The notes under the pieces are model-generated. The model had not been told where the DNA came from and searched no databases. It saw nothing but the letters and a program-made list of their open reading frames with translations. DNA of 64,000 nucleotides from Candidatus Eiseniibacteriota bacterium (GTDB lineage Bacteria > Eisenbacteria > RBG-16-71-46), in the NCBI GenBank assembly GCA_963717505.1, contig OY970342.1, forward strand, positions 1,024,001 through 1,088,000, read 5' to 3'. Numbering within the stretch: the first letter of the stretch is position 1; every line of letters begins with the position of its first letter. Made by a program: the position numbers and the translations under genes. Below are positions 1-64,000 of this stretch, piece by piece.

Positions 1-888
1 GATGCGTTCGCCTACGCCGATGCCCGCGACGTTCGCCTGCTCGACTACGAGGACGGGCTCCAGTTCGCGTGGCTCGGCGTGATCCCCGAGCGGCGATTGT
101 TGTTCGAGTCGGTGTATGGGGCATTGACCCTGATCAACGGGGTTCCGATCGGCTATGTCCTGGCCAGCGGGCTCTATCGCTCGTCCGAGATCGCCTACAA
201 CGTGTTCGACACCTGGCGCGGCGGCGAAGCCGGGCGCATCTACGGCCGCGTGCTGGCTGCCACCCGTCACGTCCTGGGCAGCGACGCGTTCACCATCGAC
301 CCCTACCAGCTGGGCGACGGCAACGACGAGGGCCTGCGCTCGGGCGCCTGGTGGTTCTACCGGAAGCTGGGCTTTGCGCCGCGCGATCCGGCAACCCTGC
401 GGCTGGCGCGGATCGAGGGCGCACGGTTGCGCCGCCGGCCGTCGTATCGCTCGAGCCTCGCGACTCTGCGGCGCCTGGTGCGCGAGAACGTCTACTGGTT
501 TGCCGGCCGCGAGCGCGACGACGTGCTCGGCTTGCTGCCGCTCGGCAGCGCATCGCTGGCCGCGACCCGACGACTTGGAGAGCGCTTCGGCGCCGACCGC
601 GAGCGCGCCGGACGCGTGGCGACCCGCGAGGCCGCTCGACTGCTGGGCATTCGCGGATTCGCGGCGTGGAGCGGCAACGAGCGCGCGGCGTTCGACGCGT
701 GGGCGCCGATCGTGCTCGAGCTGCCCGGCGTCCCGGGCTGGAGTACTGCGGAGCGGCGGGCAGCGGCCGCGGTGATCCGCGCCAAGGGCGGGCGGCGCGA
801 GTCCGACTTCGTCCTGCGGTTCGACGCGCATCGTCGTCTGCGCACCGCACTCCGCCGGCTGGCGGAGCGATTGGCAGCGGACTCGTGA
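1..888 (+). CDS. Hypothetical protein, 5' partial, with a GNAT-like C-terminal motif
   Basis: Frame is open from base 1 (DAFAYADARDVRLL...) to TGA at 886-888, with high-GC3 codon usage. 'GAWWFYRKLGF' resembles GNAT motif B. Confidence 0.75.
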   Translation, partial: DAFAYADARDVRLLDYEDGLQFAWLGVIPERRLLFESVYGALTLINGVPIGYVLASGLYRSSEIAYNVFDTWRGGEAGRIYGRVLAATRHVLGSDAFTIDPYQLGDGNDEGLRSGAWWFYRKLGFAPRDPATLRLARIEGARLRRRPSYRSSLATLRRLVRENVYWFAGRERDDVLGLLPLGSASLAATRRLGERFGADRERAGRVATREAARLLGIRGFAAWSGNERAAFDAWAPIVLELPGVPGWSTAERRAAAAVIRAKGGRRESDFVLRFDAHRRLRTALRRLAERLAADS

Positions 889-916
889 TCACGTTGGCCG
901 GCCGAGCACCCCGCAC

Positions 917-1873
917 ATGAGCGATCTGCACGTCGTGTTCGGCGCTGGACAGGTGGGCACGCCGCTCGCGCAGAACCTGCTCGCAGCCGGCGCCCGCGTG
1001 CGCGTGGCGCGACGATCGGCTGCACCCCTGCCGCCCGGAATCGAACTCGTCACCGGCGACGCTGCCGATCAAGCCTTCTGCGCCGACGCGGCCCGCGGCG
1101 CCGCAGTGGTCTATCACTGCATGAATCCCGCCTACTCGGCGCGCGAGTGGGAGCGGCTGGTTCCCCGCTACATGTCGAACCTGATCGCGGCAGCGCGGGC
1201 GTCGAACGCCCGGCTGGTCGTGCTCGACAACCTGTACATGCTCGGGCGCACCGGGGGCACTCCGATGAACGAGGACACCCCGATGAACCCGTGCAGCCAC
1301 AAGGGCGAGATCCGCGCCCGCGCGGCGCAGACGTTGTTCGACGCTCACCGACGCGGCGACGTGCGAGCGGTCACGGCGCGCGCCTCGGACTACTACGGAC
1401 CGGGCGGCCACCTCACCCACTTCGGCGACGTGTTCTGGAAGCCGGTGCTGGCCGGCAAACCGGCGCAGGTGCTGATCGACCCCGATTCGGTGCACACGTA
1501 CCACTTCATTCCCGACGTCGCCGCGGGGATCGCCACGCTGGGGCTCCAGGCCGAGGAACCGGATTTCGGGCGGTCATGGATGCTGCCGTGCGCGCCGGCC
1601 GGCACCGGCCGCGATCTGGTCGGGCGACTTTCGCGGGCATTCGGAAGCGAGATTCGGGTCACGAGACTCCCAGGGCTCATGCGCCGCGTGGTCGGCGTGT
1701 TCATGCCGATCCTGCGCGAGATCGAGGAAATGATGTACCAGTGGCAGGAGCCGTTCATCGTCGACGACCGGCGCTTTCGCGAGCGTTTTCACCTGGCGCC
1801 CGCGGACCCCGACAATGCCGCGCGCGCCACGGTGGATTGGGCTCGGCTCGCATACTCGGGTACGGGCCGATAA
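917..1873 (+). CDS. NAD-dependent epimerase/dehydratase family (atypical SDR)
   Basis: N-terminal Rossmann motif VFGAGQVG; DNLYMLG, KGEIRA and DYYGPG motifs typical of this family. Confidence 0.9.
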   Translation: MSDLHVVFGAGQVGTPLAQNLLAAGARVRVARRSAAPLPPGIELVTGDAADQAFCADAARGAAVVYHCMNPAYSAREWERLVPRYMSNLIAAARASNARLVVLDNLYMLGRTGGTPMNEDTPMNPCSHKGEIRARAAQTLFDAHRRGDVRAVTARASDYYGPGGHLTHFGDVFWKPVLAGKPAQVLIDPDSVHTYHFIPDVAAGIATLGLQAEEPDFGRSWMLPCAPAGTGRDLVGRLSRAFGSEIRVTRLPGLMRRVVGVFMPILREIEEMMYQWQEPFIVDDRRFRERFHLAPADPDNAARATVDWARLAYSGTGR

Positions 1874-1883
1874 GATCGACGTC

Positions 1884-4037
1884 GTGACCCCGCACCACGA
1901 AGGCCGCGCGCTACGCTGGACGCGAAACGCTTGTGGCGCCCTCGGCGTCCTGCTGATTCTCGCCGCCCTGCTGCTCGGCTACGCGACGCGTTCGCTGTTC
2001 AACGAGCGGGCGTTCGCCGACCGAATCGCCGCCAGCCTCGAGGACCCGCGCTTCGCCGGTTTCGTCGCCGAGCAGATCGCCGATGCCGTGATCGAGGCCA
2101 AGCCCGACCTGATCGGCTTGCGCCCGGTGCTGGTCGGCGTCGGCCGGAGCGTCGTGTCCTCGGCTCCGTTCCGCGCCGCGGTTCGCCGCAGCGCGCGCAC
2201 GCTGCACCACACGATCATGTCGGGCACCGGCAAGAACATCGTGCTGACCGTCAAGGATGTCGGAGCCCTCCTCGAGAGCGCGGCGGAAACCCACCCCGGC
2301 CTGGCGAAGCGGATCCCCGCCGGAGTCTCGGCGGCGCTCGGGCAGCTGGAAGCCATTCGTGGCGGCGAACTGGCGGTCCCGCTGATCCGAATCGCAAAGC
2401 GGATGCGTGCGGGAACCCTGTTGCTCCTGTTCCTCGGCCTCACGCTGTGCGTGACCCACGTCTGGCTCGCGCGCGACAGGCGGCGGGCGATCGTCGGGCT
2501 GGGCGTGGCGCTCGCCGTGATCGGCCTGGTGCTCGGCATCGTCAGCCGCTTCGGCGGCGACCTGCTCGGGCTGATGGCGCAGTCCAACCAACGGCCCGCG
2601 ATCGTCGGCCTGATCGGGACTTATCTCCGCGGACTCATGACCTGGGCCGCCGGACTCGGGTTCGCCGGACTCGTGCTCTCGGCGGCGTCGGCCTCGCTGC
2701 TCGAGCGGGTCCCCATCCAGAGCTGGGCGGCTCACACGCGGCAGTGGCTCACCGGCCCTCAACCGCGGATGCGATTGCGCCTGGCGCGCGGCGTGCTCGG
2801 CGCCGCGGTCGGAGCACTCCTGCTGTTCTGGCCGATGCCGTCCCTGACCGTGATCGGCTGGCTGTTCGGCGTGGTCGTGGCGTTCGCGGGGCTGCGGGAG
2901 GCGTTCGTCGCCGCACTCCACCTGCTGCCGCACGAACTTCGAGCCGAGCGCGTTCGAGACGCCGGTCGCCCACGCGGTAACGCCGTCGCCCTGGTCACCG
3001 CGCTGTCGCTCGTGTTGATCGCAGTCGCCGCCCTGATTCTGTTTCGCTCGGGCCGGGAGCCCGACGCTCCGCAGGACGTCACTGCCTGCAACGGCGCCCC
3101 GGAGCTTTGCGACCAGAGCCTCGACCGCGTGGTGTTCCCGACCACGCACAACTCGATGGGCGCTCCCGACGAAACTTCCTGGATGTTCCCGAATCAGGGA
3201 GCGGGCATCGCCCGCCAGCTCGAGGACGGCATTCGTGGCTTCATGATCGACGTCCACTACGGGGTCCCGGTCGGCGACAAGGTGAAGACCGAAGCTGGCA
3301 GACGAGAAGGTCGCGATGGCCAAGTACGAGGCGGCGCTCGGCAAGGAGGGCATGGCCGCGGTGCTCCGGATCCGCGACCGGCTGGCGGGCCAAGCCGCGG
3401 GCGACCGGGACGTCTACCTCTGCCACGGATTCTGCGAGCTCGGGGCGATGAAGCTGGTGCCGGTCCTGCGCGACGATGCGCGACTTCCTGGTCGCGAATC
3501 CCGGGGAGGTGCTGATCGTGGCGGTCCAGGACGAGAGCGTCACGCCCTCAGGACGTCGAGCGCTGCTTCCAGGAGAGCGGGTTGATCGACTACGTCTACC
3601 GCGGCCCGGCTCGGCCGCCGTGGCCGACGCTGCGCGAGATGATCGAAACCGATCAACGCGTGCTGGTCCTGGCCGAGAACGAGTGGGCCGGCGTCGACTG
3701 GTATCACCCGTCGTTCGAAGTCTTACAGGAGACACCGTATGGATTCCGCGACCCGTCCGAGTTCTCGAACCAACCGAATCGGGGCGGGACCGCTGGCTCG
3801 CTCCTGCTCATGAACCACTGGATCGAGACCACGCCGATGCCCAAGCCGAGCAATGCGGCGATCGTGAACGCGCACGACGCGCTGCTGGCGCGCATCCGCG
3901 CGTTCGAGCGAACGCGCGGCCGGGTACCGAACCTGGTGGCCGTGGACTTCTATGGCACCGGGGATCTGATCCAGGTCGTGCGCGAGCTGAACGCGAAGGC
4001 ATCGGTGCGCCGGCCTCCAGGGGCGCGCGGCCGCTGA
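1884..4037 (+). CDS. Multi-pass membrane protein fused to a PI-PLC-like phosphodiesterase domain (three apparent +1 frameshifts near 3294, 3475, 3548)
   Basis: Hydrophobic N-terminal region, then PI-PLC X-domain motifs TTHNSM, QLEDGIRGFMIDVH, YLCHG, NPGEVL and PNLVAVDFY spread over ORFs 1815-3515, 3316-3585, 3476-, 3582-4037. Removing three bases gives about 716 aa. GTG start at 1884 is inferred. Confidence 0.8.
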
Positions 4038-4097
4038 TTCTGGGGTCCTGAAGCCAGTTCCGAAAACGTCCGGTCCGGTGCCGGGGTTCGTGGCATC

Positions 4098-5613
4098 ATG
4101 AGCCCCATGTCGACCGCGACCCTGAACCCCACCACCTGCTACCGCGCCTTCGCCAGCCGCGACCGGCGATTCGACGGCGCCTTCTTCATGGCCGTGCGCA
4201 CGACCGGCGTCTATTGCCGGCCGGGTTGTCCGGCACGGCTCCCGGCGCGACAGAACGTCCGCTTCTTCCCTTCCGCCGCCGCCGCGGAGTCGGCCGGCTT
4301 TCGCGCTTGCTTCCGCTGCCGGCCCGACGCCTCCCCCGGCTCGCCGGCCTGGTCCGGAACCACCGCGACCGTGGCGCGCGCACTCCGGCTGATCGAAGAG
4401 AGCGCGCTCGAGGGAGTCCGCGTCGAGCGGGTTGCCGAGCGACTCGGTGTTTCGTCGCGCTGGATGCGGCGGCTGTTCGAGGAGCAGCTCGGCGCTGCAC
4501 CCCGCGACGTGGCGCGCACGCAGCGCGCGCACTTCGCGCGCCGGCTGATCGAGCAGAGCCGCATGCCGCTCGCCGACGTCGCACTCGCCTCGGGGTTTGG
4601 CGGCGAACGCAGGCTGCGGGCCGCGATCCACACCGCGTTCCACCGCTCGCCGGCCGAGTTGCGTGGCAGCCGTGCGGGGCGTGCGACGACGGGCTCCAGC
4701 GAGACGGCTTCCGCCGGGGTCATCGAGCTCAGGTTGCCGGCGCGCCCACCGTTCGACGCCCGTCCAATGATGTCGTTCTTCGCGCCGCGTGCGATCGACG
4801 GGGTCGAACGGGTGACTGGCGGTGTCTACGCGCGCAGCTTCCGACTCGACGGCGTCGCCGGCTGGTTCGAGGTCCGTGCGCTGCCGGACGACTCCGCGCT
4901 GAGCCTCCGCGTCGCGTGCGGATCCCCACGAGCCCTGCTGCCGGTGGCCGGACGCGTGAGCCGGATGTTCGACCTGGGCGCCGACGTGCGCGGCATCATG
5001 AACGTGCTGCGTCGCGATCCGTTGCTGGCTTCGAGAATTCCTCGGAGCGGGGTGCGGGTTCCCGGAGCGTGGGATCCGTTCGAGGCCGGGGTGCGCGCGA
5101 TCCTCGGCCAGCAGATTTCGGTCGCCGCCGCGCGCACGCTCGCCGCGCGGCTGGTGCGCGCGTACGGTGAGCCGCTGGCGGACGTCCCGGCCGATGGCGT
5201 CGCCCGCGGGATCAGCGCCGATCTCCCGCAAGGCATCTCGCACGTCTTCCCGACCCCGACGGCTTTGGCCGACGCCGATCTTGCGGACGCTCGGCCTGAC
5301 GCGGGCCCGCGTCGCCGCCCTGCGCGGCTTCGCCGCCGCGGTCGCAGACGGCCGCGTGGCACTCGCTGCGCCGCGCGCGACCGAGGATTTGATCGCGTCG
5401 CTGACCGCGCTCCCGGGAATCGGCGAGTGGACCGCCCAGTACCTGGCCATGCGAGCACTCGGCGAGCCGGACGCTTTTCCTGCGTCGGACCTGGGCGTGC
5501 GCAAGGCGCTGGCGCGCGGGAAGCGGCTGCCCACCGTCACTCAGGTACTCGAGCGTGCCGAGCGATGGCGACCGTGGCGCGCCTACGCGGTCATCGCGCT
5601 CTGGAGTTCATGA
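4098..5613 (+). CDS. alkA: Ada-AlkA fusion: Ada Zn-binding domain, AraC HTH, DNA-3-methyladenine glycosylase II (apparent +1 frameshift near 5281)
   Basis: AVRTTGVYCRPGC and GFRACFRCRP (Ada N-terminus); RAILGQQISV; after the shift LPGIGEWTAQY, DAFPASDLG and WRPWRAYA (HhH-GPD glycosylase). Confidence 0.92.
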
Positions 5614-5637
5614 CATGAAGCTTGAAAGGAGGTCCCC

Positions 5638-6162
5638 ATGAGCACCACCCCACTCGAAACCATGACCATGACCACCCGGCTCGGACCGATCGTATTGTTC
5701 GCGCACGCCGGCCGGCTGGTGGGACTCGAGTTCGCCGATCGTGTCGATCGCGTGCGCCGGCTCGAGCGCGGACTGATCGCCCGTCACGGGGCGAGCGGCG
5801 TGCGCCGAGCTGCGAATCCGGCCGGTGCGGCCACGCGGCTCGCGGCCTACTTTCGCGGCGACCTACAGGCGCTCGAAGGACAACCCGTAGCGGGCGAAGG
5901 CACGTCGTTCCAGAAGCGCGTCTGGGCGGCGTTGCGCGAGATCCCCGTGGGTGCGACGCGCTCGTACTCCGAAATCGCCAGGCGCATCGGGCAGCCGCGC
6001 GCGGTGCGCGCCGTGGCCGCCGCCAATGCCGCGAATCCGATCTCGCTGTTCGTTCCCTGCCACCGGGTGATCGGCGCCGACGGTTCACTGTGCGGCTATG
6101 GTGGCGGAATCGAGCGCAAACAGCGGCTGTTGGCGCACGAGCAACGCGCACGGGAGGGGTAG
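5638..6162 (+). CDS. ogt: Methylated-DNA--protein-cysteine S-methyltransferase
   Basis: GTSFQKRVW, IPVGATRSY, active-site PCHRV, GYGGG; RBS GGAGG upstream. Confidence 0.95.
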   Translation: MSTTPLETMTMTTRLGPIVLFAHAGRLVGLEFADRVDRVRRLERGLIARHGASGVRRAANPAGAATRLAAYFRGDLQALEGQPVAGEGTSFQKRVWAALREIPVGATRSYSEIARRIGQPRAVRAVAAANAANPISLFVPCHRVIGADGSLCGYGGGIERKQRLLAHEQRAREG

Positions 6163-6169
6163 GTGCGGT

Positions 6170-7042
6170 CTATGGATCTCGCACTATTTTCGAGAGGCAG
6201 TGTACGTCGGCGTATTCTCGACTGCCCTCTCGATAGCCGGTGACGAACAGAAGCTCGACGCCATTCATTAACGGCCCATCATCTACGCAGGCAGCATAGG
6301 GCCGATGAAGAATGACGCCCCCAATTCCCTCGCTGCTCGCTTCTCTCAACCAGTTCGTCAAATGCATACGCTCAAACGCGTCGAGCTCGCCCTGAACAAG
6401 ACCTCTGAGTACATCGAAATTGGCGACTCCGAGGATTCGATTGGGGGGCTCAAGTGCTCCGAGTGATAGCGCTATGACTCCATAACCAACGAGCGGCCCG
6501 AGTCGTTGCTGCGCCTTCTGTGCACCGTCTCTAAGAGCCTTCCGAATGCCCTTCCTTCTCGCAGGGCGTTTGCATTCAATGAAAAAGCTTACTCCTCCAG
6601 TCCGACAGACAACGTCGACTTGATCAATGTCCTCAATCTCTACTTCGCCACTCTTGACATAAGAGAGGACCTCAAGTTCGAAGGCTGTATTCCTGCTGCG
6701 ATTTGACGCCGAACCCAGGTTTTCCGACGCGACGAGCACGGGGCCGCCTAGGCAACGCCTCACCCGCTCCACAGGAGGATTCAGTCCTCGAAGACCCTTC
6801 CAGATACGGACGATCTGGGAGCACTCAACAAAGGCGGCGATCACCTCGTGCCTGTGAACAGAGGTCAGCTCGCTGAACCGCGTCGCCCCTTTCTTCCAAT
6901 CGGCGTCATATCGTCTGATGATCCTCTCGTATTCGGCAAACCGGTCATGCTTTCGATCGATCCCAAGGCCCTCGATCCACCTTAAGGCTTGTCGCAATTC
7001 GGACAGAACATGGTCGTGGCTTTGGTCAGAAACCTGAAACAT
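6170..7042 (-). CDS. Low-GC hypothetical protein with a PD-(D/E)XK nuclease-like motif
   Basis: 290-aa ORF exactly filling the gap between ogt and arginase; GC well below flanks (line 6541-6600 is 30/60 GC); FELEV...VDVV-x7-FIECK motif. Confidence 0.75.
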   Translation of the reverse strand: MFQVSDQSHDHVLSELRQALRWIEGLGIDRKHDRFAEYERIIRRYDADWKKGATRFSELTSVHRHEVIAAFVECSQIVRIWKGLRGLNPPVERVRRCLGGPVLVASENLGSASNRSRNTAFELEVLSYVKSGEVEIEDIDQVDVVCRTGGVSFFIECKRPARRKGIRKALRDGAQKAQQRLGPLVGYGVIALSLGALEPPNRILGVANFDVLRGLVQGELDAFERMHLTNWLREASSEGIGGVILHRPYAACVDDGPLMNGVELLFVTGYREGSREYADVHCLSKIVRDP

Positions 7043-7054
7043 CCGGAGGCGTCG

Positions 7055-7975
7055 CTAGAGAATCCGCTTGCCCAGCACGCTCTGCGCCAGCTCGGCCGCG
7101 AGCACGCCGGTCATGTTCTGCGAGTCGAGCACCGGATTCACTTCGACCAGATCGATCGCCAGGATGTTCGCGCGATCCGAGAGCATTTCCATCGCCAGGT
7201 GTGCTTCGCGATAGGTGATGCCACCCTGGACCGGCGTTCCGGTCCCGGGCGCATCCTCGGGATCGACCACGTCGAGATCGAACGACAGGTGAACACCCGC
7301 CGTACCGTCGCTCGCCAGGCGGATCGCCTCGTCGACCACGTCGCGCATGCCGCGCTCATCGAGGTCGCGCATCGTGTACACGGTGACGCCGGCCTTCTTG
7401 AGCGTCTCGCGCTCGCCCGCGTCCAGGTCGCGGACGCCGATGACCACGGTGTTGCGCGGCAGGACCTTCGGCGTCTTGCCACCTAGGTTCACCAGGTCGG
7501 GATCGCCGAGCCCGAGCGAGACCGCGAGCGCCATGCCGTGGATGTTGCCCGACGGCGTGGTTTCGGGCGTGTTGGCGTCGCCATGGGCGTCGAACCAGAT
7601 GACCCCGATGTTCTCGCCCTCGGCGGCGGCGTGCAGGCTGGTGCCGGCGATCGAGCCGATCGCAATGCTGTGGTCGCCGCCGAGCACCAGCGGCACGCGA
7701 TTCTTCCCCAGGCTCGCCTGGACCATCCTGCACAGGTCGTCGCACATCTTGAGGATCGACGCCTTGTACTTGAGCTTGCCCTCGCCGATTTTCGACGTTT
7801 CCGGAATGGTCACGTCGATGTCACCCAAGTCCTGGACCCGGTGGCCGAGGGACTCCAGGCGAGCCTCGAGGTCGGCGACGCGGATCGCGGAGGGACCCAT
7901 GTCGACGCCGCGGCGGCCTGCGCCGAGGTCGACCGGCACGCCAATCACGTCGATGCTGCGCTTCTTCATGGCCAT
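7055..7975 (-). CDS. rocF: Arginase
   Basis: GAGRRGVDMGP, LGGDHS, WFDAHGD, TPSGNIHGM, SFDLDVVDP, GTGTPV, VEVNP ureohydrolase motifs. Confidence 0.96.
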   Translation of the reverse strand: MAMKKRSIDVIGVPVDLGAGRRGVDMGPSAIRVADLEARLESLGHRVQDLGDIDVTIPETSKIGEGKLKYKASILKMCDDLCRMVQASLGKNRVPLVLGGDHSIAIGSIAGTSLHAAAEGENIGVIWFDAHGDANTPETTPSGNIHGMALAVSLGLGDPDLVNLGGKTPKVLPRNTVVIGVRDLDAGERETLKKAGVTVYTMRDLDERGMRDVVDEAIRLASDGTAGVHLSFDLDVVDPEDAPGTGTPVQGGITYREAHLAMEMLSDRANILAIDLVEVNPVLDSQNMTGVLAAELAQSVLGKRIL

Positions 7976-8119
7976 GAGCCGCGCAGTCTATCAGCCGCGC
8001 CTCGGCGCCTGCCACCACGCTAACCGCGCCGGTGGCTACGTGTTCGCGTTCCGGTTGTCATTCGGGGGCGCGGTGGTCAAGGATGGCGGCGGTTCCGCCG
8101 AAAACTGCAGGGACCCCGC

Positions 8120-8806
8120 ATGACCACCCCTCCTTCGCAACCCCAGCGTTTCGCGCGTTCCCGCGCGACCCTGATCGCCCGCCTGCTGGTCGCGGCGGGC
8201 GCTCTGCTGCCGCTGGGCGCCCAGTCCGATCTGGCGCGCAACGCGAATCCGCCACCCGCACCGCGTCTGTCGGCCCCCGAGAACGCGCTGCTCGCGGAGG
8301 ATTTTTCGAGCGGACTCGGCGACTGGGCGACCGAACACAAAGACTACTGGCACGTGCGCGGCGGCATGCTGCGCGCCGACCTCCCGGATCGCAAACAACT
8401 CCACACGCTGATTCGCGCCGGTGACACCACGTGGCACGACTATGCGCTCGACTTCGACGTCTGCGGCATGCGCGGTGTCGACAAGGGAGCGATCATTCGC
8501 GTGGTCGGCGACGTCGGCCTCGGCGTCGACCTGCGCGGTCCCGGCTACAACGACATTCGCGTGCACCTGAGCGTGTCGCCACTCGGTCGAGTGGACGTAA
8601 TCAACGCGAACGGCACGTGGCACCACGTGCGCATGGAGATCCAGGATCGCCGCTGCCGAGTCCTGGTCGGGAACGAACTCCTGCTCGACCGCTTCGTTTC
8701 GAAGCGCCTGCCACCCGGCGGGGGCATTGCGCTCGCCGCCTATACCGGAGGCGTCGGGGAGTGCACGGTCTATTTCGACAACGTGGTAGTGACGCCACTC
8801 GAGTAG
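8120..8806 (+). CDS. Exported ConA-like/DUF1080-like beta-sandwich protein
   Basis: Hydrophobic signal-like N-terminus; EDFS...W, WHHVRMEI, GGIAL, VYFDNVVV pattern of lectin/DUF1080 folds. Confidence 0.7.
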   Translation: MTTPPSQPQRFARSRATLIARLLVAAGALLPLGAQSDLARNANPPPAPRLSAPENALLAEDFSSGLGDWATEHKDYWHVRGGMLRADLPDRKQLHTLIRAGDTTWHDYALDFDVCGMRGVDKGAIIRVVGDVGLGVDLRGPGYNDIRVHLSVSPLGRVDVINANGTWHHVRMEIQDRRCRVLVGNELLLDRFVSKRLPPGGGIALAAYTGGVGECTVYFDNVVVTPLE

Positions 8807-8819
8807 ATGCGCGAAAGCC

Positions 8820-8840
8820 CGCACCCGTGCATCGGGTGCG
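8820..8840. terminator. Hairpin between convergent genes
   Basis: CGCACCCG-TGCAT-CGGGTGCG, perfect 8-bp stem, no clear U-tract. Confidence 0.4.
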
Positions 8841-8871
8841 AACTCTGCGCTGCGAGAACTGCTGAAACCGA

Positions 8872-9135
8872 CTACCAGGCCTTGCGCGCGAGCAGCGTGA
8901 GCCGCTTGCTGTCGGGGAGGACCGGTGCGCTCCGATCCAGTCGGATCACCCGGCCGTAGCCACCCGGCACGATCCGCCCCCCGCGACCGGAATCCTCGCG
9001 CTTCCGCGCCGATGCGGTCGTGACCATCGCGGCACTCAGCACCACGGCGAGCGCGAGAACCATCCCGACGTTGAGGTGCGACCTGCGGACCGCGGCAACA
9101 TTGATCCTGGCGTATTCAGAACGACGCGAATTCAT
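8872..9135 (-). CDS. Small secreted basic protein (paralog A), 87 aa
   Basis: RBS GGAGG before ATG 9135; 43-aa leader ending ASA; homologous to the neighbouring ORF 9349-9693. Confidence 0.72.
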   Translation of the reverse strand: MNSRRSEYARINVAAVRRSHLNVGMVLALAVVLSAAMVTTASARKREDSGRGGRIVPGGYGRVIRLDRSAPVLPDSKRLTLLARKAW

Positions 9136-9231
9136 GATTGCGACCTCCACCGCCCGATTCCGGGCTCGAGGAGCGGCCGGTCGTGTCGTGGTTCGAGGGG
9201 CCGGACGCTCGTCTTTCGATCCCACGGCGGG

Positions 9232-9259
9232 ACGTACCGGCGAGGTTCTCGAAGGTTGG
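9232..9259 (-). promoter_or_regulatory. Conserved bipartite motif CCAACCTTC-N10-CCGGTACGT, copy 1 (ECF-sigma-like promoter)
   Basis: Both 9-mers and the 10-nt spacing are identical to the copy at 9791-9818 while the spacers differ. Confidence 0.6.
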
Positions 9260-9293
9260 TGGGTTTCGCGCCAAGCCGCTGGAATAGCGCGAA

Positions 9294-9320
9294 GCCCTCG
9301 CGCCGCGAAGGCGCGAGGGC
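9294..9320 (-). terminator. Hairpin downstream of paralog B
   Basis: Perfect 11-bp stem GCCCTCGCGCC/GGCGCGAGGGC with 5-nt loop, 28 nt after the stop; weak U-tract. Confidence 0.55.
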
Positions 9321-9348
9321 CAGGGATCGAACGGGGCAGTCCGGGTCG

Positions 9349-9693
9349 TTAGCGGGCGACCTTGCGCGCGAACGGCAGCACGAGCCGCCAGGTACGAACG
9401 TCGAGTCCGAACTTCCGACCGAGCCCAGCACCACCATCGTGGTCGACGCCAATCTTGCGCCGGAATCCGGCGCCCCCGTCGTGATCGATTCCGATCTGCC
9501 TGCCGCCCGGGCTCTGCACTGCCCAGTCTGCGACGACACCGCGGGCGCCACCGACTCGCTTGGCGGCCGAAGCCGGCGCGGTCAGCGCGACGCACAGCGC
9601 GGCGGTCATGGCCAGCATTCCCCACCCCAACACCAGCGACCTCTGAACTCTCGCCCGGATGCTCAGGGCCTGATTCCCACGGAGCGTGTTCAT
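9349..9693 (-). CDS. Small secreted protein with tandem 14-aa repeats (paralog B), 114 aa
   Basis: 43-aa leader ending ASA; repeats GRQIGIDHDGGAGF / RRKIGVDHDGGAGL / GRKFGLD differ mainly at synonymous positions, supporting this frame. Alternative start 9705. Confidence 0.78.
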   Translation of the reverse strand: MNTLRGNQALSIRARVQRSLVLGWGMLAMTAALCVALTAPASAAKRVGGARGVVADWAVQSPGGRQIGIDHDGGAGFRRKIGVDHDGGAGLGRKFGLDVRTWRLVLPFARKVAR

Positions 9694-9790
9694 TGCGACC
9701 CCCATCCCCCCCCTCTCGGGGCTTCCGCGGGCGGCCGGTCAGGTCGTCGTTCGAGGCTCGACCGGCTGCTCGATCCTTTGCGACGCCTGA

Positions 9791-9818
9791 ACGTACCGGG
9801 GACCGGGAAGAAGGTTGG
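9791..9818 (-). promoter_or_regulatory. Conserved bipartite motif CCAACCTTC-N10-CCGGTACGT, copy 2
   Basis: Exact match of both boxes and spacing to 9232-9259, at a similar distance upstream of the paralogous start codon. Confidence 0.6.
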
Positions 9819-9894
9819 CGGCGGCTCACGGCTCTGGTGTTAGGCTCTGGGCGGTCGACGCCTGGAAAGCGTTGCCGACCCGGAGAATCGGCCT

Positions 9895-10125
9895 ATGTCG
9901 GATCGAACGATAGTCATGAGGGTCATTCCCGAACCCCCCTCCATGACGCGCACCATTCTGGTCCCTGACTTTCAGGGACCGGCGGTGGTCAGCGAGGGAC
10001 CGCTCGATTACATCTGCGGCACTTGCGCCCTGGTGTTGCTGAAGGGCGTCGCGGTCGGGATGGTCCAGAAAGTCGTCATCCGCTGCGGCGGCTGCGGCAC
10101 CTTCAACGAGATTCCTGAAGACTGA
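9895..10125 (+). CDS. Small zinc-ribbon protein (Com-like)
   Basis: RBS GGAG; YICGTC...IRCGGCGTFN, two CxxC pairs with a terminal CxxCxxxN as in Mu Com-type ribbons. Confidence 0.72.
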   Translation: MSDRTIVMRVIPEPPSMTRTILVPDFQGPAVVSEGPLDYICGTCALVLLKGVAVGMVQKVVIRCGGCGTFNEIPED

Positions 10126-10215
10126 CTCCTTATCAGGACGGTTCTCGATTTCACCTGTGCGCGAAACATCGCGGTGCCATCTACCGCAGCTTCGCGAATC
10201 GATGAGAGGCCGACA

Positions 10216-11808
10216 ATGCGCCGCATCGCAATCGTTGCCTGTGCCGCCTTACTCCTCGCGGGGTGCGGCAAGGACGACCCCACTCGTCCCGACACAGACG
10301 CGCCGGCCCTGATCGCGGACCTGACGCTGATCGCTGTCGAGGACTCGAGCGTCACACTCGTGTGGACCGCCCCCGGCGACGACGGCGATCGCGGCACTGC
10401 GGCGGCGTACGACCTGCGGTTCTCGGCCGATCCATCGACGCCGTTCGAGCTTCGAACGATGCTCGACGGAGCTCCTCGGCCCGCACCTCCAGGTACGCAA
10501 CAAGTCGCGATCCTCCATGGCCAGTCCTTCGCCGGCGACCTCTTCTTCCAGATGAAGACCGCCGACGAGAGTGGGAACTGGTCGGCTGTGTCGAACCAGG
10601 CGATGACGCGCGACCAGGTGCCGCCAGCCGCAGTGACCGACCTAGCGGCGACGACCACGGGGATGTTCGAAGTGCGAGTCTCCTGGACCTCGCCCGGGGA
10701 CGATGGGGCGGTCGGCAAGGCACAGAGTTGGGAGCTGAGATATACGACGGACCCGAGCCTCTTCGACACCGAGGCCGGCTGGGACGCCGCGACGGCCGTG
10801 TCGGGTCTACCGTCGCCCACATTCGCCGGCAACCACAACCAGGCGGACGTCGCCCTGACCATCAACACCACGTACTATCTAGCGCTGCGATCGATCGACG
10901 ACGCGGGCAACGAATCGAATCTCTCGAACGTCGTCCGTATCCGCACGGAAGAGCTGCCGGCTGCTCTGCTCGAGGAATGGCGGGACTCGCGGTTTCCACA
11001 GTACGCCGCATCCATCCAGCGGGATCGCTCGGGCGACGTCTACGTCGCGAGCATGGATCGCATCGTCCGGATGGATGCCGGTGGGAACGTCGTCTCGGTA
11101 CGGAACGGCATCGGTGGGCGCCTGGCGCTTGACCCGGACGGCAACCTTTACGCGCTGACTCTGTCGGTGATCTCCGGAGCGCGCTCGAGTCTCGTCCGTT
11201 ACTCGGAGGACGGCACGGAGCTGTTTCGCTGGAGGAGTCCGGACTCCGACTATCGCGACCTCGCGATTGACCCCTTCGGCGCGCTGTTTCTTCTGGATTC
11301 CGGCAACCGGGTCGAGGTGCTACGACCCGTCGCGGCGGCCACGAGCCCGCCTATTCTCGTGACCAGCTGGTCGATCACCAATCCAGGACTGGATAGCCCG
11401 CCCCCAACCGTCTTTGGAGGAATCGCGGCGACGAAAGACTTCGTGTACGTCATGGTTTCCTATCAAGAGACTCATGCTTTTCGAACCACGGCGCTGCAGA
11501 AGTACAGCAAGGGCGGCATGTTGATCGCGAATATTCCGCTGCAACGAACGACCAGCGGGTTCGCGACTCTACAGCTGTGCTCGAGCGACGATGAAAACAA
11601 CCTGTACGTGCTCGACAGCAGCAACGCCATGGTGAGGAAGCTCGACGCCGCCGGGTCGGTCCGGATGAGACTGTCGTCCCTGCCCGACGGGGCGGACGAC
11701 GTCGTGGCGGGCGAGGGAAGGATCTTCGTCCTGAGCCATCTCCTCTCGGGCGCCGGGTCGCTCGTGAAGGTGTACGGGTCGGCGTCGCTCGCCACGCGCG
11801 GACACTAG
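10216..11808 (+). CDS. Lipoprotein with two FN3-like repeats and an NHL-type beta-propeller
   Basis: MRRIAIVACAALLLAG-C lipobox; repeated WTAPGDDG...YDLRF / WTSPGDDG...WELRY and DESGNWS / DDAGNES; repeated D-x-x-G-x-x-Y-V blades. Confidence 0.85.
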   Translation: MRRIAIVACAALLLAGCGKDDPTRPDTDAPALIADLTLIAVEDSSVTLVWTAPGDDGDRGTAAAYDLRFSADPSTPFELRTMLDGAPRPAPPGTQQVAILHGQSFAGDLFFQMKTADESGNWSAVSNQAMTRDQVPPAAVTDLAATTTGMFEVRVSWTSPGDDGAVGKAQSWELRYTTDPSLFDTEAGWDAATAVSGLPSPTFAGNHNQADVALTINTTYYLALRSIDDAGNESNLSNVVRIRTEELPAALLEEWRDSRFPQYAASIQRDRSGDVYVASMDRIVRMDAGGNVVSVRNGIGGRLALDPDGNLYALTLSVISGARSSLVRYSEDGTELFRWRSPDSDYRDLAIDPFGALFLLDSGNRVEVLRPVAAATSPPILVTSWSITNPGLDSPPPTVFGGIAATKDFVYVMVSYQETHAFRTTALQKYSKGGMLIANIPLQRTTSGFATLQLCSSDDENNLYVLDSSNAMVRKLDAAGSVRMRLSSLPDGADDVVAGEGRIFVLSHLLSGAGSLVKVYGSASLATRGH

Positions 11809-11934
11809 GAGTGAAGCCCCCGGCGCTGGCGCGGATCCTCGGATGAAGGATAGGAACCTATTGACGGTCCAGCTTTCGCTTCATTCGTGAGCGGCCACGC
11901 TCATTCAGTGACAAGCCAGCATCGACACAGGCGG

Positions 11935-14311
11935 CTAAGCGCTCCGTCGCTCGCCCAGCAGCCTGAGCCCGTTCAGGATGACCACGACCGTGCTGCCCTC
12001 GTGCCCCGATACCGCCACCGGCAACTTGAGCGCGCCCAGCGGCGTCAGGTGGCCGAAGAACACCAGCAGCACGAGCACGAACATGACGCCGACCGCGATC
12101 ACCAGGTTCTGGGTGACGATCGCACGCGCCTTCCGGCTGAGCCGCACCGCGTAGGGCAGTGCCGTCAGGTCGTCGGCCATGAGCACGACGTCGGAGCTTT
12201 CCATGGCGGCGTCGGTGGCGATCCCGCCCATCGCGATCCCGACACTTGCGCGGGCCAGGGCCGGAGCGTCGTTGACGCCGTCGCCGACCATCGCCACCTT
12301 GCCGGCCTCCTGCTCCAGGCTGGCGATGACGTTCACCTTCTCCTCGGGGAGCAAGGCGCCGTGGTAGGCGTCGACCCCGGTTTGGCGCGCAATTGCGGCG
12401 ACCGTAGGCACGCTGTCGCCCGAGAGCACGACCACGCGGCGGATGCCGAGTCGCTTGAGTGTCGCGACCACGCCTGCGGCGGCCGGGCGCACCTGATCGG
12501 CGGCGCCGATCACGCCCCAGCGCGGGCCGCGGCGCACGATCATCGCGGTGCGCGCTTCATGACGCAGGCGCTCGAGCTCCGTGCGGGCGGCGTCCGGCAC
12601 CGCCACCCCCAGCTCGTCGAACAGCTCGGGTGTGCCGATCTCGACCGTGGTGCCGTCGACGTGTGCGACCAGCCCCTTCCCCGGATGGGATACGAGTTGC
12701 GACGCCGGTGTGAACGCGATGCCTCGCGTTTCGGCGGCGCGCACCACCGCCTGAGCCAGCGGATGCTGCGAGCGTTTCTCGGCCGATGCGGCCCAGGCCA
12801 GGATCTCCTCCTCGGACGTCCCGTCGATCGCGAGCACGTCGGTGACTTCGAACCGGCCGTAGGTCAGCGTGCCGGTCTTGTCGAAGCCCACCACTTTCAC
12901 GCGCCCGAGTGCTTCGATGAAGCGCCCACCCTTGAACAACACGCCGTGGCGTGCAGCATTCGCGATCGCTGAGAGGATGGTCGCCGGCGTGGCGATCACC
13001 AGCGCGCACGGCGAGGCGACCACCAGCAGCGTCATGGCTCGGTAGAACGACGAGGCGAACTCCTGGCCGAGCACGAACGGCGGGATGATCGCCATCAGCG
13101 CGGCACCGACCATGACCACCAGCGTGTAGTAGCGCCCGACCCACTCGGCGGCCTCCTCGGTCTGCGACTTCTGCTCCTGCGCCTCCTGGACCAGCGAGAC
13201 GATGCGCGCCAGCGTGGTATTGCCCGCGGTTCGCGTGGTGCGGACCTCGATGGATCCCTGCTGGTTGAGCGTGCCGGTGAACACCCGGTCTCCCGATGGA
13301 CTTGGCCACGGGCACCGACTCGCCGGTCAGGTGGCTCTGGTCGATGAGCGACGTGCCCGAGAGCACGATGCCGTCCACGGGTACGGCTTCTCCGGGCTTG
13401 ACGATCACGCGTTCGCCCGGCCGCACCGACTCGGCTTCGACCTCGATTTCGCGCCCGCCGCGCACCACCAACGCCTTCGCCGGCCGGAGCTTGAGCAGCG
13501 CCTGGAGTGCCCGCCGCGTACGCCCCATGGTGTAGACCTCGAGCGTGTTGCTGAGCGAGAACAGGAACATCAGCACCGCGGCCTCGAAGATGTAGCCGAT
13601 CCAGGCGGCGCCCAGGGCTGCGAGCAACATGAGCAGGTTGACGTCGAAGCGCAGCCGGCGCAGCGAGGCCACGGTCGAGCGCAGCGTGAAGAGTCCACCG
13701 GCGATCGCCGAGATCGCGAACGCGGCGTGGTGCCAGATCGGGGGAAGTGCGGTGCGCTCGAGCACCATCCCCAGGATCAGGAACCCGAGACAGGCGGCGG
13801 TGAGCAACGCCATGGCACGCCCCTTCGCGAAATGTTCTTGCTCGGCGGGCGTGAACTTGGCGCCCCACGGCTTGGTTTCGGCGAACGGCCGCGTCAGCTC
13901 GGCGCTGTCGGCCGGCACGTTGCGGCGCGTGACGCCGACCCGATCCTCGTGGACGATCGCCCGGATTTCGCCGCCCACCGAGTCCGGCACCCGACCCAGG
14001 CGTAGCGCGCACTCCTCACAGGAACCGAGCGTCTGGCGGCGTTCGCAATAGGTGACGCGTTGCGCGAACAGGGCGCCAACGTCGTCGGCCAGCTCGTTGA
14101 GCTGCTCGGTCGAGACGTGCGCCGGCTGGTAACGAACGGTGACCGTGTGCGCCTTGAAATCGGCCTCGATCCCGATCACGCCGGGGCTCATGCGCAGCCG
14201 GTCGGAGAGGATCTCGAGGCAGCCCTCGCCTTCGGGCACCGGCAGGTGGACCGGCTCCAGGGCCTCAGCGGTCGCCGACTCCGCGCGAGCAGGCTCGGTG
14301 GGTGGGTGCAT
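11935..14311 (-). CDS. Heavy-metal P1B-4-type ATPase with Cys-containing N-terminal extension (apparent +1 frameshift near 13293)
   Basis: LTGES, SPCALVIATP, FDKTGTLT, SQHP, MVGDGVNDAPAL and HEGST; SPC plus HEGST defines P1B-4. About 791 aa after correction. Confidence 0.92.
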
Positions 14312-14385
14312 GGTCGAGTGACCCTAGCACACGGGTCCGACAGGGAAGCGCCACGACCGCAGGAATGATCGGGGCGTGCCATGCG

Positions 14386-15304
14386 TCATGAATACATCTC
14401 GACCCTGCCCTTCCCGTTCGGGATCCGGCCGCTGTAGAGCCTGGCCACCAGCCATGGCTCCTTCCGCAGCAGCTCGACGATGGGCGCCGGCGCCAGCCCT
14501 TTCGAAGCGTTTCGGGCCTGGGCCGGCGTCTCCGGCCACTCGAAGGGCAGCTCGATGTAGCTGTCGGGCCCGGAGGCACTCGCGAGCAGCTCCAGCGTTG
14601 CGCGCAGCACGGCGCGCTGGCCGTCGGGATCGTGCGGCCTGCCGAGGGGCCGCCCGATCGGGTAGCCGATGCCCGCGAGCCGCGGCACGCCGACGGCGCG
14701 GGTCAGCTCGGGAATCCATCGAGAGCGTCACCGTCGAAATGCCGCTCGCTTCGAGGACTCGTTGTACCAGTCCCACGGACCGGCAGCAGAACGGTCAAGC
14801 GGGCACCAGCGCCGCCGCGTCGACCCGCTCGGCGCGCATGCGCTCCGCGATGGCCGGCGCTGTCTTCTCGACCAGATCCTTCGGCTCGAGGATGTAGCCC
14901 ATCACGGAGTAATGGGTGGGCGCGGCGCGGCCGACGACACCCTCGGCAGCGAGCTCGGCCAAGCGGCGCATCGGCAGCACCACGTCGAGGTCGGCTTCGC
15001 CGAACCGCGGGTCGATGTGCAGGTGGTACAGCTTGATGTCCTTCTCGGTCGTGCCGAGAGGAATGGTGCGGAAGCTGGGGTCGCCCCACCAGGGGTCACG
15101 CCTCTCGCCGTCCTGGTCGAAGGGCACGTCGTCATTTCGCGCCACCCCGGCGGTCGAGACGAGCGCCACGGTGCACTCGCGCAGCGGCTTCGCAAGCGGC
15201 GTGAAGGGGATCACGCCGGACTCCTGCCGTGCGGCCCAGGCCTTCATGATCTGCCGGGTCGCGAAGTCGAGGAAGCGGTACGAGTCGATCGCCATCGCGA
15301 GCAT
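14386..15304 (-). CDS. PrdB/GrdB-like selenoprotein (Sec TGA at 14795-14797; apparent +1 frameshift near 14716)
   Basis: KPLRECTVALVSTAGV N-terminal family motif; frame continues through TGA as VPA-U-PFCCRSVGLVQRVLEASGISTV, then IPELTRAVGVPR...YPIGRPLGRPHD...LPFEW. Alternative start 15295. Confidence 0.9.
14760..14793 (-). promoter_or_regulatory. Bacterial SECIS element
   Basis: After UGA: lower stem CGUU/AACG, bulge, upper 9-bp stem UGCCGGUCC/GGACUGGUA, loop GUG starting 18 nt after the UGA. Confidence 0.85.
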
Positions 15305-15315
15305 TACCCTCTAGA

Positions 15316-18108
15316 TCAGGGCACTCGCACGACCGGTCGGGTCTCGTGGCGTCCTTCGGCGGCCAACCGAACGAAGTAGACCCCGGCCGCAACCCGGCCG
15401 CCCTGCCCGTCGCGACCATCCCAGCGCAGCACGTGCGCTCCGGCATCCAGCCACAGGCCACCCGACAGGCTTCGCACTTCGCGGCCGAGCACGTCGAAGA
15501 CCACCAGCTCCACGCGGCCCGGGCGGCCGAGCGTGAACTGAACCTCGGCGACCTCTCGGAACGGGTTGGGGCCGATCGAGCGCAGCGCGAACGCGCGTTC
15601 CGGACTCACGCCGACCGCGACGTTCTCCGGCGTCGACAATGGATTCCCGGGATCGCTTCCGGCATCGCGCTCGTCGGCGTCGTAGTAGGTGTCGTAGTCG
15701 CGATCGACCCCCATGCGCTCCCCGACGCCGGCGGGAACACCGCTGATCGTGACCGCGGTCGATGCCCCAGCCAGGGCCAGCAACTGTGCCGACGTGCGGT
15801 CGGGTTCCGAGCTGCGATCCGGTCGCCAAAGATCGCCTCCGACATACCACCAGCCCCGAGCCTCGGACCCGACGCGTCCCTTGGCGATCAGATCGCAGTT
15901 GGTCGACGCCGCCTGGCCCTTCAGGGTGTCGAGCCGCGCGAGTGCCGTCGGGTTGCTCGTGTTCGTGCCGTCGAACATCAGTTGATAACCGACCGCGGGC
16001 GGCATACCGGTGTCGAACGCGTGCAGGAACGCCTCGACGTCGCGCCGCTGATTGTCGCCTGCGGCACCGGCGGCGAAATTGAACACCGATGCGTGCAGGA
16101 AGTTGAACAGGTTGTCGATGCCGCCGTCGTGCACGAAGCCGAAGCCGCGTGTGTTCACCGCTCCCGGCGCCTGCGAGAACCCGGTCTTCTTGTACATGTT
16201 CCGGAGCTGCGGAACCTTGATGTCCTGGTCTTCGAGCAAGACATCGTCCGGGAACACGACGCCGTTGGTGCCCGAAGGCAAGGAGTGGCAGCCGGCGCAC
16301 GTCAGGCCGCCATCCACCGGCGTGGTGCGGAAGAAGACATCGCCGCGCCTGGCACTCGGTTGTCCAGCCGGTGCGTCGGGGAACGTGCGGTTCAGGTGCT
16401 GGGCCGGATTGGGCGGGTAGACGAGCGGCAGGACAAAATCGTTGAACGCCGCCATTTCGCTCGAGGACAGCGGGGTCGACCGGCCGAGCAGGCCGACGAA
16501 TGCCGGATTGAACGCGTTCAGGTCCTGCCGGTCTCCGCGCCAGTGCAGGAGCCCGGTCCCGGGCAGCCCGCGCAGCGACTGGGTCACCATCGGGCCCTTC
16601 ATCGGATCGAAGCCCTCGAGCACCGGCGTGGTCGGTTGTCCGGCGGGCGGCGGCTGGTACGCACCGCTCGGGTCGCCGAGGTCCCACGCGAGGTTGTCGA
16701 AGTCGCCGAACACGTGGCAGGTCGCGCACGATTGATCGCCGTGGCCCGAGGTGAAGCCGCCGTAGAAGAACGGGCGGCCCGCAGCGATCGCTTCGGGGGT
16801 TGGATCGAATCCGATCGAGGCGACCGCGAGCGGCGCCAGCGTGCTCGAAAATGTCTGGAGCTGGTTCTCGAAACGACCCACGACGTAGATCCGCCCGCGC
16901 GCCTGATCCACGACCACGCCGGTCGGTCCCGGCACCGTCGGCACCCGCGCCATCACGCCGCTGCCCGCGGGATCGATCACCCCCAGGCGATTGCTGGCCA
17001 TCGAGGTGACGTAGAGCCGGTTGCCATTGGCTGAGAATGCGATCCCGGTGGGCGTGCCGAGCGCCGAATCGCGCTCCGACTGCGGGCCGGGGGTGACCGA
17101 GTAGTTCACGTGCGGATTCAGATTGCGGATCGTCGTGGTCCCCGCGGCACTGATCAGCCCGATCTGCGTGTCCACGATGTGCCCGCGCAGGCGGGGCTCG
17201 AAACGCTGGAGGTTGCGGGCCTCGGTGCTCGACACCGCGATCCGGCCGTCGGTCGGGCTCACCGCGAGCCCGAAGTTCACCGCACCCAAATCCCCGAACG
17301 TACGCGTCACGGTCTTGGACACCGTGCTGATCTCGGCCACGTCGGTGTCGAGGATCGAGTAGGGCAGTGCGGCCGTGTGATCGTTGCCGTACATGTCGTT
17401 CCACTGACCTGCCTGATGCTGGACGATCAGCGCCACGTTGGGTGGGTTGGCGGGCAGCGAGTCGTCGCGCGGGAACGCCGGGTCGTCCAGCGTGTCCGAG
17501 TCGTACGCGTTGAACGGCAGGACCGACGTGCGGTTCCCGGCGTTGAACACGGCCGTGTACACCAGCGTTCCCGCGGCGTTCGCCGCCAGGGCGCGCGGCA
17601 TGCGTCCGCCAATCGGGATGTCGACCGGCGCGGCCGACAGATTGGCGGGGTCGTAGACCCGCACCCGATTCTCCTGCGACACGCTGACGTAGGCGCGCAC
17701 GGGGCTGCCCGCAAACACCACGTCGCTCGGCTCGTCGCCGACTCGTAGCGTGGCGCGGACGTGGAACGTGGCGAGATCCACGATGCTGATGTTGTCCGAA
17801 AGGTGGTTGACGACCCAGGCCGTGCCGTCGTCGAGACACGACACCGCGACCGGCTCGAGACCAATCGGGATCTCGGCCACGCGGACCGGAAGGGTCCCGG
17901 TCAGGTCGAAGACGGTGAGCCGGGCGTCCGGAGTGTTGACCACCAGCAGACGGTCCCCCGACGGTGTCATGGCCGCCGGCCGGACGTGCCCGCTTTCGAA
18001 GTGGACGAACGGCGGTGTGATCGCGGGGCGTGATCGCAGGTGCCTCGGCATCGCCAGCAGGCCGGCTGCGAGCACCAGCAGTGCAACAACAGGCGCCAAT
18101 CGCCGCAT
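15316..18108 (-). CDS. Secreted YVTN/YncE beta-propeller + di-heme cytochrome c (bCcP/MauG-like) + FlgD-Ig/T9SS-like C-terminal domain
   Basis: Signal peptide; repeated WVVN/VGDEP/AYVS blades; heme motifs SCATCH and TCAGCH; TQSLRGL, LHWRGDR, KVPQLRN, FVHDG; tail GPNPF...FDVLGREV...WDGRD...AAGVYF. Confidence 0.9.
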   Translation of the reverse strand: MRRLAPVVALLVLAAGLLAMPRHLRSRPAITPPFVHFESGHVRPAAMTPSGDRLLVVNTPDARLTVFDLTGTLPVRVAEIPIGLEPVAVSCLDDGTAWVVNHLSDNISIVDLATFHVRATLRVGDEPSDVVFAGSPVRAYVSVSQENRVRVYDPANLSAAPVDIPIGGRMPRALAANAAGTLVYTAVFNAGNRTSVLPFNAYDSDTLDDPAFPRDDSLPANPPNVALIVQHQAGQWNDMYGNDHTAALPYSILDTDVAEISTVSKTVTRTFGDLGAVNFGLAVSPTDGRIAVSSTEARNLQRFEPRLRGHIVDTQIGLISAAGTTTIRNLNPHVNYSVTPGPQSERDSALGTPTGIAFSANGNRLYVTSMASNRLGVIDPAGSGVMARVPTVPGPTGVVVDQARGRIYVVGRFENQLQTFSSTLAPLAVASIGFDPTPEAIAAGRPFFYGGFTSGHGDQSCATCHVFGDFDNLAWDLGDPSGAYQPPPAGQPTTPVLEGFDPMKGPMVTQSLRGLPGTGLLHWRGDRQDLNAFNPAFVGLLGRSTPLSSSEMAAFNDFVLPLVYPPNPAQHLNRTFPDAPAGQPSARRGDVFFRTTPVDGGLTCAGCHSLPSGTNGVVFPDDVLLEDQDIKVPQLRNMYKKTGFSQAPGAVNTRGFGFVHDGGIDNLFNFLHASVFNFAAGAAGDNQRRDVEAFLHAFDTGMPPAVGYQLMFDGTNTSNPTALARLDTLKGQAASTNCDLIAKGRVGSEARGWWYVGGDLWRPDRSSEPDRTSAQLLALAGASTAVTISGVPAGVGERMGVDRDYDTYYDADERDAGSDPGNPLSTPENVAVGVSPERAFALRSIGPNPFREVAEVQFTLGRPGRVELVVFDVLGREVRSLSGGLWLDAGAHVLRWDGRDGQGGRVAAGVYFVRLAAEGRHETRPVVRVP

Positions 18109-18150
18109 GGATGAACACTCGGGGACTGAGGGATTCGGGCTGCCCGGCGG

Positions 18151-18179
18151 ATTGTAGGACAAGGAAACGCCCCGGTCGA
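18151..18179 (-). promoter_or_regulatory. Sigma70-type promoter of the cytochrome gene
   Basis: TCGACC-N17-TACAAT, 42 nt upstream of ATG 18108. Confidence 0.6.
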
Positions 18180-18233
18180 CAGCAACCGGGGCGTCCCGGG
18201 GCGATATCGCAGTTGCTGCCTGCGCTATCGCTT

Positions 18234-18459
18234 CTATCTGCCGAGCATCACCATCTTCTTCACGCCCTCGAATCCAACACCCTGTTTGAGCTTGGTGAAG
18301 TAGACGCCCGACGCCACACGCTGACCCGCGGCATCGGTGCCGTCCCACACCACCGTGTGCTCACCGGCCTCGAAGTTGCGGTACGGGCTGAGCGCCTGCC
18401 GATGCGAACCAGGTCGGGGCGGCAGACAGCGCAAGCAGCAGAATGCGCAAACGCGGCAT
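18234..18459 (-). pseudogene. Signal peptide joined out of frame to the C-terminal half of a FlgD-Ig/T9SS-like tail (deleted gene or frameshifted 74-aa mini-protein)
   Basis: GGAGG RBS + MPRLRILLLALSAAPTWFASAGAQPV; +1 frame gives RNFEAGEHTVVWDGTDAAGQRVASGVYFTKLKQGVGFEGVKKMVMLGR-stop. Confidence 0.7.
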
Positions 18460-18472
18460 GATCGGTCCTCCA

Positions 18473-18643
18473 TTCGAGTGCGGGGCGGAAAAACTCGAAC
18501 GCGGCACGGGGGGACGTGCCCTGACCAGCAGGGTGGGGGACACCCATCGGCGTCCGCTTTGGCAGGAGCAGACGCGAGCCCGGTCCTCTCGTCCGGGCGG
18601 AACGGCGGCGTTACCGAGCCTGTGACCCGCGCTGCTGGGTCAC
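18473..18643 (-). ncRNA. Candidate structured leader RNA (six or seven consecutive hairpins)
   Basis: GUGACCC/GGGUCAC, AACG/CGUU, CCCGG/CCGGG, GCGUCUGCU/AGCGGACGC, GGGUG/CACCC, GGCACG/CGUGCC, UUCGAGU/ACUCGAA, ending next to the RBS. Confidence 0.4.
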
Positions 18644-18910
18644 TCCCAAGACACTTCACATTGTACGGACCCGGATTCGGCTGTACAGCCATTTCTTCGT
18701 TACGGGCACGATGGTGGACCCCTCAACGGAGCGAAAGCGGGCGGCCGCGGCCCTTGAAAAGTCCTCGGGGTCGGCCTCTGTTAGATACAGGCCGGTAATC
18801 CGACGGTCATTCGGCCTCAACATTGTTCCTCTAGGCTTTCTGTGGGGTCGTGGTACAGTTTCTCCCGCGAAGGGAGCCGCGCCCCTCAAACCCGCAGTGA
18901 GGAGGGCTGG

Positions 18911-19144
18911 ATGAATCGCATCATCCTGCTCCAAGAGCTGGGCCCAGCGATTGCGCAGGGCTTCAGCGAGTTCGTACGCGAGCACATCATCGACGACGAT
19001 CCGTGGGATCCGGAGACGGTGCTCGCGTTGTTGTCGGCCGCCGTGGGCCGTCCGCTGCCGAGTCGGCTCGGCGGCTACGTATTCTTGAACGCCGCGACGA
19101 CGGCGACCGCCCTGCGCACCGAGGGATCGGGCCGCTTGGCGTGA
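18911..19144 (+). CDS. Small hypothetical protein, 77 aa
   Basis: Strong RBS GAGGAGGG, upstream TGnTACAGT extended -10-like box (18851-18859); last 70 nt overlap the convergent nitroreductase gene. Confidence 0.55.
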   Translation: MNRIILLQELGPAIAQGFSEFVREHIIDDDPWDPETVLALLSAAVGRPLPSRLGGYVFLNAATTATALRTEGSGRLA

Positions 19145-20205
19145 CCGAAGCGAACCAGCATCAGCGGTTCGCTCTTGGTCGCTGAAAAACGCGCGAGCAC
19201 GTCGTCGCGATAGTCCGCCAGATCGATCGCATCGTTGATCGGCTGGTGCGCGATTCCCAGTTGCGTGGCCTTGAGCGCGATCCGCTCGTAGACCTGCCCG
19301 CCCATCAACCACGCGTTCTCCCCCGACTTCTCCCCGGAGAGCAACGCCACCTCTCCCGCCGAACGCATGCAGGAGTGTGCGCGCCGGCCGGCGGCCTCGA
19401 TCCCGAAGCGGTGCATGCGACTGTTCGGATCGAAGTAGCGACCCGCGAACCAGCGCGCGAGTCCGCCGTGCTCCATGGCGTCGACCGTGACGCCATCGCC
19501 GCGCTTGCGCGCTTCGTCCTCGCCGAACCGCATCCAGGCGAGTTGTTCGGCCGCGGTCTTTCGTTCGCGAGCTCGGGCTTCGGCGGCGGCACGCGCGACG
19601 TCGGCCAGGTCGCGAATCTCGTCCTCGGAATCCAGCCAGTCGAGCCGATAGCCGTCCGGGACCTGAGCCGTCATCTGCGCCCGATTTTCGCGGAAGATGC
19701 CGCGGCCATCGAATCCGCGCCGGTTGGTGCGACGGTTCGGGATCGCGTGGAAGAGCGCCACGTCGCGTGGTGTATCGCCGGCGGTCCATGAGATTTCGGC
19801 CACGACCGCGTCCGTCCGTCCGCGCGGAAAGTGCGTGACCGCCGGTCGCAGGCCGTACGCGCGCGCGGCGACCAGGAGATTCTCGAGTGCGGCGCCGAGC
19901 GAAATCATCGTGCCGCGGCGAGTCGGGTCGAGCGCCGGCAGGACGCGGCGCGTGTCGGCGACCACCCGGATCGAGCCGTCGACCTCGAATCGCCAGGGCT
20001 GCGTGTTCCAGTCGCTCGGCGCCAGTACGGCCGCCGCGACCAGCGCCCGCGCCAGCTCGACCGGGTCCGAGGGCGGGACACTCGGCAGCGACCATGCCTG
20101 GAGGGCCGCCGAATTCTTCTTGGCGGCGATCGCCCAATCCCCGGGGCGCAGCATGGTGAACGCGGCGGCGCCAGCGGCCATGGCCAGAAACCGCCTGCGG
20201 TCCAC
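19075..20205 (-). CDS. Tat-exported Acg-family FMN-binding nitroreductase-like protein
   Basis: DRRRFLAMAAGAAA twin-arginine signal; AVLAPSDWNTQPWRF, SLGAALENL, IPNRRTNR, GQVYERIAL, RFGHA...SVRR. Start GTG 20205 (or 20211) is inferred. Confidence 0.88.
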   Translation of the reverse strand: MDRRRFLAMAAGAAAFTMLRPGDWAIAAKKNSAALQAWSLPSVPPSDPVELARALVAAAVLAPSDWNTQPWRFEVDGSIRVVADTRRVLPALDPTRRGTMISLGAALENLLVAARAYGLRPAVTHFPRGRTDAVVAEISWTAGDTPRDVALFHAIPNRRTNRRGFDGRGIFRENRAQMTAQVPDGYRLDWLDSEDEIRDLADVARAAAEARARERKTAAEQLAWMRFGEDEARKRGDGVTVDAMEHGGLARWFAGRYFDPNSRMHRFGIEAAGRRAHSCMRSAGEVALLSGEKSGENAWLMGGQVYERIALKATQLGIAHQPINDAIDLADYRDDVLARFSATKSEPLMLVRFGHAKRPDPSVRRAVAVVAAFKNT

Positions 20206-20406
20206 CGTCACCTTCGGCCGGCTCGCGGAATCAGAGCGACGAGTCCGGGTTGCGGGTCTACCCAGAGATCGAACTCCTCGAAAGGCCGGCAGCCCGTCGA
20301 TCCCTGATCGGCGCCGCCAGCGAGGCTTGAAGCTGGCCGACAGAGTGTCGGAGTGCCGACGGGCCGTCAATGCCCTGACCGCAAACCTCTGCGGCGCAAT
20401 GGGTAA

Positions 20407-20829
20407 CTACTTACAGCGGAGTGAGGCGACCATCTGGCGCGCCTGCCGGGCGCGGGACTCGGCGCTCGCGAGGTCTCCCTGGGCAATCGCCGATCGGACG
20501 CGCGCGAGCAAGGCGTTCGCGGAGTCGACGATGCCTTCCTGGTCGGGCAGGAGCTTGATGCCCTGGCAATCACGCAATGCTTTGCGGACCGCCAGCGTGT
20601 CGGCGGCAATACGCTCGGAGGCACTCGATCGAGTGCGGTCCGACATGGGCGCCGGTTTCGCCGCCTGCGCCGAGTCCGCCGTGGCCCCGGGTTGGACTGG
20701 GGTCGGGCGATCGTCGATCGGCACCGAGCTGCGTCGCTTGGGACTGCCGGCGCAGCCCGACGCGACCGCGGCCAGCACGACGAGCATCGCGATCAGCGCA
20801 CCCGCCGGGACCCGGGGGCCCCTCACCAC
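20407..20829 (-). CDS. Small helical lipoprotein, hypothetical
   Basis: GGAG RBS, GTG start, hydrophobic stretch ending VASG-C, Pro-rich linker, helical C-terminus with two Cys. Confidence 0.7.
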   Translation of the reverse strand: MVRGPRVPAGALIAMLVVLAAVASGCAGSPKRRSSVPIDDRPTPVQPGATADSAQAAKPAPMSDRTRSSASERIAADTLAVRKALRDCQGIKLLPDQEGIVDSANALLARVRSAIAQGDLASAESRARQARQMVASLRCK

Positions 20830-21017
20830 CCGACACTCCGCCCGGTCCCTGCTGGGGTGAATCGAGCTCAACGGCCGCGCCGCGCGCCACTCACCGCCGG
20901 CATCGCAGGGGGCGTGCCGGTCCTGCGAGGCGATGCTGGATCGAGTCATCGAGCCCGCCGCGCGACCGCGGGTCGACAGCGACGACCAAACCGAGGCGAG
21001 GAGCCGGCTCACCAGGA

Positions 21018-21647
21018 TCAGTAGACGATCGAGTAGTTGAGCTTGAGGCCAACCTGCGTGGTCGTGCCTTCCTTGGGCGCGAACACGGGATTCGGATCGT
21101 CGGTCGCGACATCGATCCAACTGAACCTGACGTCCAGCCCGAGCACGCCGGCGCGGTAGATCGGCGTGTTGGCGCCGAGCAATATGTAGTAGCCGGGTTC
21201 GAATTGCCCACTGTCGTCGCCGGTTCGATAGTACTTGCGGTAGTAGGCGCCGCCGCCGAACCCGACGTAGGGGCGAATCTCGTTGGTCCAGCGCATGTGC
21301 CGGACCAGCTCGAGCGTCAGCGGGATCGAGTATTCGGTCGCGTTGCCGAGCGAGCCCAGATTCTCGACGTGCACGTAGCCGCCGAACGAGAACTTCGGCA
21401 GCATCTTGGTGAGCATTCGGCTGTAGCCGAAGCCGGCGCCGAAGCCGGCGTCGGGGGCATTGCCCTCGCCCGACCGCGCGGTCCCCATGCGCAGAGAGAC
21501 CCATTGGGTTCCGGGGGCCCACGGGCTCTCGGGACCGACCGCAGCCTGGGCGCACGGCACCGCCACCGGGAGGGTCCAGGCCGCGAGTGCAGCGAGCGTC
21601 CCCACGAACGTCCAGAGGAGCGACCGCCGCGACGGATTGATCCTCAC
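21018..21647 (-). CDS. Outer-membrane beta-barrel protein (OmpA/OmpW-like)
   Basis: AAAGGAG RBS + GTG; signal peptide; RPYVGFGGG strand; terminal QVGLKLNY strand. Confidence 0.8.
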   Translation of the reverse strand: MRINPSRRSLLWTFVGTLAALAAWTLPVAVPCAQAAVGPESPWAPGTQWVSLRMGTARSGEGNAPDAGFGAGFGYSRMLTKMLPKFSFGGYVHVENLGSLGNATEYSIPLTLELVRHMRWTNEIRPYVGFGGGAYYRKYYRTGDDSGQFEPGYYILLGANTPIYRAGVLGLDVRFSWIDVATDDPNPVFAPKEGTTTQVGLKLNYSIVY

Positions 21648-21876
21648 ATCCGACTCCTTTCCATTTGGCACTCGAACTCCCGGCCTTCTCGTCCCGTGAC
21701 GGGACAGGGCGGGAGACGCTAGCAACCGCGGGCTCCGACCACAAGCCGGCGGCAGGCCGAGGCCGCGTCTTTCGGGAACCCCTCGTGGCCGCCCCCCGCT
21801 ACGCGGAGACGCTCCCTCCGATTCGAGGCGGATTGGACTTCCCCCGTCGCGGAAGCTTCGTTAGCTTGTGGGGCTC

Positions 21877-23157
21877 ATGAGCCCGGTCCGCTCCCTGCGT
21901 CCGCCCCCGCTTCGCTATCGTGCCGCGCGCCGCACCGACGTCGAGACTCTGGCCGACCTCGGCATGCGCGCTTATCGCGTTTCGAGCCTCGAGCAGCGCC
22001 GCGAGTTCTACACCGATCATCCCCGGTTCGGCCTGCGCGACGTGCGCGTCGGCGAGCTCGATGGTCAGGTGGTTGCCTCGCTCGTGCTCTATTCGTTCAC
22101 CAGCTACGTGCGGGGCACCCGGGTACCGCTCACCGGTATCGGGTCGGTGGCGGTGTCCCCGGAGCATCGCCGCCGCGGCGTCGGCGAGGCGCTGATGCGC
22201 GCCGCCTTGCGCGAGGCCCGCCAGGAAGGTCGAGCGTTCGTCATGCTCTACCCGTTTCGCGCGTCGTACTACGGGCGGCTCGGCTTCGGCACGATCGAAG
22301 TCGTCCAGGAGCTGGCGATCGCGCCCGGCAACCTGCCGGACTCCGACGAGGCACGCTTCACGCGACGACTGATGCTCCCCGACCGGCCCGCGGTCCAGGC
22401 GCTGTTCGAGCGCGTGGTCGCCGCCCAGGGGCACTTCGCGCTCACGCGTAGTCCGGACTGGTGGCATCGGCGGCTATGGACCTATCCCGGCGACTGGATT
22501 ATCTACGAGGGCCGGCGCCGCGGTCAGATCGAAGGTTACCTCTACTACGAAGTGGATTCTTCGCACGGCCCGTTCCGCCTGGCGCTGGCGCTCAACGAAT
22601 TCGTGGCCGCCACCCCCGAGGCGCATCGCGGCCTGGTCGGCTACCTGCGCTCGCTCTCGGACCAGGTCCAGGAGATCCACTACGCAGCACCCGGCGACAA
22701 CGGCTGGATTGCGATGCTCAAGACCGCGCAGAACCTGAGACCCGGCGCCGAGATCGGACTGTTCCACGACACCGGCAACGTCGCCCACGGCGCAATGCTG
22801 CGGCTGACCGACCCCAAGCTCGCGCTCGAGTCGCTGCCGGCGGCACCCGGAGTGCGCGGCGAGCTGCTGCTCGAGGTCGACGATCCGGTGCTGCCGGTCA
22901 ACTCGCGCGGCTATCGCGTCACGGTGCGCGACGGGAAATTCAAGGTCTCGTTCCAATCGACGCGACGCGGCCCGCGCGCCAAGCTGCCGCGGCTGGTGGT
23001 CGACGCCGAAGCCCTCGGCCCGCTGGTTGCGGGCGCCTGGTCGCCGACCCGTGCCACCGAGATGGGCCTGATCCGGTCGGTCCACGGCGGCGCCGAGGTC
23101 GCCGAGCACTGGTTCCGGGCGCGGCCGGCGTTCCTGTACCAGATGAACGCGTTCTGA
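21877..23157 (+). CDS. Eis-family GNAT acetyltransferase (GNAT-GNAT-SCP2)
   Basis: GIGSVAVSPEHRRRGVG, LYPF...YYGRLGFG, MLRLTD, LEVDDPVLPVN, C-terminal Phe as in Eis proteins. Confidence 0.9.
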   Translation: MSPVRSLRPPPLRYRAARRTDVETLADLGMRAYRVSSLEQRREFYTDHPRFGLRDVRVGELDGQVVASLVLYSFTSYVRGTRVPLTGIGSVAVSPEHRRRGVGEALMRAALREARQEGRAFVMLYPFRASYYGRLGFGTIEVVQELAIAPGNLPDSDEARFTRRLMLPDRPAVQALFERVVAAQGHFALTRSPDWWHRRLWTYPGDWIIYEGRRRGQIEGYLYYEVDSSHGPFRLALALNEFVAATPEAHRGLVGYLRSLSDQVQEIHYAAPGDNGWIAMLKTAQNLRPGAEIGLFHDTGNVAHGAMLRLTDPKLALESLPAAPGVRGELLLEVDDPVLPVNSRGYRVTVRDGKFKVSFQSTRRGPRAKLPRLVVDAEALGPLVAGAWSPTRATEMGLIRSVHGGAEVAEHWFRARPAFLYQMNAF

Positions 23158-23170
23158 GTTCGGAACCCCG

Positions 23171-23611
23171 GTGAGCGAGCCCGCGTTTCCGGTCCGCCAG
23201 ATCGTGCAACCCCGATTTCGCGACACCGATGCGATGGGCCACATCAACAACGCGGTCTACATCACCTACCTCGAAGTGGCGCGCCAGGAGTACTGGGCCC
23301 GGCTCGACGGCACCACCGACTACCAGCGGGTACCGTTCATCCTCGCGCACGTGCGCTGCGACTTCCGCTCCGAGGCGTTGATGCACGAGACGCTGGCGAT
23401 CGACATCCGTTGCCCATGGATCGGCGGCAAGTCGTTCGCGTTCGCCTACGAGATCCGCGATCAGGCCACCGGCCGCCTGGTGGTCGAGGCCGAGACCGTG
23501 CAGGTCTGTTACGACTACGCGAGCAAGCGCAGCATCCCGATGCCCGAGGCCCTGCGACACGCGCTCGAGGCGTTCGAAGGGCGGAGCCTGAGCCGTGCTG
23601 CCCACACGTGA
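23171..23611 (+). CDS. Acyl-CoA thioesterase (4HBT/YbgC/FadM hotdog family)
   Basis: RFRDTDAMGHINNAVYITYLE motif. Confidence 0.92.
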   Translation: MSEPAFPVRQIVQPRFRDTDAMGHINNAVYITYLEVARQEYWARLDGTTDYQRVPFILAHVRCDFRSEALMHETLAIDIRCPWIGGKSFAFAYEIRDQATGRLVVEAETVQVCYDYASKRSIPMPEALRHALEAFEGRSLSRAAHT

Positions 23612-24143
23612 GCCGTTGGAGGCAGTCGCGGCGCGATTGCGCGCCGCCGGCATTCCGTTCGCCCTGGGCGGCAGCGCGCTGCTGCATGCGATCGGGCTCG
23701 AGAGCCGAGTCGGCGACTGGGATCTGACCACCGACGCCGAGGTCGATGACGTCGCCCTGGCACTCGACGACCTCGAGCCGGCGCGCCACGGTCACTCGGG
23801 CGTCCACGCGGATCACAAGCTGGTGTGCTTCGGCGGCACGGTCGAGGTGATCTGCCGCATGGCGTTCTTCACGCCGGGAGGCATCGTGCGCATTCCCACC
23901 GTGGCAACCGCAACCTGGGAAGGCCATCCGGTCGGCAGCCCGGCGGCGTGGGCTGTGGCGTACGCCCTGATGGCCGGCGAGAAAGCCGGCTACGAGTCGA
24001 AGGCCGAGCGGTTGTTCGCGTGGACGGTCGGGCGGATCACCGAGGCCGAGCGCTCGGCGCTGGCGCGCGAGCCGGTCCCGGCGGCGATTGCCGCGCGTCT
24101 CGCGCCCGCCGCAGTCGAGACTAGAGAATCTCCGCCAGCTTGA
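23595..24143 (+). CDS. Small Pol-beta-type nucleotidyltransferase-fold protein
   Basis: FALGGSALL...GDWDLTTD (GS...DxD) and downstream VEVI. Confidence 0.72.
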   Translation: MLPTREPLEAVAARLRAAGIPFALGGSALLHAIGLESRVGDWDLTTDAEVDDVALALDDLEPARHGHSGVHADHKLVCFGGTVEVICRMAFFTPGGIVRIPTVATATWEGHPVGSPAAWAVAYALMAGEKAGYESKAERLFAWTVGRITEAERSALAREPVPAAIAARLAPAAVETRESPPA

Positions 24144-26007
24144 GCGTGAGTTTCCGGCGCTTGCCGTCGCGCAGGATCTCGAACTGGACCTTGGTGCCCA
24201 CCGGTTGTTGTTCGAACAGGCGCTCCACCTCGGCGTAGCCGAGCTCGAGTGGCGCTTTCCCGTTTAGCGCCGCGACCCGGTCGCCGGCTCGCAACCCGGC
24301 GCGCTCGGCCGCCGAACCGGCGACCACCTGAGCCACCTGGACTTCGTCCTGCATGCGCGCGAGCAGGACGCCGGCGCGCGTGAAGCGATCGCGTTCCTTG
24401 TATTTCGCACCCGGGGTCAAATAGAGAATTCGGCGCTCGTAGTCGAAGATGCAGTGGAAGCGTTCGAGCAACTGGTTGCCGATGTTGCCCGCATAGTCCT
24501 CGCTTGCGAGCGCCCCCTGGGTCGCGCCCGACAGGCCGACCACCGGCTCGCGGACCACGAAAGGCCCGAGAGCGAGCGAGTCCATTCGGGTCAGCGTGTT
24601 CTCGAACGTGCCGCCAAATCCGCCGCCGAGCACGGGAACCCGCGGACGCGAATCCCGGTCGAGCCCGTTCGCCAGGACAAAAGGCGTGTGCAGGTCGACG
24701 GTCGAGCCGCTGCCAACATCGACGCGAAACGAGCCGGTCCATCGATCGTCGAGCTTCAGGGTCACCACCGGAATCGTGCCGGCCAGCTGCATCGGGATCG
24801 GGGTCGCGGATTCGAGCGCGGTGAAGCCCTTGGGGTCGCGGAGCGTCAGGCGGCGCTCGTCGTAGTCGATCTCGTTCACGAACCGGGTGATGAAGTCGTA
24901 ACCGATCACTCCAGCGCATTCTCTCCAAAAGAACGGCGCGAGGATCGGGTTGAGCGACAAGACAGCAACTTTCTGGTTCCGGATCAGGATGCCGTCCCCG
25001 TCCGGCCCGGAGACACTCAGCGAGTCGAGTGACGCCAGAGCCGCGCCGCCCGAGGCGCCGGCGCCGACGCTCTGCAGCCTGCCCTCGGTCTTGATCCCGA
25101 TTCGAGCGGCGTAGGCGCTGTCGAGCACGGTCAGGCTCGCGCCGGTGTCGTACAGGAAGTCCGCCGGTGGATGCCCGTTTACCGCAGCGCGCAGCCAGAC
25201 GTGCCGACTTTGATACTCGAAGGGGAGCGTCGCCCGGCCGGGAGTGCTCAGGAACGTCGGCGCGCTCGCCGCCGATCCCGGCGGCGCAAAGCGATCGTCG
25301 TCGACCTCGACGTTGATCGCCATCGAGTCGATGCGCACGGTGATGTCGTTGGCCGGCATGCCTTCGATGCGCGTGACCACGGTAAAAGCCGTGAGTCGGG
25401 CGGGCACACCGGGCGCCGAGGGTCCCGGCCGATAGTCCGACAGGTCGGTGGTGGTCGAGTGCTGGTCGTTGCGGCCGGTCACCCGCTCTAGCAGGCCGTT
25501 GTCGCGGCGGAACGCATAGCGTCGCGACCGGCCGTACGGCGGGGTGATCTCGAGCACCGTGCCGTCGGCCGATCCGGAGTCACGCACCACTTCGATGCGC
25601 CCGCCACCCTGGTCCCGCGCCAGCCAGCGCTCGGTGTCGAACCAGACCGAGGCCCGCGCTTCTTCGAGGTCCTTGCCGTCGAGCCAGGCCAGCGCTCCGC
25701 CGGGATCCACGCGCCACGCGCGCTCGCCCAGGCACCCGGTGCTCACGTGAATCGGGCCGATCGCAGTGACCTCGATGCGCGCGTCCGGCGATCGAGTCCA
25801 GACCGTGGTCGCGCCTTCGAGCCCGAATGCGCTCACGTTCGCCCGCACGTAGGCGCTGCGAACTCCGGTCACCGCAGTCTCGCCCCCGGTCGCCTCGACG
25901 TAGCGCGCGAGCACCTTTTCGGCTTCCGGGGTGATTTCCGCCCGCGCCACGGTTGCGGCCAGAGCGACTGTCGCGAGCAGGGTGCCCAGCCGTTGCCAAC
26001 GATTCAC
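24121..26007 (-). CDS. Exported aspartyl protease with two retropepsin-like domains and a C-terminal PDZ domain
   Basis: GGAG RBS + GTG; signal peptide; FLYDTGAS...GVIGYDF, FRVDVGS...GNIGNQLL; GSAAERAGLRAGDRV PDZ motif. Confidence 0.88.
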   Translation of the reverse strand: MNRWQRLGTLLATVALAATVARAEITPEAEKVLARYVEATGGETAVTGVRSAYVRANVSAFGLEGATTVWTRSPDARIEVTAIGPIHVSTGCLGERAWRVDPGGALAWLDGKDLEEARASVWFDTERWLARDQGGGRIEVVRDSGSADGTVLEITPPYGRSRRYAFRRDNGLLERVTGRNDQHSTTTDLSDYRPGPSAPGVPARLTAFTVVTRIEGMPANDITVRIDSMAINVEVDDDRFAPPGSAASAPTFLSTPGRATLPFEYQSRHVWLRAAVNGHPPADFLYDTGASLTVLDSAYAARIGIKTEGRLQSVGAGASGGAALASLDSLSVSGPDGDGILIRNQKVAVLSLNPILAPFFWRECAGVIGYDFITRFVNEIDYDERRLTLRDPKGFTALESATPIPMQLAGTIPVVTLKLDDRWTGSFRVDVGSGSTVDLHTPFVLANGLDRDSRPRVPVLGGGFGGTFENTLTRMDSLALGPFVVREPVVGLSGATQGALASEDYAGNIGNQLLERFHCIFDYERRILYLTPGAKYKERDRFTRAGVLLARMQDEVQVAQVVAGSAAERAGLRAGDRVAALNGKAPLELGYAEVERLFEQQPVGTKVQFEILRDGKRRKLTLKLAEIL

Positions 26008-26110
26008 GCGTATCTCCGATCCCGGTTGAGGTTGCCCCGAGCACACTAGACAACGCCGCGGGCCGCGGGCAATCGGCGACGTGGGCGGATCCCGAGCCCC
26101 GGGTGGGAGG

Positions 26111-26140
26111 TTGCACGAGCGGAACCCGCGCGGCTATCTT
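26111..26140 (+). promoter_or_regulatory. Sigma70-type promoter
   Basis: TTGCAC-N18-TATCTT, 40 nt upstream of ATG 26181. Confidence 0.55.
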
Positions 26141-26180
26141 GCGCCCGCACCCCGCAGGCGTTCGACTTCGACGGAGGTAG

Positions 26181-26627
26181 ATGATGAATCGCACGATGCT
26201 CGCCGCGGCCTTCGCGCTGCTGCTGCCCGTCACCGCCACCGCCAGCACCATGATTGGTCCGCGGGTCGGCTTCTCCGGTGATCCGGATCAATTCGTGTTC
26301 GGCGGCCACATCATGGTGACCGACGTGGCGCCCAGCCTGTCGTTCGATCCCGGTCTCGAGATCGGCGTCGGGGACGACTTCACTTCGTTCGCCCTCAACG
26401 TCGACATGCACTACCACTTCGACATCTCGGGTAGCTCGTGGCGGCCCTACGTCGGCGGCGGAGCCACGTTGTTCTTCGCCGACGAGGATTCGTTCGCGGG
26501 CGGATCGTTCCTGGCCGGCGCCGGCGTCCCGACCAAGACCGGCAACCGGTTCTTCGCCGAGTTCAAGGTCGGTCTCGGCGACGTCCCCGACTTCAAGCTC
26601 ATGGCCGGCTGGTCGTTCCCGCGCTGA
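26181..26627 (+). CDS. Small outer-membrane beta-barrel protein
   Basis: GGAGG RBS, signal peptide, RPYVGGG, alternating strands, terminal GWSF. Confidence 0.85.
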   Translation: MMNRTMLAAAFALLLPVTATASTMIGPRVGFSGDPDQFVFGGHIMVTDVAPSLSFDPGLEIGVGDDFTSFALNVDMHYHFDISGSSWRPYVGGGATLFFADEDSFAGGSFLAGAGVPTKTGNRFFAEFKVGLGDVPDFKLMAGWSFPR

Positions 26628-26673
26628 CGCGACGCGGCGCTCCGGCGCCGACGGCCGCCCGCCGCCCGACGCG

Positions 26674-28002
26674 ATGACCCAGGGCACGCCGGTCCAGGAC
26701 CGCCTGACGCTCGAGGAGCTGGCGGATGCGTGGCGGCTCCTGCCCGACGAGGACCGGGTCGTCGCCCTCAAGGAATTGTCGCAGGACCAGGCGCACGACT
26801 TCTTCTTCAGTCTGCCGACGATCGAGCAGGCGCGTATCGTCCTGGCGCTTCCCTCGGAAGAACGGCGCACCTGGGTTCGAATTCTGCCGCCGGACGACGC
26901 AGCCGACCTGATGCAGGTGATTTCCACGAGCGATCGGGAGAGCCTGCTCGGTCTGCTCGACGAGCCGACGCGCAAGGAAGTCTCGGCGCTGCTCGCCTAC
27001 GCCGAGGATCGCGCCGGCGGCCTGATGAACCCGCGCTATGCGCGTGTGCGGCCCGACGTCACGGTCGACGAAGCGATCCGCTACCTGCGCATGCAGGCGC
27101 GCGAAGCGCTCGAATCGTTCTACTACGTGTACGTCCAGGACGATCAACAGCGCCTGCTCGGCGTGGTCTCGTTCCGCGAACTGTTCTCCGCCGATCCCTC
27201 GGTGCGCGTCAAAGACATCATGCACCGCGAGGTGGTGACCGTCTCGGATCAGATGGACCAGGAGGGCGTTGCCCGCGTGTTTTCGCAACACCCGTTCACT
27301 GCGCTGCCCGCGGTCGACGCCGAGGGCCGCATGAAGGGCGTGGTCACCGCGGACGACATCGTGCACGTCGTGCGCGAAGAGGCGACCGAGGACATCCAGA
27401 AGCTGGGCGGCACGGTCGCCCTCGACGAGCCCTACATGAACGTCAGCCTGCCGGTCATGGTGAAAAAGCGCGCGGTGGTGCTGTCGGTGTTGTTCGTCGG
27501 CGAAATGCTGACCGCGACCGCGATGGGCGCCTACGAGCACCACATCGAGCGCGCCGTGGTGCTCGCGTTGTTCATCCCCTTGATCATTTCGAGCGGCGGC
27601 AACTCGGGATCGCAGGCCTCGACGCTGGTGATCCGCGCCATGGCGCTGGGTGAAGTCCGGCTTCGCGACTGGTGGCGCGTCGCCCAACGCGAGGTGATGG
27701 CCGGGCTGGCGCTCGGCTCGATCCTGGGTGTGATCGGGATGCTGCGCATCATCGTCTGGCAGCAGTTCCAGCCGATCTATGGCCCGCACTACTTGATTTT
27801 GGCCTTCACCATCGGCACCAGTCTGGTCGGCGTGGTGCTGTCCGGCACGATCGCCGGTTCTCTGTTGCCGTTTATCCTCCGGGCGTTGCGGCTCGATCCG
27901 GCGACCGCCTCGGCGCCATTCGTCGCGACGCTGGTCGACGTCACCGGTGTCATCATCTACTTCACGGTGGCCAGCCTCCTCCTGACCGGCAAGCTCCTCT
28001 AG
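26674..28002 (+). CDS. mgtE: Magnesium transporter MgtE
   Basis: PDDAADL, AGGLM, CBS pair, SSGGNSGSQ, DPATASAPFVATLVD. Confidence 0.96.
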   Translation: MTQGTPVQDRLTLEELADAWRLLPDEDRVVALKELSQDQAHDFFFSLPTIEQARIVLALPSEERRTWVRILPPDDAADLMQVISTSDRESLLGLLDEPTRKEVSALLAYAEDRAGGLMNPRYARVRPDVTVDEAIRYLRMQAREALESFYYVYVQDDQQRLLGVVSFRELFSADPSVRVKDIMHREVVTVSDQMDQEGVARVFSQHPFTALPAVDAEGRMKGVVTADDIVHVVREEATEDIQKLGGTVALDEPYMNVSLPVMVKKRAVVLSVLFVGEMLTATAMGAYEHHIERAVVLALFIPLIISSGGNSGSQASTLVIRAMALGEVRLRDWWRVAQREVMAGLALGSILGVIGMLRIIVWQQFQPIYGPHYLILAFTIGTSLVGVVLSGTIAGSLLPFILRALRLDPATASAPFVATLVDVTGVIIYFTVASLLLTGKLL

Positions 28003-28008
28003 GCCGTT

Positions 28009-28869
28009 ATGTTCTCGAAACTGCTTCGCGAACCCCTGGTTCACTTTCTGGCGATCGGCGCTGCGTTGTTCGCCCTGAGCGCGCTGCTCGGCGGCTCGGA
28101 GGACCCGGAGTCGCGCCGAATCGTGGTGACGCGCGGGCGTATCGAGCACCTGGCCACCAGCTTCGAGCGCGTTTGGACCCGGCCGCCTTCGCAAGAGGAA
28201 ATGGACGGTCTGATCGCGGGGTACATCCAGGAGGAGGTCCTCTATCGCGAGGCGATGGCGCTCGGGCTCGATCGCGACGACATGATCGTGCGCCGCCGGC
28301 TGCGCCAGAAGATGGAGTTCCTGGCCGAGGAGTCTCCGCCACCGCCGACCGACGCCGATCTCCGGGCCTATCTCGACGCGCACCCGGATGAATTCCAGGT
28401 CGGCGGCCAGGTCGCTTTCGAGCACGTCTACATCAATCGCGACCTGCGCGGCGAGTCCGCCGAAGGCGATGCGGAACAGATGCTCGCGCGACTTCGGGCC
28501 GCCCCCGATTCCGAAGTCGCCGGCGACCCGTTCCTGCTCGAACACTCGTTCCCGCGCACTCCCACCGAAGAAATCTCACGGACGTTCGGCGAGGCCTTCG
28601 CGCGCGGGCTGATGGCGGTTCCCGTGGGCGAGTGGCGCGGCCCGGTCGAGTCGGGTTATGGCCTGCATCTGGTCCGCGTTCGCGAGCGGGTCCCCGGTCG
28701 GAAGCCCGAACTCGAGGAGGTCCGCGACGCGGTCGTACGCGAATGGTCGACGGCACGACAGGCCGAGTTGCGCGCGCGGTGGTACGAGAACCTGCAGCGT
28801 CGCTACACCGTCGTGGTCGAACCGGCCGCGAGCACGGATCGCGAGCAACGGGTCGGGGTCGCCCGATGA
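28009..28869 (+). CDS. PpiC/SurA-like peptidyl-prolyl isomerase associated with HupE/UreJ genes
   Basis: LREPLVHFL, EEVLYREA...LGLDRDD..VRRRL, GPVESGYGLHLV parvulin motif. Confidence 0.88.
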   Translation: MFSKLLREPLVHFLAIGAALFALSALLGGSEDPESRRIVVTRGRIEHLATSFERVWTRPPSQEEMDGLIAGYIQEEVLYREAMALGLDRDDMIVRRRLRQKMEFLAEESPPPPTDADLRAYLDAHPDEFQVGGQVAFEHVYINRDLRGESAEGDAEQMLARLRAAPDSEVAGDPFLLEHSFPRTPTEEISRTFGEAFARGLMAVPVGEWRGPVESGYGLHLVRVRERVPGRKPELEEVRDAVVREWSTARQAELRARWYENLQRRYTVVVEPAASTDREQRVGVAR

Positions 28870-29894
28870 CGCGCAACGCGGAATCTCGCCGGCGCTCGGT
28901 CGGAATCTCATGCGTGCTCTTGTGCCTGGCCCTGGCGCTGGGTGCTGCCGAATTCGCGGACGCCCACGAAGTACGGCCCGCCTACCTCGACCTCCGTCAA
29001 ACCGGGCCGGACACCTGGAACGTCGAATGGAAGTTGCCTGCGCGCGGCGACGCCCGACTGCAGATCGTTCCACGCTTCTCGCCGGAGTGCGCCGGGGCCA
29101 CGCCTCCGATCCTGGACCGCACCGAAAGCGCCTTCATCGAGCGCTGGACGGTTCGCTGCACGGGCGGACTCAGCGGTCGGACCGTGACCCTCGACGGCCT
29201 GTCGGCCACCTTCATCGACGCGCTGGTGCGCGTCGAGTACTCGAGCGGTGCTGCGCAGACCGTGCGCCTGCGTCCAGAGTCGCCGTCATTCGAAATCGAA
29301 GCCGAACCCCGCTCGGCTCAGGTCGCGCGCACCTATCTGGTGCTCGGGATCGAACACATCCTGCTCGGCGTCGACCACCTGCTGTTCGTGCTCGCACTGC
29401 TGCTGATCACGGGCCCCGGTTGGCGGCTGATCAAGACGGTCACCGCGTTCACCGTCGCCCACAGCATCACGCTGGCGCTCGCGACACTCGGCGTCGTGCA
29501 CGTGCCCTCGGCGCCGGTCGAGGCCGTGATCGCGCTCAGCATCGTGTTCGTCGCCGCGGAGATTCTCCACCTTCGGGCCGGCCACGCCGGGATCACGGCA
29601 CGTGCACCGTGGGTGGTCGCGTTCACGTTCGGGTTGCTGCACGGCTTCGGCTTTGCCGGCGCCCTGAGCGAAGTCGGCCTGCCGGCGAGCCACATCCCGA
29701 TCGCGCTCCTGTTCTTCAATCTCGGGGTCGAAGCCGGCCAGCTCGCGTTCGTCACCGCGGCCCTGGTCGCGTGGGGCGCGTTCCGGCGCCTGCGCCTCCC
29801 GCTGCCTCGCTGGGCGGCGGTGGCGCCGGCCTACGCCATCGGCGGGATTGCAATGTTCTGGGTGATCGAACGCGTGGCGGCGTTCCGAGCGTGA
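28866..29894 (+). CDS. HupE/UreJ family membrane protein
   Basis: ATGA overlap with the upstream gene; LGIEHILLGVDHLLF, TAFTVAHSITL, FGLLHGFGFA, FNLGVEAGQ. Confidence 0.92.
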   Translation: MTRNAESRRRSVGISCVLLCLALALGAAEFADAHEVRPAYLDLRQTGPDTWNVEWKLPARGDARLQIVPRFSPECAGATPPILDRTESAFIERWTVRCTGGLSGRTVTLDGLSATFIDALVRVEYSSGAAQTVRLRPESPSFEIEAEPRSAQVARTYLVLGIEHILLGVDHLLFVLALLLITGPGWRLIKTVTAFTVAHSITLALATLGVVHVPSAPVEAVIALSIVFVAAEILHLRAGHAGITARAPWVVAFTFGLLHGFGFAGALSEVGLPASHIPIALLFFNLGVEAGQLAFVTAALVAWGAFRRLRLPLPRWAAVAPAYAIGGIAMFWVIERVAAFRA

Positions 29895-29898
29895 ACTC

Positions 29899-31440
29899 GT
29901 GACGCGCCGGCCCAGCCCCTCCCGCCCCCGACCGGCAAAGACGGCGGCGCCCTCCTCTCCCGCGCCGGGCGGGCTCTCGACTCTGTTTCCCTGGTTCCGC
30001 GACGTGCTCGACCCGCGCGGCCCGTTCCTGGTGCCACTCCTTCTGCTTGTGATCGCGCGCGTCATCGCGTGGGCGATTCTGCCGCTCGCCGCCGAGGACG
30101 CGTACATCACCTTTCGCTACGCGCGCAATCTCGCCGCCGGCAACGGCCTGGTCTACAACCCGGACGAGCGCGTGATGGGCTTCACGTCGACACCCTGGGC
30201 CCTGTGGAGCACGCTGGGCATCCTGTTCCTGAAGAATCCAGTCCTCTGGTCGCGGATCACGAACCTGATCGCGGACGCCGTCACGCTTCTGCTCCTCGGT
30301 CAGATGCTGCGCCGGTATGTCGGCGGCGCGGCGGCGGCGAGTTTCACCTGGTTTTTCGCCACCCTCATGTACTTCGCCGTGGTCTCCGCCTCGGGAATGG
30401 AATCGAGTTTCTTCCTGATGCTGATCGTGCTCGCCGCGGCACTCCTGGAAGCGCGCCACATCGCGGCGGGCACGGCACTCGCCCTCGTCGCATGGATCCG
30501 TCCCGAGGGACTGGCGGCGGCGGCGGTGCTGGCCCTCTATGCTCGCTGGCGCGACCGGCTCGTGGCCGCGGTGTTGCTCGGCGCGGCCTGGATCGCGACT
30601 TGGGCGTTCTACGGGACCATCGTGCCGCAGAGTCTTCTGACCAAGGTGCAGATCTACGGCAACTCCGGGCCCTGGGTCGGTCGTCACTGGTGGGAATGGC
30701 TGTCGCCGGCGCCTACCGGGCGATGGCCGTCGGTGGGCGATACCAATCTCCTGGTCGTGGCCTCGATCGTCATGGCTCCGGCATTCGTGATCGGACTGCG
30801 CGAGCTCTGGCGGTTGCGCCAATCCGGTCTCGCGGCGGCGATCGGAGCCGCGCTCGTGGTGTGGCTCGGCTACGCGGTGCTCGGGGTCAGCTACTTCTGG
30901 TGGTATCTCGCGGTGCCCCTCGGCGGTATTGCGGCGGCGGCGGCGATCGGCCTGCCTCGGATCGTCCGCGGCGCGGCGATCTACGTGTCACTGGTGCTCT
31001 GGCTGATCGGCAGCTGGTCGGTCGCGCGGCACTTGTACCTCGGTCGTCTCACTGGTGAATTCGGGTTCGCTCGCGTCGCCCACTACCTGGAGGACCACGC
31101 GAAGCCGGGAGAATCGGTGTTGCTCGAGCCCATTGGGATCATCGGTTTCAGCGCCCCGCTGCGCGTGATCGACGAGGTCGGACTGGTCTCGCCCAAAGTC
31201 GCGACGCGGCGCATGAGCGGCCCGGGCTGGTACTCCGACGTGGTCGAGACCGAGCATCCCGACTGGCTCGTCCTGCGCGCCTTTGTCGCGCGCACCGGCG
31301 CCGGCTTTGCGGGCGCGGGCACGCTGTTTCGCAGCGAGGTCGAGCGCGATTCGCTGTTCGCGCGGTTCTACCGCGCGTATCCGGAACCCGGGAAGGAACC
31401 CGGCGACCAGGACCTGGTAGTGCTGCGCCGATACCGCTGA
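29899..31440 (+). CDS. GT-C fold membrane glycosyltransferase-like protein
   Basis: EDAYITFRYARNL...GLVYN..ERVMGFTS, SGMES, RPEG, DEVGLVS; about 12 hydrophobic segments. Confidence 0.82.
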   Translation: MTRRPSPSRPRPAKTAAPSSPAPGGLSTLFPWFRDVLDPRGPFLVPLLLLVIARVIAWAILPLAAEDAYITFRYARNLAAGNGLVYNPDERVMGFTSTPWALWSTLGILFLKNPVLWSRITNLIADAVTLLLLGQMLRRYVGGAAAASFTWFFATLMYFAVVSASGMESSFFLMLIVLAAALLEARHIAAGTALALVAWIRPEGLAAAAVLALYARWRDRLVAAVLLGAAWIATWAFYGTIVPQSLLTKVQIYGNSGPWVGRHWWEWLSPAPTGRWPSVGDTNLLVVASIVMAPAFVIGLRELWRLRQSGLAAAIGAALVVWLGYAVLGVSYFWWYLAVPLGGIAAAAAIGLPRIVRGAAIYVSLVLWLIGSWSVARHLYLGRLTGEFGFARVAHYLEDHAKPGESVLLEPIGIIGFSAPLRVIDEVGLVSPKVATRRMSGPGWYSDVVETEHPDWLVLRAFVARTGAGFAGAGTLFRSEVERDSLFARFYRAYPEPGKEPGDQDLVVLRRYR

Positions 31441-31484
31441 ACGCGGCCGCACCTGGCGCGCGGCCCGCGGCGATGCAACTTCCG

Positions 31485-33413
31485 TTACGGGGTGGCGCCG
31501 GCGCGCAGGCCGCCGCGGGCGGCGATCGCCATGCGCTCGAGGAATGGCTCGGCTTTCAGGAATCCCTCGACCCGCGACTCGCGTACCTCGCGGCCGTCTG
31601 GCATCAGGAACACCACGGTCGGAACACCCGAGATGGCGTACTGCTTCCGCCACGCCTCGGCGTCGGGTGAGTCGTAGCGCGTCAGGTCGGCGCGGAAGGT
31701 GGTGAAGTTGCGCGCCGCCGCGATCACCCGCCGGTCGGTGAACGTGAAGCGCTCGAGCTCGTGGCACGGCATACACCAATCGGCCGAGAAATCGATCATG
31801 ACCGGCCGGCCGCTGGCGAGCGCCTCGGCCAGCGCAGCCGGCGAGAACTTCTCCATGGGAATGCCTTGCCGCGGCGTGGTGGCCACGATCCCGAGCCCGC
31901 CGAGCACGGCGGCGACGCCACCCACGCGCTTGAGCACTCGGAATCCGGTGCGTTTGGGGTGGTCTTCGTCGCGTCGCTCGAAGAACCCGAGCCAGCCCCC
32001 GCCGACCACGAGCGCCGCGGGCACCACCCAGATCGCGAGGCTCGGCGCGATCCCGAGCACCACATAGAGCGCACCCAGCGCCAGTAGGACGAAGCCGAAC
32101 ACTTTCTTTATCCACTCCATCCAGTCGCCGGACCGCGGCAGCGCCCGAAGCAGATTCGAGAACGTACCGAGCACGAGATAGGGTGCACCGAGTCCGAGTG
32201 CGAGGACGAAGAACGAGCTAAACCCGAACCACAGGTCGCCCTTGGCGCCGACCACCGCCAGAAGTGCCACCACCGGTGGCCCGATGCATGGCGCGGCGAA
32301 CACGCCGACCAGGAGACCCGAGAGGAACACGCCCGTGGCGCCGACCGCACTGACCGCGCTCGCCCGCTCGCGCAGCGCTGCCGGCATCTGGATCTCGTAG
32401 ACGCCGAACATCGAGAGCGACAGCCCGACGAGCAGCAGCCCGATCACGACCAGAACGATCGGGTTCTGGAGGAAACCGCCGAACAGGCCGCCGGTGAACG
32501 CCGCCACCAGACCGAGTACGCTGTACATCGTGGCCATGCCGAGCACGTAGAGCAGGGCCAGTCCGAACACCTGGATCGGGGGCGCGGCGCGACGGGCGCC
32601 GAAGATCGAAACCGTAACGCCGAGCATCGGGTACACGCAGGGCGTCAGGTTGAGCGCGAGCCCGATCAGGAACAACGTGAGGAATGCCGCGACGCCGCCC
32701 CGATCGATGGTGCGGGTGAGTGGATTGTCGAGCGCGGCCCGGGTCGCGCCGCCGGGCGGGGGCGTGGTGGAGAAACGCTCGGTGCGAATACCGGCAGCCG
32801 CCGTGTCCGCGACGGGCGTCGGAGGCACGATGCTCGATTCCGGAGGCGCACCCGTCGCTTCGGGGCCCTGACTCGCCTGCCGGCCGCCACTCACGGTCAC
32901 GTCGAGTGCGAATGTGATCGACGCCGGCGCCAGGCACAGCTGGTCGTTGCACGCCTGGAACTTGATCTTGCCGACGACCGCACGCCGGCCGTTCATCGCG
33001 TCGCGGGCGACGGCGAGCGGCACCTGGATCGTCACACGCTCGTCCCACACCGAAAGCTCGCTCTCCTCGAAGCCAAGCTTGAGCTTCTGGGGCAGCGGGT
33101 AGACCGGAGTCCCGGCAGTGATGCCGGCGCCGGGCGGAAGGTCGACTTCGGTCGGCACCATGAATTCGGGGGTGGCCGGGTTGGCGTTGATGTGCCAACC
33201 CTCGGCGATCTGCAGCGTGAGCGTGGCCTTCGCGGTCTCTCCGGCGCGCGCCGCGATCGGCGACGACGTGAAGGTGACCAGCTTCTCGGGCGGCGGCACG
33301 TTGCCGAACTGCGCGGTGGCGGTGCTCGCGCCGAGCCCGATCGCGAGCAGCGACACGGCGACCAGGCGCCGCACTCCCGCGCCGTTCACTCCTCGAATCC
33401 ACGACTCGCGCAT
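31485..33413 (-). CDS. dsbD: Three-domain thiol:disulfide interchange protein DsbD
   Basis: TAATG coupling with the upstream gene; GWHIN...FQACNDQLC, LTPCVYPM, APCIGP, DFSADWCMPC. Confidence 0.9.
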   Translation of the reverse strand: MRESWIRGVNGAGVRRLVAVSLLAIGLGASTATAQFGNVPPPEKLVTFTSSPIAARAGETAKATLTLQIAEGWHINANPATPEFMVPTEVDLPPGAGITAGTPVYPLPQKLKLGFEESELSVWDERVTIQVPLAVARDAMNGRRAVVGKIKFQACNDQLCLAPASITFALDVTVSGGRQASQGPEATGAPPESSIVPPTPVADTAAAGIRTERFSTTPPPGGATRAALDNPLTRTIDRGGVAAFLTLFLIGLALNLTPCVYPMLGVTVSIFGARRAAPPIQVFGLALLYVLGMATMYSVLGLVAAFTGGLFGGFLQNPIVLVVIGLLLVGLSLSMFGVYEIQMPAALRERASAVSAVGATGVFLSGLLVGVFAAPCIGPPVVALLAVVGAKGDLWFGFSSFFVLALGLGAPYLVLGTFSNLLRALPRSGDWMEWIKKVFGFVLLALGALYVVLGIAPSLAIWVVPAALVVGGGWLGFFERRDEDHPKRTGFRVLKRVGGVAAVLGGLGIVATTPRQGIPMEKFSPAALAEALASGRPVMIDFSADWCMPCHELERFTFTDRRVIAAARNFTTFRADLTRYDSPDAEAWRKQYAISGVPTVVFLMPDGREVRESRVEGFLKAEPFLERMAIAARGGLRAGATP

Positions 33414-35584
33414 TACGCTTCCTCCGAAGGTCCGGCCGGCCGCGATTCGAGCTGCGCGGCGAACGCCGCTCGATCCGTCACCGGCAGCTGGCAAGCATAG
33501 TCTAAGCACACATACGCGGTGGCCTTCGCGTCTCGTGACACGAGCGGCGCGACGAACGGCGCCACCTCTGCCAAACGATCCCGCGCGTCGCCTTCGCTCA
33601 CCACCAGCAGGACGTCGCGCGGCAGGAACCGGCCATGGAACTCTGCAATCATCGCGTTCAGGTCGTCGGCGCCCACCCGGCCGGCGAGCACGATGTGCCG
33701 CGGCGGCTGAGACGCCAGGTCCATCGCGACCAGCATCTGGGGCATCGCCACCGGATGCTCGGCCAACCGCGCCGTGTAGTGCGCGAACAGCCGATCGGCG
33801 CGCCGCCGCCACTCCTCGCGATCGGACAGCACGGCCAGGGTGTAGAGCACGCCGGCCGCGACCGAGTTGCCCGCCAGCTCGGCGCCGTCGAAATCGTCCT
33901 TCATGCGAAACGCCAGATGCGGATCCCCCGCCGGACTGTCGAAGAAGCCACCATCGGTATCGTCCCAGAAGCGAGCGATCATCTGCTCGGTCAGCAGTCC
34001 CGCGCGTTCGAGCCATACCGGGTCGAAGGTCGCCTGGTAGAGGTCGATGAAGCCCGCGGCGAGGTTGGCATAGTCGTCGAGTTGGCCGGCGAGCGCTGCC
34101 TCGCCCTCGCGCCACCGCCGGGCGAGCGCCCCGGTCCCCGCATCGCGCAGCCGCTCCCAGATGAACGTCGCCGCCCGCGCCGCCGCCGCCGCGTATCCTG
34201 CGTCGTCGAGGAATCGGGCGCCGCGCGCGAAGGCCGAAATCATGAGCCCGTTCCACGCGGTCAGGATCTTGTCGTCGCGATGCGGGCGCACACGCGCCCC
34301 GCGCAACTCGAGGAGCCGGGCGCGCGCGGCGTCGAGCCGGTGCGCAGCCGCCTCGGGCGAGAGTCCGGCGCCGGAGGCAACCTCGTCGATCCCGCGCGCT
34401 TCGTGCAGGATGCTGGTTCCGTGCTCGAAGTTCCCGCGCGCTTCGACACCGTAGCGCGCACGGAACAGCGCGGCGTCAGCGCCGAGTGCGGCATCGATGG
34501 CGTCGTGCGTCCAGACGTAGAAGCGTCCCTCCTCGCCTTCGCTGTCGGCGTCCTCCGCCGAATAGAACCCGCCTTCGGGTGAGGTCAGGTCGCGCAGCAC
34601 ATAGGTCAGGATTCCCCGCGCGGTCTCGGCGTACGCGCGCGCCCGCACCGGGTCGCTCGAATCCCCCGCGGAACCGGCGATGACGTGCCCATCGAGATAG
34701 GCCCACGCGAGCTGCGCCTGGTCGTAGAGCATTTTCTCGAAGTGCGGCACGAGCCAGGCCGCATCGGTCGCGTAGCGGTGGAAGCCGCCGCCCAGATGAT
34801 CGTGGATGCCGCCCGCGCGCATCGCGTCGAGCTGGCTGAACGCCATGGCCAGGGCCTTGGCGCGCGGCCCGGGCGCCTGACTCCAATGGCGGAACAGGAA
34901 ATTCAGATTGGCGACCGAGGGAAACTTGGGCGCAGTGCCGAAGCCACCCTGCTCGGGATCGTGGGATCGTTCGAGCGCGCGGTAGCAGTCGACCATGCGA
35001 TCCGCGATCGCGGCCGGCGAAGCGGAGGGCCCGGCGCCGAGTGTCCCGCGATGCGCGACCGCGGCCTCGATCGCATTCAACAAACGGGAACCCTGAGTCA
35101 CCAACTCCGCGCGCTGGCCGGACCAGACTTCGTGAATCCGCGGCAGCACCTCGGTCATCCCGGGCCGGCCGTGGCGCGACTCCGGCGGAAAGTAGGTGCC
35201 TCCGTAGAACGGTTCCCGGTCGGGGGTCAGGAACGCGTTGAGCGGCCAACCCCCGCCCAACCCCATGGCCTGAAGCGCGGTCATGTACAGACGGTCCACG
35301 TCGGGTCGCTCCTCGCGATCGACCTTGACCGGAACGAACCAGCGGTTGAGCAGCTCGGCCACTGCGTCGTTCTCGAACGATTCGCGTTCCATGACGTGAC
35401 ACCAGTGGCACGTCGAGTATCCGATCGAAAGGAAGATCGGTTTGTCCTCGCGCTGCGCCTTGGCAAACGCCTCTTCGCCCCAGGGATACCAGTCCACGGG
35501 GTTCAAGGCATGCTGGAGCAGGTAGGGACTCTTCTCCCGGATCAGGCGGTTCGGCGTGCGCGTCGGCTGCGAAACGGTGGGCAT
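33413..35584 (-). CDS. YyaL/SPATA20-family thioredoxin-domain protein
   Basis: [72 protein letters not shown]. Confidence 0.95.
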
Positions 35585-35767
35585 GCGAGGGTTCCGCGGT
35601 GGATGGACGAAGCAGGTTAGCAGATCGGATGCCCGAGTCGGCTTCGATCACGTCAAGAGACGGGCAAGACCGCGGCGACCTTAGAATACCGGTCACGTTC
35701 CGGCGCCGGGTGCGGTATGAATGGAGCGGTCACTCCGGCTGCGACCCCTTCCCGTTCGAGGGTTGCC

Positions 35768-36439
35768 ATGTTCCGATCGAGTTCCAGCGCGTTTCGCCCG
35801 CTCGCCCTTGCGCTCCTCCTGCTCTCGGCTGGGTGCGCCTCGGCCAGCTCCAAGCCGGCGGCCAACGCCGAATCCAAGTCCGCGAAGGCGGCGCCCGTGC
35901 CCAAAGGTGCGGCCACCGCCGTGTTCGCCGGCGGCTGCTTCTGGTGCATGGAGACGGCGTACGAGGGGAAGCCGGGCGTGATCGCCGTGGTTTCGGGCTT
36001 CTCCGGCGGGCCCCAGGAGCATCCGACCTACGACCAGGTCTCGGCCGGCGGCACCGGACACGCCGAGGTCGTTCAGGTGACCTACGATCCCGCGGCGATC
36101 TCGTATGCGCAGCTGCTCGACATCTTCTGGCACAACATCGATCCGACCCAGGCCAACGGCCAGTTCTGCGACCGGGGATCGCAATACCGATCGGCGATCT
36201 TCTACAGCAGCGCCGAGGAACGAACGCTGGCGGAGAAGACAAAGGCCAATGCGGCCAACACGCTGCGCAAGGCGATCGTCACGGAAATCGTGCCGGCCAG
36301 TCCGTTCTATCCGGCGGAGGACTACCACCAGGATTTCTGGAAGAAGGATCCGGTGCGCTACTTCAGCTATCGGACCGGCTGCGGGCGCGACGCGCGGCTC
36401 AAACAGCTCTGGGGACGTGCGCCGGACGTCGCGCACTGA
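35768..36439 (+). CDS. msrA: Peptide-methionine (S)-S-oxide reductase with lipoprotein signal
   Basis: FAGGCFWC, TGHAEVV, GQFCDRG.QYRS, FYPAEDYHQ, GCGR; LSAG-C lipobox. Confidence 0.94.
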   Translation: MFRSSSSAFRPLALALLLLSAGCASASSKPAANAESKSAKAAPVPKGAATAVFAGGCFWCMETAYEGKPGVIAVVSGFSGGPQEHPTYDQVSAGGTGHAEVVQVTYDPAAISYAQLLDIFWHNIDPTQANGQFCDRGSQYRSAIFYSSAEERTLAEKTKANAANTLRKAIVTEIVPASPFYPAEDYHQDFWKKDPVRYFSYRTGCGRDARLKQLWGRAPDVAH

Positions 36440-36520
36440 GCGACGCCCCGGCCGGTCCTCGACCGCGTTTCATCCCCTCGCGCCTACCGAGACGGTAAGC
36501 CCGAGTCGTCCACGCGCGTG

Positions 36521-37531
36521 CTACCGGCCTCCCCCCGCGATCAACCACACGGCCGACCACGCGGCCAGCGCCAGGGCGAGCGCGACGAGTACGAGCAGCA
36601 CCAACTGGTTGCGTCGTCCCGATCCGGATTGGGCCACCGGGGGTGGCGTGTGCACGCGACGGCGCTCGGGGCCGACGTAGACCGGGATCGGTGCGCGGCG
36701 GCGCTCGGGGCCGCTGTAGGCCGCCGTGAAGTTGCCGATCGATCCCTCGATCCGCGCCAGGATGGCCGTGATGTTGTCGGAGCCTCCGCAGTCGTTCGCG
36801 AGCGCGATCAGGTCCTGGCATGCTTCCGACAGGTTTCGATCGGACATGGTGTCCGAGAGGTCCGTGTCGGTCACGAGGCCGTGGAGACCGTCGGAGCACA
36901 GGAGCAGAATGTCGCCTGGCTCGAGCGGCCCCTCGACCAATACGTCGACCTCGACCTGCTCGCCAACACCGACGCTCCGGGTCACGACGTTACGACGGGC
37001 GTCGGTTCGCGCCTGTTGCGGCAGGAGCTGATTCCTCTCTACGAGCTGGGCGACCAGTGTGTGGTCGCGCGTCAGTTGGCGCATTTCGCGACCCCGCGCG
37101 AGGTACGCCCGGCTGTCGCCCACGTGCGCGATCCAGGCGTCACGGCCTCTCAGGACCACCGCCGTGCACGTCGTCCCCATGCCGTTGAACGTGGGGGCGC
37201 TCCGGCTCTTTTCGTAAACGGCCCGGTTCGCAGCTTCGACCGCACCCTTCAGGTCGTCGAGCGGGTCCCCGGTCCCCGCGCAGTACTGGTTCACGACCGT
37301 CTCGACCGCGAGCCGGCTGGCAATCTCGCCCGCAACCGCGCCGCCCATGCCGTCGGCGACCACGAGCAGGATCCCGCGTCGGTCACGCTCTTCGACACTG
37401 TCGGGGATCCACACCAGGTGACAGTCTTCGTTCTGCTCGCGCTTGCGGCCCACGTCGGTCGCGGCCACTACCGCCGCGCCGATCCCGGCCCCGGCACCGC
37501 CATTCTCGATTTCGTCTCGCGCGGGCTGCAT
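36521..37531 (-). CDS. PP2C-family Ser/Thr phosphatase with tandem YxGPERRR repeats and a C-terminal TM helix
   Basis: TDVGRKREQNED, VADGMGG, MGTT, HVGDSRAY, LLCSDGL, GGSDNIT. Confidence 0.93.
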   Translation of the reverse strand: MQPARDEIENGGAGAGIGAAVVAATDVGRKREQNEDCHLVWIPDSVEERDRRGILLVVADGMGGAVAGEIASRLAVETVVNQYCAGTGDPLDDLKGAVEAANRAVYEKSRSAPTFNGMGTTCTAVVLRGRDAWIAHVGDSRAYLARGREMRQLTRDHTLVAQLVERNQLLPQQARTDARRNVVTRSVGVGEQVEVDVLVEGPLEPGDILLLCSDGLHGLVTDTDLSDTMSDRNLSEACQDLIALANDCGGSDNITAILARIEGSIGNFTAAYSGPERRRAPIPVYVGPERRRVHTPPPVAQSGSGRRNQLVLLVLVALALALAAWSAVWLIAGGGR

Positions 37532-37537
37532 GTCAGC

Positions 37538-40417
37538 CTACACCCTTTGCTCGGCTTCGACGGAGCGCATGTGTGCGGTGTTCACCCAATGCACGCGGTC
37601 GCGATAGAGGTCGGCGTCCATCGCCGCGAGCGACTCGAACCGACGGCGATGACAGGTCACCAGGATCACCTGGTGCTCGCGCGAGACCTGCTCGAGCAGG
37701 AGCTTCATGCCGGCGCGCGCGCGATCGTCGTCGCTGGTGATGAAGCAGTCGTCGATCAGCAAGGGCAGCCGCTCCTCGCGCGACAGGTACTCGCTGATCG
37801 CCAGGCGCACCGCGAGGTGGACCTGGTCGCGAGCGCCGCTCGATAGCTGTCGCACGGCTTTCCCGCGCGACGATGCTTTGCCGCGCTTCGGGGTCACGGC
37901 GAAATCGAGGTCCTCGCCGAATCGCACGACGTCGACCCCGGTGCCGACCCGCTTGAGCATCTCGCCGACCCGCTCGTTCAGGAAATCCGCCCAGCGGCGA
38001 TGGGTCTCGTGTGCGACCTGAGTGATGGTTTCGCGGGCCAGGTCCACGGCCTGCTTGAAGCGACGGGCGCGAACCAGCGCGCGCTCCCAAGCCTCGCGCT
38101 CCACGACTTTTTCGGGGTGGAGGTGCTGGTAGCGGCGCCGCCCCTCGTCGACCCGATGCTGCAGCTCCGTGCGTTCGTCGCGAACCTGTTCGAGCAGGGC
38201 TCGGGCATCGCGCGCGGCGATCTCGAGTTCGGCGAGGGTGCGCGCGCGATCGGTGGGAATCGGAGGTGCAGGGCCCATCTGCATGCGGAACGCCGCGATC
38301 GACTGCTCGAGCAACTGAACCATCTCGTCGTTCATCAGCTCGCGCTCCAGGCGCGGGATCAGCTCCTGGGTCAGCGCCGCGTGGCGCCGGGCGCCCTGGG
38401 TGCGGCGGGCGACCTCGGGAGCCAGATCGGTCCACGGCGCGCCCTCGGCGCGCTCCAAACCGGCGGCGGCGAGAATCGATCCGGCCACGGCAGCGTGCTC
38501 GGCTCGCTGCGCGAGCAGCGGTTCGAGATCGACGCGCACCCGGCCGCGCTGCTCGTCGAAGTCGGCGCGTTTCTGGAGTTTTGCCGTCTGCACGCGGATG
38601 CCGGCGGCCACGCGATCGAGGAAGCCCGGGTCCGGAGGGTTCCCGGTTTCGGCGAGGATCTGATTGCGGCTCGACACCACCTGTTCGTACATGCCTTCGA
38701 GCAGCGCCACCGGTTCGCGCTCGCGCTCGAACCGCTGGTATTCGGAGAACACGCGGACCATCTCGCGCGTGTCGGGAATGCCGACGGTCGCCCGCAGCGC
38801 CGCCAGTTCGGTGTCCTGGTCCGCGCGGCGCGCCTGCAGCTCGGCGAGCCGTTCGTCGGCGCCCGAGATCGCCTCCAGGGCCGCCAGAGACTCCTCGCGC
38901 CGGTGACGCGCGGCGGCCAGGACCTGCGCCAGGCCCGCGAAGCCGACGATCGCCGCACCGGCCGCGATCGCGCCGCCCGGCACCGCGAACAGCGGTCGCA
39001 TCATCTGGAACGCCGCGACCACGGCGGCCGCGGCACCGATGCCGATGCCGACCCAGCCCGGTGTCGCCCGCGCGCGGCGCTCGCGCCGAATCAAATCCAT
39101 CGCCTCGACGCCCATGTCGCGGGACGCCTCGGCGTCGGCGGTCAGGGCCTCGAGTTCGAGCGAAATCTCGGGCTGGAGCTCGAGCATGCGAATCTGGTCG
39201 GGCCCGAGACCGCCGAACCACCCGGTCAGCTTCTCGATCGTCGGTGCATCGAACCCGCGCGACATCAGCTCGGCCCGCGCGCTCTCCAGCGCCCTCGAGA
39301 CCTGCTCGTGCTCCGAGTTCAGGCGGCGCAAGTCGGCGGCAGCGGCCACGAAGCGATCCGCGTCCGACTCCTGGAACTTCGCGAACATCGCGAGTCCGGC
39401 GAGCTCCTGATCGATTCGGGCCACGGCCTCGTCGAGCTGATGGAACACGTCCTCCAGGCGCTCCGCATGTCGGCCGACCTCTTCGAGCCGACCGGCGGCT
39501 TCCTGGTATCGGGCGTCCGCGTCGTGCGGCAGCGCGGCGTGGGCCGAGATCTGCGATCGCTCGGCCTGGAGCCGCGCCAGCTCTTCGGCCCGCGCCCGAT
39601 GTTCGTCGAGCTTGATCTGGGCCTCGTTGCACAACACCGCGCGGCGCTCGCTCTCGACTCCGCGCTCCAGGGCATGGGCCTCACGCTCCTGATCTTCGAG
39701 TGACGTGAGTCGCTCGATCGACGCGGACAGCACGGTGTGATCGTGTTCGAGCGCGTGGATCTCGGTGTCGATCTCGAGTCGTTTGGCGTCGAGTCGCTGG
39801 ATCGCGGTCTCGACCTTGATCGTGGCGTCGAGCAGCGGCTCGTGGTAGTGGACCGCGGCCTCGTCGAGCACGCGCAGCGCTTCGGCGGCGCTCGAGTTGC
39901 CGGCGCGCGTGTCGGCCGCGCGCTCGAGCCGGATCTGGAGCGGATTCACGCGCCGTTCCTTCTCGTCGAACGGAATGACTTCGGCCAGGTCCTCCTGGCG
40001 AACGAACGCGCACTTCTCGAACTCCTCGAGATCGAGGCCGAGCAGGTGCTTGCCGACCGGATACTCGTCCTTGCCTTCGAGGAATCGCGGCGTGATCTCC
40101 TGCCCCGAGCCGTCGAACACCGCCACCGTCTGGGCGGCGAAGTCCCGCTGCACGACGAAGCGCTCGCCACCGCACTCGAACTCCAGCTCGACCGCGAACG
40201 GTCCGCCATCCCAAGGGCGCCAGCGCTCGGAGGGCGTGACCTGGCGGTGCGCGCGGCGGTCGTCGGACAGGCCGTAGAGCCCGGCGGCCACCGCGGCCAG
40301 CAGCGTGGACTTGCCGCGCTCGTTGTCGTCGACCACCAGGGTCACCCGTCCGGGGTCGAAGCGGTGCTCGCCGCGCAGGCTGCCGAATCCGGCGACCGTC
40401 AGTCGCAGGAGCTTCAC
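37538..40417 (-). CDS. YhaN/SbcC-like SMC-type ATPase with internal hydrophobic hairpin
   Basis: GTGA overlap; VAGFG, Walker A NERGKST, long coiled coils, LSSGARDQ signature, LLIDD Walker B, LVTCH. Confidence 0.9.
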   Translation of the reverse strand: MKLLRLTVAGFGSLRGEHRFDPGRVTLVVDDNERGKSTLLAAVAAGLYGLSDDRRAHRQVTPSERWRPWDGGPFAVELEFECGGERFVVQRDFAAQTVAVFDGSGQEITPRFLEGKDEYPVGKHLLGLDLEEFEKCAFVRQEDLAEVIPFDEKERRVNPLQIRLERAADTRAGNSSAAEALRVLDEAAVHYHEPLLDATIKVETAIQRLDAKRLEIDTEIHALEHDHTVLSASIERLTSLEDQEREAHALERGVESERRAVLCNEAQIKLDEHRARAEELARLQAERSQISAHAALPHDADARYQEAAGRLEEVGRHAERLEDVFHQLDEAVARIDQELAGLAMFAKFQESDADRFVAAAADLRRLNSEHEQVSRALESARAELMSRGFDAPTIEKLTGWFGGLGPDQIRMLELQPEISLELEALTADAEASRDMGVEAMDLIRRERRARATPGWVGIGIGAAAAVVAAFQMMRPLFAVPGGAIAAGAAIVGFAGLAQVLAAARHRREESLAALEAISGADERLAELQARRADQDTELAALRATVGIPDTREMVRVFSEYQRFEREREPVALLEGMYEQVVSSRNQILAETGNPPDPGFLDRVAAGIRVQTAKLQKRADFDEQRGRVRVDLEPLLAQRAEHAAVAGSILAAAGLERAEGAPWTDLAPEVARRTQGARRHAALTQELIPRLERELMNDEMVQLLEQSIAAFRMQMGPAPPIPTDRARTLAELEIAARDARALLEQVRDERTELQHRVDEGRRRYQHLHPEKVVEREAWERALVRARRFKQAVDLARETITQVAHETHRRWADFLNERVGEMLKRVGTGVDVVRFGEDLDFAVTPKRGKASSRGKAVRQLSSGARDQVHLAVRLAISEYLSREERLPLLIDDCFITSDDDRARAGMKLLLEQVSREHQVILVTCHRRRFESLAAMDADLYRDRVHWVNTAHMRSVEAEQRV

Positions 40418-41616
40418 GACTCGAGCTCCTCGTAGACCGGCGCGACGTCGTTCAGCCGGAACGCGTCGAGTCCGTAGTAGAGCGCGCGCTCGACCATGGC
40501 GCGCACCTCGGAATCCTGCTCCCGCTCGATCCGCTCGAGCAGGAGGCGCGCGAAGCGTCCTTCGGTGGTCTCGTCGCTGGCCGCGCGCAGGGCCTCGAAG
40601 TCGTAGTCCGGGCGGAGCGCGCTCAGATCGAAGCGCAGGTGCCACACCCGGTCCTCGAGCGCAGGCCCGGCTCCGGTGTAGCGAACGCCGTGGCCCAGCC
40701 GGCCGCGCAGGGCGACCTTGACCAGATCCGCCGGGGCGACTCCGCCGGCATCGAGGGCTTCGAGAATCCGACGCTCGACGTCCTCGGCGCTGGCCGCGCG
40801 CGCGACGTCGACCTCGACGTGATGCGTGCGGCGCGGATCGAGCACGACCGGCGTGAAGTGGGCGCGCGCCGGCCCGGTCCCGAATTCAATCGACACCTCG
40901 AGCGCACCGTGAGCACCGGACTCGCCGATGTCGAGCCCGACGGCCGAGCCCGCGTAGGCGTAGTGCTCGTGGGTGTGCCCTCGGTGGTAGTGCCCGATCG
41001 CCAGGTAGGCGAACGGGGCGATGCGCACTTCCTCCTCGCTGAACGGGCCGATCACCTTTTGCCCGGGCGGACAACGAGTCTCGAGCGAGCCGTGGAACAC
41101 GCCGACGTGCAGCTCGGTCGGTGCCAGCACGCCGACCGAACTCCGGGCATCGGCGTCGAGCGGACGTGTGGTCGACGCCATGCCCGGCGTGAAGCAGCGA
41201 CCCCACACGCGTACCGGCTGGCCCGGGACCGGACGCGAGGTCCAGCGTGGCTCGGTGAAGATCTGCACGTGCTCCGGCCATGACCAGCCTCGCGACCCGA
41301 GCACGCGCGCACTCCACGCCGGGCTGGTTTCGGACCAGGGATCGTGATTGCCGGGGGCGATGAACACCGGGGGGCAGCCCGCGATTCGAAACGCGTCGAG
41401 CACCGAGGTCAAAGTTTCCGGGGCGGGCTCGGCACGGTCGAACAGGTCGCCGGGAATCAGGATCGCGTGCACACCGCGCGTGATCGCGTGCTCGATCGCC
41501 TTGCGCAGGATGGCAATCTGTTCCCGCCGCCGAAGCTCGGCGCGGTCCTTCGGCAGCCACCCAAAGCGGGCACCGAGATGCAGATCGGAAAGTTGCAGGA
41601 ATTGCACCGTCGCCAA
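40414..41616 (-). CDS. YhaO/SbcD/Mre11-like metallophosphoesterase
   Basis: SDLHLG, PGDLFD, PGNHD, FHGS, YLAIGHYH, YAGS; TTG start behind GAGG. Confidence 0.92.
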   Translation of the reverse strand: MATVQFLQLSDLHLGARFGWLPKDRAELRRREQIAILRKAIEHAITRGVHAILIPGDLFDRAEPAPETLTSVLDAFRIAGCPPVFIAPGNHDPWSETSPAWSARVLGSRGWSWPEHVQIFTEPRWTSRPVPGQPVRVWGRCFTPGMASTTRPLDADARSSVGVLAPTELHVGVFHGSLETRCPPGQKVIGPFSEEEVRIAPFAYLAIGHYHRGHTHEHYAYAGSAVGLDIGESGAHGALEVSIEFGTGPARAHFTPVVLDPRRTHHVEVDVARAASAEDVERRILEALDAGGVAPADLVKVALRGRLGHGVRYTGAGPALEDRVWHLRFDLSALRPDYDFEALRAASDETTEGRFARLLLERIEREQDSEVRAMVERALYYGLDAFRLNDVAPVYEELES

Positions 41617-41816
41617 ATCGATCCTCGCTCTGGCTGGATGGGGTGCGGGTGTTGCCGTTTCGGGCCGGGCCCGGCAGCGGCAAAGAAGGGAGCCCCTCCC
41701 TCCTTCGTTCGGCGCCCGTCACGGCGGACATCGTGTCCGTGCCGGAAGTTATCGTCATGAGCATCCAGACTCAAGAGTTCGGACTTTTGACCGCATTCCG
41801 ACCCCGGGTGGGGGCT

Positions 41817-41845
41817 TTGCCCCTCCCCGGCCGACTCCTTATGAT
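41817..41845 (+). promoter_or_regulatory. Sigma70-type promoter (near-leaderless transcript)
   Basis: TTGCCC-N17-TATGAT, 10 nt before ATG 41856. Confidence 0.6.
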
Positions 41846-41855
41846 CCCGAAGTCC

Positions 41856-42605
41856 ATGAGCTTCTCCCCGGTCGCCCTGCCCGCAACCCCGGTGGCTGCA
41901 TTCGAGCGGCGACTCCGGTGGCCGGCGCTCCCGGCGCTGATGTTCCTGGGACTCATGATCGTGCTCGCGGTGGTCGGAATCTCGGCGTCGCGGTCGCGAC
42001 CGGAGCCGATCACCGGTCTGCCCGACGATGCCGGGCTGCTCGCCGCCCGGGTCGTCGTTCACGATCGCGTTCTGCCCCCGCTCGGAACCCTCAGGCTGCG
42101 CTCGTCCCTGCTCGGCGTCGGCGGCGTGCCGCGGGTCTTCGCGCCCGTGGTGGCCGAGAACGCGCTCCGCGCGCAGACCCTGGTCACTGGAGCGCAACAC
42201 CGTCATGCGCGAGATCCGCGCGTCTCGGCGGCGCTGGGGTCGCTGGCACTGGTCCTGGGTCGTCACCGGGCCGCCGAAGCTGCGTACCGGGCGGCGCTCG
42301 ATCGCAACGGAAGTTATGGCGAAGCGCGTCTCGGCCTCGGCGTGGCGCTGGCGCGACGCGCGTGGCTGGCTCCCGCCCCACTCAAGCCGCGCTCGCTCGA
42401 GCTGGCTGCACTCGCCCAGTTCATGGCCGTGCCCGACGCTGATCCCTGTCGATTGGAAGCGCTCTACAATCGCGCCGTGCTCCTGCGCCGGGTCGGACGC
42501 AACGACGAGGCGCGGCGCGCGGCGCGCAGGTACCTCGCCGAGGACGGCTCGAGTGCATGGGCCGAGCGGCTGCGCGGCGAGATGGCGTTGATCGCCTCGA
42601 ACTAG
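41856..42605 (+). CDS. Membrane-anchored TPR-like protein
   Basis: One TM helix; AEAAYRAAL...EARLGLGVAL and EALYNRAVLL...GRNDEA TPR-like repeats. Start uncertain (41757, 41841 or 41856). Confidence 0.72.
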   Translation: MSFSPVALPATPVAAFERRLRWPALPALMFLGLMIVLAVVGISASRSRPEPITGLPDDAGLLAARVVVHDRVLPPLGTLRLRSSLLGVGGVPRVFAPVVAENALRAQTLVTGAQHRHARDPRVSAALGSLALVLGRHRAAEAAYRAALDRNGSYGEARLGLGVALARRAWLAPAPLKPRSLELAALAQFMAVPDADPCRLEALYNRAVLLRRVGRNDEARRAARRYLAEDGSSAWAERLRGEMALIASN

Positions 42606-42645
42606 GATCGCGGGCGCGAACGGCGCCAGCGGCGCCCCCCGAAAC

Positions 42646-43485
42646 CTACTTCGCCGCCAAACCCCGCTGGACCATCGCCGCGATCGAGGTCGCCAGTGTG
42701 TCGGGCTTGGTCTTGAGCACCTGCAGCCACGAGTCCTCGAGCCGCAGCGTGTCGGGCGGCGGGATCCGGTCGAAGCCACGATCCTTCGCCAGCAGGGACC
42801 AGGGCTTGTCCTCGGGCCATTGCCGGCCGGTGCCGACGTAGAGAATCGGGCGTTTGTATTTGTCGAGCGCGGTCGACACGTCGAGTCCCAGCAGCACGCT
42901 GAAGTAGGGCTTCATGGTGGCCGGCGGCACCTGCATGACGCCGGCCAGCACCTCGGCGCTCTCGGCCGAGTCGCGACCCGCCATGCCGTACGTCATCTTG
43001 ATGAACTGGTCGTAGTTCGCGTCGATCCATTCGAAGAACTGCTTGCGCTGTTGGTCGGGAATCTGCTGGGACGTGCGCAGCGGCGTGTCGATCAGCACCA
43101 GGGCGCGCGCCCGCTCCGGATGCGCGCCCGCAGCGACCGAAGCCAGGAGCCCGCCGACGCCACGCCCGACCACGATCGTGCTGTCCTTGGGCTGGCGCGC
43201 GAACACGGCGTCGAGTGCTGCGGCCGCGGCTTCGATCGAGAACGGGTCGGGCATTTCGGCGCCGCCATGGCCCGGGAGGTCGACCAGCACCACGCGGTGG
43301 CGTGCGACCAGACGGCGCGCGACCGGCATCCAGGAGCTGCGGGCGGCGCCGACGTCGGTGACGAACACGATGGTCGGTCCGGTTCCGATCTCGGTGGTCT
43401 TGAGCGCCACGGGTTCCCCGGCGGCGAACACCACCGTGACCCCGGCGAGAACCGCAACCAGAACCGCAAGACGTTGGAGTCGCAT
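42646..43485 (-). CDS. Exported alpha/beta-hydrolase-fold protein with degenerate active site
   Basis: Signal peptide; GTGPTIVFV, VDLPGHG, LVLID; the nucleophile elbow reads GRGVGG instead of GHSxGG. Confidence 0.82.
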   Translation of the reverse strand: MRLQRLAVLVAVLAGVTVVFAAGEPVALKTTEIGTGPTIVFVTDVGAARSSWMPVARRLVARHRVVLVDLPGHGGAEMPDPFSIEAAAAALDAVFARQPKDSTIVVGRGVGGLLASVAAGAHPERARALVLIDTPLRTSQQIPDQQRKQFFEWIDANYDQFIKMTYGMAGRDSAESAEVLAGVMQVPPATMKPYFSVLLGLDVSTALDKYKRPILYVGTGRQWPEDKPWSLLAKDRGFDRIPPPDTLRLEDSWLQVLKTKPDTLATSIAAMVQRGLAAK

Positions 43486-43640
43486 CGGCGGACACGCTAG
43501 CACGGAACGCCCGCGGGCGCCGCGTCCGGCGGGGAATGGTCGCGCAGGCCCCGCGTCCCGCGCGGCGTGCGTGTACAATCGGCCGCTCGCGCCGGCGGAC
43601 CTCGCCCCGACGCGCCGGAGGATCCGATCTCGTGGATCGC

Positions 43641-44879
43641 ATGACCGTCGAGCTCTCGGCGCTGACCTTCCAGTTCGTGGTCACCGCCCTGCTAGCGTTC
43701 GTCTACCTGGCATTGTGGCGGCAGCGGCGCCGCGGATTCGACGGCACCTGGGCCCTGGCGTGGGCGTTCTATTCGACGCGCCTGCTCTTCATCTCGGCGT
43801 TCATCGTGACCCGAGACCAGGTCTGGTTGTTCCTGCACCAGGTCGCGACCGGCGTCTCCGCGCTGCTGCTGCTCTACGCGGCCCTGCGATTCCTGAACGA
43901 CATCCACTGGGGTCGGGCGCGACTGGCCTGGATCGTCGCCGGGATCGTCGTCGGGTCCTACCTCATCATTTACGGGATCAGCGCGGTCGCGGGAGGCGTG
44001 GTGTCCGCGGCGCTGTTGTCCGCGGTCACCCTCGCGACCGCGGTCGTGTTCTGGCGCCATCGCGCGCGCCAGAGGTCGGCGGCATCGACTCTGCTCGCGG
44101 TCACGTTCACGCTTTGGGGGCTTCACCACCTCGACTATCCGCTGCTGCGGATGTTCGGCACCGCGGTGCTGTTCGGGGTCGCCGCTGACGTGCTGTTCAT
44201 TGCGACGACCGCGATCGGCGCCTTGTTCCTGGTGCTCGACCACGACCGGCGCACTCTGGAGTCGCGCAGCGCCCAGCTCGAACAGCTCACCCGGCTGCTG
44301 CTCACCGCGCAGGAGGACGAGCGGCGGCGGATCGCCCGCGAGCTCCACGACGAGGCGGGCCAGATCCTGACGGCGGTCAAGATCGACCTCGACCTCTCGG
44401 GTCAGCGCGCCTCGAGCGAGCTGGTCGGGCGCGCGCTGTCGCAGGTGCGCGACTTGAGTAATTTGCTGCGGCCGACGGTGCTCGACGATCTCGGGCTCTT
44501 GCCGGCGGTGCGCGCCCTGGTGGAGGATTTCGGCATGCGCACGCGCATCCAGGTCGAAATGCAGGTCGCCGGCGACGTGCCGTCGATGACCCCCGAGCAG
44601 AAGGTCGCCATCTACCGCATCGTCCAGGAGGGTCTGACCAACGTCGGCCGGCATTCCGGCGCGAGCCGCGTCGTGGTCGCGGTCGACCCGAGTCCGGAAC
44701 GTGTGCGCCTGACCATCTCGGACAATGGCCGGGGGCCGGGCATCGAGCTGACGCCCAATCTCGGGCTGCTCGGCATGCGCGAGCGGATTTCGGCGCTCGG
44801 CGGCTCCCTCCTGATCGGTGCGGCGGAAGATCGCGGCTTCCAGGTCGCGGTCGAGATCCCGACCGGCCCACGGCCATGA
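43641..44879 (+). CDS. Sensor histidine kinase (HisKA_3) with about 7 TM helices
   Basis: ERRRIARELHDEAGQ, LRPTVLDDLGL, YRIVQEGLTNV, DNGRG, GLLGMRER. Confidence 0.95.
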   Translation: MTVELSALTFQFVVTALLAFVYLALWRQRRRGFDGTWALAWAFYSTRLLFISAFIVTRDQVWLFLHQVATGVSALLLLYAALRFLNDIHWGRARLAWIVAGIVVGSYLIIYGISAVAGGVVSAALLSAVTLATAVVFWRHRARQRSAASTLLAVTFTLWGLHHLDYPLLRMFGTAVLFGVAADVLFIATTAIGALFLVLDHDRRTLESRSAQLEQLTRLLLTAQEDERRRIARELHDEAGQILTAVKIDLDLSGQRASSELVGRALSQVRDLSNLLRPTVLDDLGLLPAVRALVEDFGMRTRIQVEMQVAGDVPSMTPEQKVAIYRIVQEGLTNVGRHSGASRVVVAVDPSPERVRLTISDNGRGPGIELTPNLGLLGMRERISALGGSLLIGAAEDRGFQVAVEIPTGPRP

Positions 44880-45535
44880 GTGCCTCGCGCCCGATCCGCG
44901 TCCTGCTCGCCGACGATCACACGTTGGTCCGCGCGGGATTGCGCAAGATCCTCGAAGGCGCGGCCGGCGTCGAGGTGATCGGCGAGGTTCCGAACGGCGA
45001 GGCAGCGCTACGCGTTCTGGGCGAGACCGAGGTCGACGTGCTGGTGCTCGACCTGACCATGCCCGGGATCGATGGTTTCGAGGTGCTGCGGCGGGTCGAG
45101 TCGCGCCACCCGGCCACGCGCGTTCTGGTGCTGACCATGCACGCCGACGCCGAACACGCGTTCCGCGCGATCCGCGACGGCGCCGAAGGTTATCTGGTCA
45201 AGGACTCGGCGGCCGACGATCTCCTCGCCGGCATCCAGTCGGTCATGGCCGGCCGCGCGTACTACAGCGAGCCGGTGCAGCGCGCGCTGTCGGCGGTGGT
45301 GCGCACCGGGCAACTCGAGCCGCGGGCGGCCGACCTGCTCACCGGGCGCGAAGTCGAAGTGCTCCGGCTGGTGGCGAAGGGACTCTCGACCAAGGAAATC
45401 GCCTCGCGCCTGGACATCAGCGCCCGCACCGTCGAGACCCACCGCGCGAATCTGATGCGCAAGCTGAATCTCAAGTCCGTGGCACTCCTGACGCAGCTCG
45501 CGCTGCGCGAGGGGCTGATCGACGAGGCGCCATGA
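44876..45535 (+). CDS. NarL/LuxR-family response regulator
   Basis: LADDH, VLDLTMPG, LTMH, GYLVK; LTGREVEVL...TVETHRANLMRKL; ATGA overlap with the kinase. Confidence 0.95.
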   Translation: MSASRPIRVLLADDHTLVRAGLRKILEGAAGVEVIGEVPNGEAALRVLGETEVDVLVLDLTMPGIDGFEVLRRVESRHPATRVLVLTMHADAEHAFRAIRDGAEGYLVKDSAADDLLAGIQSVMAGRAYYSEPVQRALSAVVRTGQLEPRAADLLTGREVEVLRLVAKGLSTKEIASRLDISARTVETHRANLMRKLNLKSVALLTQLALREGLIDEAP

Positions 45536-46653
45536 GCGCGCCCGAGGGCGACGACCTCCGCATCGATGGCTCGATCGTCGTCTATCGACTGCACGACATC
45601 GGCGACGAGGTCGACCTCGAACGGGCCACGAGCTGCCTTGCGCCCCACGAGCCGGAACGCAAGCGGCCTTCCCGCGCCGAGGCACAGGCCCTGGTCATCG
45701 CCAGCCCGCCGGTCGGCGCTTCCCTCGGAGTCGCGCCGCTGACCCTGGGCGAGTTCACGCTCGATGCCGCGATCACCGCCCGGGTGTTCGACTTCGCGGT
45801 CGTGTCGTTGCGCTTGGAGTTCCGGATGCCTCCGGGCATGCTCTGGCAGGAGTTCCTCGCCTTCGCCCGCGGCATCGACCTGGTGCGGACCGCCTCGCCG
45901 GTGCTCGATCTGGCGCTCGATCGACTGCTCGATCGCTTGAAGCCTGCGATCGACCGCCCGCACCTGGCCACGGTGACCGAGGACTACATCGTCTATCGCA
46001 TCGAAGCGCTGCGCGACGGCGACGGCAAGTCGGTCCCCGCCTCGCGGCTCCACGACGAAGACCTGGCGCCACTGCTGCTTGGCGAGAAGAAACCGCTCGC
46101 GGCTTCCGCGCTGCGCGAGCTGTTGCCGAATCGATTCTCGTACTACCCCGACGACCTCGCGATCCTCGGCTGGTACGGATCGCTGGTGGTCGAGCCGGAT
46201 CGCGACGACACCGACGTGCAATACGTGCTCGAGTTCGCGAACGCCCAGCTGCTGGAGCTCCGCGTCTACGACCAGGTGCTCGATCGCGAGCTGCCCAAAG
46301 TCCACGCGCGGATCGCGGCGTCGCGGACCGGCGCGGTCCTGCTCGGACGCCGGTTTGCGCCGCTGCTCGGCGAGCTGCAGAGCCTGGTGGCCGAGACCAC
46401 CGAGACCGTCGAGCGCGCCGAGAACGCCTTCAAAGTGACCGACGACGTCTACCTTGCACGCATCTATTCGGCGGCGCTCGAGATCTTTCGCGGCCGCGCC
46501 TGGCGCGCCGGCATCGACCGCAAGCTCGGTATCCTGCGCGACACCTACACGATGCTCTCCGACGAGTCCCGGGCCGCGCGCTCCGAGGTGCTCGAACTGG
46601 CGATCGTGATTCTGATCGTCGTCGAGATCGTCCTCGGCCTGCTCCGCCACTGA
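45532..46653 (+). CDS. Hypothetical membrane protein, RMD1/DUF155-like C-terminus
   Basis: ATGA overlap; EFANAQLLELR.YD, DVYLARIY, W...IDRKL, LELAIVILIVVEI terminal helix. Confidence 0.78.
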   Translation: MSAPEGDDLRIDGSIVVYRLHDIGDEVDLERATSCLAPHEPERKRPSRAEAQALVIASPPVGASLGVAPLTLGEFTLDAAITARVFDFAVVSLRLEFRMPPGMLWQEFLAFARGIDLVRTASPVLDLALDRLLDRLKPAIDRPHLATVTEDYIVYRIEALRDGDGKSVPASRLHDEDLAPLLLGEKKPLAASALRELLPNRFSYYPDDLAILGWYGSLVVEPDRDDTDVQYVLEFANAQLLELRVYDQVLDRELPKVHARIAASRTGAVLLGRRFAPLLGELQSLVAETTETVERAENAFKVTDDVYLARIYSAALEIFRGRAWRAGIDRKLGILRDTYTMLSDESRAARSEVLELAIVILIVVEIVLGLLRH

Positions 46654-46793
46654 CCACCCGCGCGCACGCCCGGAGCGGCTGAACTGCACGACGCCGGAAG
46701 TGGGTGACTGGCCAACGTCGTGTCCTGCAGCGCGCCCTGCGCTAGCTCGATTCCTGCATCGTTCCCGCCCCCATTCGACGCGGCTCGCAACGC

Positions 46794-46809
46794 TCCGTAG
46801 TGCTACGGA
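46794..46809. promoter_or_regulatory. Perfect 7-2-7 inverted repeat, candidate operator
   Basis: TCCGTAG-TG-CTACGGA about 100 nt upstream of the TonB receptor start. Confidence 0.55.
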
Positions 46810-46911
46810 AGCCGGCCTCCGCAATCAACACAATAGTTTCCCGAGGGGGTCACGCCCTATGTTCCGCAGTGTCCTTCATCCCGAGTCGGTGGGTTCGCGG
46901 AGAAGACGGTC

Positions 46912-49173
46912 ATGATGCTCGGCGATCTCAACCGAATACAGTGGTCCCGTCTCCGTCCCTTGGTCCTGCCTCCAGCCATGGCGATCGCACTCGGTATGGG
47001 AAGCACCGGCCGCCCGGCTCAGGCGTCCGGCGTCACACGTTTCAACAGCCCTAGCGCATTTGTCTCCGTGGCGTCGGACGCTGATTCGTCGGCGCGTAGC
47101 GACTCGTCGGCCGTTGTATCCGCCCCTCGTGATTCCGCCGCGGTTCCGGCCCCACTCCCCGCGCGCCCCAGCGTCGTCGACACGGTCACGACGCTGCCCC
47201 CGGTCGATGTCCGTGATACGCGGCGCGAGCCCGGCGACGATCGCCAGACCTCGACCCGGGTTCGTCTCGACCGCGCGACCGCCACTCGCTTCCTGCCTCA
47301 GACGGTGGGCGATGCTCTGGCCTCGGTGCCAGGGGTCGAGCTGGTCAAGACCAGCCCCTGGGCGTCACAACTTTCGATCCGCGGCATGAGTGGCGATCGC
47401 GTGGTGCTCATGGTCGACGGCGTGCGCATGAACACCGTGCGCGGACACGGGGTTCAGCCCTCGCTGGTCGCCCTCGACAACGTTTCGAGCCTCGAGGTGC
47501 TGCCCGGCGCCGGCAGCGCCCACGTCGGCTCCGACGCACTCGGCGGCGTCGTCAACGTCGTCACCCATCGTGGCCTGTTCTCCGACCAGCCGCGCACCAC
47601 CGCGCTGGTACGGGCGCGCGGGTCGGAGCCCGGTGCTTCGTACTCGCAGGCGGCACGCATGCGGATCACCGGACCGCGTGCCGGAATCGAGGTCGGCGGC
47701 GGCATCGGTTCGATCGACTATCTGACTTCGGCCGACGGCAGGATTCCGGACAGTGGCATGCGCGAGGAGAACGCATCGGTGCGCGGCGCAGCTCGTGCCG
47801 GCGCCGCAACGCTCGACGCCGAGTATTCGCATTACGCAGCCCGCGACATCGGGCTGCCAGGGTTCACCGGGGGCGCCGTAATCGAGGGCTCGTACCCGCT
47901 TCAGGGGCGTGATGCGTCCAGGGTCGAGTTCGCGGTGAAGGGGAGCGGCGCCTTCCCGGAATTCCGCGTGCTGGGATCGCACCAGAATCTCAGCACGCAC
48001 TTCAGTGAGACCGCGGTCGAGAGTGTTTTCGTCCGTGGTCGACTCGTCGGCACCCGTACGCGCGCGTCGCAGGATCGTGTCGCGACCCGCGTGACCAGCG
48101 CGGAGCCCTCTCTTCGCTTCGCGGGGCCCTTCGCTGGACGGGTGTTCGGCGAGTTCCGGCGTGAAACCGCCGAAGGACCGTTGGTTCTCGATCTGATCGT
48201 GCGCGACAACCAGGGCACGGTCACCTCGGCAACCCAGACCGTGTCGGCCAGCGTCCCCGCGGCCAGCCGCACCGGGTGGGCGGCGGGAACCCAGGTCTCG
48301 CCGATCGTGTTCGGCACGCAGCTCGAAGGTTCGGTCCGCTACGACGAGCTGCACTCCGCGGCCGATACCCTGACCGTTAGCGCGCCGACCCCGCTCGAAG
48401 CCGTCGACCGGGAATGGAGCGTCGCCGGCGGCGTGGCGCGAGCACTCGGACCGATCGAGCCCTACGGCAACGTCGCCACCGGATTTCGCGCGCCCAACCT
48501 GGACGAGCGCTACTTCAACCACACGGTGCACGGCGGGCTTCGGTTGTTCGGCAACCCCGATCTGGTGAGTGAAACTTCGAATTCGTACGAAGTCGGCCTC
48601 CGGTCGTCGGGCGCGGCCCCGAGCTGGGTGCGCGCCGCCCGTTTCTCGGCGTACCGCTCGGACGCCGACAACCTGATTACCTTCCAGTACATCGGACAGC
48701 TCTACGGCGTGCCGCGCTTCCAGTACGTGAACGTGCGCAACGCTCGCATCCAGGGCCTCGAGGCCGAGCTGCGCGTGCGTTGGAATCGAGCCGAGCTCGG
48801 ACTTTCGGGAACGCTGCCGCGCGGCTGGAATCGCGACAGCGGCGAGCCGCTGCAGGATCTCGGCCCGACCCGCGCCATGGTCGAGGCGGTGGTCCCGTTC
48901 TCGGCCGTGCTGCCGAACGGCACTCTCGGCGCGCGCGTGCGCTGGTCCGATGCGGTGACCGACGTCAGTCCGGTGCTCGCGCGTCCGGCGTTTTCGACGA
49001 CTTCGATCCAGGCGGATGCGGTCTTCGCCGGTGTGCGGGCCGTGGCCGCGGTGAACAATCTCTGGAACCACTCGTATCGCGAGCCGCTGAGCTTCGTCCC
49101 GGAGCCGGGGCGGACGTTCTCGTTGTCGCTCACGTTCGAACTGAGCGGCGCCTGGCCCGCGAGTGGACTTTGA
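46912..49173 (+). CDS. TonB-dependent receptor, possibly heme-type
   Basis: Plug motifs VPGVE, SIRGM, VDGVR, GSDALGGVVN; GFRAPN...H..H...GNPDL; NNLWN..Y, PGRTF terminal strand. Alternative start 46978. Confidence 0.9.
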   Translation: MMLGDLNRIQWSRLRPLVLPPAMAIALGMGSTGRPAQASGVTRFNSPSAFVSVASDADSSARSDSSAVVSAPRDSAAVPAPLPARPSVVDTVTTLPPVDVRDTRREPGDDRQTSTRVRLDRATATRFLPQTVGDALASVPGVELVKTSPWASQLSIRGMSGDRVVLMVDGVRMNTVRGHGVQPSLVALDNVSSLEVLPGAGSAHVGSDALGGVVNVVTHRGLFSDQPRTTALVRARGSEPGASYSQAARMRITGPRAGIEVGGGIGSIDYLTSADGRIPDSGMREENASVRGAARAGAATLDAEYSHYAARDIGLPGFTGGAVIEGSYPLQGRDASRVEFAVKGSGAFPEFRVLGSHQNLSTHFSETAVESVFVRGRLVGTRTRASQDRVATRVTSAEPSLRFAGPFAGRVFGEFRRETAEGPLVLDLIVRDNQGTVTSATQTVSASVPAASRTGWAAGTQVSPIVFGTQLEGSVRYDELHSAADTLTVSAPTPLEAVDREWSVAGGVARALGPIEPYGNVATGFRAPNLDERYFNHTVHGGLRLFGNPDLVSETSNSYEVGLRSSGAAPSWVRAARFSAYRSDADNLITFQYIGQLYGVPRFQYVNVRNARIQGLEAELRVRWNRAELGLSGTLPRGWNRDSGEPLQDLGPTRAMVEAVVPFSAVLPNGTLGARVRWSDAVTDVSPVLARPAFSTTSIQADAVFAGVRAVAAVNNLWNHSYREPLSFVPEPGRTFSLSLTFELSGAWPASGL

Positions 49174-49203
49174 GCCGTGACTTCTAGGAGAAGGCCGCTT
49201 CGG

Positions 49204-51384
49204 ATGCCCAGATCGACATGGAAGTTCGCCCTCGCCGCCACGGCGGCGATCGTTGCAACGGAGGCCGGTGCGGCGTTTGCCCGAACAACTCCCAACGTCA
49301 CCGACCGGTTGGTGCTGCCCGTCACGAACGGAGCGTCGCAGATGCAAAGAGCCCAGGGTTCGACCGGGACGTCTGAGGCGCGCGTTGCGAACGGTGCGGC
49401 ACCCTATTCCGTCGGCCGCATGTCCCCCCTGGCGCCGCGAATGGGTGCGCCACCCGGTGTGGCCGGCGCCGACGCCCCGAGCGGCGGCGCCTCGAGCCAC
49501 GCGCTTGCGAGACGCGTCGCTCCTCAGCCCTCTGCCGGCACGACCGGCACGTTCATCCACCGCTCGACACCCTCGCTCGACCACGAGATGGCCGTGCCGG
49601 TTCCGCTTGCCGCCGGCGCGGTGCAGATCGACTCCACGTACTGGGATCACCAGGACATGGGCTCGCTCGGCAACCGGATCGTCGTCCGCCCGAACGGCGA
49701 GGTGCACGTCACCTGGCAGGACGATCACTGCGACGTTGCCCCCGGCGGCTGTCCGCCCAATCTGGCCGCTCCCGATCCGTTTCCGCGTCGCGCGATGGGC
49801 TATGCCTGGCGCGACCAGACCGGATGGCACTCGGGCGGCCGGGTCGAGGATCCGGACATCCGCGGCTGCTGCGTCACCGAGTACTCGGGCGGCTACGGCA
49901 CGATTGCGCTGACCGCGAATGGCCGTGCGGCGATCGCGCAACACATGAACGAGGACGGATGTGACCTGCGAGGCGATCTCTACATTCGCGACGTCGCCGG
50001 GCCCAGTGCTTCGACCGCGTACCTGACTCCGTGGACCGACTACCTGTTTCCGCAAGTCGCCGCACTGCCCAACGGCGCATTCGTGATGCTCGGAGAAATT
50101 CCGCTGTCTCCGCCCTCCCACTTCTATGAGGAGGTCGCATCCTTCCAGGCGAGCTACCTGCCCGCCGAGGGGCCGCGCTTCGTCTGCTACACCGGCTGGC
50201 AGTTCAGCGCCTGGCGTGCGATTGCGCCGTCCGGCTATTTCCCCCCGAACGGGTACAGCGGGTTTCCGTCGCTGGCCGCGGCCAGCGACGGCCGCGCCGG
50301 CATCGCGGTCACCGACTTCGTCGACGACGTCTTCCTGATCGAGTCGTCGAACGGCACGTTCCTGCCGGGGACGATCACGATCCGCAACCTCACGAACTTC
50401 AACGACGCGTTGGTGACCAAAGCGGATTCGACCTCCACCGAGTACCGCCCGTACATCAACTGCCATCTCGCCTATCAGGACACGATTCCGCACGTGGTGT
50501 GGAGCGAGCTGCAGGCGCGGCGCATCGGCCCGGGCATCGAGGTCTTCGACTGGCGCAGCCAGATTCGCCACTGGAGCTCGACCACCGGGCTCTCGACGGT
50601 CGCGCGCTCGGCGCCGGGCGAAGCCGACGCGTTCGACAACCTCGACATCGGGCTCAATGGTCCGATCGCGGGTTTCAACACGATCTCGATGGACTGGCCG
50701 CAGGTCGGGTTCTCGCCTGACGGCTTCGAGACCTACGTGGTCTGGCATCGCTTCACCAACGCCGAGATCGATCCGACCGCGGACGCGGGCCTGCCGGGGA
50801 TCATCACCGGCGTCGGCTTCGGCGACATCATGGGCAGTACGCGCCGCCAGGGCACGGGTTGGTCCACGGGCCAGAATCTGACGCAGACGCCCCAGACCGA
50901 TGAGCGCTTCGTGTCGCTCGCCGCGCTCAATCCCGGCGGCCGCGTCCACCTCGTCTACCAGTCGTCGGCCACCAACCAGGCCGGCGTCGTCGCGATCGGC
51001 GACCGCGGCGGCGAGAACTGCGGGCCGACCGGCTGCATCCCGGGCGAGAACTTCGTCCGGCGCATCGCGTTCCTGTCGCGACGGCTCGACGCCAGCGTCG
51101 TGTCGGTCGGCGAATCCCCCGAGGCTTCTGTTGCCACGTTGCGCTCGTTCCCCAATCCCGCTCGCGGCGTCGTTCGCTTCGCCGCAGAGCGCGCCATCGA
51201 CGGCGAGTTCATCGAGGTGTTCTCGGTGGACGGCCGGCGGGTCGCCCGCATCCCGGTCGCGGGTGGCGCTGCCGCGTGGGACGGGCGCAACACGGCCGGG
51301 CGTCGCGTGGCGAGTGGGATCTACTTTGCCCGCTTCGCCGGCGAGCCCGCCGATCGCGGCACTCGATTCATGATGCTGCAGTAG
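49204..51384 (+). CDS. Secreted Cys-containing protein with FlgD-Ig/T9SS-like C-terminal domain
   Basis: Signal peptide; propeller-like repeats (VHVTW, PHVVW, VHLVY); tail SFPNP...FSVDGRRV...WDGRN...ASGIYF. Alternative start 49177. Confidence 0.82.
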   Translation: MPRSTWKFALAATAAIVATEAGAAFARTTPNVTDRLVLPVTNGASQMQRAQGSTGTSEARVANGAAPYSVGRMSPLAPRMGAPPGVAGADAPSGGASSHALARRVAPQPSAGTTGTFIHRSTPSLDHEMAVPVPLAAGAVQIDSTYWDHQDMGSLGNRIVVRPNGEVHVTWQDDHCDVAPGGCPPNLAAPDPFPRRAMGYAWRDQTGWHSGGRVEDPDIRGCCVTEYSGGYGTIALTANGRAAIAQHMNEDGCDLRGDLYIRDVAGPSASTAYLTPWTDYLFPQVAALPNGAFVMLGEIPLSPPSHFYEEVASFQASYLPAEGPRFVCYTGWQFSAWRAIAPSGYFPPNGYSGFPSLAAASDGRAGIAVTDFVDDVFLIESSNGTFLPGTITIRNLTNFNDALVTKADSTSTEYRPYINCHLAYQDTIPHVVWSELQARRIGPGIEVFDWRSQIRHWSSTTGLSTVARSAPGEADAFDNLDIGLNGPIAGFNTISMDWPQVGFSPDGFETYVVWHRFTNAEIDPTADAGLPGIITGVGFGDIMGSTRRQGTGWSTGQNLTQTPQTDERFVSLAALNPGGRVHLVYQSSATNQAGVVAIGDRGGENCGPTGCIPGENFVRRIAFLSRRLDASVVSVGESPEASVATLRSFPNPARGVVRFAAERAIDGEFIEVFSVDGRRVARIPVAGGAAAWDGRNTAGRRVASGIYFARFAGEPADRGTRFMMLQ

Positions 51385-51470
51385 TCAAGACCCACCTGGA
51401 GACGTCCGAAGACTAGTCCGTCCAGTCGGCCGCGCCTCCCCGCGCGATCGCATCCCTAGAGGAGACATCC

Positions 51471-52259
51471 ATGGCTTCCTTCGCTACGGTTCGGAGGTTC
51501 GCTTCGCTCGCCTGCCTGGCGGTGCTCGTCGTCGTTGTCAGTGGATTCCGCCCAATCAGGGCTCTGTCCCTGCTGGCCGCCGAGCACGTCACCGGCGGCG
51601 TGCTCGATCTGCCGTGGCTCAACGGCTTCGGCGTCTCGAGCAACATGAAGCCGTTGACGCTCGACCCGGGGCATCCGGCGTACGCCAACCCGTCCGGAGA
51701 CCACACGGTGGGCGAGGCCATGACCTCGTTCGCGCCGGACAGCGGCGGCATCGTCGTGACCTGCACCGACCCAGGCGGCGTCAGCACGTACTGGTGGGAG
51801 GGCTGGGTGTTCACCGGCGATGGCAACTCTCGCCGCGGTCTGATCGTGCGTGCCGACCCTTCCAACATGTTCGCGACCAACTACCAGTTCGTCATGCAGC
51901 AGGGCATGGCCCAGTTTGCGTTCCGTCGGCTCAGCGGCCAAGGGCCGGCGACCACGCTCAGGTCCTGGTTCTCCGGCAACTTCCCCGGCGGCGTTCCTCA
52001 GGTCAACACCTGGCATCACATGGCGATCTGGGCTGAGGGACCGAGGTTCCAGTGCTATTGGGATGGATTCGAGACGACCTCACTCGATAGCGCGGTCCTC
52101 GACAACACGCTCCCCAGCGGCTGGGTCGGCGTTTACAACTTCCGCGCCGATCTCGGCTTCATCCCGTTCTACACGGACGACCTGCTGCTCTACAGCGAGC
52201 CGCCGACCACACCGGTGAAGGTCGCAACCTGGGGCGAGGTCAAACGCCGCTGGAAGTAG
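51471..52259 (+). CDS. Secreted ConA-like beta-sandwich protein ending in a TWGxVK motif
   Basis: GAGGAG RBS; signal peptide; NTWHHM, SGWVGVY, YTDDL; C-terminus TPVKVATWGEVKRRWK. Confidence 0.85.
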   Translation: MASFATVRRFASLACLAVLVVVVSGFRPIRALSLLAAEHVTGGVLDLPWLNGFGVSSNMKPLTLDPGHPAYANPSGDHTVGEAMTSFAPDSGGIVVTCTDPGGVSTYWWEGWVFTGDGNSRRGLIVRADPSNMFATNYQFVMQQGMAQFAFRRLSGQGPATTLRSWFSGNFPGGVPQVNTWHHMAIWAEGPRFQCYWDGFETTSLDSAVLDNTLPSGWVGVYNFRADLGFIPFYTDDLLLYSEPPTTPVKVATWGEVKRRWK

Positions 52260-52278
52260 CCTCGCGCAAGTAGCGAAT

Positions 52279-52320
52279 CGAGCCCCGATCGGCGCACTGC
52301 CGGCCGGGGCTCGTTTCTTT
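52279..52320 (+). terminator. Rho-independent terminator
   Basis: CGAGCCCCG...CGGGGCTCG stem followed by TTTCTTT. Confidence 0.8.
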
Positions 52321-52332
52321 GTCGGGCGAATC

Positions 52333-52485
52333 GGCCGCTACGGCGGGGGGTCGGGGGCATCGACGGCGAGGTGGGCGAGAGCGGAGCGGGCAACCCGACG
52401 TTCCGGCCAGGCCGAGCGAGGTTGCCCGCGGAGCGACGGGTCCCGCCGCAGCCGACGATGCCCCCGACCCCACGCCGTAGCGGCC
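52333..52485. repeat. 153-nt rod-like element with 35-bp terminal inverted repeats
   Basis: Arms 52333-52367 and 52451-52485 match at 33/35; inner stems GGTGGG/CCCGCC and GCGGGCAACC/GGTTGCCCGC. Confidence 0.85.
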
Positions 52486-52532
52486 AATAGCTCCGAAGGG
52501 AAGATCTCCCCCCAGCCGGCGTAAGAAGCGGC

Positions 52533-54786
52533 ATGAAGCCGCTCCTCGACCGCCTCCGGCGCTCCGACCCGCGCCACTGGCAGATCCTCGCCCTGTCGAC
52601 GCTGCTGGTCTACGGACTGGCAAGCGGCGGCATCGTCACCACGCCGGCCCACATCGCGGGAATGCTCTTCGGCGCCCTCGCCGCCCAGTGGCTGGGCTCC
52701 CGCCACGCCGGCATCGCCTTCGAGCCGCGCAGCGCGCTGATCTCCGGCATCGGACTGTGCACGCTGCTGCGGACGGACACCGCCGGTCCTCGGCGCCGTG
52801 GCCGCCGCGATCGCGGTCGGCAGCAAGTTCGTGATCCGCCGGGGCGATCGCCACCTGTTCAACCCCACCAACTTCGCGATCGCGCTGCTGCTCGGCATCG
52901 GGGCGCCGGTCTGGGTGTCGCCCGGCCAGTACGGGCACGGCGCGTTCATGGTCCTCGCCACCGTCTGCCTGGGCAGCATCGTCGTCCACCGCGCGGCGCG
53001 CAGCGACGTCACCTTCGCGTTCCTGGCGGCGTGGGCCGCGGTGTTGTTCGGCCGCTCACTTTGGCTCGGTGAACCGCTGTCGATTCCGCTGCACCGGGTC
53101 GAGAACGGCCTCCTGCTCCAGTTCGCGTTCAACATGATCTCCGACCCGCGCACCACTCCGGACTCGCGCGCCGGTCGCATTGTCTTCGCCGTGCTCGTGG
53201 CTCTGGGCGGGGCGATCGTCCAGTTCGCGCTCTTCCGCACGAACGGACTCATCTGGTCCCTGGCGTTCACGACGCTGCTCGTGCCGCTCCTCAACCGGCT
53301 GCTGCCGGGAATGCGTCACGTCTGGGGCTCTACCACCGGGAGAAAGGACCCCACCATGAATTCGCATCCGCTTCCCTTCCCCGCGGCCTCGGCCGCACCG
53401 ATCGCACCCGCGGTCGCCGCGGTGCCCTGGCGATCACCCTTCCGCCGGGCGGGCCTGGCTTCGCCCATGGTCGCCGCTGCGCTGCTGCTGGCAGCCCCCC
53501 AGGTCCACGCCTTCTGCGGCTTCTACGTCGCCGGCGGCAACGCCAAGATCTTCAACGAGAGTTCGCAGGTGGTCCTGGTGCGCGACGGCGATCGGACCAC
53601 ATTGACCATGGTCAGCGACTTCAAGGGCGACCTGCGCCGCTTCGCGGTCGTGATCCCGGTGCCGACCGTGATCCAGAAGGAACAAGTCGCGATTGGCGAT
53701 CCCGCGGTGATCGAGCACCTCGACCGCTACTCCGCCCCTCGTCTGGTCGAGTACTGGGATCCCTCCCCCTGCGCGATGGCGATGCTCGAAGAACGGGCCG
53801 CCGATGCCGCGGGCATGATGCAGGCCATGCCGAGCGCGCTCAAGAGCGCCGGCAAGCGGAAGGACGTCACCGTGGAGGCCCGCTACACGGTGGGCGAGTA
53901 CGACATCGTCATCCTGTCGGCGACCACCGGCCGCGGACTCGAAAGCTGGTTGGTCGACAACGGCTATCGCATCCCGAGCGGCGCGGCCCCGGTGTTCACC
54001 GGCTATCTCAAGCAGGGCATGCGCTTCTTCGTGGCCAAGGTGAATCTCGAGGAGCACGCGCGCATGGGCGTGACCCGTCTGCGCCCGATTCGCGTCCGCT
54101 ACGAATCGTCCAAGTTCGGGCTGCCGCTTCGGCTCGGCATGGCCAATGCGCGTGGTCCGCAGGACATGATCGTCTACGCGATCTCGCGTAAGGGCCGGAC
54201 CGAAGTCGTCAACTACCGGACCCTCAAGCTGCCGACCGACGTCGAGATACCCGAGTACGTCGCCGGTGTGTTCCCGGACTTCTATCGCGCCCTGTTCCAG
54301 GAGCAGATGCAGCGCAACGGCGGCCGCGCGGTGTTCACCGAGTACGCGTGGGACATGTCGTGGTGCGACCCGTGCCCGTCCGAGCCGCTTTCGGCCGAGG
54401 AGCTCAAGTCGCTCGGCGTCACTTGGGGACCGGGCGGCGGCGCCGGCAGCCCGGTGTTCCTGACGCGGCTCCACGTGCGCTACGACCGCGCACACTTCCC
54501 GGAGGATCTCGTGCTGCAGGAAACTCCCGACACCCAGAACTGGCAGGCCCGCTACATCATGAACCACCCCTGGCGCGGCGAAGAGATCTGTCCGGTGCTG
54601 CCCGAATATTGGAGCCGGGTGCTGGAGCGTCGCGAGCGCGAAGCGGACAACCTCGCCGAGCTGACCGGTTGGGATCCCGCCGAGATCCGTGGGCGCATGG
54701 GCATGGGCCCGGCGGTGACGACGCCCAAGCGACTCGGGTTGCTCGACCGCATGCGCCGCGGGCTGGGATTGCGCTCGGGCGGGTGA
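52533..54786 (+). CDS. RnfD/NqrB-like membrane domain in frame with a DUF2330-like domain (apparent +1 frameshift near 52780; internal RBS + ATG at 53356)
   Basis: DPRHWQI, SALISG..LCTLLR, SKFVIR...HLFNPTNF, MISDPRTTP; then FCGFYVA, SAPRLVEYWD, VGEYDIVILS, MRFFVAKV, TEYAW, FLTRLH. Confidence 0.85.
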
Positions 54787-54841
54787 TGATGTGTGGTCGC
54801 CTAGCGAAAGGCGGCGGGTGATCCACCCGCCGTCTTCTTGC

Positions 54842-56644
54842 CTAACGAGTGCTGTCCGGTACCAGTCCCTGGCGCGCAATCTGGTCGAGCAGCGCCCTGG
54901 CCTGAGGATCACCCGGCGCCAGCTGCAACAGGCGGGTCGCCCCTCGCTTCGCCTCGGGCCACATTTCGAGACGCGACGTCATCGCGGTGTAGCCGCGCCA
55001 GGCGTCCACGTCTTCCGGAGTCCTGGCGATCAGCCGTTCGTAGACCTGCATCGCTCCCACGTAGTTGCCGGCCTGGGTCTCGGCCAGCGCCCATTGATGG
55101 TGAAGCCGCGGACTCGGCGCCAGGGCGACCGCCTCGCGAAACAATTCCGCCGCCTGGACGCCTTCGTTCCTTCGGAGATGCCGGATGCCAAGAAAATCGA
55201 AGGCCAGCGCGCGCTCGGATTCCGTGCGCTGCGGCGGTTCGACCAGAAAGGCATGGATCCGGGCCGTGCCGCGATTCTCGTCCGCGTGGTGGAGCATCCA
55301 TTGGAGCGTCGGCATCATGGCGCCGAGCGATGCCGCGAGACCGAGCCACGCCCAGCGTGGGGCGCTCTGCAGGACTTCGCCCGCCACCCAGGCGGAGAGC
55401 AGCGACAGACCGATCCCGGTCGCGATGAAGTTGTCCCAGTCGCGGAACATGCCCTGCGATGGATGCAGGAACGGCATGATCGCGAGCAGGGGCAGAACCA
55501 GAAACAGGAGGAGGGCGAGGGCCGGGCGGCGCGTACGGTCCCGCCAGAGGATCACTGCGCCCACCGGAATGATCGGCGCAACCGGCGACAGCAGCAGGAT
55601 CACGTTGAGGAAGTCCATCGACCGCAACCCGCCGAACGCCGAGGACACGATTCCTGCCGATTGCACCGCCGCCGGCGCCAGATGGATCGGCAGGTCCACG
55701 TTGATGAACGTACGCACCACGCGCGGGACCACGAACGCGAGCACGACCCAGGGTGACGCCAGACCGGCCATGGTGGCGGGCTCGCGCAGGGAACCGCGTG
55801 CACGCGGATCCCGCAGCCACATCGCCCAAACGAACATCGCGGCTGGCACCAGGGCGACGGCGGAGCGGTGGAGCGGCAAGGCCAGGGACAAGGCGACTCC
55901 GAACGCCAGGATTCCCCGACCAGTATGCAGAACCCTGAGCCCCGCGACGCCAACTGCCGCGGTCAGCACTCCGAGCTCCACGACGGCCTTGCCGTAGCCG
56001 GTCAGCAACACGAGGTAGCCGCCAAAGAACAGGATCGTTCCCGCCGCGATGGCCGGGATCCTGGAGAGTCCCGAGACCCTGGGCAGCGCCATGGCGATCA
56101 ACGCCAGCGCCGCGGCGTCGAGCAATCCGATGAGCCGCGCCGAAGCGTTGGCGTCGAGCCCGATCGTCTGCCAGAGCCAAAGCCGAAGCCGATAGTGGAT
56201 CAACTCGTCGAGCGGCATGGCCTGACGAAAGAGGTCGAAGCTCTGCCGCTCGACGACGGCGCCCATGCGCATCATGAAGTCGCCGACGTACCACGTGCGA
56301 TCGGGAATCAGGAGCACGAGCAACATGGCGCCGCCCGCGACCATCCACGTCAGGGCTGTCCGCCTGCCCGCGCGCGCGGGTCCTGACTCCAGCGCACCGG
56401 CTGCACGCCGGCTGATGGCGGGAACCAATGACAAGGCGGTGAGCGTCCAGGCACCCCACGCGACCACCGGAGGCAGAAAGCGCATGGTGTTGATGCCCCA
56501 GGCCGCCATGCTGGGAACGAAGGCGAACGCGGCGCGGGCCGCCGCCAACAGCGCGAGCACGATCCAGATGACTGCGGCCGCTCGCGCGTACGTCGCGTTC
56601 GTCGGCTCGGGCTCCGGTGGGCGCCGGCCGCCCGAAGGGCTCAC
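54842..56644 (-). CDS. Multi-pass membrane protein with C-terminal TPR repeats (GT-C-like)
   Basis: GTGA overlap with sppA; many TM segments, RDWD motif, TPR-like tail. Confidence 0.75.
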   Translation of the reverse strand: MSPSGGRRPPEPEPTNATYARAAAVIWIVLALLAAARAAFAFVPSMAAWGINTMRFLPPVVAWGAWTLTALSLVPAISRRAAGALESGPARAGRRTALTWMVAGGAMLLVLLIPDRTWYVGDFMMRMGAVVERQSFDLFRQAMPLDELIHYRLRLWLWQTIGLDANASARLIGLLDAAALALIAMALPRVSGLSRIPAIAAGTILFFGGYLVLLTGYGKAVVELGVLTAAVGVAGLRVLHTGRGILAFGVALSLALPLHRSAVALVPAAMFVWAMWLRDPRARGSLREPATMAGLASPWVVLAFVVPRVVRTFINVDLPIHLAPAAVQSAGIVSSAFGGLRSMDFLNVILLLSPVAPIIPVGAVILWRDRTRRPALALLLFLVLPLLAIMPFLHPSQGMFRDWDNFIATGIGLSLLSAWVAGEVLQSAPRWAWLGLAASLGAMMPTLQWMLHHADENRGTARIHAFLVEPPQRTESERALAFDFLGIRHLRRNEGVQAAELFREAVALAPSPRLHHQWALAETQAGNYVGAMQVYERLIARTPEDVDAWRGYTAMTSRLEMWPEAKRGATRLLQLAPGDPQARALLDQIARQGLVPDSTR

Positions 56645-59118
56645 TCGACCGCGACCGACCGCGGGTCGAGCCAGTGAAGCCACGCGCCCGGTTCCGGCAT
56701 GTGCAGCGAGCGATCCACGGTCTCGCGCACCCAGTTGCCGACCAGGCGGTCGAGCCACGCCGGGCGCGGGCGGCGGTATTCCACGGGCTCGATCTTCTCG
56801 CCGGCGGGAATGCCGGCACGCTGCCGCGCGTCCGCGATGGCTGCCGTCAGCCCGCCGATCTCGTCGACCAGTCCGCGGCTCAGTGCATCTTCGCCCATCC
56901 ACACGCGGCCCTGCGCGACCGAATCCACCGCGGCCACCTGCAGTCCGCGACGCGCGGCGACCAGCGCCACGAACTCGTCGTGTTCACGCCGGACCGCCGA
57001 ATCGGCGGCCGCCTGCGCTCGCTCGTCCCAGTCGTGGCCGGTCGACCAGTAGCGCATGTAGTCGCCACGGTCGAAGTCGTCCTGCCGCACGTCGTGCTGG
57101 CGGTTCCAGCCCTCGAACGAGTAGCGCACGGTGAGCACGCCGATCGAGCCGGTACGGGTGAAACGGTCGGCGAAGATGCGATCGGCCGGCAACGAGATGT
57201 GATAGCCGCCGCTCGCGGCGACGCTGCCCATGGACACCACCAGGGGTTTGCCGGTCTCGCGCTTCATCCGATCGAGCGCGTGATAGATGTGGTCGGCGGC
57301 GATGCTGGCGCCACCCGGGCTGTCGACCCTGAGGACCACGGCCTCGACTTCTGGGTTGCGATACGCGGCTTCGATCTGACGGCTGAGCGTCGCTGAGCCG
57401 ACGAACGGGCCGACCAGCAGGTCGTTGCCGCTCGAACCGCTCTCGACCCCGCCGCTCGCGTACACGACGGCGAGCCGGGTCGGCACCATCCACTCGCGGC
57501 GCTCCTCGCGCACCGTGCGCAGGTCCGCCGTCCGCGGCTTGCCCTTCATGCCCGACCGTTCTCCGAGCAGCCGCAGGGCGTCGTCGCGGTAGCCGATCGC
57601 GTCCACCACCCCGAGCTTTACGAGGTCGCTCGCTCGCCACGAACGGCCATCCAGCACTTCGAGCAGCTGTGCCGGCGGAATGCCGCGATCCGCGGAGACC
57701 GAGGTCACGAACAGATCCTGCGCCACGTCCAGCACGCGTTCGATGGATTCGCGATCGGCGGCAGTCGTCGAGTCGGCGCTGAAGTTCCGGTACGCGGACT
57801 TGTAGCGGCCATACGAGGCGCGGTCGATGCGCACGCCCCAGTCGGCCAGGGCCTCCCGGTAGTAGCGGGTCTCGGCATGAAGGCCGAGCCCCGCGAAGAA
57901 CGCCTCGGGCGGGGTCACGATCAGGTCGCACGCAGCGGCCAGGTAGAGGTCGGCGCGCCGGCCGCCGAATTCGAGATAGGCGACCACCGGCTTGCCCGCG
58001 TTGCGCAGCTCGCGGATCCGCGGCCGCAACTCCTCGACCTGGGCCATGCCCGAGATTCCGGTCAGGTGCAGGAGCACGCCCCGCGTCGAGGGGTCGGTGA
58101 GGGCTCGCTCGAGCTGGGTGTGCAGCGGTTTCGCCGGCGTGCGCCGGTCGGCGCCGAACACCGAGAAACCGGCGAGCGCGTCATCACCAAGCGCGCCACC
58201 GGCGCGAATCACCGCCACCCGATGATTCGCGCGCGTCGAGAACGTGGTGCGGTTCTCGCTCCCACTGACCACGGCGGTGTAGGTGTTGCGCGCCGGACAG
58301 TCGTCGCACTCGGCACGATGAGCGCCCAGACCAAAGTGCGGGCCGAGCACCTGGAGCCCGAAACGCAGCTCGCCGTCGCCCCCGAAGGCGCCCTGGAGCG
58401 CCACGCCCTGCGTCAGCTCCAGCTCGCCGCCCACCCGCCAGCGGGGATCGTTGAGCCGGCCGGCTTCGTTCCACGCCAGGTCACCGGTCACGGTCAGTCG
58501 CGTGCCGAGCGTGTGCGCGCTGCCGCGCGCGCCGGCCAGCGGACGGATGCCCAGACCTGCGACGTACTCGCGCCGCAGCACGGCGCCGCCGAGTTTCGGC
58601 TGCATGACGTGGTCGACGACCCCGGCCAGGGACATCCAGGGGCGCGAGCGCGACAGGAAGCCGAAACGCCAGTCGCCGGTGTGATCGTCGTTGCGCGCTT
58701 CCGGGGTCGCGTCGAGCGGCAGCCCGGCTTCGTAGACCGAAGTGTTGAGCGAGGTCCAGGTGCTGCCCATGCGGAACCGGCTCTTGCCACCGGCCGCCGA
58801 CATACCCCACGACAGCTTGCCGCCCTCGACCATCGCGGCTTGCGCCGCGACGTTCGGTCCCGAGATCACGGCTCGGTACCACGCCTCGCGTTCGTCGGCC
58901 TTCTCCGAATAGATGAACGCGTAACCGCCCCCGTGGCGCACACCGCCCACCGCGGGATTCACGAAGTAGCCGGCGGCGTCGTCGGCCGAGGTCACGCTGC
59001 TGAGCGCGTAGGGCATGGCATCGAACACGGATTGCGCCGCGACCGGCGCCACGAACAACAATCCGGCGACGGCCGTCCCGAGGACCGCCGCCCCGGTTGC
59101 GCGTCGAATGGAACCCAT
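56641..59118 (-). CDS. sppA: Signal peptide peptidase SppA (tandem S49 domains) with N-terminal beta-barrel-like domain
   Basis: GKPVVAY, LYLAAACD, GRYKSA, LRVDSPGG, VSMGSVAASGGY, TGSIGV, QGRVWMG..A...GLVDEIGG. Confidence 0.9.
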   Translation of the reverse strand: MGSIRRATGAAVLGTAVAGLLFVAPVAAQSVFDAMPYALSSVTSADDAAGYFVNPAVGGVRHGGGYAFIYSEKADEREAWYRAVISGPNVAAQAAMVEGGKLSWGMSAAGGKSRFRMGSTWTSLNTSVYEAGLPLDATPEARNDDHTGDWRFGFLSRSRPWMSLAGVVDHVMQPKLGGAVLRREYVAGLGIRPLAGARGSAHTLGTRLTVTGDLAWNEAGRLNDPRWRVGGELELTQGVALQGAFGGDGELRFGLQVLGPHFGLGAHRAECDDCPARNTYTAVVSGSENRTTFSTRANHRVAVIRAGGALGDDALAGFSVFGADRRTPAKPLHTQLERALTDPSTRGVLLHLTGISGMAQVEELRPRIRELRNAGKPVVAYLEFGGRRADLYLAAACDLIVTPPEAFFAGLGLHAETRYYREALADWGVRIDRASYGRYKSAYRNFSADSTTAADRESIERVLDVAQDLFVTSVSADRGIPPAQLLEVLDGRSWRASDLVKLGVVDAIGYRDDALRLLGERSGMKGKPRTADLRTVREERREWMVPTRLAVVYASGGVESGSSGNDLLVGPFVGSATLSRQIEAAYRNPEVEAVVLRVDSPGGASIAADHIYHALDRMKRETGKPLVVSMGSVAASGGYHISLPADRIFADRFTRTGSIGVLTVRYSFEGWNRQHDVRQDDFDRGDYMRYWSTGHDWDERAQAAADSAVRREHDEFVALVAARRGLQVAAVDSVAQGRVWMGEDALSRGLVDEIGGLTAAIADARQRAGIPAGEKIEPVEYRRPRPAWLDRLVGNWVRETVDRSLHMPEPGAWLHWLDPRSVAVE

Positions 59119-59123
59119 CGTGT

Positions 59124-60002
59124 TCACGCCGAGCGACTCACGCCCTTGCGCGGGCATTGCGGCAGTACCGGGCACACCGAACAGCGGGGCGTGCGCGCCA
59201 CGCAGACGTTGCGTCCATGCAGGATCAACCAGTGAGAGAACATGGTCCAGCGCTCCTTCGGCACGATGGGCATCAACGCGAATTCGATCTTGACCGCGTC
59301 GCGTTCGCGGGTGAATCCGAGTCGGTGGGACAGCCGGGTCACGTGGGTGTCGACGACGATTCCGGGAATGCCGTAGGCGTTCCCGAGCACGACGTTCGCG
59401 GTCTTGCGGCCGACGCCGCGTAGCTTGACCAGCTCCTCGAGCACCCGCGGCACCTGGCCGCCATGCAGCGCGACGATGTCGGCGCAACACTCGCGGATGG
59501 CGCGCGCCTTCATCCGGTAGAAGCCGGTGGATCGGATCATCGCCTCCAGCTCGGCCGGATCGCTGGCGGCGAACGCCGCCGCGTCCTGGTACCGCGCGAA
59601 CAGCCCGGGCGTCACCTGGTTGACCCGGACGTCGGTGCACTGCGCGGACAGAATCGTCGCGATCAGCAGCTCGAGCGGCGAGGTGAAGTGGAGCGCGCAA
59701 CGAGCATCGGGATAGGAGCGATCGAGGATCTCGAGGATTGCCTGAACGCGCTCCGGATCGGGGGTCGCGCCGCGACGCACGCGGCTTCCCGCCCGTCGCG
59801 AACCCGCTGGGTTCCGCCGCGGCCGCGGCAAAGACGTGCGCGGCGTGCCGTGAGCGCCATTGGTCGCGGGCGACGAGGTGCGCCGGGCCCGACCGCTCGC
59901 GGCCGCCCGTTTCTTGCGCGGTGAAACCGGCGAGCGACCCGAAGCCGGCACGCGCGGCGCCGCCTTGGACTTACGCCTCGCTCGCGGGGACTGACGGGCC
60001 AT
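59124..60002 (-). CDS. nth: Endonuclease III with basic low-complexity N-terminal extension
   Basis: LLIATILSAQCTD, GFYRMKA, LRGVGRKTANVVL, VDTHV, HGR.VC-x6-C-x2-C-x5-C. Start ATG 60002 is inferred. Confidence 0.93.
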   Translation of the reverse strand: MARQSPRARRKSKAAPRVPASGRSPVSPRKKRAAASGRARRTSSPATNGAHGTPRTSLPRPRRNPAGSRRAGSRVRRGATPDPERVQAILEILDRSYPDARCALHFTSPLELLIATILSAQCTDVRVNQVTPGLFARYQDAAAFAASDPAELEAMIRSTGFYRMKARAIRECCADIVALHGGQVPRVLEELVKLRGVGRKTANVVLGNAYGIPGIVVDTHVTRLSHRLGFTRERDAVKIEFALMPIVPKERWTMFSHWLILHGRNVCVARTPRCSVCPVLPQCPRKGVSRSA

Positions 60003-60073
60003 GCGCGACAGCCTATAGGCCGCTCGCGCGAGCGGCAAGCCCCGGCCGCGTGTTGCGCGCGTTGCGGTCGGGG

Positions 60074-60901
60074 TCAGCTCCCGAAGCGCAGTCCGAATCG
60101 GGCGCCGATGTCGTCGCCGTCGGCGATCTCGTGGTAGCGCGTCCCGTTCTCGTCTTCCACGGTGCGGCCCAGATTGGCTTCGGTACGGAACACTTCGCCG
60201 ATCAGCCGCAGCGAAGGACCGAAACGCAGGGTCAGACCGCCCCACGCCTGCCAGCCCCAGCCGTCGTACATCGCGTCGAACTTGGCGCCGGTGTTGTCTT
60301 CGGCGTCGAGAAACAACATGTGCCAACCGCCGCCGACACCGGCGTGCGGGCTCAAGCCCAGCGACGGCGCGAGCGTGAACTCGATGTAGGCCTGGACCGG
60401 AATCCGCTGCGCAGTCACGTGCGAGAGTTCCTCGACGCGAGTGGTGGTGCCACCGCCCGGAATCGGCTCGCCCGGAATCGACGCCGTGTTGCGCTGCACG
60501 CGGTAGATCCAGTCGGCGGTGACACCGAGCTGAACGTGTGGTTCCGGGACGAAGCCGAGGCGCGCGCCGGCGAGGAATCCGCGCTCGGTCTGCTCGTTGT
60601 GTTCGGAGAAACCGCCGTGCACCTGGAAGATGCTGGTCGGCGACGTCGATTCGCTGGCGGATGCCGACGGCGAAGGCGAGGGCTCGGGCGACCGCGCCGG
60701 CGGTCGTGACGAGGGCCGCGGGCGCCAGGTGATGGCCTCGAGCACCAGGGGATTCGGGTGCGCCGGCAGTGCTTGCACCTCGGGCGTGACCGAAACCAGG
60801 TCGATGTCCGACGTGAATCCATTCGCGGCGGCGGGCAGTGAGGTCGTGGCGAGAATCGTCACGGAGGCGGCCGCGGCGAGGGTGACGGACAGGGTGTTCA
60901 T
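60074..60901 (-). CDS. Outer-membrane beta-barrel protein
   Basis: AGGAG RBS; signal peptide, Pro/Ser linker, SPHAGVGGG, terminal ARFGLRF strand. Confidence 0.8.
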   Translation of the reverse strand: MNTLSVTLAAAASVTILATTSLPAAANGFTSDIDLVSVTPEVQALPAHPNPLVLEAITWRPRPSSRPPARSPEPSPSPSASASESTSPTSIFQVHGGFSEHNEQTERGFLAGARLGFVPEPHVQLGVTADWIYRVQRNTASIPGEPIPGGGTTTRVEELSHVTAQRIPVQAYIEFTLAPSLGLSPHAGVGGGWHMLFLDAEDNTGAKFDAMYDGWGWQAWGGLTLRFGPSLRLIGEVFRTEANLGRTVEDENGTRYHEIADGDDIGARFGLRFGS

Positions 60902-61066
60902 GGCGTTCTCCTGCGGGGGCGGACGGCCCGCCCCGGGGTCTGGGGACACGTCGATTATGGCACTCCAATGCCCGTTTCGTGCCAGAGATTTGTGTCGGTT
61001 CGGTGGGAAAACGCCGGTCTTTTCGCGGTCGCGACCGGCCCCCGGCGTCCCCGGGCGGGCCGGCCG

Positions 61067-61096
61067 TTGCGGGTCCGCCGCAGTGCGTGCTAGCGT
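61067..61096 (+). promoter_or_regulatory. Sigma70-type promoter with extended -10
   Basis: TTGCGG-N18-TAGCGT with TG at 61088-61089. Confidence 0.45.
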
Positions 61097-61108
61097 GCCG
61101 CACCCCGC

Positions 61109-62053
61109 GTGAATCGCGCTCAGGCCCGTCGGAAAACAAGTTCCCACCGCGTGGCCCAACGGCGCCGGGCTCACCACGAGGCGATTCCCATCCGCTCGCG
61201 ACTGCCAAGAATACTGACTGCCGTCGCCGCGCTGTTCCTGGCGCTCGGCGCGCCCTCGGCAGCCCCGCAGTCCCGGCCGTCCCCCGGGCCAACCGTCGCG
61301 TCCGAGGACACCATGTCGACCGAGGTCGCCGAGGTCCTGGTGCGCGCCCCACGCATCACCCTGGACGAGATCCTCGACCGCGTTGCGCGCGGCGAGACCC
61401 GCCGCGACTCCCTGCTCGCCGATCAGGCGTTCACCGCCACCTTCCGCGTCGTCTCGGGCGTCGAGAAGGAGAAGGGCGGCGAGGTGCTCAACGAGCGCGT
61501 GTTGCGCGTCTACAAGAAGCGCCCGAATCGCGTGCGCGTCATCGTCCTGCGCGAGTACGACCGCGAACCCGGACGCAACAGCGGCGGCAACGTTCGCTTC
61601 CGCGGCGGCATGGACGAACAGATCGTGAACTTCGCGTTCCGCCCCGAAGCGCGGCGGACCTATCGCTATCGCATCGTGGGCCGGGACTTCGTCGGCGGCC
61701 ACCTGGTCTACCGCATCGAATTCGAGCCGCGCTCGACGCTCGACCCGAGCGAGCCGAGTGGCACGGTGTGGGTGGACACCAACGAGTTCGTGATCGTTCG
61801 ACAGGAAGTGCGCTTCGAGCGCTCGCCGGTGCCGCTGTTCCTGCGCGATGTGCGCAAGATGGTGATCGAGCGCAACAAGTTCGACGACCATTGGGTGCTG
61901 CATCGCGTACTGCTGCGCATCGAGGGCACGTTCCCGTTCCCGAAGATCGGCCGAGTTTTCGACGTCGCCATTCGATTCGACGGCTATCAGATCAATCAGG
62001 GCCTCCCGGATTCGCTGTTCACGGGAACGACCGCGGACGAGGACGACGATTGA
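61109..62053 (+). CDS. Exported protein with a LolA-like/DUF5686 N-terminal-like beta-sheet domain
   Basis: Signal peptide; YRYRIVG...VYRIEFEP...GTVWVD...IVR pattern. Start uncertain (61109 or 61151). Confidence 0.78.
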   Translation: MNRAQARRKTSSHRVAQRRRAHHEAIPIRSRLPRILTAVAALFLALGAPSAAPQSRPSPGPTVASEDTMSTEVAEVLVRAPRITLDEILDRVARGETRRDSLLADQAFTATFRVVSGVEKEKGGEVLNERVLRVYKKRPNRVRVIVLREYDREPGRNSGGNVRFRGGMDEQIVNFAFRPEARRTYRYRIVGRDFVGGHLVYRIEFEPRSTLDPSEPSGTVWVDTNEFVIVRQEVRFERSPVPLFLRDVRKMVIERNKFDDHWVLHRVLLRIEGTFPFPKIGRVFDVAIRFDGYQINQGLPDSLFTGTTADEDDD

Positions 62054-63396
62054 GCCGGATACTCGGTATGGCGTTGCTCGCCCTGGTCGCGAGCTCCCCG
62101 GCGTTCGCGCAAGCACCGACCGCGCCGCCGCCGGCACCCGCGCCGGCCGACTCGGCGTTCCATGAATTCCTGCGCCAGCTCTCGGATTCGACCTCGCAGT
62201 ATTTCGGGCGTTCGGCGCAACCGATCGACACCACTGGACTCGACAGTGTCCTCGCTCGCCGGCTGGCCGGCATCGAGATCGACCGGCCGTTTCCCCGGCC
62301 GTCGATCACCCCAGACTTCCGCTTCAACCGCGTTGACGGCCCGGTCTACGGACTCGCGGTCGGCATTGGCGAGCGCCGCTGGAGCGGCGAGGTCTCGGCC
62401 CACGTCGACTATGCGGCCGGGCCCAACGAATGGCTGTGGCGCACGCGCTACGAGAAGGCCTTCGGCCGGCGCGGGCGCGAATGGGAGGTCGATGCGCTCG
62501 GCGGCAAGATGACGCTCAGCATGGATCGCGAGCGTGAGAGCCGTCGGCTCGCCACGCTACGGGCACTGGTCTTCGGCACCGATTCCCAGAACTACCTGCG
62601 GCAGGCTGGCTGGACTCTGGCGGTGCGCAAGGTGCATCCGGTCGCCACCTTGGGCGTCCGCTACCGCGACAATGTCGACAAGCCGCTGGCCACGACCACG
62701 AGCTGGAACCTGCTCGACAACGATTTGCGCCGGTTCGACAACCTGCAGGCGAGCTACGGTCGCGTGCACGAAATAGAATTCGCGGCGGTGGCCGACGCTG
62801 CGCCGGTGGCGCCGATCCACGCCGAGCTGATCCACCAGACGTCGGGGAACACGATCGGCAGCGACTTCGAGTATCGACGGACGCGGGTTGCGCTCTCGGG
62901 GAACGTCGGCGTCGGGCGGTCGTGGTCGTTCGTGCCGCAGGCCGCATACGGCCGACTCAACGGCAACCCGATCCCTCAGGCCGCGTTCTTTCTCGGCGGC
63001 TCGCGCAGCATGCGCAGTCTGTCGAGCGGCGATCGCGCCGGCACCTCATTCACGTTCGGGCGCCTCGAGTTCATCGGCACGCGCGACATCCTCGAGGTGC
63101 TGCGCATCCCGCACCCGGCGTTCCTTCCGCTCCAGCTCGACGTGTTCACCGGCGCGGGCGCGGTGTGGGGTGAGGATCCCTACGGCGGCCCGCCTCGCGG
63201 CGGCGTCGACTTGCCCGATTCCGAGCACTGGGTGAGCGAGGCCGGCTTTGCGATCGCCTATCAGCCGGGCTTCCCCGATCCGCTCATGCTGTTGCGGGCG
63301 ACCTACGCGTTAGCACTCGGCCCCGACCGCGAGGAGAATCGGTTCTCGATCACGCTGTCGAGCGCACTCGACGCGCTGCGCACGTTCGCGCCGTAG
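62050..63396 (+). CDS. Outer-membrane beta-barrel protein (DUF5686/Omp85-like barrel)
   Basis: TTGA overlap; signal peptide; FRFNRVDG, FFLGGSRSMRS (Omp85 loop-6-like), SEAGFAI strands. Alternative start ATG 62068. Confidence 0.78.
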   Translation: MSRILGMALLALVASSPAFAQAPTAPPPAPAPADSAFHEFLRQLSDSTSQYFGRSAQPIDTTGLDSVLARRLAGIEIDRPFPRPSITPDFRFNRVDGPVYGLAVGIGERRWSGEVSAHVDYAAGPNEWLWRTRYEKAFGRRGREWEVDALGGKMTLSMDRERESRRLATLRALVFGTDSQNYLRQAGWTLAVRKVHPVATLGVRYRDNVDKPLATTTSWNLLDNDLRRFDNLQASYGRVHEIEFAAVADAAPVAPIHAELIHQTSGNTIGSDFEYRRTRVALSGNVGVGRSWSFVPQAAYGRLNGNPIPQAAFFLGGSRSMRSLSSGDRAGTSFTFGRLEFIGTRDILEVLRIPHPAFLPLQLDVFTGAGAVWGEDPYGGPPRGGVDLPDSEHWVSEAGFAIAYQPGFPDPLMLLRATYALALGPDREENRFSITLSSALDALRTFAP

Positions 63397-63440
63397 GCGG
63401 ATCTGCGCGCCCGCGCCGCGCCGGACTTCAACGAGAAGTC

Positions 63441-63477
63441 GAAAAACAGAACCCCCGGTGGATTGCTCCACCGGGGG
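63441..63477 (-). terminator. Rho-independent terminator
   Basis: Minus strand CCCCCGGTGGA-GCAA-TCCACCGGGGG followed by TTCTGTTTTT. Confidence 0.85.
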
Positions 63478-63574
63478 CCGTGAGCCCGCGCCGCACTCTC
63501 CCTTGCCCTGGCGTTGATCGAGCCGGCACGACGCTCAACTTCTCCCCGCGGACTGACCCGCGGGTTCTGCTCAT

Positions 63575-63889
63575 TCAGCAGCCGCGACGGTTGTGCTTGA
63601 GGCGGCGGATCGCCTGACTCTCGCGATCCTGGAGCCGCTCGAGCCGAGCCCGCTCGCGGGCGTTGACCGTGCCGTTGAACTCGGCGCGCCGCTCGACGCG
63701 GCGGAGCTGGCGCTGACCGGCCCGCAGTCGGTGGATCTCGCCGCGGGTCAACTCGCCGCTGCGAACGCCCTGCTGAATGCGCGCGTGTTGGCGAACCTGA
63801 CGCGCATCGACGCGCGGGGTGGCGGAAGCGATGCTGGCGAATGCCGCCAGCGCGAGAGCGGCGACGAGCATGGCCGACAGGCGCTTCAT
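63575..63889 (-). CDS. Small secreted Arg-rich helical protein
   Basis: GAGGAGG RBS; signal peptide ASA-SA; RQ..RI.QGVRSGELT..E..RL repeat and terminal KHN. Confidence 0.85.
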   Translation of the reverse strand: MKRLSAMLVAALALAAFASIASATPRVDARQVRQHARIQQGVRSGELTRGEIHRLRAGQRQLRRVERRAEFNGTVNARERARLERLQDRESQAIRRLKHNRRGC

Positions 63890-64000
63890 GATGTCCTCCT
63901 CGATTCGGGGGCGGGGATCGCGTGATGCGGTCCCCGTGTTCGTCTCGGAGGAAATGCAGCACCCGTGCCGTCGAGGGCCGTGTGACCTAAAGTGTTCGGG

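Follow-up and report, generated by a model that had tools for sequence, protein, structure and literature searches.

The question raised by this locus is whether a short open reading frame that carries a tandem 14-residue repeat, in a genome of 68% G+C, is a real gene and, if so, what the repeat does. The first-pass annotation of the window (the whole stretch of 64,000 nucleotides that was analysed, from a Candidatus Eiseniibacteriota bacterium) had drawn attention to a repeated glycine-rich peptide delimited by basic clusters, conserved in amino acids rather than in codons, and had likened its G-R-K spacer, by analogy only, to the Gly-dibasic processing signal of eukaryotic prohormones. The codons of the repeat, quoted there with no strand named, are read on the minus strand, inside an open reading frame at 9349..9705 (118 amino acids counted from the upstream ATG at 9705), and the features concerned are the following:

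9349..9693, minus strand: the gene, here called q1, of 114 codons plus the stop TAA (9351..9349), identified by G+C content by codon position and by the orthologue P0002
9495..9454, minus strand: repeat unit 1, IGIDHDGGAGFRRK, residues I67-K80 of the 114-aa form
9453..9412, minus strand: repeat unit 2, IGVDHDGGAGLGRK, residues I81-K94 of the 114-aa form, with the T-ending rare codons ATT, GAT, GGT (three times) and GCT
9411..9370, minus strand: degenerate unit 3, FGLDVRTWRLVLPF, directly after unit 2
9352..9411, minus strand: degenerate unit 3 (FGLDVRTWRLVLPF) together with the basic tail ARKVAR, which make up the conserved C-terminal motif of the family, LD.RTWRL.LP.AR, in the alignment

As reverse complement, unit 1 (9495..9454) reads atc gga atc gat cac gac ggg ggc gcc gga ttc cgg cgc aag and unit 2 (9453..9412) reads att ggc gtc gac cac gat ggt ggt gct ggg ctc ggt cgg aag. 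The two differ at 13 of 42 bases, of which ten fall in the third codon position, three in the first and none in the second, and at three of 14 residues (I/V, F/L and R/G). In the overlapping plus-strand frame the units are alike at only 4 of 14 residues (EPSTTIVVDANLAP and ESGAPVVIDSDLPA), and for this reason the minus-strand frame is taken as the conserved one. When the 71 residues of the mature part were shuffled 5000 times, a tandem match of 11 residues in 14 was never reached, and the highest score, 10, came up once; in a six-frame translation of the 4.16-Mb genome, the pattern D[HNDE]DGG[AGS]G occurs four times, twice as the q1 repeat itself and twice as single, non-tandem matches, one each in two other frames. 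Between units 1 and 2, 10 of 10.8 synonymous sites differ, and their identical residues use different codons at 9 of 11 positions, where 5.19 are expected (P = 0.016, in a post hoc test on few sites that treats codons as independent draws from the codon usage of the genome). The divergent codons may reflect an old duplication plus chance, or selection against DNA identity of neighbouring repeats.

An exhaustive HMMER search of 1.84 billion representatives returned four proteins at E up to 0.001, including a single orthologue, P0002 (112 aa, 65% identity to q1, E 4e-35), which is encoded on a 1654-bp metagenome contig (L030). Differences between the two genes are distributed 28/25/43 over the three codon positions, and dN/dS (Nei-Gojobori counts) amounts to 0.35 for the whole gene, with the leader at 0.80 and the mature part at 0.20; on the basis of these ratios, from a single orthologue pair, q1 is considered to be under purifying selection. 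The claim of selection on the peptide was thus borne out, as was the codon comparison behind it, with seven of the nine quoted third positions differing and a single I/V change. The basic spacers were likewise found to be conserved in the homologue, where the units read IGTDHDNRGGFGRK / IGIDYAVPGGFGRR / LGLDMRIQKLVLPL and retain the 14-residue period, the basic cluster (FGRK, FGRR) and the sequence Φ-G-Φ-D. What did not hold up is the picture of two conserved 11-mers between the spacers: 9 of 14 residues are kept in unit 1 and only 6 of 14 in unit 2, in which DHDGGAG has become DYAVPGG, so that only the first DHD is retained. The columns invariant between q1 and P0002 cluster at G76, F77, R79, K80, I81, G82, D84, G92, R93, G96, L97 and D98, that is, at the proposed cut site and in its immediate surroundings (G-Φ-x-R-K/R-Φ-G-Φ-D). 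Unit 2 of q1 is more similar to its own unit 1 (11 of 14 identical) than to the orthologous unit of P0002 (6 of 14), and this likeness, seen in two orthologues only, may stem from faster change in the P0002 lineage, from old gene conversion or from parallel selection.

The limits of the gene can be set with the same orthologue. The G+C content at the three codon positions of the q1 frame (0.72/0.56/0.80) is better than that of the four overlapping frames. The start is most likely ATG 9693 (MNTLRG..., 114 aa) rather than ATG 9705, because L030 has the upstream ATG out of frame but retains both the MN start and the GGGGGTCGCAA in front of it; all five members of the family described below begin with MN. 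The q1 ATG is preceded by an SD-like GGGGG, and the SD-like motif is also conserved in L030. Downstream of the stop codon lies a hairpin, read from the sequence:

9294..9320, minus strand: terminator-like hairpin after the q1 stop, an 11-bp GC-rich stem followed by TTCGCGCTATT

This hairpin recurs 3' of the orthologue in L030 with one T-A to T·G change, and it is missed by a consensus terminator scan because it has no T run. On these sequence features, q1 looks like a real gene rather than a chance open frame. As for expression, a 176-nt contig present in two RNA-library runs matches 8973..9148, in the neighbouring gene q2, with 0 mismatches, and leaves q1 without coverage; the two runs are equal in size and possibly represent one data set filed twice. 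The contig is a weak hint of q2 expression that could equally be DNA carry-over, and it is silent on q1. The contigs of two DNA and two RNA-library runs, all short and of low depth, leave 9185..9714, and with it the whole of q1, uncovered, which is uninformative either way.

The gene is accompanied by a paralogue:

8872..9135, minus strand: q2, the paralogue of q1, 87 codons and 87 aa, just downstream of q1, identified by BLASTP of the leader and by the family alignment

The leaders of q1 and q2 match with a BLASTP E of 2e-4 (37% over 52 residues), and q2 has the same leader and tail as q1 and one 14-residue unit fewer. Both types are also present in L030, in the order ATPase 3' end, q2', q1', and the C-terminus of the q2' protein (...LDVRTWRLRLPVARASR) matches that of q1 (...LDVRTWRLVLPFARKVAR). 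A profile built from these four proteins recovered five proteins among 6049 candidates, namely the records of the four inputs and a new q2-type protein, P0008, and to date the family thus consists of five proteins from three organisms. Identity between paralogues is 34-43%. In the five-sequence alignment the invariant residues are M1, N2, R18, A41-S42-A43, R46, R51, G52, P62, G63, G76, R79, A109 and R110; the tail LD.RTWRL.LP.AR is common to q1 and the q2-type proteins of L030 and P0008, and, relative to the other two proteins of its type, the q2 of the window is about 8 residues shorter ahead of the tail. The alignment gap of the q2-type falls exactly over one q1 unit, and the q2-type proteins show the period (...GYGRVIRLD...GKRVFDLR, with two Φ-D pairs 14 residues apart) with a core that is not repeated. 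Since they share the 14-residue period, the module is ancestral to the family, and the q1 type gained one module by tandem duplication before the q1 orthologues split.

All four small genes (q1, q2, q1' and q2') are preceded by a similar stretch of about 135 nucleotides:

9694..9830, minus strand: conserved element before q1, with the SD-like GGGGG inside it (four-region alignment, nhmmer)
9136..9275, minus strand: conserved upstream element of q2 (four-region alignment, nhmmer)
L030, 560-697 and 1092-1228: upstream elements of the L030 small genes (four-region alignment)

The mean column identity over these regions is 72% and the pairwise identity 57-70%, and from one paralogue to the other the element is more alike than the encoded proteins are. 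Its conserved blocks are CCAACCTTC, CGCCGGTACGT, CTCGAAC.ACGAC..GACCGGCCGC and ATGG(G/A)GGTCGCAA, and by nhmmer the genome holds only two copies. A small GC stem-loop stands just before the SD in all four regions, with loops that differ. A structured RNA was considered and found no support, with an unfavourable alifold covariation term (+2.19), compensatory changes in 4 of 27 pairs and fold z-scores of -0.91, -1.40, +0.15 and -0.72; a search of 8700..10300 against Rfam at E up to 1 gave two sub-threshold matches only. A promoter-like AAC...CGGTACG pattern, searched genome-wide, revealed no regulon. Judged from its sequence, the element may be a promoter/operator region or a leader that acts at the sequence level.

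Beyond these five proteins the family has no recognised relatives in the collections searched. A word-based homologue search with q1 found only q1 itself (one of 256 candidates); a six-frame phmmer search of its own genome found no further paralogue (best foreign E 0.11), and a search of genome contigs with the q1-alignment profile gave no match. In 60 genomes of relatives q1 found no member, with four weak matches (E 0.007-0.0096), three of which proved on inspection to be unrelated or compositionally odd frames; the genome collection contains no other member of the genus of the window organism. The fourth, a Gly/Asp-rich frame of 95 aa in a relative of the same family (locus L004, G007:C206:110-385, minus), has an E of 0.008 to q1 and is without GC3 enrichment; its GDPD..GG repeats, together with a signal peptide at one end and a hydrophobic-basic stretch at the C-terminus, make its architecture analogous to that of q1, perhaps without homology. 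The family profile found no member in 205 other genomes of the phylum, and four weak matches (E 2.4e-4 to 6.4e-4) were discarded, three as signal peptides of unrelated proteins and one as an odd frame. The tally over the 60 relatives, like those of the searches for the neighbouring hydrolase-like and ATPase genes, includes one unpublished genome (G038), on which no claim depends. Neither was any member present in 40 loci fetched from relatives, syntenic ones included (best E 0.16 with the profile, 0.21 with phmmer), a set in which up to 24 relatives are represented by their orthologous ATPase locus and which also takes in paralogous matches, and a profile of the upstream DNA gave nothing significant in the same 40 loci.

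Domain and structure collections were equally empty for the family, with no matches in Pfam (E up to 1), NCBIfam or PADLOC, no significant match in PHROGs (two sub-threshold ones for P0002 only, at E 0.006, to a family of unknown function, and at 0.014), a best E of 1.6 in a PDB sequence search, and 0.76 or no usable match in the ESM Atlas. The exhaustive search also assigned E values of 5e-11 to 9e-7 to P0003 and P0004, which are giant surface proteins with a repeated Ig-like domain, and to the P0005 repeat. A local pattern, W..S.PG...I.I..DGG..F, does align between these and q1, but the single stretches score 21-29 bits at 25-34% identity and some of the alignments take in the q1 signal peptide. 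The totals are sums of six to eight weak repeats, and these matches are treated as chance or composition and not as homology. A full-text literature search retrieved no paper with any of four peptide motifs from the family, and in the part of the literature on Eisenbacteria small secreted proteins that was accessible there was nothing relevant.

The surroundings of q1 comprise an arginase gene, a gene weakly similar to 3-keto-disaccharide hydrolases (Pfam E 0.019, below the cut-off), a Zn-ribbon ORF, an fn3/NHL-like lipoprotein gene and a P-type ATPase gene. The order arginase, hydrolase-like gene, ATPase is conserved. Of 24 relatives from the same family in which both of the last two genes were searched for, 16 have them converging on one contig, with a gap between them of about 5 to 2500 bp as judged from match coordinates. 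In the window this gap (8806-11935) is 3.1 kb and is occupied by q2, q1, the Zn-ribbon ORF (76 aa) and the gene of the fn3/NHL-like lipoprotein (544 aa). The gap resembles a hotspot for lineage-specific genes, and q1 and q2 are a lineage-specific filling of it. On L030, the only other gene is the ATPase 3' end, and the contig ends about 90 bp after q1'.

Several observations concern the neighbouring genes themselves. The P1B-type ATPase (13284..11935, minus), whose nearest named relative is in a Candidatus Eisenbacteria MAG (68% identity), has SPC and HEGST motifs that presumably place it in the P1B-4 subgroup. Its gene is split over two frames at about 13295-13305 (minus), within 11935-14323 (...TGESVPVAKSIG then GDRVFTGTLNQQG...), and the ATPase of the Eisenbacteria relative is a single frame of 787 aa; the split may be a genuine frameshift or may come from an indel of the assembly, the genome being a single contig that is 86.7% complete. 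The 76-aa ORF (9895-10125, plus strand), in which CxxC...CxxC occurs, falls short of the cut-off for the Mu Com zinc ribbon (21.3 bits where 22.9 are required, E 1.8e-4); it is divergent from q1, and the gene of the fn3/NHL-like lipoprotein follows closely downstream. A further hairpin (8821-8839, GCACCCG-ATGCA-CGGGTGC) is located between q2 and the hydrolase-like gene, where the two converge, and may serve as a two-way terminator.

The primary structure of q1 gives the main indication of what the protein does, beginning with its N-terminus:

9565..9693, minus strand: q1 leader, 43 residues, with 4 K/R in the n-region, then a hydrophobic core, and ASA adjoining the basic start of the mature part

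From a heuristic reading of hydropathy, charge and the family alignment, we infer that the leader is a Sec-type signal peptide cut after ASA, a motif invariant at the leader end in all five family members. At the twin-arginine position the family has RR in three proteins and QR in two, including the q1 of the window, the second Arg alone being invariant, and no match to Tat-signal families was found in Pfam or NCBIfam. The mature part (71 residues) contains 14 K/R, 6 D and 2 H, is 21% Gly, and has a pI of 11.7 and a net charge of about +8. In the AF2 model obtained with the five-sequence alignment, residues 3-46 form a helix (pLDDT 72-81) and residues 42-114 remain below a pLDDT of 50; with the mature part alone as a single sequence, the mean pLDDT is 54 and the sole element is a C-terminal helix of low confidence. 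Mature q1 is probably disordered according to these models, but low pLDDT is also to be expected of an orphan with a five-row alignment and disorder is therefore not established by AF2.

On balance, the reading that we favour, with somewhat better than even confidence, is that q1 is an exported, cationic, disordered, envelope-associated and polyanion-binding protein in which the repeat is a duplicated module. From its composition alone we infer that its function would be the binding of polyanions or membranes. The mature part is built of 14-residue modules, each with a basic cluster, the Φ-G-Φ-D sequence and a linker rich in G, P and A, followed by the conserved tail LD.RTWRL.LP.AR, and purifying selection has kept the two units alike at the protein level while their synonymous sites became saturated. 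After Sec export and removal of the leader behind ASA, the protein would stay whole and work as a disordered polycation, its basic-hydrophobic modules binding an anionic partner in the envelope or its surroundings, such as outer-membrane lipid or LPS, an exopolymer or the membrane of another cell. The repeat would in this way multiply binding modules rather than encode separate peptides.

The alternative that survives best, still an unlikely one, is that q1 is a small single-pass membrane protein with an uncleaved anchor and a basic tail held against the membrane, acting as a modulator or as a holin- or toxin-like peptide. K or R directly after the cleavage site is unfavourable for Sec export in E. 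coli, and given the K/R after the predicted site the leader could instead be such an anchor; its hydrophobic stretch of about 20 residues is flanked by basic residues on both sides, and AF2 draws a single long helix over residues 3-46. Against an anchor stands the ASA at the end of the hydrophobic stretch, found in 5 of 5 members and placed as signal peptidase requires, and neither phage or toxin-antitoxin neighbours nor a significant PHROGs match (best E 0.006, for P0002 only) point to a holin or toxin.

A more ambitious reading, to which we attach a low probability, would make q1 and q2 the founders of a class so far undescribed, namely repeat peptides of a soil candidate phylum that are polycationic, exported by Sec and active extracellularly, either as bacteriocin-like membrane-active agents or as precursors of short peptides released at the conserved basic clusters. 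They would be induced via the element of about 135 nt common to both paralogues in the two organisms, and the divergent codons of the repeat units would reflect selection against the recombinational loss of a unit. Like glycine-rich cationic antimicrobial peptides, bacteriocins and microcins, q1 is small, exported, Gly-rich and strongly cationic and has a hydrophobic-basic C-terminus; unlike bacteriocins and microcins of the glycine-rich kind, it has a long Sec-like leader instead of a double-glycine one, and neither an ABC exporter nor an immunity gene is adjacent. A RiPP multi-core precursor was also considered and set aside, as no modifying enzyme, protease or transporter of the RiPP kind is found among the window neighbours or on L030.

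Closely related to this, and very improbable, is the proposal that q1 is a multi-copy peptide precursor, exported, cut at RRK/GRK into peptides of about 11 residues (IGIDHDGGAGF and IGVDHDGGAGL) and possibly subject to Gly-directed amidation. Eukaryotic multi-copy prohormones and neuropeptide precursors, and fungal Kex2 precursors, have a signal peptide and tandem units with basic, often Gly-basic, clusters between them. The resemblance lies in the export leader, in the tandem similar units and in the basic clusters between them, which are kept in P0002, with Gly before the basic pair in three of the four units of the two orthologues. It ends there, in that q1 is bacterial, has two copies only and has cores that are not conserved (6 of 14 residues of unit 2 between orthologues, with loss of DHD). 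Conservation spans the basic cluster, and with the invariant residues sitting in and around the supposed cut site, and q2-type paralogues that keep the period without a repeated core, the 11-mer peptides put forward in the first-pass annotation are hard to maintain. The prohormone-like Gly-dibasic processing that it drew on by analogy fared no better: searches of the 86.7%-complete genome gave no matches to omptin (PF01278, for which the control in E. coli was detected) or to the convertase P-domain (PF01483, control also detected), other proteases being possible, and no protease or modifying gene is adjacent to q1. The amidating monooxygenase (PF01082) also gave no match in the genome, which is uninformative because its control was detected nowhere.

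Just as improbable is a periplasmic metal-binding role, in which q1 would partner the nearby P1B-type ATPase through its Asp-His-Asp triads. The small genes of L030 do follow the ATPase directly and on the same strand. In the window the ATPase is 2.2 kb upstream of them, likewise on their strand, with two plus-strand genes between, and both orthologues have the first DHD. The suggestion of a DHD metal site is nevertheless not supported. P0002 has DYA in place of the second DHD, Cys is absent from mature q2-type proteins, whose His number 0-1, and a net charge of about +8 is ill-suited to the binding of cations. Each small gene, moreover, has its own conserved upstream element and hairpin, and no family member occurs in the 40 loci fetched from relatives, among which are the orthologous ATPase loci. 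Calcium-binding RTX (beta-roll) nonapeptides follow the consensus GGxGxD and bear some likeness to q1, with GG.G beside an Asp, tandem units and secretion; the period is 14 and not 9, the sixth position is not Asp, the units number only two to three, and the corresponding Pfam family (HemolysinCabind, PF00353) did not match q1 at E up to 1.

Least probable of all, to the point of being scarcely tenable, is that q1 is a chance open frame in 68% G+C DNA over a repeat that exists at the DNA level, for although long spurious frames are common in high-GC DNA and four of them overlap q1, and although the first word-based search was without a homologue and q1 has no RNA coverage, the units differ at third positions, the frame is open in the orthologue with a dN/dS of 0.35, and the SD-like motif, the start and the hairpin are conserved in L030.

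With q1 read as an exported polycationic protein, the finding is that of a lineage-restricted orphan among the genes for small exported proteins, of which uncultured soil bacteria have many and little is understood. The importance of the finding would be greater if q1 were antimicrobial or processed, and the present results point to neither. As a gene, q1 is of modest value as a clear example of how an internal repeat, taken together with a single orthologue, shows a short ORF in DNA of 68% G+C to be real. For the family, five proteins in three organisms are now delimited by a defined 14-residue module, and the element conserved upstream of their genes is flagged as a possible regulatory site.
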